Shown here in pieces: positions 1 to 64,000 of a stretch of 64,000 nucleotides of DNA. Each line of letters opens with the position of its first letter. Positions within the stretch are counted from its first letter, which is position 1. A program made the translations under genes and the position numbers. This stretch comes from Podarcis cretensis (taxonomy: Eukaryota): NCBI GenBank assembly GCA_951804945.1, contig OX638150.1, positions 42,966,001 through 43,030,000 on the forward strand, written 5' to 3'. The notes beneath the pieces were generated by a model. It was not told the DNA's origin, did not search any database, and was given only the letters and a program-made list of their open reading frames with translations.

Positions 1-4
1 GTAG

Positions 5-3000
5 ATGTGTGCCTGAAGGAGACCATGTCGGTGGCAGACAGCCTGTACAACTTGCAGCTGATCCAGGGCTTCTCTGCGGACTATTTGGGTGGCTCCTGCT
101 TCCTCTCCTTGGAGGACCTGCTGTACATGCCGCCTATGCTGAGGGTGAGTGCTGGGACTGGGCAGGAGGTGGGGCAGTCCTCCAGCCCCTCTGTACCTCT
201 AGAGATGAAAACATGGCTGTCCTGGCTGCAGTAAGGGAAGCCCTGCAGAGCTTCGGGGGCAGAGGAGCTGCTTGGAAGGAGCCCTGGCAAGGCAGAAGGA
301 AGCCTTGCTCCGTTCCCTGTGTGGCTGCTCATATGGAGCAAGTGGGGATTAGTGTTTGGTCTGAGCGTCCAGCCTGCCTTGGCCCTAATGAGTCTTGGCT
401 GGGGCCTCCGGCTGCACTAATTGGAGGCTGATCGTGCAAGAACAATGAGGCCCTTCTGCAGTGGGTGGCAGGGCAGTGCTGGGGGCGGGGATTGCGGTGG
501 GTCGGGAGAGAGACGTTTTAGGCACCAGGAAGAGTTCTTCTCAGGAGTGCTACCTGCAGATGGAGATGGTGGAGCAGAGACTAGGTCCTCTCCTCCCCCT
601 TGTTCTCTGGACCCAACTCTGGCTAAGTGAGAGGAATGAAGGCTGCTTCCTCCACAGACTATTTGGCTAACTCATTGCCTTTCGTCCCCAGATAAACGTT
701 GGGGTGTTCCTGGCAGAGTTGTTCCTGTGCTTTGAGGTGCTTAAGCCTGACTTTGTGCACCCAAAGGAGCTGCCTGGACTTCAAGGTAAGAAGGTGGCAG
801 GTGTGCTTGTATGTCTGTGGCACCCAGGAAGCTGCCCAGGTTCACGGGCTCGCACTGCTTCGGTTTGCTCCTTGTTGCGTGTAAACTGCCTGCTCGTGGC
901 TCCCTGGGGTTTTCCCTGACCTACCTGAAGATGCTAAGGATGCTGGAGTCTAAGGTATGGCTTCCCTCATCCTCCATACCTTAGTGGTAGCAGTTGGCTT
1001 GAGGAGCAACTAACCCAGGATAGCCGTGAGGCAGTCCATTCCCAGCCTGCAGAGCTGTGCTGTTTTTGGTGTGTAGTATTACAAGATATTTGTCGGTACA
1101 TTCATCATGGGCAGACCCTTTATTTGGTATACCATGTGCTGATAATTTCCATTGTGCTGAGCAGGCAGAAAAACCCAAACTACCTCCCCCAACTCCTGAA
1201 TAACTTAACACCCACCCCCAATTAATAATTGTAGCATATATGGCAAAAAATTTTTTTGTATACTTGTGAACGTGAGAATTATGATTTTTGAAGTATATGG
1301 AATGCTGGTGGGATAATTAGAGTAGAGGAGGGAGCAGTCGACATGGGGAGAGAAAGGAAGAAGTGCAGAACATCTTAATTGCAGCTGTGTCTAATTGTTT
1401 CTGAAGACATTATTACTAGTTGCATGCTTTCCAGACATTTTGCAAATCTGGGGCCCATGCGCCTGCTTTTTCTTAATTTTGAAAACGAAAAGCTTCTCTT
1501 AAAGCTTTTGGAAATTTGTCTTCCACAAGTTATCTGTTACAGTTCGTACAATATTTTGAACTAGATAATTGGCGATCAGGTCCTCCCTTCCTTTTAACGG
1601 GGAGATGGAAAGAGGGTATAGCATATGCCTCCCATATTACGTGGTATAAACCAAAGGTGACTGGTCTGTTTGTTTCACACCTTATAGTCACTTTGATCTG
1701 ATTAATTGAACAAATATATTCTGTCTGTGGAGCATCAATGCATCCTGTTGCAGGATTTAAATTGTGCTCGCCTTGGCTTTACCTTGACCAGCGTTCACGG
1801 TTTTTCCAAATACTTGTTAAAACCTTGGCCCTTCCTGGAAACTTTGCATTTTGATGTTGCGAATGCTTTTCTGGTCTTCCTGGAAGAAAAGATACCTTTA
1901 ATTCTGTACATCATGTGGTAAATTGCATGCCTGGAAAATAAAGAAAAGTAAAGGCTGCGCTATAAAGCCTGTCTGTGCACACAGGTATCTGATAGCAGCC
2001 TATCACTGTCACACTTCCCCCCGCCGCCCTAAATCAGTTGTCCCACTGAGTAAGTAAGTGGAGCAGAGGCATGGGCTGCTGGGAGCTGGCATGCTCTAGC
2101 CCTGGAACAATGGCCTCCTGTGTGAGCCGAGATGGGAGCAGGTTCCTCTCCTGCCCTTTGGTACATGTGGTTGGCATTCCCACCCTTTCCTGACCTTCTA
2201 GTGACTTAATCCTCAGCGTGAGCTCTCTGCTCCCTTCCCCTCTCGGCTTGTTCAGTAAAGTGGCTGTTCTCTTCCAGATTCCCCTGGGCTGAATGACTCC
2301 CTGACGCCCAACAGTGGGAACAACAGCAGGTAAGGGAGCCTCTGCTACTCTCACCACCGCCACTTTGAGCCTGAAACCAGGCTTGCCCTCTCTTGCCCAT
2401 GTTGGGAGTCAGATTTGGATGCTGTGCTTTGCAAGGAAGGTATCTGTGGGCTGCGCTCTCTGGTGTCTCATTCCAGAGCTAGGATTTTGTAAATGGATGA
2501 TGATGTAGGAGCATGAGAAATTGCCTTATGCTGAACCAGACCCCATTGACCCATCTCTCTCAATGTTGTCTACACCAGGGTTTCCCAAACTTGGGTCTCC
2601 AGCTGTTTTGGGACTACAACTCCCATCATCCCTAGCTATCAGAATCTGGTCAGGAATGATGGGAACTGTAGTTTCAGACAGGGAGCCTCTCCCAGCCCTA
2701 CCTAGAGATGCCAGGGATTGTCTTCTCCAGGGCACCAGTTCCCTACCTTTTCACCCACCAAGAGGACGGTCCCTGCATTCTGCCATGTCAGCTCCAGTTC
2801 CAGCTTATAAAACGAAGCTGCTTTAGCCTGAGTCTGTCTGGCAGCGTGGCTAGCCAGTCTCCCGTGTATGAATCAAAGCTGTTGGGAAGCCTTAGACGGG
2901 AGTCATGCCCAGACTGCTACCTGCAAGTCCACAAGCCATGATGTTGCTGGCGGAGGACTCCAGGCAAGGAGCCCGTCGCTCTGAAAATGTTGCTGGACTC

Positions 3001-6000
3001 CAAACAGCAACAACCAATATGGCTGCTGGTCAGGAATGATGGGAGTTGTACGCTGCTGGTGGCTTAACTGTGCCCTTCCCAGTAGTGCTCAAAAACTGTG
3101 AATCCCTTTAGGAATAGCTAAATACTGTCTCTTCAAAGGGGCAATGTTGCTATTGCAGCTGGCAGAGGTCTGGGAGAGTCCTTGAGGTCCTTCACGATTT
3201 CTGTGCTGTTGACATAAGAGTCCTTGCTTTCCTAAAAAAAACCTCCACTCAGCAACTTGCTCTTCAGATGTGTTAGTACTGTACTCCAAAGTGCCACAGC
3301 TTGACTTTCCCCCTCTCTGCTTGCCTAGGGGGCCTCTCCACATATTAATATTAGACAGTCTTTGGGGAAACGTGATCTGGAAGGAGCTATTCCTGCAATC
3401 AGGGTGGGGAGAGCTCCTTATGTTTTTTGTGGTGGCTCAGTGCCTCCTTATGTTTCAGGAGTCTTGGGCCTTCCTTTGCTCTGGGGAGAAAACTGCGTCC
3501 CTGGCACTGTCAGTGTGTGAGTCGGGTGCTCCCTTCCCCTGATCAGCTGTAGCTGCTGATCAGGGGAGTCTTCGTGGTTTACCTGGATTGAGTTGCACTG
3601 GTGGAGTAAAGGGGAGAGCACTCTTGGCCAGAGCAGCTGCTCTCCCTTTGCTCCAGGCCAGCAGAAATTGTAGTTCTTCTTGCAGGGCAGGTGGGTGGGT
3701 GGGGGTGTGACTGGGCAAGCTTCTGATCTTTAAGGTAGGCACAGCTTTCCTCCCATGTGCAAGTTATGGGAATGCCTTTAGGCAGCAAATTAAAGGAACT
3801 TGTTCCTGCAAGTCTGTTCACTTCATTTGCCAAACGAATGAGCGGAATCAACACTTAGCAGTGCCTACATGTTCCACGTATAATGTAATGCAGTGATTCT
3901 AGTGTTGTGCAAATTCCTTCTTGGGTTTCTATCACCCCTCCCCTTTAAAAAAACAAACGCAACAACCCACACTCAAAGGACTAGCTTTCAGCACCCAGTT
4001 TCCCTCTGCTGACTTCGCTTGTGTGAGTGCAGTCTGTGTTGGTGCTGCCAGAGGATTGTGGCTGGAGGCCTAACCAGTGTGCACCAGCATCTGCTTCTCT
4101 CTGTGTGACAACAAGTTTTGTAGCAATGTTCTTAATCTGATCTCATCTCTTATCCCCCCCAGTAGCTCCCCAGTTTTCAGCTTCCGCCACCCACTGCTGC
4201 CTGGAGGGCAGGCACAGTCTCCGCTCTGTGGTTCTTTAGGTAAGGTGCTGCTGCTTTGTCTAGTCTCTCCCACCCCCCACCAATACAAACCACATACAAG
4301 CTGTGGGGGAAGAAAAGGAGTCCTTCAGTTCTGTTGGGGGTAAAAGGTTAAGCAAAACACATGCAAGTCTCTTGGAGGTCCTTCTTAAGGCGTCATGATC
4401 ATGACTGTCGGCATCCGCAGGGGCTTGTTTCTGTGGTTTCCAAAGCTCTTGGTCCTGGATAGCTGTTCAGCTTTACCCAGCAGCTGCTGCACATTTCTCA
4501 AGAGCAACAGAGCCATAGTATGCCTGCCTTAGATGGCACAATTTTAAGATGCTTTGGTAAAGGCGCAGTATGCTAGATTCATTGCATGAGCTCTGTTGAA
4601 CCTCTTGTAAGGCAATAAGGGCTGCAACCCTGTGCAACCAGAGAGGGGAAAGCTCTTTCCTTCTGGATGCTTTGAATCTCCTAACTCCAATCAGGCCCAG
4701 CTGGCATGGCCCAAGGTCAAGGACGATGGGAGTTGTAGTCCAATTATATCTGGAGGGCTGCAGGTTCCTGGTTTACACCTGGAACACAGGGGAACTTTGT
4801 TTGTGAATAGGCATGCACAAAATTGTTCTGTGTAAACTGGCCTATCATGGGAAAAGATCATTCTGAGAAGGCAGGTTTTAATCTACATCTCACCTCAAGA
4901 GATGGCCCTAGACAGCCTGAGATATATCTGACGTCATCGGAGTTTGTGCTGCTGACGTCGTGCCCTCGTGGGCCTTTGGTTTCCTTTCAAACACATGCTT
5001 TGTGAAGGATCCTTGTCAAAGTAGAGCGGCTCTCCTTTTGTGTGCTTGCTTGCTCCTTATTTTGACATGGAGGATACTGTCCCCCAAGGACAGCCTGGGC
5101 CAACTTGGAGCCCTCCAGATGTTTTGGGTTGTCACTCCCATCAGCCAGAGCAAGCATGGACAATGGTCAGGGAGGGATGGGGGCTGGAGTCTGAAGCATC
5201 TGGCAGGCTGCTTGGATTCCTCCCACCCCTTGAGTTGAGGGCCTTGACTCCTGCCACCAAGTCTCTAGGACAACCCCACTGTATCTTCTTGTTCCTCTGC
5301 TTTCTTGTTCCTCTGATTTGGGTCCTTTTTGTGTCCTTAGGCTCCCTGCATCACTCCACATCCATGTCCCATGTTGAGGGTTTTGGTAAACCATGGAGCA
5401 AGAAGCAGCTCAGGTGAGGAGCACGGGGGGTGGATTTCACATGGCCAGAGGAGGGGACAACTTCCCAGACCTCTGCTTATCCACCGACTTGGGATACAGA
5501 GTTGTGAGAAGCAGTACCAGCAGGTTGTGAGTGGAAGGTGGGCTTGGAATGTCCCAGCTTGTCCGTCCTTCTTTTGCTCCTAATCTTATCGCTTTGCTCC
5601 GCTTCCCTAGCCACCCGTTGTCGCAGGCGGTCTCCTTCAGCATCCCCTTTGGCTTGGACAGCGATGTGGACATTGTGATGGGGAACCCGGTGGGCATGCT
5701 GCGCTCTGTCAGCTCAGACAGCCTGGCCCCTGCCCTCTATTCCTCCTTGCCTCGCTCCCCGCGCCCACGGTCCACTGACGTGGTTGAGGCCCCCAATGGC
5801 TTTGTGACAACACCGCTCCATGGGGCTGGACCCAAGGCCCAGGAGGGGCTGGCCCTGGAAAACGGGCTGAGCGACGGCTACCCTGACCTGCCTACCATCG
5901 AGGAGGCCCTGCAGATCATCCACAGCAGCGAGCGCCTGCTCCCTGAGGGAGCGCCCGATGGCTTTTACCTGCACTCTCCGGAGCCACCGAAAACTTCTGT

Positions 6001-9000
6001 GCCAGAAAAGGCACCCATAGCTACTGTTTACCGCTGCCACAATGGCCCCCCCAATGGGGCCGAGCCAGCCCAGGACGGCAGCCTAGACTCAGACGCAGAG
6101 GAGCCCACGCGGGCCCCTGGCGGCCCAGACGACTCCACCTCGTGCGTCAGTTCGCTGAGCTCGCAGCCCGACAGCACAGCTTCGTCTGCCTCTGGTGTGC
6201 GCATGACCAGCTTCGCGGAACGCAAGAAGAAGCTGGCGGCGACAGACAGCAAGTCCAGTGGGATCAGCTCCGAGGGCTCTGAAGTTGGGCCTGTCCCACC
6301 AGATGAGAGCCCCGCCCAGAGCCCCGCCCTCAGCTCAGAGATGAGCCAGCTGGGGGCGCGGCTGGAGGAGAAGCGCCGGGCCATTGAGGCTCAGAAGAAG
6401 CGCATTGAGGCCATCTTCACCCGGCACCGCCAGCGCCTGGGCAAGAGCGCCTTCCTGCAGCTACAGAAGGCCCCCGATGCCCAAGGCCAGTCGGAGGATG
6501 GCCGGCTCGCTCTCGAGGAGCGGCTTGCCCAGCTGGAGGCCGAGGAAGAGGCCGGAAGCCCTCGGGCCCGCCTAGACAACAAGCAGGTGACCTTTTCCCC
6601 GGAAATCACCAAGGGCGGAGCATTGGACGAGAACCTGGGCGACTACAACCGGGCGGTGGCCAAGCTGAACACTGCCCTGAGCTCCCTGCAGCTGGACATG
6701 CAGCGTCTGAGCGATCAACAGCAGCGCCTCCTGCTGGATAAGAAGCCTAGTGTGCAGGCCTGGGTGATCCCAGCCCCAAGGACCGGCCGTGAGGGGGCTC
6801 CTCCCCGCTCCTCCCTGGAGCTGTCCTCCCCATCGCCGTCGCCCTCCCCTTCCCGCAAGTCCCGCTCCCCTCAGCCCACCCCTAAGAAGTCTCCTGCCCC
6901 GGCTCCGCCCAAGAGCCCCCGGCACGCCCGGCCAGTGGAGCTGAAGTTGCCCCCCCTCACGCGGGTCCTGACACCTCCCCACAACGTGGACACCCTCCCG
7001 CACCTCCGCAAGTTTTCCCCCAGCCAGGTGCCCATGCAGACCCGCTCCTCCATCCATTTTGCCGAGGACGAGGAGCTGCCCGTCCCGGAGGCCCAGGGGA
7101 ACTTGCGGCCTGTGGCCTCAGTGCCCCCTCAGGGGGGCAATGGCCGTGTCTCGGGGGATGGCACCAGTGACGTCTCCTCGCCCAGCGACCGGCGCAGCAG
7201 CCTGATTGAAATCCCCTTGTCCAGCCTGAAGGGGGAGGAGGAAGACGACGATGCAGATGGCGACGACTCGCTGGAGGGATCCATCACCGAGGCCCTGGAC
7301 TCCGAGCCGGCCCGGGCTGGCATGGGCTTCTACTTCAAGGTAAGCGCTTTAAGCGGAGACTGCTAACACTCATGACTGGCATTCTGCACTTTCTATAGAA
7401 GAGCTTTTGGAGCATGGCCAAGAGGGAGCTGGGTATGGCTAGGCCTTTGGAGCCAGCCAGGGCTAGGCTGGGCTTCAGGTGGCTGTGCTGCTTCGCTCTT
7501 TCTTGGCTGGCTCAAGGTAACAGGAGTAGGCGGCCTGCAGTGGGACAGGGATTCCAAGGGGCCCCTTTTGACTGACAGGAGTGTATGCAGAATGTGCAGG
7601 TGGGGTTGCTCAAGCCAAGTGCTTGAACAAAGACACTGTGTGTGTGTGTGCAACTTAAAACGGACATCTCCTTTCTGAGATCCTTGTGGATCAGGGAAGA
7701 TCTTTTTTCAGACGTGTTTTTCTACTGCGCCAGCTTAAATCACACCAGCTGCTGCTACTCTCTAGTGGCGATGCAGATCTCTGCAGCATCTTGGACTGGC
7801 CCAAAGATAGGACCATAAGCATGAGCTCTAGAAGCAGAGCTCAGCCTCAAATGAAGAGAGGATGGAGTGTGGATCATGGACAGAATGACCTCTGCCAGGT
7901 TGACTTGGGATTTGCAGTGGGAGTTTGAGGTTGCAGTTCCTGAGCTTTCTGCCAGTTTTGGACCTCATTCTGAGGCTCGATAATCCTGGGACCTCCAGGC
8001 ATCAATAAATCACATGAAGTTTTTTCCTTCTCTCTATCACCTACCCTTGGGATTCTGATCCTATCTGTAGGTGCTAGGAACCCCATTTTGGGCAAGCCCT
8101 AGCCACAGCTGGCAGGATCACACAGGATACATGGAGTGGCATCTCCAGAGGGGTTGAGAGCAGTTGGCTCCAGTCCAGAGGAAGGTAGAGAAAGAACCTA
8201 AGAGCTCTGCTGGATCCAACCAATCTAGTTACAGATAGGTAGCCGTGTTGGTCTGCCATAGTCAAAACAAAATAAAAGAAAAAAAATTCCTTCCAGTAGC
8301 ACCTTAAAGACCAACTAAGTTAGTTCTAGGTATGAGCTTTCGTGTGCATGCACACTTCTTCAGATACCAACCAATCTAGTTCAGCATCCAGTTGTCATTG
8401 TAGCCAACCATAAGGATAGGCCTGGCTGCTGTGTGACTCCTGTCCTGAAAGTGAAAAGTGACCCTGCATCTTAGAGGACTCACCCACCCTTTCTTTCTAC
8501 TGACTCACTGCGTTTGTTCAGGATGAGGCGAAGGCTGAGGAGGAAATGGCGCAGAAGCGCGCAAGCTTCCTAGAGAGGCAGCAGCGACGCACTGAGGAGG
8601 CGAAGCGCAGGAAGCAATGGCAGGAGGCGGAGAAGGAGAAGAAAGAGGAGGAGGCAAGGTGAGGTTGGGATGGGGGAAGCCACAGGGTCCTTCTCATCCT
8701 TGGCCCTCTTTGTAGGCATGGCCATGGTAGGTGCTTCTGCTGTGGTGGGAGGCCTTGTGCTTCCAGTATTCCACCCCCCCCAGTAGCTCTATTTGGTTTC
8801 TCCAGTTCCCATGCTACACCGACACTTACAAAAATCGAGACACTCAAGTAATGTTTTATACATCTATAACTACTGCTTCATTTGTTTTGTATTGGTTCTG
8901 ATGCACTGGGATTTCCCATTGTGTGGAAATGGCTCTCATGTCACAGTGGGGCCTTTGTGTGAATGGGGCCCTTTTCACTCAATCTTCCATGGCAAAAGGG

Positions 9001-12000
9001 GCAAGATTCAGGGCCTGGCCATTCAGAATGAGGGTATAATATGCAGATTTGTTGCACTTATTCCAAGGACAGTGTCTGGATCTTTCTTGGAGCAAAATGT
9101 GCCCACCTTATGTAGAGCCAATGAACTCTGACTGCTTGGAGTGCCATCTTCAAGGACTTTCTCCTGTACAAACCCTGCTGCCTAGAATGAGATTTGTGTG
9201 TGAGCAAGATTGTCTAGTGCAAAATAAGTTCTTGCTGGCCCTCAACTCGTAGATTTTCTTCTAAGCTGGCAGCAGAAGTGTGTGTGAGTAAAGGAAATAA
9301 CCTGGCAAAGTGTTGCTTGCACCTTCCCCCAGCAGGGCTCACTGCTTGTGGTATGGAGGGCAGAGGAATCGCTGTAACCTCTGGCAGATGCTTATGAGCC
9401 AACCACCATTTTGACATTCCCGCATTGACCTGATGAACCATTGTCTTGGGACATTATGGGAATAATTTGCAGGGGATTCTAGGGGATATATTCTAGAGCA
9501 GTATATTCTAGAGCAGGAATAGCCAATGTGGTTCCCTCCAGGTACTGCTGAACTACAAGCCCCCACCTTGTTCAAGGGCATGGGTAGGCAAACTAAGGCC
9601 TGGGGGCCAGATCCGGCCGAACTGCCAGTCCGGGAATCAGCGAGTTTTTACATGAGTAGAATGTATGCTTTTATTTAAAATGCGTCTCTGGGTTATTTGC
9701 GCGGCATAGGAATTCGTTCATTTTTTTCTTCAAAATATAGTCCGCCCCCCCCCCACAAGGTCTGAGGGACAGTGGACCGGCCCCCTGCTGAAAAAGTTTG
9801 CTGACCCGTTTTAGGGAATGTTCTTGGTTTGCACAAAGGCCATCAGTTGTGCCTACTGGACCTGGCTGTTATGATCCATGAGCTGAGAATGCAGCCACCT
9901 CCCATTGTTGCTTCATATTGCAAGAGAAGAGGGGTAGTTCTGGGAAGCGTGTCTGTGGATACCATACCCCCGCCCCCATTAAGGAACCATGGAGGGGGTT
10001 TCAGAATGCAGATGAAAAACTAATTCATTTTACCTAACTAAAGGCAGAATTCACTTGATGAGTCCCATCAGCGGAAGCCCTGCGTAAGGACTTTCATTTG
10101 CACAGCAGGGTTTCCCCCCCTGCGCCTCCTAAAACTGGAGAGGAGAGATCAGCCCACTTGGTGAGCTGCAGTGCATTTTAGTATGATGTTGAATCCTTCT
10201 TCCTATAACTGCAAAATGCCCGGTGGATTTTGGGTTAATAGCAGATTCTGTGCCTGGTGGGCTTGTAGTCACTTTTAACCTCTGGCTGTATTCTTGACTG
10301 TGCTTCTCCAGACAACGGCAGGCAGAGGAGCAGCCCCGGCAAGAGGAGGAAGTGGTGGGGCCGAGGCGCGGTGACTTCACCCGCCTGGAATACCAGCGGC
10401 GCCATCAGCTCAAGCTGATGGAGGACCTGGACAAGGTGCTGCGGCAGAAGCCCACCACTGTGCGCGCCCTCAAGAAGGGGCGACCCAAGACCGTCTTCTG
10501 TGATGACTCTGCCCTCGCGCGCAGCCCCGTGAAAGGCCTCCTTGGTAAGAGCTGTGGCTAGTTGGGAAAGGAGCTGGGCATGCTCTGCAGGGCGGCGGAA
10601 AACTTGTAAACGCAGCTGCCATGTGTCACGGTGGTGCTAAAATGCAAAGGGACCGTGGTTCAGGAAAGGGACAGCTGTGGCCATGTAAACTTTGCCCCCA
10701 ACTCCTGATCATGTGCCTGCCTATTCCTAGGCTCCAAGCTCAGCAAGGTGTATTCCCAGTCGACTCTCTCGCTTTCTACGGTGGCCAATGATCCTGGCAA
10801 CTCACTCTCCATCAAGAGGTCTTCTCGGTGAGTTTGTAGTACTTCTACTTAGCCTTAGTTACAGATAGGTAGCCGTGTTGGTCTGCCATAGTCAAAACAA
10901 AAAATTCCTTCCAGTAGCACCTTAAAGACCAACTAAGTTAGTTCTAGGTATGAGCTTTCGTGTGTATCTGAAGAAGTGTGCATGCACACGAAAGCTCATA
11001 CCTAGAACTAACTTAGAAGAAGTGTGCATGCACACGAAAGCTCATACCTAGAACTAACTTAGTTGGTCTTTAAGGTGCTACTGGAAGGAATTTTTTGTTT
11101 CTACTTAGCCTTGTTACTCTTAACGCATTAAGAGGGCACAGGGGAGATGCAGAAACCCTGGCAGTGTGCTCTAGGGTGGGTGGGATTTGGATTGGCCTTC
11201 TAGCTAGTAGCAGGCCCGAGGGAAATGGGTTTGTGCTGCACTTGCAGAAGCTAAGGGTGAGCACTTCCGTTTTGCAGAGCTGCGTCTCCTTCTGGGCCAA
11301 TGTCCCCCAGCCGGTTGCTGTCCAACCAGAACCGGGAGCGTGACTGGGAGAACGCATCGACCGCCTCCTCGCCAGCCTCCATTCCAGAGTACACAGGTAA
11401 ACCTATTGCTGTCTCAGCCCTCCCTTCCAGAAAATTCCAGCTTTCCTTCTGTGATTCTACAGAGGGAGCTCTGCTAGATCGCCTTCTCCAAATGCACTGG
11501 CCAAGTGTCTTGATCTGGTGCCTGCTCTGCAAGGGCATCAAGAGACTTCCAGATCCTTTGCCTTGTGAAGCATCTTCTGCTTGTCTTGGCAGGGCTGCCT
11601 TCCTTAGGGAACCTCCTGAGCCTGACTTCTCTGCTGAACTCTTCTTCTCTCTGCAGGGCCCAAGCTGTACAAGGAGCCCAGTGCCAAGTCCAATAAGTAC
11701 ATTATTCACAATGCACTGTCTCACTGCTGCCTTGCTGGCAAAGTCAATGAACCCCAGAAAAATCGCATCCTGGAGGTAAGCCGAGGGGGCAAGTACACGG
11801 GGTGGGATGGCAGGTTGTTAAATGGCTGTGGGCTGGGCAAGGTGCATCCTTCGCCCTCGTCTTGCTGAACTGTGCACATCATGTAGATGTCCTCCTCTGA
11901 TCTCTGTGAATTTGGAAGAACATCATGTTGGCTCCAGCTTCTGACTCTGCATGGGCTTTGTAGCTATGGACGTTTGCCTCTGCATAATACAGCATGGCCT

Positions 12001-12648
12001 CAACTTCCGCTGTTAGACTATAGCAGCATAAAAGCATCACACTGGCTGCACCACTGAGAGATGTTAATCATAGAACCCCATGTGCAAAGGTGTTTGGTCA
12101 CCTTCATTGGCTGTGAGCCTAGTGGCGGTTGAACCATACTGGCAGAAGTCTCCCTTTTCTCAGTGGAGATGAAGAAAATCATGTGTGACATGTGCTGGCT
12201 CACTCAGTTTCACAAGAACTTAGAACTGTACGTTGTTTGTTGTTGGTTCTGCAGACATTTCTAATGTTGGAATGTTTTATGTGCCTCAACTTGATTTTTA
12301 CTCCTGTTTTACACGCATCTTCCTCCCTGCCCCCCTCCATTTTAGGAAGTGGAGAAGAGCAAAGCCAATCACTTCCTCATCCTGTTCCGTGATTCAAGCT
12401 GCCAGTTCCGGGCGCTGTACACCCTGTCGCCAGAGACGGAGGAACTGACGCGCCTGGCAGGCTACGGGCCGCGCACCATCACTCTGGCCATGATCGAGGG
12501 CATCTACAAGTACAGCTCTGACCGTAAGCGCTTCACACAGATTCCCAGCAAGACCATGTCCATGAGTGTGGATGCCTTCACCATCCAAGGACACCTCTGG
12601 CAGACCAAGAAGCCAGGCACCCCCAAGAAGCCAGGCACACCAAAATAG
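5..12648 (+). CDS. CAMSAP3: CAMSAP3 (calmodulin-regulated spectrin-associated protein 3), 5'-partial, last 12 coding exons
   Basis: Exons 5-144, 692-785, 2278-2329, 4163-4239, 5341-5413, 5611-7339, 8522-8658, 10312-10544, 10731-10827, 11278-11396, 11657-11775, 12346-12648. All introns are GT-AG and phases are consistent (3173 nt). Encodes the end of the CH domain (VCLKETMSVADSLYNLQL...LAELFLCFEVLKPDFV), SQAVSFSIPFGLDSDVD, coiled coils (LEEKRRAIEAQKKRIEAIF) and the C-terminal CKK domain (GPKLYKEPSAKSNK...FLILFRDSSCQFRALY). Synteny with XAB2/PET100/PCP2 identifies the paralog. Confidence 0.96.
2576..2672. repeat. Short palindromic MITE family (ctacaactcccatcatccc...gatgggagttgtag)
   Basis: Decayed copies also at about 3000-3050, 4650-4770, 5095-5200, 9535-9570, 19105-19220, 30733-30867, 34043-34150, 40905-41000 and 55416-55530. 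Confidence 0.65.
5611..7339 (+). CDS. CAMSAP3: CAMSAP3 large central exon (1729 nt)
   Basis: Acceptor ttccctag at 5610 and donor AAG|gtaagc at 7340; it forms the bulk of ORF 5531..7366. Confidence 0.95.
8231..8366 (-). mobile_element. Penelope-like retroelement terminal-repeat fragment
   Basis: Flanked by a 15-bp direct repeat CCAACCAATCTAGTT (8216-8230, 8367-8381). Contains a minimal hammerhead motif typical of Penelope-like pLTRs; near-identical to the copy at 10861. Confidence 0.75.
8329..8368 (-). ncRNA. Minimal hammerhead ribozyme motif (antisense to CAMSAP3)
   Basis: Minus strand reads GGTAT-CTGAAGA-A-GTGTGC-AT-GCACAC-GAAA-GC-TC-ATACC. Confidence 0.65.
9580..9807. mobile_element. Non-autonomous hAT-Charlie-type DNA transposon remnant
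   Basis: Ends gggtaggcaaact... and ...ggtctgagggacagtggaccggccccctgctgaaaaagtttgctgaccc, resembling hAT-Charlie termini. Confidence 0.6.
10857..11098. mobile_element. Penelope-like insertion with inverted arms and internal tandem duplication
   Basis: Flanked by TTCTACTTAGCCTT (10843-10856, 11099-11112). Arm 10895-10964 is the exact reverse complement of 11031-11100; 46-bp tandem duplication at 10970-11015 / 11016-11061. Confidence 0.8.
10964..11047 (+). ncRNA. Tandem minimal hammerhead ribozyme motif, sense strand of a CAMSAP3 intron
   Basis: GTAT-CTGAAGA-A-GTGTGCATGCACAC-GAAA-GCTC-ATAC at 10964-11001; the second unit (11016-11047) lacks the CTG of the core. Confidence 0.65.
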
Positions 12649-14201
12649 CCAGGCCTTTCCAACCTCAGTCCGTCTACTGCTTTTCTCTGCCTGGACTTTA
12701 GAGCTGCTACTTGTTAGGTTGCTGGCCCAAGTTGGATACATGGAACCCTACCAAAATGGGTGGCTTGCGTAGATGGGTCTGTTAAGCAGGGGGGGGTTAC
12801 ATCTTGTACTGGACCAGCGTTATCTCTGGCTGGATCAGAGCCACACAGGAGTCTTGTGCATAGTTCTGATGCCTGTTCTAAGGAGACTACTTTTTTTTTT
12901 TGGGGGGGGGTTGTTGACAGATGCTCTGGAAACTGCCAAATCCCATGATAATTTAGAGGCTCAGAGTTGCCATAGTGACACTGCCCTACATGCGGCCTGT
13001 GTGCGCTCGTCTGGGCTCCTGCATGCTCTGTCTGCCTCCAGCCACCACCTGAATGTTGGTCCACCACCACATCAATGAAGGGTCTCTCTTTCTGGCTCCT
13101 GCTTGCCTGGGGAATGGGGCCCAGGCCTTCTTTGGTTCTGTTTCCCTGGGTGCCCTGGTTTCTTGTTTCCCTGGGTGCCCCTGTTTATATTTATACATAC
13201 TTATACATATATATATAGATATATATATATATCTTGGAGCTATTTAATGATTTTTCAATTATTTGTATATAAAAAGGAACAAATTGCATTTGGAACAGTG
13301 GGGCAGGGTGAATTTGTATATGGAGATAGGCATGGTGGGGGGAGGGTAGCACAGAACAAGGTGTGTGTGTGTGGATGGATGTTTCCTCCTTTGGCGTTTT
13401 GTCTTTCTTCCTTCCCCGCTTCCCCTTTGGGCTTTTTTTTCCTGCTCCCTTGTTCACAAGGGCTATTTGGTGTAGGGATGGGCAAGGGCTGTTTACATGT
13501 AATAACCTTTTAGCAGGCATTTTGGGGGGTGGCAGGGAGCCTGTGAATTTGGCAAGCTTCAGCTGGCCATTCTCATTCAAAATATTTGGAAGCTGGGAGT
13601 TGCTGTAGTCACAGAGCAGGCCTCTGTGGATCCTGAACTGAGCTGCCAAATGGAAAAAGCAAACTCCTACCTGCTCTAGGAAGAGAGCAGGCTCCAGCCT
13701 CTTCCCTCCTTCCTTCCTTACCAGTTTAGAGCTGCACCTCCGGGCTGTAGCAGGCAGTGAATGTAGGCTGCTCCTTCAGTTGTCCTCCCCAAGAGCCAGA
13801 GGAGGCCTGGGCACTGAGGGGCTTCTACCCTCTTTTCTTTCTCTTCTCCCCCACCCCCTACCCGGCCCGCTTGCTGTTTGGGTCTTTTCCTCCGCCTCCT
13901 GCTCTTTTGGGGTAGCAGTTGCTCTCGAGGCAGTGCAGGAGGGAGCTGGGGGAAGCCAATCCTGTTCAGCTTGGGGTTCTGTCTTGTTCAACTTTATTCC
14001 AGGTCTCTCGTGGCTGCTTGTTGATGACCGAATGTCATGTAGGTGTTTGGGGATACAGTATAGTGCAGGGTTGGTGTTAAAAAAAAATTAAAAGGGCAGG
14101 TGGGAACTTTGTCCCTGGCTGCTTAATAAAGTAACTTAAATGAACTCTTTGCTGGTCATTACTTGGTGTACTTCCATCCCACACAGAGTGGGGTGAATAA
14201 A
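12649..14201 (+). other. CAMSAP3: CAMSAP3 3' UTR with polyadenylation signals
   Basis: Follows the TAG at 12646-12648. AATAAA at 14125-14130 and 14196-14201; (TA)n tract at about 13196-13232. Confidence 0.65.
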
Positions 14202-14956
14202 AGATACTGGAGGCAGATTGTGTCTCTGGTTTTGAAAGCCTGCCTTTCCTTTCTCTCTATAATAGGCTTTATGTTGCAAGTGTCTGCCTTTAGCTTTAGC
14301 CTGTGCCCATTACTCAGCTGTTTTGGATAGCGGCGCAGAGGCACAGGCAAGCTAGGAGTCTAGCCATTTTAAAGCTTTTTTTGTCAGATGTTTGTGCACT
14401 TGCTCCATGTTTAATGCAGGGTTAGAACTACTGGGGTGTGACCAGCTGCTGTTTCCTTGTTTGGGTTTAATTAAGCGTGGCTTCCTTGAAAGCAGTGAAG
14501 GTTTGGTAGGTGTTCAGCTGGTTGGTAGAAGGAAGTAAGGTCATTCTCCCTGTTCCACCCAGCTATTTGTTGGACTTGCCCCCATGAGCATGACCAAGCA
14601 GGACAGGAATATACTTAAGAACAGGACTTGGGAGAAACTGCTATAGCAGGAAAAACAAATTATATATTGGCATTCACGGAAGGTATGTGGTAACAACCTC
14701 ATCACTACTGCTTAACCCCCTTTCCTTAATGCTCATTGTTCCTAAACATCAAGAGCTTATTCACAAGTCTGTTTTAAGCTGCCAGGATCTTATGAAGTAA
14801 CTGTTGCCACAACAGTTAAGCTAGTGAGAGAGGATGAATTCTTATCAGCAGCACAGTTAAGGAAATTCCATTAGGAAGGTGGGGGTTAGGTTAAGCACTC
14901 CATTGTATTGAACATGGAACTGAAAGCAGTGTTTGACATAAATTGAAGAAGCCCCT

Positions 14957-14962
14957 TTTATT
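14957..14962 (-). terminator. Candidate XAB2 polyadenylation signal
   Basis: First canonical AATAAA seen on the minus strand downstream of the XAB2 stop (about 430 nt away). Confidence 0.5.
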
Positions 14963-15081
14963 ACACTTTTTAAGCTTAGGAGAGTTAGAGTTTCAGTAAT
15001 GAAAAGTATGCCAAACTAGCAGCTGGCAGGGCAGGTTACTTATTCATGTATACAGCAGCCGGCATTGTTGCCCACCTTTTC

Positions 15082-15215
15082 TCATAGAGCTGCAAGGGAC
15101 CCTGAGGATCATCCAGTCCAATCCCTTGCAATGCACAAATTTGTAGCTGTCCCTTATGGGGATTGAAACTGCAACCCTGGTGTTGCCAACACCATGCTGT
15201 AACCAACTGAGCTAG
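15082..15215 (-). mobile_element. tRNA-head / CR1-tail SINE
   Basis: Minus strand: tagctcagttggttacagc (A-box), gtttcaatcccc (B-box-like), then a CR1-type tail ggactggatgatcctcagggtcccttgcagctctatg. Confidence 0.6.
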
Positions 15216-15387
15216 TTTCCCATACAGACCTACACCAGACATTTGATAAAAAGATTTTATAAATAGCAACATGACAGAATAGAAAAGGATACTATCAAGG
15301 AAAACAAACAAATTACACCAAGCCCAGCTTCTACAGATACGACACCTGTAGCCCTAGTTCAAAAGCAGTTCATCCATCTGCAGCCGC

Positions 15388-18300
15388 TCAATCATCCTTA
15401 AGGCCTCCAAACACAGCGGAAGGAACACTCTTCTGCTCCAGCTGCACCTCTGTAGGAGAGAAGATTTGGGATAATCAATATAGAGCAAGAATAGTCAGAT
15501 GTCAAGCTTAGAGAAATGACTTAGCTGGGTTGAACCTCAGCATTTTAGCAACCATTGCTGATTTGTGCCAGAACTAAGCTGAACTCTCTTTTTTACATAA
15601 AAATATACTCTTAGTTTTGCCAAAAGTATCTTCAGCAATCCCCCTTTTTCGTGTGTGGAGACTTTTTAGAGACCTGGCAGATCAGAAACCCTTGCCTACT
15701 TTGTGCCTATTCGCTTCAAAAACTAGACCACACAGCACCGTCTCTTACTTACCGTCTGGCTCATTATCCTCACTCTCATCTCCATCATCCAAATCAATGT
15801 CTATCTCATCAGGATTAGCCTGTTTGGAGAGTTCAGCCAGCTCACTGCGGGAAGCATCACTCCTAGAAATGAGGAACAAGAAACCGGTGAATCGTACAGG
15901 AGCCAGCACAGCATTATTCACACAGTGACTGCCCCATGCCTATACTGCAGGAAACAGGTCCATCCTGAGAAGATCAAGCTGGCTTTACAGGTTCACATGT
16001 CTCTTCTCCACTGCAGGCTGCAACTGAAAGCCACTAGATAAGCTACACCAACTATTAGAACCTGCAGCGTTGACTCAACTCTACAGCTTCACTATCCGCA
16101 TGACCATAAATGCATTTGGCTTCACTGTAACAACCATCAAGGCAAAACAGAACAAAAATGCATAGTGAAGGGGCCACTGGAGATTAAGACATAAGTCACA
16201 CCATTGCTACACTCCTCCCTCTACCCTGATCTGCAAACTCTTAATCATGTTTTGTGTTAGTTTCAGGCTTTAGTCTAATGTCAAGATCTTAGACTTCTCA
16301 CCATAACGTTTAGCAGACAAGACTCCAGGATCACGTCACTTAACGAAAAGCCCAGCTTGGGTATGACAGTGTGTGCCTGCCACTACCCAAAGGAGCCACA
16401 AGTTTAATCATGATAAGAACTAGATTTCCACTACCTATCCAAATTGAGTGCATGTGGACACATACAGAATTTTAACACAGCAGATGGACAAACTGAGCAG
16501 TTGTTTAAAAATGTCTCTTCCCCCACCCAACAACCACAAAAAAAACCTTTGAAGTAGTGGAGACAGTAGACACAAGGCGGTTTCTGTGGCCCTGGCTATA
16601 CTTTTGTGCCTCTTCTACTACCCAAATTCCAGGGGGAAATATTTTTAAGACCTCTAACTAGAACATACATGCATTAAGATAAAAAGTAATGTACACTGCA
16701 CATTAAATAGATTCTGTTTACTGCCTAGTTTCTCATGGCAAGAACACTGCATGTTTTCCCATTTCCAGCAGCAGCCACCTTGTGCGGCCATCCCTACTTC
16801 TTCAACTCTCCAAGCTTATGACAAACAGCTTGGTTCTTGCCCAACGTGAAATATGACCCCTGGTGTATTCCATGCTGGGTGGTGACCTACAGCAAAGAGG
16901 TTAAGCAAATCTCCCTGGCCTGTAGTACACTCACCTGACAAACAGGATCTTCTCCTTAGCTTGGGGCTGATCTCGCTCCGCTTCAGCTGCCAACTGCTCC
17001 GCCCGCTGCTCTAACAGTTTCATGTCATCCATGCCACTCTGCCCAGGTGCCAAGTCAGACACTGAAACCGAAAGACAAGCAGAAGGGAAGGGCAGAGGAA
17101 GGGTTAAAACAGAACAGGAGATGTAGCAGCAGACACCCCTCTGTGTCAGGACCTGTGCAGGGGGCAGGGGCTGAGACCTACCCGTGCCCGTGGCATTGCT
17201 GTACACCTTCAGCATTTGAGAGGCCATGAAGTTGACTTGTGTGTTGTAGGTTGCTTGCACGCTTCGTTTAATGCGAAGCATCTCCCGGATAGTGTCTTCG
17301 TTCCCATGCCGGATCTCAAATTCCTTCCATGTCTGCCAGAAATTGGCAGTAGTCTGGCAGGAGAAGAAAAAGTGTTTTGAGGGGTGGGGTGGGAAATAAG
17401 GCAGTCACTGCGCAGTTCAACAGATCAAGCAGAACTTCTCCTTCCTGCTTCACTAGTCTTTCCCCTGAGCTCTGCTATGGGAAAAGCAACATGGAGGTGT
17501 GTCTGTGTACAGAGATGAGTTGTTCCTGTGCAGTGTATCTTCTGTACCAGAAATTAAAACCCTTGCATCTTTGCGATAAGTAAGTTGTTATAATAAATAA
17601 AAATAATTAAAAAATAAAAATAAAATAATAATAATAATAATAAACAACAACTAATGATGCCGATAGTTATCCTTGAACATAATGGAGAGCTAGCTTTTCT
17701 CACCTTCCCACACTAGGTCCTAAAAAGCCTTGCTCAGGCAGATGTATGACTAGTTCTTTAGTGTGTGGGAGAGATCACAGAATTGTAGAGTTGGAAGGGT
17801 CCCCGAGGGTCAACTAGTCCAACCTCCTGCAACGCAGGAATCGCAGCTAAAGAACCCCTGAGAGATGGCCATCCAACTTAATTAGAAACTTCTCACAAAG
17901 GAGAGCCCACCAGGTGACTTACTCGGGGATCACACATCTGCGAACAGTAGGAATAGATGGCCCGAGCTCGGTCTATTTCGCCCAGCTTGCACTCCATGTC
18001 GGCAAAACGCAGGCACATCTCCCGAGCGTGTTCATCTGTCAGCACCTGCAATGGGGATACGTGTTAAAATTGCACCCTAACCGTCAATGTTTCTAAAATG
18101 GCTAGCGAGTTAAAAACAAAAGCATCCAAACACATATTGCAAACTGAAAGGGACGCAATAAGAGCACAGCAGCAGAAAAAGACACAAGTTGAATTGATTT
18201 TAGCAGTCCTGTTGCACAATGACAAAGATTCGTGTGGACACCAAGTGAGCCTCCCCAAGGGCAGTCTTCCAAAAGCTGAGGATAGCAATCAAAGGGCCTG

Positions 18301-21300
18301 GCTCACTCTCAGCCCTGTTTCTGAAGTGGACCTCAGGGCACAAGCAGGTATCTCTGGGAAGTGGTCCCAAGCTGTATAGGGCTTTATAAAAAGGTAGCAC
18401 TCAACACTTTGCCCTGTGCTGAATAATAGCAAAACAGCATATTGCACAGTATCCTCATAGTTGTAATAGTGATTACAGAAGCTGTATTTGTATTTACCCC
18501 ATATCATATAAAGGAACACAATCCTATTCAGCCATTACCTAGCAGACTAGTTCCTCTCTAGGCGAGAGCAAGAGACTCATCCTGGAGTTTTAAACACAGC
18601 ATTATTTATTTGGAAAGAAGGAACTAACCTCAATAGCCTTCTCGTAGATGCTACGTGTGTGTGTGACCCCATAGATTTCAGCTGCTCTCTTGATGTAGAT
18701 ATTGTACATGTCATACTGCTCTGAAGGTTGCACAGCCTGAGTGGCCCTCTCATACACTGCCATGGCATGGCGTGCCAGCCCATATTCTTCCTCCAGTTTA
18801 GCATACAGCAGGTAGATAGCTGTGAACAGAGAAGAAATTAAAGCAAAACTACATTCCTCCCCCACCCCCAATCTTTGGGTCAACTCTTCTCACCAAGACA
18901 TTTTGGCCCTGTATGGACTATGTTAGTGACACTCCAGATACCATAGGAAAAGTTTTAAATAAGCACTGCCCCAAGGGAGAATTATTCAGATTGCCCTCTG
19001 ACACTGAAGAGGATGTGACAGATGTTCTCTCCATCTCAATGACTCCTGCTGGACAGGAACTTATCAGGCCTCAATACAGATTTGCTACCCAAAGGGGCAC
19101 CCTTCAGATGTTTTGAACTACAACTCCCATGATCCCAGACTACTGGCTAAGCCAGCCCAGTTGAGGCAGATGGGAACTGCAATCCACAACCTCTGGAGAA
19201 CACCACGATGGCAACCACTGGGTTATGGATGCAGATGCCCTGTGGCTCGCTTTGGGAGCAAGTCCTCTAGCTTTGGCTTTGCTGTTTCCTGTATCTCAGC
19301 TTCCGTTGCCCAGGAAAGCAGGACTGAGCTTTCGCCATTATCTGTCAGCTCCCACCCACCTATCTTGACCCACCCCCAGGCTTTTACTGGCTCTGCTCCC
19401 TTGCAACAGAGCAGAGCTCTGCTTACTTTTAGCGTATTTCTGGGGGCAGCCATCTAGAGCCTGTTCAAAGAGGTCCCGTGCACGCTCCAACTTCTTGCCA
19501 CCATAGCGGTCGGTGAATTTGGTAAGATAGGTGTTCCAAATGTCATACACGTTTGGCCACTTGAACAATGAGATGCCCCTCTCATACGCCTGCCGGATAG
19601 AAGGAATGGTAAGAAAAAGACAGCAAAAGCTTTCTTCTTGTTGGTATACTCTTGCCCTTATGAAAACCACCATACTGAGTCAGGTGATTGTGGTCTACAC
19701 CAGTACTATCTGCTCTGGCTGACAGCAGCAACCCAATATCTCCAAAACAGATAAATCTTTTTCCAGCTTTGCTACCTGTGCTCTTTAATCTGGAGATGCC
19801 AAGGAATGAATCATGGGACCCATTAGCTGAATCCTACCCTCCATGCTAATCTTTCCAAAGGTTACAGAGACATAGGATCTGCAGAGTTCCGCTCTGCTAC
19901 CTAAGAAGTACACCACACACTGTAGATATTTTGAGCCCAAGGTCCTCTCTCTCAAGCTCCACAGCTTGCAGCAGGCAGCTTTTACGATTCAATGGCTCCC
20001 AAACCAACCAGATGGGCAACTTCCCACTCCCCCAGCGGCTATGAGAGCAGACAGAGGTATTGATACGGCCAACTCACCTTGAAGCTCTCTTCAAAGTAGC
20101 TGTGCTCTTCCAGGAAGAGGCCATAGTTAATGATGATTTGTGGGGTTGCAATGCGCAGGTCCAGAATGCGGTCATACACGGCTTTAGTAGACTAGGGGCG
20201 GTGACATAAAGAAACTTCAATATTAGGCTGAACCACAAAGAGACAGCCGAGTTACAGAGACAGCTTGGGGCCCTCAGTCACTGTCCCTTCCCCAGCTATG
20301 CCCAGAGATATAGAGGGAGGAGATCAGGAGGGAGGAAACAAGTCCCTGTGGTCAATACAGGCCTTTTAATGCAGAGCTGGCAGGGCTGCTGCCCACAGCT
20401 GCTCAAGGCAAGCGGTAAACAAGGCTCCCTATTACCGTCAAAGGGAATCAGTAGGCCCCAGTTGGATTGTCAGAAAAGATGGGAGCAAGAACTGTAGTGC
20501 TTCTCACGCAGTGTACTACTTCACATGTAGTGTACTACTGCTGTGTGCTTCACATAGTGTTTTATTTATCGATTAAATCTGTCAACTACTTTATCTTGTC
20601 CAAGGCAATCCACAGCGACTTGCAACCAAACAGACAATAAACCTCACATAGATACATTAAAACCAAGAGAAAAGGGAAATGCATTAAAAATATCCCAGCC
20701 ACTTCTAAAAGGCTAGCTAGAAATAATCATGAATAAAAGGGGGAAACACTGAAGGCAGGAAAGAAGTCAGGAGAGCACAGATAAATATGCTGAAAGAAGC
20801 TATGGGTACAAAAACCCACTCAGTTTCTTGAAGTAGAGACTTCGCTTCAGGGAGCGGGAAGTCAGGGGCTTGAGTTGTGCAAGGCTGCTCTGCTACTGAC
20901 TTACAACAGCTCCATGTAACAGAGCCAGTTCTCTGGGCCCTAATGTTACTCCCTAGACAGGCACAGGAAGCAGTTGATGGAGCATGACAGCCCCCCTCTC
21001 CGTGCCTCAGCATCATACTATTTCAAAGCCAAAGCCATGGTGAAAGGGGAGGAGAGGAGGGTACAGTCTCTAGAATAGCTTAAAGATGACTAGGAAACAG
21101 TGAGGGTCTGTCGTTTTGGGTGGTTCAGAAGATCTCCAAGTATAGCATTAGCTAGCAAACCAAGAAGTACACGGAATACCTAACCACTGATTTTGTGCCA
21201 CTCAAAAGCCAAGGAATGCCAATTCAAAAACCAGCTCATTTGTGCCTAGCTAAAGCTTTTTTTAAAAAAGAAAAGAAAAGAAAAGAAAAGATGACTTTTG

Positions 21301-24300
21301 GGAGGGCTGATGAAGTGGCAAAAAGTCATTCACTTTCTGCACAGCTTGTCCCAGTGGTTAATCTTTTTGCCTGCTAAACTGGAGCCACGTTTCTAATTTG
21401 TCTTTAGTCTAATTCCCAGATGTTGACCCTTATTCTGTCTCTCCCTGCTAGTTCAAGGACACATTTACTGCCCACAGTACTTGCTTCCTTGGATACTTCT
21501 CAGACACTTCTGGACAGAAGGCGATTAAAGCTGATTGAATAATACTTAAAACAGCCAGAGAAAAGTGCCATGATAGGAAAGAAGAACAGAAACCCAAAGC
21601 TAATGCTTTTCGTGTCTGGATGAGGCAGGCTTCTATGGCTGCTCCAGACAGGAAAAGTTGGCGCTTGCCCTTTCCACAACTCCAGAAGGCTCTGGCAGAC
21701 AATGGAGGCCAGGAAAAGCCACTTACCTTGAAGGTTCCAAGACTTTCTTCCAGGTCAGCCAACATTGACCAAACCTTGAGGGACTTGTAGACACGGTTCT
21801 GCACAGGTTCTGAGGAATCAAAATACTCTGCTTTCTTAGCTGGGATGGCTGTGGCTTTCTGAAGGAACAAGAGAAAACATGATTAAGGGTAGAATTCACA
21901 TAGCACTAAGTAGGGTATGCACATGGGGAACAAGGCCTGCTCAAGCAAGAAGATGTCCCCCGTTCTCCCCGTGTGCCCTCTAAACCTGTTCTGAGGGTCC
22001 TCTAACTTCCAGAGCAGAATTTCTTTTTGGGGTTTGTGTGTGCGTGCGCGCGTGTGCGTGCGTGCGTGCAGAGGAATCCTGTTGTGAGAACAGACCTCGC
22101 TTTGCGCTTGCAACAACTTGGTTGAATCCCACCCTTAGAATGTATCTCTCTCTTTAGATATAAATTATCTCTGCAGACAGGAAACTGGGTGGCCTCACAT
22201 TGTTAGAAATACAAAAGCTTAGGAATCTTGGTTTCCTGCTTTCTTATTTAGCCACACCGCACCATTCAGCTAATAACGGTGCTTCCCTGTGATTCAACCA
22301 CTAGAGCTCCAACTCCATTCAGGGTGATGTGGACAGAAGAAAGGAGTCTTGTTTTTGATTGCATGACTATACGCCCTTAACTCCGAAGTAATCGTCTGGG
22401 AACCCAAAAAGCAACACTTCTGGATTATCAGATGCCTGCCACCCTGTTTCTGTTCACCCGCAGGATGCGCAGCGCTTGGTCATAGTTCTCGTGCCGCAAC
22501 TCCATCTCGCCATATTCGCACCACACGCTGGCCAGCTCATCCACTTGCTTGAAGTTGACCTTGGTAGCCTTTTCAAAAATGGTTCTGGCCTGGGAACAAG
22601 TAAGGTAGGCAAGGTGAGGGGGAAAGCAGGGCCAGAAAGAGCCCCCAGTTTCAGCATCTCCTCTCCTTGGACTAGGCTATGTGGTGGGGCAGGTCATCTG
22701 AGTAATGCTGCATCACCAAGGATGGTGGCTTCCCGGAGTTTGGGTTAGGTTGATTGAATACAGTGGTGCCCCGCAAGACGAATGCCTCGCAAGACGAAAA
22801 ACCCGCTAGACGAAAGGGTTTTCCGTTTTGGAGGTGCTTCGCAAGACGAATTTCCCTATGGGCTTGCTTCACAAGACGAAAATGTCTTGCGAGTTTTTCC
22901 GACTTTTTTCCCCTCCCCCCTTTTTCTAAGCCGCTAATCCGCTAATAGCGCTAATCCGCTAAGCCGTCAATGGGCTTGCTTCGCAAGACGAAAAAACCGC
23001 TATACGAAGAGCCTCACGGAACGGATTCTTTTCGTCTTGCGAGGCACCACTGTATAAGACTCGCTCACCACAACAAAAATTCCTGAATCAATTTACAAGA
23101 AGAATGAAACACAGTAACAAAAATGCATGGAGTTAAGCCTGAGGCAGCTGTGGTGAAGGGCATTTGCAACACAGAACCCGAGTCTCTGTTGTGCTTCTGG
23201 GCAGCAGCTAGGAAAGTAAGGCAGGAAACATTTTGAAAGGCAAGGACGGAGCAGCGTCAGCCTCCCAAACCCATGCATCACTCACGTCTTCGATCTGTCC
23301 ATTGACCTCGTAGAATTTGGCAAAAGAAACCCAGAGCGTATGTGTCTTTCCGGTGGCTTTAAAGGGGTCGACAGTCTGCACCGCTTCTGTGTATGTGTTG
23401 ATGATCTGGAGGAAGCAGGGAGAGAGGTAGAGGAAAAGAAAAGATTGAGCTCTGGCAGGTTCCTAGGTTCTTTCCTTCCTGTACGGTTTGGTGGCTGTAG
23501 CTGCGAAGCACAACACAGAGGAAGTGAGAAGTGCCAACTAGTACAATCCCAATGAAGTTTTTATTCTGGAAAACAGCCTGCTTCTCAGCAGATCTAGAAG
23601 GCCACTAGATGGTGACAAGTGGGAGAACTGGCTCTCCATTTCCAGCTCAGCCCTGCCTTCCAGGCAGCAGCTTAATTAGACCAGCATGAGTACCCTTCTG
23701 AGCAAATGTGGAAACTCCAATGTGCTGAGCACCCATTAGTAGACAGAAGCTTTTTGAAACTTCATGAAATTTGCTTGGGGTGGAGGGAGCCCCAGTGGAC
23801 GAAATGCTGTGTCAACTTCCACCAGTGACACGACCAACGTTGGGTGGCAGCAACTCCTTGGAGGGTATTCAGATTCAGCTCCATACCCAAAACTTCACCA
23901 TTCATCACTGATGCTGCAACCAAGTGTTTAATAGAAGGGGAACATGCTAGCCTGAAAGTTCAGCAGCTCCCTCGTTCCCAGCGCTGGGTCTGCTCATGCG
24001 ATCCCTACTGTGGGGATTTCCTTACCTCGCGAGGTTTGCCTTCATACAGCTTCACCCGCTTGTGCCACTCGTGGACGTTGTGAGGATTCTGGCGCAAGAG
24101 GACACTGTTAAGAAGCAAGGGCCGGCGTGTGATCAGCTGCTCAAAGCGAGCCAGGCGCAGCTCCAGGTCCACGTCATCTGTTTCCCCAGGGGGGCAAAAG
24201 AGCAGGAATGAGAGATGGTGCAGGAAGGCAGCTACTTGCAGCTGAAATCCCCCCCCCCTATTTTCTCACCTACACATTCCATACCTATAGCTATGCCCTG

Positions 24301-27300
24301 GGTTCCTTTGGGAGGAAGAGCAGGATTTTATATGAAAATCTATATATCTATATATTCCTCAAGTTCCAAAGGATGTCCACAAAATGCAAGGATACTGAAT
24401 TAAGAATTGCTGGGTCCACATCCAATGGCCAAAGAAGAGGGAAGCTCTTTTAACATAAGGCTTTATCAATGATGCCACCCCAGGGAGAAACGTCCATCAC
24501 AACTTGAAAAAGTTTAGGGAGAACTGAGACATCCTCAGGAGTCTCAACAACTCTGGCATGCATTCTCCTAGATGCAGTCTGGAGAAGAATTTCTTCTCTT
24601 CCAAAAGGGAAGGAGGAGCAGCACCTGCTTCTTGCCACCTGCGCTGCTCTTACCCTCCTCCTCACGTCCCATCTCAGAGCTGGTCTCCATCTTGGCAGCG
24701 ATCATGCTCTCCTCAAATTGGGCGTAGCTGTCAAACACCTGAGTGAAATCCCGCACTGTCATCACAGTCTGTATGGCTTCTTCGTAGACATCGCGAGCCT
24801 AAGACAGAGAGGGTGAAGGGATTACTGTTCCAGTCTGCAAAGCAATGCCTGTGGTCTCTGTTCCCACGACCAGCTACCAAGCAGCTTCGACTTCTCTAAT
24901 GGTTTTCATGGGAAATGCTCTTAAGAAAGCACAGATCACCACTCAAGACGTAACTACTTATATGGAACTCAAAGCTTTTTCTTATTGTGGGAGGAAACGG
25001 TGGGACAAGAGGAACTGCCTCTGGGATGAAAATGATCTACAAAGAGGTTATTTGGAACAGGCAACATAAACTTCCTATGCCAAGAAAGAGCAGGTACCCG
25101 CAACTCAGTCCAAAGTGACAACTGCATTCTAACAGCTTTCAGAACTCAACCCTATATGTAACTGGGATGTTGAGGCCGGGGGAAATCACACACTAGGTTG
25201 CCCATCAAATCCAAAGTCTATTGGCTAAATCGGTAGTTTTCAACCTGGGGTGCCTTGAATGATGGTCAGGGTACCACGGGCAACACTGGCCTCTATCTCT
25301 CTTTCCTTCCCTCCCTCCTGATGCCCTCTTGTGTCTCTGCCTCCCAAAGGCTTGCACAGCTGTTTGTTGCAGCAGTCCTTGCTACAAGCTCCTCAGGCGA
25401 ATGGTGCCTCTGGGGCCAGCCAGGGGTTGCTTCCCAGGCCCCTGTGGGGCAGTTTGAGGAGGCATCTCTCTTGGGGGGGGGCAACTCAGAGACCAGGGGC
25501 GGCAGCTGCAGCTGCCCAGGGGAGAGGAGAGGAGGCTGAAGGAACACTCCACAAGGGAGGGTTTCAAAAAAGGGTGAGAGGCTGCCACATCTGCAGGCAA
25601 GGGGTGACATCTGGGCTCCTGAGCCCCACAGGGGTGCTGCGGAAAGAATGCAGTTGGTCAAGGGAGCCGTGGACTCAAAAAGGTTGAAAACCTCTGGGCT
25701 AAATGCCTTTGCCTTTGATTCTAATTTGAGGAGGAATCAAGTTACAGGATCACCCAGAAGTTTAAACCTGAACAACTGAGGGCTTGTTCAGATGTCCCAA
25801 AGGAGGAAACACGTTATTGAGTACTAATTCTCAGTCTCCTCCAGCTGTCCATACATCACATTTTTTTCACCGGTTTGCTGACCTCGGTACCAATTAAAAA
25901 AGCAAACAAACAATGATTTCTAAAAATCTACTCAGCATGACATTAAGACATTAAAATCCTGCTTGTTATGTACAGTCACCCCAGAAAGCAGTAGGATTCT
26001 TATTTGTTTTCCCTAGTGACTTTTCACAAACTTGGAACACTTCATGTATTATGAGACACTATGAATTCTTCTGATGGGGAGAGAGCAGAACAGAAATAAA
26101 AGAAGAAAATCATAGGAGATACTCCCACTATCCTTTGTCCCTCCTCTATGCTAGGTAATTTTCCTCTACTGCCAATCTTCCAGATTCTTCCATTTCCGTT
26201 TTTGTTTGGTGGCTTGTAAGGATTTCTGTTGGTTATTTTGCTGACTGTTCCTTATCTGATCCCTACAAGCTCAGTAAACGCCTTATTTAAAAGAGTGAAT
26301 TAGGAGAAGAGTGGAGACAGACAATAGCTCTTTTTAAGTGAGTTCAAAGTGATCTAAAAGAGGCTTCCCTTCTGGTGAAAAAGGTTTTCAGAACAATAGA
26401 AACACCTATAAAGTCTGCTTAGTAGGGGTACATGTGGGTGGCACGTATTTACCATTACAGTGGTGCCCCGCAAGACGAACGCCTCGCAAGATGGAAAACC
26501 CGCTAGACGAAAGGGTTTTCCGTTTTGGAGGCGCTTCGCAAAACGAATTTCCCTATGGGCTTGCTTCGCAAGACGAAAATGTCTTGCGAGTTCCTGCGGG
26601 GTTTTTTCCCTTTCCCCCCCCCTTTTCCTAAGCCGCTAAACCGCTAATAGCGCTAATCCGCTAAGCTGTCAATGGGCTTGCTTCGCAAGACGAAAAAACC
26701 ACTATACGAAGAGCCTCACGGAACAGATTAATTTCGTCTTGCGAGGCACCACTGTACTAGCAGACTTTTGTTCAAACTGTCTTCAGCCCTTCATAAAAAT
26801 TAATGTCTGTCTCGAACCCAAGATTTTCACCAAATAAAGGTGAAGTCTTGCTCAGACCAGATGAATAAGGAATTTAAGAGGAAATAGCTGAAAGACTTGA
26901 ACGTTACACTCTGTGCCATTTTGAAGTTCCCCCTGGAATTGGGATATGACTCCAGCCAGGTCCCTGCATCACAGCACAAACCCTCAGGCCCAGTGACTAC
27001 CTTCTCAAAATGCCCACTGCGGATGTAGTAGTCTGCCAAGGAACACCACAGCTTGCCCAGCTGGTCGGTGAAGCGAGTCAGGCCGCCCCGGATTATGGCC
27101 CCCACATTGAGCGACTTCACCTTGTCCGGATTCTGCGAGATGAGGTCACAGAGCTCGTGCCACAGCTGCAACGGAGAGGACAAGGTGTCAGAGAGATCTT
27201 GGCAATGCTGAGAGGCAGGAAAAGCATCAAGTGTACAGGTTGTTCTGCAGCAGGCATCTTTGGATGAAGGAGAAGAGAGATCCTCCACATAATTTTGGAG

Positions 27301-30300
27301 GGCTGACCGCCAGCTACCATGAGCCTCACTTGATAGTTGGATTTCCCCTCCTTGGAGATGAAGCGTTCATCATTCACCACAGCGGCAAGGCGGACAGCAG
27401 CCTCATCTAGGCGGTCAATGGAGCGCAGGTACTCAATATATTCCTCAGCATTCTCCGGGCTCAGCTGCAACATAAAAACGCGTACAGCTCAGAATCCACC
27501 AGAATGCTGACAAGACCAAAACAGTGGCAGTAGAAGAGCTAATGTAGATTAATTGCAGCACTGCTAGAAGTGCCAACTCAAGGTTAGCTAAGAATACAAG
27601 GAGTAGCTTACAACCCTTTGTGCATAGTGTGTTATAGCTATTTAAGATTTGTCGGGGGGAACAAGTGTGATTTCTTTTAGGCAACATGACAAAATTTTCA
27701 CTTATTCCAAAATTAAAATAAAAAACAGCAGATTAAACAGACTACTATCTACAGATTTAGAGCAGACAACATTTTGTAAAGAGGTGTCCTAGTTCAGGAG
27801 TCCTAAGCAAAGGGTTTCAGACCCAGAACCCCTTTTTATGTCCATCTGCAATGCAGGATCTACTTAAGAGTTGGCATATGTTCATTTATCCTCGCTGTAG
27901 GGTGATCAGATGCAAAAAAAAGTACAACGTCTTGCATCTTTACCAGATGTATATAAGAGGGAGTTGTAAAAGATGGAATTAGTCATATAGGGCTGCAAAA
28001 AAATTGTCCCTGCTGAAACTTCCTGTTCTGCGAAACTACTGAAGGCTAAGGGATTGTGGCTTCCTTTGCATCTGGTGTCTTGGTTTCTTTAAAAATAACA
28101 GAAAAAAGAAAATTATTGTGCGCCACTGATGTAATTTACAACAAGAGTCTGCATCTCAACTCCCAGCTGAAGGCCAGTTCTTGGGTTAACACAATGAAAT
28201 GTGCATTAGTATTTCTGGAAAATTTCCCTGATCTGATCTAGAGAGGTTCCCAATTAAATAACACTTTTGTCCGATACTCTCCCTTTGAGAAGGGATTTCT
28301 CTGCCGAAAAAGCAATTTTATTGTTCTCTGTCATAAATGAAATCAATCAAATATTTTGGTGCTATTGAAGAATTTATTCCACAGCCTTCTGATCTCTCTG
28401 TACCCTCTCTAGCCACTTCCAAACACTAGGAGTACCCAAGTCAAATACAGTATTCCAGAAGAAGTTTCACAAGGGCTATGCACAAGATTAAAAGCAGGAC
28501 AAGAATTCATTCAGTGCTAATAATGAAAAGGAGCCTAAAAGAGAAGAAACCCATTTAGGCAGTCATTGCTCAAGGAAGACAACACCTTCTCTACAAAGAT
28601 TACGCAGATGGCTCAGAGGTGGAAGAATTTGGTAAGACAAATTAGTTGGGGACATGTGGGCTCCCTTACCTTCAGGTACCTGCGGTAGACCCGTACAGCT
28701 GTCTCGGGTAATGGATACAGGCGCACAAACTTCAGGTAGAGTGGCCAGATACGATGGTGCTGTGTGATGGGCAGGGCCCGGAGGGCTCGGTCAAAGGTCC
28801 TACGGGTGCGGGTGATCCGACACTGGTCCATAAGAAACTGGCAGTAATCTAGCCATATCCGAGGCATCTACAATCAGACAGATAATAAGAAAATAGCAAC
28901 TCCCTTTGGGGATCCGACCAAAGGTTAACACTGTCCCACAGCCTGCTTCTAATAGTGGCTACACATATGTGACTAGGAAGTTCACAAGTGGGCTATGACA
29001 AACAACAGTGGCTTGCATCTAGCATGCAGCAGTCAAGTAAGTCACTGCCCCTGAATACAGCTGTTCCATTTTTAGAAATTCTGCTTAATGGACTTCACCA
29101 ATTTATCTATTTCTTTATTCAAAAAGCCAACGAACTTACTTGCAAACTCCACACTTTGTAATACTAGGGTTGCCATACGTCTGGAATTTCCCGGACATAG
29201 CCAGGATTCGGCCGTCTGAAACAGTGTCCAACAACTTTTGTGTGTTTCCTTTTTGCTTATCCTAAACCTATTGCAATCTATTACCGTATTTTCCCGTGTA
29301 TAAGACTAGGTTTCCCCCCTAAAAATAATGTCCAAAATTTGGGGGCATCTTATACACAGATAGATCTCTAATTTCACTAGGAGACTCAAGTACTAGTGTT
29401 TTGAATAAAAAATTCTCTACAGAATGGCTCATCAGTTTACAAACCCTTCAGGGATTTTCGTTAAGGCTTTCTTCTTAAGGAAGGAGCTCCCCTGTTATTT
29501 TTATCATTCCCTTCCCATTGCTATGTGGCATCTACAACAGTTTCTGAGACAAACTCACAGATTTAGGCTAAAGACTGTTGTTTTTAAGAGAGTTGAAAGT
29601 GGTACACTAGAGCCATTATTGAACTCTACATATGCACACATCTGAGAAACAGTTCTGGAATCAAAACATATGTGAGGCCTTCACACAGATATTGTCATAA
29701 CCCAGCCAGAATAGCAGCCATTATGATTGACTCACTTTTCCCAGGTGTTACCAGCCCTCTAAGCATATCACCAACCACTGTACCTTGTGCATGAAGACAA
29801 GGGCACGCTCATGACAGTTGTTCACTTCTTCATAGCTGGGATCCGTTACACACTTGCTCTTTACCTGCTTCCGTCGCTGCTTGAGATAATTATACCATAG
29901 CTTGTAGCTGCAAAACACAAAGGGGGCAGCTATTAACATTAAAGTAAAATATTTTGCCATGTTACTCCCAGCTCTCATTACGAGGGGAGTTGGATGATCA
30001 TAGTGCCTTGCTCCTGAAATAAACCAGGGAAACATCAACAGGGACAGCAAGGAGTTCCATCTGTTGAGGGTATTCCTGTCTGCTTTCAGAAGAGACCAGA
30101 AAACAGACCATAAGAAACTCCCCTCAGCTCTGGAGAAGTTAAGAGTTAGTCTTTCATTTACATTTTTTATACAACAATTCCTTATGAAAATCTGGATTGA
30201 AAAAGGTTACCCTACTATCTTCATGCGGTTTGCTAAAGAACTTTACATAAAAGAGACACAAGTGCATACCTGCCTGGCAATTCCTTAAGAGCTCTCTCAT

Positions 30301-31418
30301 AGATCAGATTCAATATATGCTTAGGAGCATTTTGCTTGAATTCAATGTAGCGGATCCAGCACTTGACAGAGAAGGGGTTGCGCAATATTTCTTCTTCATA
30401 TTGCAAGTCTTCCTCTTCCTGTGTAGGGGTGAGGAGCAAGGCGATATAAATTTAGAGAGAGGATGTACTATTATATTTCTTTGTGCAGCACTGTTATAAC
30501 TTAGGCACCCCAATGTTATCTTCAGGCGTTTGAAAAATGCTACCTAATTTTACATGTGAAAAATGAACCAAAAAATCATCACTTCATATTTTACTGCAGC
30601 CACAAATTCACTAAGTAATCTTTAGCAAGTCTCTGGCCCCAGCTCTAAGCTCAAATATTGGGAGGGGGGGTGTACAATCTTACCTTACAGGACTACTGTA
30701 AGTTAGTAACGACCAAAGCAAATATTATAGAGCAGCATTTCTCAATCTTGGGTCCCAAATACTGCTGAACCACAAGTCCCATCATCCCTGACCACTGGTC
30801 CTGCTAGCTAGAAATAACAGGAATTGTAGTCCAACAACATCTGGGAACCCAAGGTTGTGAAAGGCTGTTACAAAGAATCATACAACAGCTGTCACTCTAA
30901 GCCTCTTCCTTTTTAAATGTCTACTTAAAATAACATAGAGTGACATCATGATAAGCACCCCACTTTAACATCATAGGCTGGCAGAAGCAGTATGATGATG
31001 TCATATCACAATCATTTTTGGTATTAAATGTTACAAGAAGAAGTGAGTCAAAGGGCACAAAGAGACAGCGGTTCTCTCGTGTAACAACACTTGGCCTGGC
31101 CATACGGTACACGGGACATTTTGAACACTTAAAATTCGCTGCACGAATGCAAAGTAGAATTATTGTGCAAGGCGACTCGCCATTAGCAGGATTACATCGC
31201 TTTTCCTTGACTTGGTTCAATCTTGAGGGGAAAGAACTCTGCACATGTTCGAAGGAAGCCTCGCCTTTTATTTATTTATTTATTAAGTTCTGTGGACGAA
31301 AGGGAGGCTCGGCCTAGGCAGGACCCGTCCGAGCATTTCACCCCCCGACACCTTCCCACCGGGGCCTACTCACGAAAAAGAGCTCCCGCTTCCCCAACAC
31401 CGTCTCCAGCTCCGGCAT
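15388..31418 (-). CDS. XAB2: XAB2 / SYF1 pre-mRNA splicing factor (HAT/TPR repeats), complete, 19 exons, 852 aa
   Basis: Exons (minus strand) 31374-31418, 30270-30418, 29784-29907, 28670-28867, 27330-27464, 27001-27165, 24654-24798, 24026-24177, 23286-23405, 22458-22589, 21727-21858, 20078-20191, 19427-19589, 18629-18819, 17923-18045, 17182-17353, 16935-17061, 15753-15862, 15388-15449. Total 2559 nt, all [40 protein letters not shown]...VFGGLKDD* matches vertebrate XAB2 throughout. Confidence 0.97.
17590..17645. repeat. (AAT)n / A-rich microsatellite
   Basis: taataataaataaaaataat...aataataataataa. Confidence 0.8.
17774..17912 (-). mobile_element. CR1 LINE 3'-end fragment
   Basis: cacagaattgtagagttggaagggtccccgagggtcaactagtccaacc is the reverse of the CR1 3' terminus. 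Confidence 0.65.
22761..23052 (+). mobile_element. Tc1/mariner-type MITE, copy 1 (XAB2 intron 9)
   Basis: TIR CAGTGGTGCC(C/T)CGCAAGACGAA, TA TSD on both sides, internal CGCAAGACGAA repeats. Confidence 0.88.
25231..25696. mobile_element. hAT non-autonomous element
   Basis: Imperfect TIRs cggtagttttcaacct / aggttgaaaacctctg; 8-bp TSD GGCTAAAT (25223-25230, 25697-25704). Confidence 0.8.
26458..26754 (+). mobile_element. Tc1/mariner-type MITE, copy 2 (XAB2 intron 6)
   Basis: Same TIRs and TA TSD; highly similar to copy 1. Confidence 0.88.
30733..30867. repeat. Near-complete copy of the short palindromic MITE
   Basis: cagcatttctcaatcttgggtccc...gggaacccaaggttgtgaaaggctg, with self-complementary arms. 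Confidence 0.65.
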
Positions 31419-32220
31419 CTTGGACTCTTCCCACACCCAGCGAGCAAGCGAGGCGCACGGCAATGACGCAAAAGCGCAGCTGCGGTTCAGAGCTCGGGCT
31501 CTCTCCTCCGCTTGCGTCACTTGGCCAGCAACAGTCCTATTGGTCATCCGACAGGGAGGGCGTTTCCTTTCCGTCTTCAGGCCGCCATGTTGCTTGCGGG
31601 CGCCATCTTCGGAAGACTTTAGGGGCGTGGCATATGCGAAAGCGGGCGGGACCAAAGGGTGGGCGGGGCCCGTTCAGCATCGGCCAAGCGTCGCCATGGG
31701 GGTGAAGCTGGAGGTGTTCCGGGTCTGTGGCGCGCGGGGTCCTCCGGGGGTGGGGATGGGGATTTCTCTTTCGCAGACAGAGTCTTGTGCAGCTCCCCCG
31801 GGGCAAAAACCTCCTCTGGTGACTCGCCCCGGCAGGCTCTCTTTTCTCTCTTGGGGGCTCGCTGGCCAACATACGAGTTTAAGATAAGATCCTCCCGCCT
31901 TGGAGCCCTTCACTTGCCTCGGAGAGCTTCGCTTTTATGGGTTAAAATATATAACTGGAAGGGCAGGCAGCTCGATCTTATTTTCAAGGCAATAGATGTA
32001 GTTTTGAATATCTGTTAGGTTTCATACATGCATAATGTTGGGAAGCACGTAGGAAAGAGCAGGCTGCGCTTACTCGCGGGTATCTGCAGGGAAATGACGT
32101 CTGTCCTCCCCGAAGAGCAGGTCGGGGTGGTTACAATTCCAATGCGGAAACTGGTGAAATGCACTCCTCGTTAGTGTGCCCGAGGTGCCGCTGCGCCCTG
32201 CGTCTTCCTTCGCCCTAGAA
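31300..32220. promoter_or_regulatory. CpG-island bidirectional promoter shared by XAB2 and PET100
   Basis: CpG-rich, with divergent ATGs only 277 bp apart (31418 and 31696). Two YY1-type CGCCATNTT motifs (31583-31591, 31601-31609), an inverted pair of TGACGCAA (31464-31471, 31512-31519), a reverse CCAAT at about 31538 and a GC box GGGCGGGG at 31661. Confidence 0.85.
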
Positions 32221-34302
32221 GCACAGCCCTTGATGTTGTCAGTGATCCTTTCCTTCTCTCCCTCCGCATCCTGCTGCCCAGTAACTTCGCCTGCAACCTA
32301 GATGTGTTTCTCTTCCTTTATGCCATTTCTCCTTTCTACTGTTACTTCTGCCATATGATGGTCGTCGTCCTGACCTTTTAGCAAGAGATGAGAGGAAGCT
32401 TCTGCCGTCAAGGGCCAGATTGGGCAAAATCTAATAAAACCCTGCAAAGTGTCCCAATGCACCTGTATTATCATCTGACTTCCTATCTCCTTTCTCTTGC
32501 AGATGATGCTGTATTTATCTTTTCCTGTTGCTATGTTCTGGATTTCAAATCAGGCAGATTATTTTGAAGAATATGTTATCAAGCGGAAGGTCAGTTTTGT
32601 CATGTAATTAGAATGGGAAGAACAGGGTGGACTTATGAAATCATTTCCAAACCTTTCCTGTGAGGTTTTATCTGTTTTTTTTTTAAAAAAATTCTCATGC
32701 TGATTTTACCTCTGGAATTGGAAAAGAAAAACCCAGGCTTCCTTTTATTGCATTTTACTCAACAGCCATTTACTGGGAGCCTGGCTTCTACAAGCAAGTA
32801 CAGTGGTGCCTCGCAAGACGAAAAGAATCCGTTCTGCGAGTCTCTTCGTCTAGCGGTTTTTTCGTCTTGCGAAGGAAGCCCATTGACGGCTTAGCGGATT
32901 AGCACTATTAGCGGTTTAGCGGCTTTTAGCGGCTTAGAAAAAGGGGAGGGGAGGAAAAAAACCCCGCAGGAACTCACAAGACATTTTCGTCTTGCGAAGC
33001 AAGCCCATAGGAAATTCGTTTTGCGAAGCACCTCCAAAACGGAAAACTCTTTTGTCTAGCGAGTTTTCCATCTTGCGAGGCATTCGCCTTGTGGGGCACC
33101 ACTGTACTGTATGCAAAAGCTGGCATTGCACACAGTGCATCTAGTTGTTTCTGGTCTGCTGTTTAGCAGGAGTCATTGGTCTGTAAATAAACAAAATTAA
33201 TAATAATAATAAGTGGAACCTGCAGCAAAATGTTGCAGCATATATTCTCTCTTAAAAGTAGGCTTCCTGTTCAGGGTTCTAGTCAGCCATTCCCTCCAAG
33301 GAAGGCTTTTCACTTCTCTCCTCTTCCTTTTTATTTTTCAGCTCTCAGTCTATATTCTATGAGCATTCTTAACCCTGGGCTATTGGGGGGCGTTACCTCT
33401 TTCAGTTTTAGTTTTAAAGACTGCCCCCCCCCACTTCTGACACTATCAGGGTTACCCCAAGCATTCCGATGCTGTTCCTTGGTGGCCCCATTTGGCTTAT
33501 GCTACTGTCTGTGCTTGACACCTGAACTATTAGGAGAATAAACAAGATTTTTTCAACTGTGTTAAGAGGCCAGGACTTATCTCTTTCTTTCCTAGGTAAA
33601 TGTTCTTCTTAGGCATGAGATTCTTAATCTCAGGGTCTTAGGTTTGAGCCCCAGGTTGGACAAAAGATCTCTGCATTGCAGGGGGTTGGACTAGATGACT
33701 CTAGTGTTCCCTTCCAACTCTACAATTCTGATTCTATCCCCAGTGTCAGTCTCTTGAAAATTAGGAAGACTTTTCAGTTCTCGTAGAATTCTGGTTTGTT
33801 CGCTCACTCAAGCTGGCTGTATTTTCCCTGCCCTCTTGGTGTTTTTGACAAATTTGCCTGCTTTCTGCTTGTACGGCAGTGGAAATTTAGGTGGCATGGT
33901 TTTTAATCTGTTTCAATATAAAAGCAGGACTTACCAATAATATGATTCCCTTTTTAATCCTTTTCCTTCAGAGAGAGATATACCCACCTGAAGATAATTA
34001 CCAGGTAAATATGCCTCAACAATGAATACTGCATGTCTAATCCAGGAGTGGGGGACCTGTGACCTTCCAGATGTTAGCCTGCAGCTCCCATCTTTCCTGA
34101 CCATTGGCCATGCTGGCTAGGACTGATTGGCATTGGGATTCCAACTGGAGGGCCACAAGTAGCCCACCCCCGGTCTAAGCGAACAGATCATTTATGATGA
34201 AATTGACACTTCTGTCTTCTCCAGAGAAAAGAACTGGAAGACTTCAAAGAGAGAATGAGGAAGGAACACGAGAAGCGGATGCTGCAGTCAGCTAAGGAAT
34301 AA
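31696..34302 (+). CDS. PET100: PET100 cytochrome c oxidase chaperone, complete, 4 exons, 74 aa
   Basis: Exons 31696-31722, 32503-32589, 33972-34004, 34225-34302, all phase 0. MGVKLEVFRMMLYLSFPVAMFWISNQADYFEEYVIKRKREIYPPEDNYQRKELEDFKERMRKEHEKRMLQSAKE* is recognisably PET100. AATAAA at 34384-34389. Confidence 0.95.
32801..33104 (-). mobile_element. Tc1/mariner-type MITE, copy 3 (PET100 intron 2, inverted)
   Basis: Same TIRs and TA TSD; reverse complement of copies 1 and 2. Confidence 0.88.
33610..33736 (+). mobile_element. tRNA-head / CR1-tail SINE
   Basis: B-box-like ggtttgagcccc followed by gggggttggactagatga...cccttccaactctacaattct (CR1 3' end). Confidence 0.6.
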
Positions 34303-35548
34303 TGACGTAGCATCATCCCCTTTCTCCCCAGGGTTTGATGCACTCTCAAGAAAGTTGTCATCACAAATCTCCTACTTTAACTTAATAAAAGCCCTCTAAA
34401 ACACTTTTTGTACTAAGAGATGAAGGGAATTGCAATGCAGTTTCACTTCGCATTCCTGAGTAATGGTTCTGTACATGCCTCCATGGCCGTCAACGGAAAA
34501 TGGGAAGAGGATATAGGCTCCTTCCTTCATGTTCTTCTGGCTCTTGCTGGGTGAAGCTGCTGAACCCTGTCTGCAAGTTTGGCAGCTGTCTTAGGAGAGT
34601 CACTTTGAATAAAAAGTTCTTTATAGAAAGACTGAATCTCTGTATGTCTTTCAATAAAGGTATCTGGGTGTCTTCAGAGATGCAAGTTATATTTCACTTG
34701 TCCTTGGACTGAAGATCTGTTTTATCCAGGTGGGTCCTTCTGCACGGCTTTCTTCTCTCATTGCTCTGGTTTGCACATCACATTAAACCATATTAAAATA
34801 AACTATTGTTTAGTGTGAATGGGCTGCTAAAAGCATGGGTGCAAGACAGATGGCTGAACAGGCCTTTGATTTGCTGGAATATATCCTGCAGTTTTATGAA
34901 GACGGGAGAAAAGTAGTTTGGTGCTGCAGGTGAACAGCCTGCCGTGATCTCTCTCTTACATTTTGTCAAACTTCTTGTGACTTCTGAAAACTAAAAGTAC
35001 AATCCACCCGCCGCCCCCCCCCCAAGAACTCTGTAATACTGGCAGCCCCATTGTGTAATCACCCAGTGCATTGAAAGCTTGATAGTTCAATATTCAAAAT
35101 CCAACGTACTTTCACAGTGTTCTGTTCTTGCTGGGCATGACCCTGTTCCATAAATGACTACATTTTACACTCTGTTCCGAGAAACCTTTTTTAATTGCAT
35201 TTATACATTTGAGGCAGCACTTGCCTCAGTGTCCAAGGGAACACTGCTAGGCATGTTAAGAGGGATAGAAGTAGAGGAATCTGATGTGTATGTGGGGAGG
35301 GGGACTTTGTGGGTAGGACTGCTTGCATCCTATGGGGAAGCAGTGCCAGGGCTTAGTGGAGTTGAGAAACAAGGTGTGTGCTTGTGTCTTGGGTAGTAGG
35401 ACTTGACAAATATCTCATGCAAGGACATTGAAAGAACCTCGTTATCAAAAATATTTGTAGATTACATCCCTACTGCTGGGTGGAGGAAATGTGAGGTTAA
35501 AGCAAAGCATGGTAGATTTGGGAGAGGAGGTCTTGCAGACCTGTGCCT

Positions 35549-56524
<20,976 letters not shown>

Positions 56525-56685
56525 TGTGAAACACCCCTCCTGTAAGTACTGCTCAAAATAGGTTCCTTCCCCCAGCGAAAAAGCTGTTTATCCCCTTGAG
56601 TTGGTGGTACAGGACCTGTCGGCGCTGTGCACTTTCCCTGCCCTCTGGCCACTCTGACAGTCCTGATGCCCGCTGCTCTTAGTGA

Positions 56686-56850
56686 TTTATACAGAACTAC
56701 AGCAGTAAGCACCCCCTCGCCGGCTCAGTGCCACCCTCTCCCCCGCACAGCCTCACTCTCTCCACACAGGAGATCAAAATCCATATTTTAATAAACACAG
56801 GCGTCCAATCTGCTCCCTCCATCGGATCCCCGTAATCTGCATAAAGATTA
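56686..56850 (-). promoter_or_regulatory. PCP2: Candidate promoter of the PCP2 KTEE first exon
   Basis: TATAAA (minus) at 56686-56691, about 160 nt upstream of the ATG at 56524; inverted TAATCT pair at 56833-56838 and 56845-56850. Confidence 0.5.
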
Positions 56851-58346
56851 TCCTGGATAATTGTCTCAAAAGAGCCAACACACACTTTGTTAGTGAGTGT
56901 GTGTGTGCTTATGTGTTCCCATGTGTGTACATGCACATGTGTTGCACCACAAGGAAACTGAGGAAAGCACATGCCTTTCCTTCTCGCCACTACATTTGTT
57001 TTGATGTGGCGTCATCCAGACTGCTAGCACAGTCCTTGTTTCCCTTGCCCTAATCAAGCCATGATCCGACTTCTCGTGATGTCCACTTTCAAATCAGATG
57101 TACTACACCTCTGACATGATACGACACTACTCATTTCGGGGTCTGGTACCTGAGTCAGCTACAGGCCTTAGTGCTTGGCCAGCCACTGTGAATTCTGGCT
57201 CAAGCTGACTCACAGCCCTCTGGGGTGATGTGGGAGGTAAGACTTGGCCCACTCAAGAATGCACTGCTACACACATGTGTGAACACCCTTCCTAGAGATA
57301 TAAAAGGCCTACACTAATAAATGCTTGGCACAATAGTGACAGGAAGAAAGTCACTGGCCTGTACTAAGTAGGTAGCAATAAAGTGAATTAATCTCTAATT
57401 TGTTACTTCATTAACAGTTATCTGAGCATGGAATTTCCTTTCTTGCGTTCTTAGCTCACTCATATATTTAGCCCCCCACATTACAAATGAGGAAATTATT
57501 CTGACAGTGTTCTGCCACACCCCTATAGAAGTAAAAGGGTAATAGGAAACAGCCAATGTTCTCTTAGGTAAGCAGGATCTTTTGATCCTGTCTTTATACT
57601 TTCCTTTCTCATAGTGGGACACGGGGATAAAATTGAACCAGGTAGTGGATTTGGTGAGCCCTTATTTCTGGCCCATGGAATAAAAGCTGAAATATATGAG
57701 TTGTGGCCAAGAAGCTTGTGTTCTGGATATGCTTGCTGCATGAAGCATATAAGTGTTTAAATTGTGGGAAGCCCTTTCTTGTGTAGAAGTTGAAGTTGGA
57801 AGGTTGATGGTAGATGGGGATTGTCTGCAGCAGCTGTAAGGTTCTTAAGGGAAAAGATGGGCTTTCATAGCAAAAAAGTATATGGGGGAAAGGGCTGGGA
57901 AAGTTGTTAGTCATGAACTATTTACAGATGAGGGCTGGTGGAGAAAGCAGGTACACAGGCTGGCCCAGTCCTCTGAGCCTAAATACATCTGCAGTATGAG
58001 GAAGAGCAGCTGAGTGTCAAAGGTTGACCTGGTCCAGCTGGTGCAGTTAGCCAGCTGTTGAGTTCAACAGGTGGCAAGTGGATCTTTTGAAACACAGGGA
58101 TGCCAAGGGATTTGTACAGCTTTGCAAGAGCAACTGTGGCCCTAACTTCTGCCTCCAGATTAAAGCAGAGCCATATTGTTACTCTAGGCAACTTGCCCAG
58201 CAAATGTTGGCAGCAGGGTCCGGAATAGGGTGCACATGCCTAGTAAGGTGAGTAGAAATTGGCCCTGATGGTAAATACCAACAAACAGGGTAGCCTGATG
58301 AAGGACAGAGGAGAGGCTTGAGGGCCGGGTCATGTCACTCACTCAC

Positions 58347-61300
58347 TGAATGAGGCATCTTGGTATTCTTGGTGCTGGTGTAGCGGGTGCTGGCATCATA
58401 GTCACCAAGAAAGGCACTAGGCAAGGCTTGGTACTGGCGGCCAGGCATGGACAGAGCCCTGAGAGAGCACAGGAAGAACTTCCGTGGACGCTTAACACTT
58501 CCAAGACTCTTCTTCTTCACCACCTACAAAAATGTCCAAGTCAAAGGATCAGATGGGGAAATGTATGAGGGATATGCTGGTTTCCTTACCCCCTGCCCTC
58601 CTCCCCATACTTGCCAGTTTCTTTCCAAACCCATTGGCTTTCTCAGCCATTTGGATTCTCTGGTGATTGTCACACAGGTGGCCAGGCTTCTCAAGGCTTA
58701 TGCTTTATGCTCCCCAAAAGGCCACTGAGACCAATTGTAAGCATTTTCTCAAAATATATCCCAAGTTTAGCAGTAACCTCTCATTTGAAAAAATCCCTAC
58801 CTGGGCAGACATGTTCCCACTTTGATGATACGATGTTGCAGTGATGGTCTGGGATGATATATGCTGAGAGAGAAACATAATTAGACAACGTAGTCAGCAA
58901 GACAGGCCCCAACAAAAATGTTGCTCTACCTCAGGACAAGAGCCTCCTGGACAGTCTGGGCCATCCCCATGGAGCTTGCTGAATTTTTTGTTTAGAAATA
59001 TATAGTGTTAATTCAGATCAGTATAGTCGTATAGATCTTGATGTTTTATTTCAGAACATCATAACTGTATATAAATTAACTGAATAGTTATCAGGGACAG
59101 GGCCTTTTCTGTGGTGGCATCTGTGAAAACACTTGCACAATCTTTTCACAGCATCCTGTGTTTGACATATCCTCTCTAGGACTTGGCTGGCTTTGAAAAA
59201 AACCGTAAAAAAAAAATCCAGAGAGCTTTTGGGTGATTTTATGGCACTGCATTTTAATAATGAGTTTATCTTCTGGTATTGTTTTTAATGTTACTGAATG
59301 TTGTTGTTGCTTCATCTTATTGTTTAATATATTTCTAATACCTCCTGCTGTTGTTTTGTTGTCACCCTGGGAGGGTGAACACCCAGGGGTTGCCAACTTT
59401 TTTGAACTTCAGGACACATTTGTAATTTTGATAAAGGGATGTGGGTAGCAGTTGCAAAATAGCTGCCATGCAGTGTGTGGCATATCACAAAGTGGCTATT
59501 GTCGGGCATGACACATCACAAAATGTCTGTCACTTCTAAAAGAGCAGGAGAAGAGACACAACCAAAAAATTGTGCAGAGAAGACTAATTCAAAAATGTTT
59601 GTAACATGGGCATGTAAAGATCCAAGCATATTCCAGAAACCTCCTTCGCCACCAAAAAAAGTGAGTTTGTACTGAATTACCTAGACACTAGGGATACTGA
59701 AGTACTTTGGCATGGTTTTTATACTTGATGTTCAACAAGCACGGTCAAATCACAGATCACATTTGTCTCAATGGACTGAAATATAAGAATCAGAGATCCA
59801 GCGCATCCCATGCCACAGATTTGTCAATTCTTATTATTTTCTCATCTGCTCCAAACCACAATAAAATCTGAGTCCACACCTACAAATTCTATATGTCTAT
59901 AGGTTTCTCTTGGGGGGCGGGCGGTGTCCTTGTAAAGATCACAAAGATCCATATGGCTCCACACCAGAGATTTGAGTTGGCACTAAAGAGCAACTTATCT
60001 GTAATTTTTATTTTCTTAAAGTTCATTGAGACAGATGTGTTCTGTGCCTGATGGCTGCATTGGGACATATCTTGTGTGAAGATCATTCTTGTGAAAGAGA
60101 AGTTTTCATGTGAAGCTATACTGCATGAATAGAGTTCAGGTAAGTTCAGGGTGGAGGGGGCACAGGGCTGCCTTCATTCTATTGAATACACACACACACA
60201 CACACACAAACACCCTGGTCAATTGGTGAAAATGAAGGAGAAATCCTGAAGCCAGTAACATATCACTTTCACAGGGAAGAAGGGCAAACCAATGGGAAAG
60301 TGCCATAGCAGGCATCTACTTTGAGTGCAGAAGGTCTTGGGTTCATTCCCTGGCATCTCCAGGTAAGGGGTGGAAGTGTCCTCAGTGCGAAACCACAGCC
60401 AAACAGCATAGTAGACAATACTGAGCCAAATATACCAATGGCTGGAGCTGGTACAAGGCAACTTCTAACCGTCCTAAGTGAGGCATGCCCCAGAGATTCC
60501 AGCAACCCTTTTAAAGAAAAAGTGACCATTGGGGGGCAAGCAAGCACTCAAGCTATGTGGAGGCAAGCCAGTGGGTGGGAATCTACCCTGCCGTCTCCAG
60601 CACCCCCTTTCTAAAATGTGAACAAACAACTGTTCACTCTGGAACAGGAGAAGCAGCTTCTGTGAAGGCAGCCAAGCAAAGGGGGTCCCCCCTGGCAGTG
60701 GCGTAGCGTGGGGGGTGCAGGGGGGCCCGGCCGCACCGGGCGCAACATCTGGGGGTTAGGGGTAGGGGTAGGGTTAGGGGGTGAAAATCCACGGGTTAGG
60801 GGGCGCAAATTACTTGCCTTGCCCTGGGTGCTGACAACCCACGCTACGCCACTGCCCCCTGGCACTACCTCAAGTGTAAACAAAGAACTAAACCCCCTTC
60901 TTCAGGTTTGTTTTTTTAAAGTCCCTTCAGCCAGGCCCAAAACACCACTTTGGGCAAGTGCTCAGTACTGCAGCTGCTGGCATGAGGTGGGCCTCACAAG
61001 TTCTGACATTGTCCCCTCAAACCTCTATGTACCACGGTCACCATGGCTTGCTTACCAAAGCCTAGTGGTGCCTCTTCTCCAAGTGAAGTCTCTGTTGCAT
61101 CGAGACAAGAGGGGAGGCATCCAATCACAGCCACGACCCACTATTCCCGGCATCCAATCAAAACTGAGTATTGCAAATGGGCGTGCTCAGGCCCACTCTA
61201 GGCCTAGCCAAAGAGACATACACCAAAGAGAATTGAAGTAGGCACTGCAGTAGGGCTTGGTGGGGGCACTGGTGCCCATGGGCAGGGCATTGGTAAACCA

Positions 61301-63006
61301 GGGCCGCATAAGAGTGGGATTTTTAAAGTATGTTGAATGAAATTTAAATTTAAATATACCACAGCTCTGTAACATCTTATATTTTCAAAACATTGAGCTG
61401 GCACTGTGTAAATAAAAAAAAAAGGCGTTTATGTACTCACCCACCTTAAGCCAGGATTTGATACCCACAGTCCCATCTGTTTTGAGCAGAGGAGACATCA
61501 AAAGAAGCTCTCTCTGTGAACAAGTGCAGTGGTAGCTCATGTTGGTGCTCTCCCCCACCCCCAGCTGATGAGGCACCATTCTTTTTCTTTTACTGCTCTT
61601 TTGGATGTGGCAGCCATTTTGCATTACGCCACAGCTATTTTGCGATTGGCACACATGGCATTTTCTCAATATTCCAAATGCGCTCATTGGTCCCAAAAGG
61701 TTGGCCAGTTATATCCCAGGGGGTAGCTAAACCCCAGGTCCAATCCAGAACATTCTGTGATGTCAAAATTCTCCTGGTAATTTAAATTCCTGCAGGGAAT
61801 TGATCCATTAGATCTTTTAGCAAAGCTTGGATCACTTAACCAGCTAATAAAATATTTCTTCAGGATCTTACCTGGTTGCAAATGGATGCATGCACAGGAA
61901 CTGTCTATAAAACGAATCAAAACACCACGCAATCTGCATTTATTTATGAAAATGTTTATACTATATTCTACATTTTTGTCTTTGCAAAAGACGCAAGTAG
62001 CTAACAAAACCTAGCCAGATGGGCAGGGTATAAATTTTTTATTATCAACATCTTATTAAAAAGTTTAACTCTCTTTTCTGTCTGTACAGATGCTCTTAGT
62101 CAAAAGTATATCATATTAGTCAAGATACACCCCTGAACACATTTGTCATGGCTGTATTGTGTAAGAAGTCAATGTAAAATAATGTGTTCTTTACTGATAG
62201 CTTTCTAACATCTGCTAAATGCAGTAATATTGCTGTCCAAGAATCTTTTTATGTTGTGTTTGAGAAAACATAGCTATTATTATGATCACACCAGAGAAGG
62301 TTTTGCAGTTTTAAGATAACTGAAACATATTCGTGTGAGCATGTAATTTTTGCATTATAAAGAACAGGTAATTGCTAGAGGAAGTTGGTGAGGAAAGCCT
62401 GCGAAGAGACAGCAAACATGTTTTTTACCTGTAGACGTGATACAGAACAGGTAAATATGAGAGGTAATGTGAAAAGAAGGGAAATCAAGAAACTGTACCC
62501 TAATGGTGCTAATGGAGCAAATACGTAAGTGTGACATCACATTTCCACCATCTTATCTGCAACCTTGACATTATCAGCACCATATTTATCTGTAGGAACT
62601 GAGGAAGCTGCCTTATAGCAGATGAGAAACTATTTGTCCATCTAGCCTGCATTACCCATTATGGCAGGCAGCAGCTTCCCAGCAGAGAAGCCTCTTTTAA
62701 ATGGAGATGCCATTTGTACCTTTGGTTTGCAAAGCACATACTTCACCGCTGACTGAACTATAGTCCCTTCCCTTAAAAGAGAAAGCATTTTCCTACAGAT
62801 ACCTATAGTCTTTGCCATTTCCTTCCCTTTGGGTGTGTGATGTACTTTATGAGTGGGAAAAGGCACACCAGAACTAGTTTGCCTTTCTAAACCTGATGGA
62901 GAAATTCTAATGACTTCACATACACCCATCGCCTGCCCATTTGTTCTTCTCGCTTACCTGAGATGCTCACATCCACTACTTGTAGACCGTCCTCTGCTAT
63001 CTCCAT
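58347..63006 (-). CDS. Candidate alternative 4-exon 5' coding leader for PCP2
   Basis: Exon-like segments 62958-63006, 61872-61904, 61445-61476 and 58347-58523 with canonical splice sites. Together 291 nt, open, ending in phase 0. No homology evidence is available to me. Confidence 0.4.
60696..60854. mobile_element. hAT MITE with G-rich, telomere-like interior
   Basis: 17-bp TIR CAGTGGCGTAGCGTGGG / CCCACGCTACGCCACTG; 8-bp TSD CCCCCTGG (60688-60695, 60855-60862). Confidence 0.85.
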
Positions 63007-63126
63007 TTCCTTGCGCTATCAGATGCAGGGCGGATGGAGTTTCGTGGCCCCTGGAGCCTTGTTAGCACTAGCACCAGTGCATTTGCCAACTTAGCCAAAG
63101 CAAGTTTCTATGGCACCTGACTCCTC

Positions 63127-63255
63127 NNNNNNNNNNNNNNNNNNNNNNNNNNNNNNNNNNNNNNNNNNNNNNNNNNNNNNNNNNNNNNNNNNNNNNNNNN
63201 NNNNNNNNNNNNNNNNNNNNNNNNNNNNNNNNNNNNNNNNNNNNNNNNNNNNNNN
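63127..63255. other. Assembly gap (129 N)
   Basis: Run of N characters. Confidence 1.
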
Positions 63256-63388
63256 AGAGAAAAAAACTGGTCTTCAATGGTCTTGAAAAGGAAGGTATGA
63301 AAGATAAAGAATTCCCCTATTGAAGCAGAGAATAACTTGAGTTGGAAACTCCTCTTGCACTGAAGGAGGGCAGTGTCAGCCAAAAGAG

Positions 63389-63390
<2 letters not shown>

Positions 63391-63451
<61 letters not shown>
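63391..63451. repeat. Compound (GT)n(GA)n microsatellite
   Basis: Directly visible in the sequence. Confidence 0.9.
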
Positions 63452-63538
63452 TGTTCAAGCACAACACACTCAGCTTTAGAATGTCAGGAGAACACCTGCT
63501 TTAGGGTGACAGTAGCATTTGAGGGAGTGCAACCCCAA

Positions 63539-63754
63539 GTGCAAGTAGATAAATAGGTACCACTGCAGCGGGAAGGTAAACGGCATTTCCGTGCGCTGCT
63601 CTGGTTTGCCAGAAGCGGCTTAGTCATGCTGGCCACATGACCCGGAAGCTGTCTGTGGACAAACGCCAGCTCCCTCGGCCTATAGAGCAAGATGAGCGCC
63701 GCAACCCCAGAGTCGGTCACAACTGGACCTAATGGTCCCTTTACCTTTACCTTT
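63539..63754 (+). mobile_element. 5'-truncated Sauria SINE
   Basis: Core plus (ACCTTT)n tail; direct repeat AACCCCAA (63531-63538, 63755-63762). Confidence 0.85.
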
Positions 63755-64000
63755 AACCCCAACACCAGGAAACTCAACTGGGATTTTTTTTAAGTGGGAG
63801 AGAACAGGAAGCTTGCCCTTAGTGGAAAAGCTGCAAGGGCCCCAACAGCCACAATGCAGGTGCAATTAAAATGGCTCCAAGTTGCTAGATCTATTTCTTC
63901 CCCACAGAATATTTGGTTTCTACTGAATGCATATGAAGCAAACATATTTGCCTTCAGCGCATCTCCCCCAACCGCCGAACACAGGATTTAGAACCATCAA

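Follow-up and report, generated by a model that had tools for sequence, protein, structure and literature searches.

A young head-to-head insertion with a minimal hammerhead motif in a CAMSAP3 intron, most likely derived from a Penelope-like terminal repeat

A hammerhead ribozyme motif, enclosed in a long hairpin, lies in the sense strand of an intron of CAMSAP3, which raises the question of whether the pre-mRNA of this gene carries a self-cleaving, regulatory RNA or the trace of a mobile element. A preliminary description of this DNA, a stretch of 64,000 nucleotides referred to here as the window, had proposed a tandem hammerhead that would cut the transcript as an intramolecular dimer controlled by a competing fold, or that could simply be silenced. 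According to our analysis, the feature is in all likelihood a recent insertion, flanked by a target-site duplication (TSD), in which two copies of a highly repeated element stand head to head. The element is most likely the terminal repeat of a Penelope-like element (PLE), and its hammerhead is predicted to be carried along without activity.

Anatomy of the insertion and of its hammerhead motif

The insertion measures 256 bp and, with both copies of its target site, the feature spans 10843-11112, wider than the interval first described (10895-11100); its parts are collected in Table 1. The two arms, 10895-10964 and 11031-11100, pair over 70 bp without a mismatch, which confirms the perfect hairpin claimed earlier, and the final 2 nt of the right arm are common to the target-site copy. 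A second perfect pairing of 32 bp (10933-10964 : 10985-11016) uses unit 1, the complete hammerhead motif. The left arm is truncated at its 5' end inside helix II and therefore lacks the CUGA core, which makes it an antisense blocking arm on the pre-mRNA, while the tail next to it is identical to the 3' end of a second copy of the element at 8226-8367. Four characteristics of the element type were thus found together: the 14-bp TSD, a head-to-head inverted and 5'-truncated copy, a one-ended tail of 38 bp, and a terminal-repeat hammerhead. The fold of the hairpin has a z-score of -16.2, none of 200 shuffles being equally stable, and a descriptor of the minimal hammerhead matched just 10968(+) and 8363(-) within the 64-kb window and none of 200 shuffled windows; on account of these shuffle results, motif and hairpin are not attributed to chance.

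Table 1. Positions of the insertion, its hammerhead units and the surrounding features in the window
Feature	Position	Strand	Basis
Left target-site duplication copy, 14 bp	10843-10856	+	Identical to 11099-11112
Right target-site duplication copy	11099-11112	+	Repeat analysis; empty site of organism B
PLE-type tail, 38 bp, at left end only	10857-10894	-	Outside the inverted repeat
Left arm, minus-strand element copy	10895-10964	-	Inverted-repeat pairing
Head-to-head junction, 3-nt microhomology between arms	10962-10964	.	Deduced from family contigs matching from 10962
Right arm of 70-bp inverted repeat	11031-11100	+	Stops at the inner, tail-less end
Unit 1, minimal type I hammerhead	10964-11001	+	Motif reading; features described in PMC4209133
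Unit 1, helix I (4 bp)	10964-67/10998-11001	+	Motif reading
Unit 1, core CUGAAGA, then unpaired A	10968-74; 10975	+	Motif reading
Unit 1, palindromic helix II	10976-89	+	Motif reading
Unit 1, GAAA; palindromic AGCU	10990-93; 10993-96	+	Motif reading
Unit 2, 46-nt tandem duplicate of 10970-11015	11016-11061	+	Repeat analysis
Second, non-inverted element copy in other CAMSAP3 intron, antisense to gene	8226-8367	-	Sequence comparison
CAMSAP3 intron, 450 nt (194 nt without insertion)	10828-11277	+	GT-AG, open frame across

In the RNA sense, unit 1 reads GUAU-CUGAAGA-A-GUGUGCAUGCACAC-GAAA-GC-U-C-AUAC, and the hammerhead is found where it had been placed, with its 4-bp helix I, core, GAAA, AGCU and C17 at 10997 (11043 in the duplicate). 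It has the PLE-type core (CUGANGA...GAAA, A15.1-U16.1 and H17), a helix I within the expected 4-5 bp, the unpaired base between positions 9 and 10.1, the G10.1-C11.1 pair and the palindromic 15.2-16.2, and it is without helix III. The intact core, the 4-bp helix I, the unpaired base, the 10.1-11.1 pair, the palindrome and the lack of helix III are all shared with the minimal hammerheads (min-HHRs) of metazoan PLE pseudo-LTRs listed by Cervera & de la Pena 2014 (PMC4209133), which agrees with the PLE type suggested for the motif at the outset. The helix II of 5-6 bp differs from the 7-8 bp of the Schistosoma families in the same source. Rfam covariance models, a search that the preliminary description had suggested, returned no hammerhead family at E<=10 among 13 and 6 matches.

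The 46-nt tandem duplication is exact as claimed, its copies 10970-11015 and 11016-11061 being 100% identical. The name tandem hammerhead overstates the case: unit 1 is a complete minimal motif, but in place of its GUAU-CU-GAAGA, unit 2 has AACU-UA-GAAGA. Unit 2 begins within the core and has neither the 5' strand of helix I nor C3-U4, so that it is half a hammerhead without the complete core and helix I of the PLE-type minimal form, and the locus carries 1.5 hammerheads. The min-HHRs of PMC4209133, among which reptiles are included, are described as mostly solo copies from truncated elements, with pairs on opposite strands also noted; unlike the arrangements described there, half of the motif is here duplicated 46 nt downstream, and the motif, set in a host intron, has the sense orientation and follows its own antisense arm. 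As a separate observation, helix II (10976-10989) is a perfect 14-nt palindrome, and in the folding models two motifs favour pairing through helix II over pairing through helix III; this may bear on dimer folding in the element family.

Origin of the insertion and its element family

Contig data were taken from four of the 24 listed runs, namely three from organism A, which belong to one study and of which one may be the source of the assembly, and one from organism B. In organism A, contigs from both unique flanks enter the insertion in 3/3 runs, by 23-26 nt, an overlap below the 31-letter bridging threshold. In organism B, one contig with flanks of 290 and 352 nt and 6 differences in 642 nt joins 10842 to 11099; the site is empty there, and the target is present once. 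The cross-species comparison envisaged in the preliminary description therefore places the insertion in organism A and its absence in organism B, a relative at about 1% divergence, which makes the insertion younger than that divergence.

The element family is highly repeated in both organisms: 7,486-13,351 contigs were matched per run in the four runs, and the summed depth over the element, which is not a copy number, is 4-5 orders above that of the flanks in all of them. Of the 15 joints listed (169 more exist), eight connect the antisense arm with 10961-10969, so that other copies, too, show head-to-head inversion with a sense arm that starts at helix I. Loose contig ends before 10962 are present in 4/4 runs (19-31 contigs each), with a consensus agreement of 0.48-0.58. 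Those before 10964 (43, 45 and 32 contigs, respectively, in the runs of organism A, with an agreement of 0.38) run into unrelated AT-rich DNA, and their equivalents at the tail end are equally prominent, with 31-46 contigs. Both copies in the window (10964 and 8367) and many family contigs begin with base 1 of helix I. This recurrent 5' end differs from the cut site of the hammerhead, and its fixed position at the edge of the helix suggests a defined, short template start and not random truncation. The upstream consensus before 10962 ends with a pyrimidine tract and CAG/TGT, like a 3' splice site, the CAG standing one base ahead of helix I; the intron of Drosophila virilis Penelope extends as far as the 5' end of its helix I (PMC2377424), to the same place relative to the hammerhead, and the end of that intron resembles the consensus of this family.

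The anatomy corresponds to that published for truncated, inverted insertions of endonuclease-positive PLEs, in which an inverted 5'-truncated copy, a one-ended tail of 30-40 bp and a TSD are described (PMC8557442, PMC3846280), the tail also in PMC11167929. The Penelope-like origin proposed earlier is supported by this correspondence; the scans named below linked no reverse-transcriptase or GIY-YIG coding sequence to the element, and its membership among PLEs, which we regard as most likely, rests on anatomy. The head-to-head terminal repeat, the tail, the TSD and a partial tandem are common to this insertion and to endonuclease-positive PLEs, including the anole element PAc (PMC8557442, PMC3846280, PMC11167929), from which it differs in that no coding sequence remains. 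In PAc, the hammerhead overlaps the start of the ORF, within which the tail is found at 111-118 nt (PMC11167929), whereas an in-frame ATG in loop II is here followed by a stop after 6 codons. Animal non-LTR retrozymes likewise consist of a non-coding hammerhead unit of ~140 nt that resembles the PLE terminal repeat (bioRxiv 10.64898/2026.07.22.740005). As described there, they need two or more successive units whose type I hammerheads are complete, whereas the duplicate here is partial and measures 46 nt; with unit 2 incomplete, the definition does not apply and a retrozyme array was rejected. In the same preprint, PLEs are reported as not found in birds or mammals. Exact and degenerate motif scans of viral contigs, metagenome contigs and prokaryote genomes found no related loci.

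The insertion can be accounted for by priming on both strands of the target. The endonuclease of the element would nick the two strands 14 bp apart, and reverse transcription would be primed on both nicks, at an outer start next to the tail on the left and at an inner start on the right. The plus strand from 10857 would then be cDNA from the outer site, and the minus strand from 11098 cDNA from the inner site that shares a 2-nt microhomology with the target; the two cDNA ends would meet through the 3-nt microhomology and overlap at 10962-10964. On the right-hand cDNA, the enzyme would have slipped back by 46 nt close to the template's 5' end and copied that stretch twice. The anole PLE protein, which is predicted to be a dimer, is reported to nick and extend both strands, and its reverse transcription in vitro to start at two sites that bracket the tail (PMC11167929). 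Of the family depth, 60-75% reads A at 11049, while both arms carry the minority variant at 11049/10946; since they also share a short A/T tract, this points to one template species for both. The one-ended tail, the arms identical at variable positions, the 3-nt microhomology and the 14-bp TSD fit two-strand priming. The model for two-ended priming is one that we infer ourselves, and one limited literature search did not find it in print for PLEs; the published alternative is self-priming on an antisense template (PMC3846280). A tail on the second-made arm only is not easily explained by a simple fold-back of one cDNA. The value of the insertion lies in its being a clean record of the PLE insertion process.

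Two other accounts of the structure concern, respectively, its duplication and the nature of the element. It is unlikely, in our judgement, that the insertion is real while its 46-nt duplication arose in assembly or sequencing as an artefact of the palindrome, or is private to one haplotype. The complete identity of the duplicate within a near-perfect palindrome would suit such an account, as would the report that palindromic structures of this kind trouble assemblies (PMC8557442). The preliminary description had itself raised an assembly artefact, and in this respect the insertion is upheld by the flank contigs, while the duplication is read from the assembly alone because the junction 11015/11016 is bridged by none of the contigs listed (37,582 further rows exist). 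A junction contig would, however, be shorter than those listed, a gap in contig coverage proves nothing, and other copies of the family show back-jumps of similar size among the rows listed, namely in 4 of 12, all from run X2 (161 more rows exist). Far less credible still is a DNA transposon of the miniature inverted-repeat (fold-back) kind, or a structure that yields a microRNA, although the long inverted repeat with its TSD and the matches to several miRNA models might point that way. The left repeat is not terminal, with the 38-bp tail beyond it, the second copy moved without inversion, and the junctions vary among copies, on which grounds the fold-back transposon was rejected; the microRNA precursor was rejected as well, the Rfam matches being generic hairpins that all (13/13) fall below their gathering scores (best 49 versus 84 bits).

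Predicted folding of the hammerhead in the transcript

As to cleavage, a hybrid ribozyme can be drawn from the unit-1 core, a 4-bp helix I, helix II and a 4-bp AGCU/AGCU helix III, with a cut after 11043, so that the geometry of the intramolecular dimer imagined in the preliminary description stands; its working fold is not supported. Nearest-neighbour models, which take no account of tertiary contacts, proteins or A-to-I editing, place the active fold of the isolated construct 10964-11050 at 16.9 kcal/mol over the ensemble, a value that none of 90 trims tried improved; in this construct, the two 14-nt palindromic helix-II sequences pair mutually. The active fold lies 25-48 kcal/mol above the ensemble with the upstream arm, 36.7 in the whole intron and 47 in a nascent chain that ends at 11050. 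At all 7 nascent lengths that contain both units, the pairs of the hybrid helix I and helix III have a probability of <1e-12 and the upstream arm is paired with one unit or the other at a summed probability of 1.0. Along the nascent chain, the arm is predicted to hold unit 1 up to 11055 (probability 1.0), to shift at ~11065 and to hold unit 2 from 11080, in keeping with the earlier claim that the competing fold sequesters unit 2. Both hairpin states bury a GAAAGCUC needed by the hybrid ribozyme, and the shift would consequently lead from off to off. The antisense arm, transcribed first, would capture the emerging unit 1 and then pass to unit 2, the ribozyme would never assemble, and the hairpin would likely leave with the excised intron.

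These predictions are in line with what has been described for related ribozymes. Minimal hammerhead monomers are reported as inactive and their dimers as cleaving at a low level (PMC4209133), a picture also given in the review PMC6765202; one of nine Xenopus dimers was cleaved (bioRxiv 10.64898/2026.07.22.740005), and for the anole PLE hammerhead PMC11167929 reports no cleavage without protein and an absence of RNA-seq ends at the site. The amniote intronic hammerheads of RECK, CTCL and DTNB (PMC6155905) are also of type I, in sense and intronic. Conservation among birds, mammals or reptiles is described for them, and cleavage has been confirmed for two human intronic hammerheads (PMC10761166). 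Unlike them, the present motif has no helix III, is caged and belongs to an insertion missing in a relative ~1% diverged; with the orthologous site empty in organism B, assignment to the conserved intronic hammerheads was rejected.

We consider it very improbable that the intramolecular dimer cuts the pre-mRNA after C11043 under the control of the hairpin, perhaps with the aid of protein or editing. This model can draw on the hybrid with its helices I, II and III, on tandem type I hammerheads that cleave as dimers (PMC6155905) and on the protein-assisted hammerhead of the anole PLE (PMC11167929). Against it stand the energies given above for the trimmed, intronic and nascent RNA, the hairpins and a long-range fold that are all predicted to be off states, the lack of a complete core in unit 2 and the absence of the insertion from organism B. 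Since it is missing in so close a relative, the insertion is not a conserved regulatory element. The folding switch affecting splicing or decay was accordingly abandoned in view of the folding energies, the off-to-off hairpins and the lack of conservation, and the fallback of the preliminary description, that the motif is simply silenced, fits the folding predictions. Were the switch real after all, which we hold to be very doubtful, it would amount to newborn control by an intronic ribozyme. As one young copy among very many, with its ribozyme predicted off, the insertion is probably unimportant as a regulatory element.

The second copy and the host gene

The copy at 8226-8367, which is flanked on both sides by its own direct repeat of ~15 bp, has the same 5' start and tail as the insertion and is complementary to the sense arm. 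Its sole difference from the left arm is 12 extra bases in the A/T tract, and it holds a complete minimal hammerhead antisense to CAMSAP3. Together, the copy and the insertion bracket three CAMSAP3 exons that add up to 467 nt. In its state of minimum energy, 8200-11300 folds into an 81-bp helix (8281-8361 : 11016-11096) beside a local helix of 34 bp that the left arm retains; pairing of the two copies is predicted to bring -60.5 kcal/mol when the duplicate is present, as against -30.7 when it is left out. Inverted Alu pairs in primates offer a parallel for exon circularisation and skipping.

On this ground, the insertion might matter as double-stranded RNA, through pairing with the second copy that leads to back-splicing or skipping, or through editing or dicing, which we regard as distinctly unlikely. 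The predicted 81-bp helix, the doubling of the pairing gain by the duplicate and the support that inverted repeats in flanking introns lend to back-splicing (PMC6769675) speak for this possibility. On the other side, the local 70-bp hairpin would form first and the upstream intron may already be spliced, and skipping of the three exons would shift the frame because of their total of 467 nt. A more specific form, in which the duplication permits the local hairpin and the 81-bp zip-up at once and gives rise to a lineage-specific circular RNA of 467 nt or a frame-shifting skip, is a slightly slimmer prospect still. Kinetics would favour the local hairpin over the long-range duplex.

The identity of the host gene agrees with the preliminary description, which had placed the motif in the sense strand of a 450-nt CAMSAP3 intron: the intron is bounded by GT-AG with an open frame across it, CAMSAP_CC1 and CAMSAP_CKK were matched in two of the four exon pieces scanned, and the CKK exon is nearer CAMSAP3 than CAMSAP1, with 171-172 bits against structure chains of the former name versus 118-131 against the latter. 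The donor of the intron is 67 nt away from the hairpin and the acceptor 177 nt, and the predicted accessibility of the splice sites is unaltered by the insertion (donor, 0.12 versus 0.13; acceptor region, 0.36 versus 0.36). Three weak donor-like GT sites with 6/9 consensus matches occur in the insertion, at 10937, 10948 and 11075, all within the predicted duplex. Elsewhere in the window, an assembly gap of 129 N is present at 63127-63255, with GT and GA microsatellites ~140 bases beyond it. Exon-like frames at ~15600-30200 on the minus strand resemble XAB2/SYF1, which we take to be the usual neighbour of CAMSAP3.

Follow-up and report, generated by a model that had tools for sequence, protein, structure and literature searches.

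PCP2 is a small regulator of G-alpha-i/o, known from Purkinje and bipolar cells of mouse and human. The long form of the mammalian protein starts with an acidic N-terminus like the one encoded by the acidic first coding exon described below, and the form Ret-PCP2 was reportedly the subject of a study by Xu in 2008. According to the accessible text of two reports, mouse L7/PCP2 occurs in four forms (A to D, with form C being Ret-PCP2) and the human protein in two (A and B), all of them differing by alternative first exons, start codons or exon 3B (PMC5552061, PMC3939015). The gene investigated here is the same gene and shares with mouse and human the use of alternative first exons; however, the accessible parts of the mouse and human accounts describe no basic N-terminal exon several kilobases upstream. 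Such an exon, joined to the first GoLoco exon, is found in predicted PCP2 (GPSM4) models of reptiles and non-placental mammals, e.g., CAI5766290.1 (Podarcis lilfordi), XP_028573090.1 (P. muralis), XP_053151651.1 (Hemicordylus), XP_025038824.2 (Pelodiscus), XP_074156906.1 (Sminthopsis), and XP_038596412.1 (Tachyglossus). These models were generated automatically and have no function attached. The isoform is already annotated in this way and apparently has not been described in print; a search of mostly freely accessible literature brought up no account of a PCP2 isoform with a basic N-terminus for reptiles or marsupials.

In the window, i.e., the whole analyzed stretch of 64,000 nucleotides from the wall lizard Podarcis cretensis, 12 of 73 candidate exons gave a Pfam match. 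CAMSAP_CKK (plus strand), HAT_Syf1 (minus strand), and Pet100 (plus strand) exons are located at 11.6-32.6 kb in its left half and represent neighboring genes of the CAMSAP3, XAB2, and PET100 type. These genes are named together with Pcp2 as its neighborhood in the accessible part of a published account (PMC4467842). The PCP2 product comprises two PF02188 (GoLoco) stretches (75.5 bits in the Pfam search), whose acidic-Gln-Arg triads are invariant as E-Q-R and D-Q-R in 14 aligned rows, and the best protein matches of the full isoform are PCP2. Judged by its sequence, the locus is the wall-lizard PCP2 gene with two alternative predicted first coding segments, and we consider the anatomy of this two-start gene model, as compiled in Table 1, very probably correct.

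Table 1. Features of the predicted two-start PCP2 gene in the window.
Feature	Position	Strand	Evidence and remarks
Segment 1	62958..63006	-	strong donor (7.6 bits), favorable ATG context; probably a 5' UTR exon, or else a site present by chance
Segment 2	61872..61904	-	strong donor (7.1 bits), fair acceptor (4.5 bits); probably a 5' UTR exon, or else a site present by chance
Segment 3	61445..61476	-	exon in Zootoca models; likely 5' UTR in this species
63-nt exon, phase 0/0, missed earlier	58801..58863	-	tblastn 95-100% to P0001, P0010, P0011, P0014, P0015; AG/GT flanks
Basic coding exon (segment 4), 59 codons	58347..58523	-	basic stretch, L-C core, Y-x-x-L-P...D...Y motif
TATAAA ahead of acidic exon	56686..56691	-	read from sequence; putative promoter role
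Acidic first coding exon	56396..56524	-	tblastn 57-66% to P0004, P0005, P0024, P0031; phase-0 donor
GoLoco-1 exon	48304..48427	-	100% to lacertid PCP2 (tblastn); PF02188
GoLoco-2 exon	46549..46712	-	96-98% to Podarcis/Lacerta PCP2 (tblastn); PF02188
Start of short terminal exon (single Lys codon followed by stop)	43228..43233	-	gives 160-aa form
Long terminal exon, 62 codons	35549..35737	-	tblastn 67-76% to PCP2 of other lizards

The 160-aa window model shows 0 differences in 160 residues to the P. lilfordi protein CAI5766290.1 (P0012), one difference each to P. muralis and P. raffonei, and four to Lacerta agilis. The long terminal exon carries a NAGNAG acceptor (35740/35737) and, in combination with the basic start, leads to a predicted protein of 221/222 aa. 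An additional tblastn match at 41804-41851 (23 bits) was dropped as a chance hit, the true long terminal exon being the one listed.

An earlier note on this DNA had joined four upstream segments into an unrecognised, Cys-containing and polybasic leader of 97 aa, giving a PCP2 isoform of 255 aa. All four segments exist on the minus strand with the flanks quoted there and GT-AG ends. Their lengths of 49, 33, 32, and 177 nt amount to 291 nt or 97 codons in an open frame, and joining them to both GoLoco exons plus the terminal exon that uses acceptor 35737 reproduces the 255 aa; inclusion of a candidate 14-nt microexon (43439-43452) yields 248 aa instead and is without homologue support. The predicted gene models also agree with an upstream basic N-terminus that joins the GoLoco-1 exon in phase 0. 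The composition of the leader, in contrast, has to be revised. A direct join of segment 3 to segment 4 (61445>58523) occurs in none of ten lacertid models, all of which pass via the exon ending at 58801. An ATG within this exon (58812-58810) opens a four-codon start, M-S-A-Q, ahead of segment 4 in 10/10 lacertid models. Consequently, the conserved N-terminus measures 63 rather than 97 aa, encoded by segment 4 and the last 12 nt of the missed exon instead of four coding exons, and two of the three Cys residues of the proposed leader fall into the unsupported segment 2. A start of the type M-x-x-Q is shared by 16 of the 33 species rows, with lizards, turtles, and marsupials all represented. We arrive at a predicted 63-aa basic N-terminus spliced onto two GoLoco exons, the splicing being taken throughout from gene models; a search of sequencing runs with 58340-58870 listed none from RNA and did not enter the evidence.

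The alternative that all four exons are coding and give rise to a functional isoform with a Cys/polybasic N-terminus of 97 aa, or of 118 aa with the missed exon counted in, draws on several properties of the upstream region. The frame stays open with as well as without the missed 63-nt exon (276 and 255 aa, respectively), and the ATG of segment 1, with G at -3 and +4, lies in a better context than the one at 58812. The donors of segments 1-3 are the three strongest among six minus-strand donors of at least 5 bits in the region 56000-64000, but about 0.5 donors of at least 7.1 bits are to be expected in the 4.2 kb upstream of 58870, where two were seen; all splice-site scores are based on an approximate matrix. 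Furthermore, three Zootoca models (P0010, P0011, and P0014) use segment 3 as an exon. In these models, however, it is joined to the exon at 58801-58863 and not to segment 4, and only its first three codons are read in frame 0, the following ones in frame 2. The ATG of segment 3 is in frame in Zootoca and in the window opens an out-of-frame ORF of 33 aa. This suggests a 2-nt indel in segment 3 between Podarcis and Zootoca, as a result of which segments 1-2 would be out of frame in the latter; neither the joins nor the register proposed in the earlier note are kept in related lizards. The lacertid models begin either at the equivalent of 58812 (5/10) or with two different lineage-specific extensions (5/10), among them the one from 60264-60308 in the models of Lacerta and P. 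raffonei, whose reading in the window is divided between two frames. Comparing the peptide encoded by segments 1-3 locally with 134 proteins, a set gathered with segment 4 and GoLoco queries, retrieved only six Zootoca residues and nothing for segments 1-2, which are absent from all retrieved PCP2 models. As 37 random intronic codons are open in 15% of joins, the frame of segments 1-3 is not beyond chance. Segments 1-3 are likely untranslated parts of the 5' UTR, and a Podarcis-specific coding extension acting as functional isoform appears very improbable.

Segment 4 itself had been called unrecognised, though the PCP2 models at NCBI already contain it for lizards, snakes, turtles, marsupials, and echidna. 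Its 59-aa peptide matched eight proteins out of 23 candidates (E 7e-28 to 1e-8), seven of them PCP2/GoLoco squamate models (Lacerta, Hemicordylus, Lerista, Varanus, Liasis, Pogona, and Rhineura), and a search with the full isoform revealed the same N-terminal region in turtles and marsupials. A profile of 11 reptile N-termini scored 23.6 bits for Vombatus and 22.3 bits for Sminthopsis in comparison to a best value of 11.5 for shuffled sequences (2000 each). Searching with the tail profile added Dromiciops and Naja, members of the respective clusters contributed six more marsupials, and a word-free search brought in a gecko as well as the PCP2 model of the echidna. Of the 11 matches of the latter search, two, P0125 (E 6e-7) and P0127 (E 5e-6), belong to unrelated repeat proteins; the echidna match (E 1e-6) was therefore accepted not for its E-value but because it lies directly before GoLoco-1 in a PCP2 model. 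Going by these protein comparisons, segment 4 is a conserved coding exon, far beyond chance, and the statement that mammalian PCP2 has no such N-terminus does not extend to marsupials and echidna, whose models carry it. No match to the tail was obtained among placental, bird, crocodilian, amphibian, and fish proteins, the tail-profile search covering 8000 scored candidates and the word-free search one representative per 50% cluster. This absence is weak evidence, no genuine placental PCP2 being among the retrieved proteins, and bird PCP2 is absent from some assemblies according to the accessible part of a published survey (PMC6792250). Nine frog proteins from four species are without the tyrosine motif and start acidic. 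Taken together, this distribution suggests that the basic isoform had arisen by the time of the amniote ancestor.

For a comparison of the tail, one row was taken from each of 33 species selected because they carry the basic segment. Two features are present in every row: a D and a Y located 10 and 17 residues, respectively, after the anchoring Y of Y-x-x-L-P (+10 and +17), and a net charge of +4 to +10 in the 34 residues preceding this motif. The L-C core is found in 24 of the rows, the Cys being absent from the other nine (colubroid snakes, gecko, dasyurids, and bilby). Joining straight to GoLoco-1 is seen in 28/33 rows; the acidic segment intervenes in two GenBank models (Lerista and Varanus), one turtle model has a short insert at this position, and two models are fragments.

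The acidic first coding exon, overlooked in the earlier note, sits within the intron skipped by the basic isoform. Acidic first segments (n = 7) contain 5-13 D/E and 2-3 K/R residues, thereby showing a charge opposite to that of the basic tail. Marsupials have both basic and acidic starts (e.g., P0099 vs P0100), and the acidic N-terminus of the mammalian type was found in the marsupial models P0100 and P0105 only.

With about evenly balanced confidence, we read this locus as a two-start PCP2 gene whose basic N-terminus would act as a membrane anchor. The underlying mechanism is put forward more tentatively, at somewhat less than even confidence. The basic isoform would be driven by a promoter located upstream and associated with variable 5' UTR exons, segments 1-3 being among the candidates. 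Its basic stretch would bind acidic lipids and its L-C core may be palmitoylated, which in combination would keep the GDI close to membrane-bound G-alpha-i/o-GDP. The acidic isoform, by contrast, would stay soluble. Most simply, a charge switch on a GoLoco protein would change where this protein sits. Comparable arrangements are described in the accessible parts of two reports: RGS4 depends on Cys12, next to an amphipathic helix, to reach the plasma membrane (PMC4555961), and R7BP combines a polybasic stretch with a palmitoylated Cys (PMC2171691). As in these two regulators of G proteins, the PCP2 tail combines basic residues with a Cys close to a hydrophobic patch, a likeness in features and not a demonstrated sequence homology. 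It differs from them by its single Cys, dispensable in the nine rows named above, and by an amphipathicity not exceeding that of shuffled sequences in 22 of 23 rows (hydrophobic moment above same-residue shuffles at p<0.05 in one row only). Besides the dispensable Cys, it counts against a membrane anchor that the tyrosine motif, as the best-kept feature of the tail, is not explained by lipid binding. An AlphaFold model calculated on a 14-row alignment shows no helix in the tail, but is of low confidence as a whole (mean pLDDT 55, pTM 0.12) and uninformative.

The tyrosine motif is at the center of a different explanation, according to which Y-x-x-L-P...L-(G/D)-D...Y is the functional unit, a docking site for an adaptor, kinase or scaffold, and the basic stretch is secondary. 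Its fixed spacing in all rows fits this idea, as does its conservation, 8-16 of 18 residues being identical to Podarcis in the motif part vs 9-30 of 34 in the basic part, and some squamate models (P0008, P0019, P0039, and P0117) start at a Met just before it. However, this Met is absent in turtles and mammals, and the basic part keeps frame and charge. With no Pfam family, no solved-structure match below E 0.16, and no Atlas match for the tail, no partner can be named, and we regard a docking motif as an unlikely candidate. Only slightly less likely is the proposal that the tail is a mitochondrial presequence, which would be cleaved close to the conserved tyrosine and send the two-GoLoco GDI to mitochondria. 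A cleaved leader would agree with the combination of a variable basic part and a fixed motif behind it, and in eight of eight reptile rows the first acidic residue appears at position 40-48. The turtle tails are rich in Arg (7-8 R, 1 K). R-x-Y, a cleavage pattern of presequences, precedes the motif in 6/8 reptile rows, and the marsupial cores reach the highest hydrophobic moments (0.5-0.88). On the other hand, squamates show Lys runs, four of five marsupial rows have an acidic residue already at position 8-11 and none of the five has R-x-Y, and amphipathicity exceeds that of shuffles in a single row of 23; we consider a presequence improbable.

The targeting guess of the earlier note had covered both membrane and nucleus. 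Its membrane part stays the leading guess, while its nuclear part is weak. A nuclear localization signal or, on the model of R7BP, which goes to the nucleus when unpalmitoylated according to the accessible part of the report (PMC2171691), a switch between membrane and nucleus could be seen in the KRPR cluster of the window and in K[KR]x[KR], the pattern of a classical signal. Yet KRPR occurs in only 6/33 rows and is altered even in Lacerta and Zootoca, and K[KR]x[KR] is found in 13/33 rows and in none of the seven marsupial rows scanned, leaving nuclear targeting as a highly improbable role.

The function of the tail is a guess at present, and the exon encoding it is part of automatic annotations already. 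In a wider and distinctly doubtful scenario, amniotes would ancestrally make a second PCP2 whose basic leader sends the GDI to an organelle, possibly mitochondria, which was kept in reptiles, monotremes, and marsupials and lost by placentals; the evidence for this loss, coming from negative searches, is weak. If true, work on mouse would have missed a compartment-targeted brake on G-alpha-i/o. The retention of a basic vs an acidic N-terminus from lizards to echidna and marsupials implies a selected second localization or partner, and the two N-termini of PCP2 readily lend themselves to comparing the ways in which GoLoco proteins are positioned within a cell.

The 5' end of PCP2, the two-GoLoco G-protein regulator gene on the minus strand of the window, offers several alternative exons (see table). 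In one Lerista protein model, the basic segment (upstream coding exon 58347-58523) is fused to the acidic segment, encoded by the alternative first coding exon 56396-56524, via an AG acceptor located in frame and five codons upstream of the acidic-exon ATG; the pyrimidine tract of this acceptor is weak. Sequence resembling the N-terminal extension of the predicted Lacerta and P. raffonei X1 proteins is divided between two frames in the window, where the GT at the end point of the extension is absent, and appears SINE-derived, judging by its resemblance.

Alternative PCP2 exons, a match to an N-terminal extension, and the assembly gap (window positions)
Feature	Position	Strand	Basis or remark
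Acidic exon extended to in-frame AG acceptor	56539-56396	-	Sequence and Lerista model
Alternative first exon	53331-53408	-	85% match to P. muralis PCP2 model P0038, which uses the exon
Match to the extended N-terminus of X1 models (Lacerta and P. raffonei)	60264-60308	-	Sequence match
Alternative terminal exon	44692-44733	-	
Alternative terminal exon	43228-43233	-	
Long alternative terminal exon	35549-35740	-	Conserved D-D-Y-F-S-F-I-N motif
Assembly gap, 129 N	63128-63256		~120 nt upstream of segment 1

An upstream promoter or first exon may sit within the assembly gap, close to segment 1 (62958-63006, minus strand), the most upstream leader exon proposed in the earlier note. One dispersed repeat, which we take to be a Sauria SINE by resemblance, is present in three copies (39153-39476, 46900-47224, and 63537-63756; 84-91% alike). 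Two plus-strand consensus donors (CAG/GTAAG, at 60139 and 60362) inside the upstream intron are possibly antisense or repeat-derived sites. A GC-rich insertion hosts a short run of degenerate CCCTAA/CCCCTA units on the minus strand (60750-60790).

Two retrieved proteins appear to be wrongly labeled in the database: P0032, recorded as 40S ribosomal protein S12, is a turtle PCP2, and P0066 is assigned to giant panda, yet shares 89% identity with the lizard GoLoco region, far above the marsupial proteins. At its 3' end, PCP2 has at least three alternative terminal exons in the window; the long type also occurs in turtles and frogs, while marsupial PCP2 models have different C-terminal ends.
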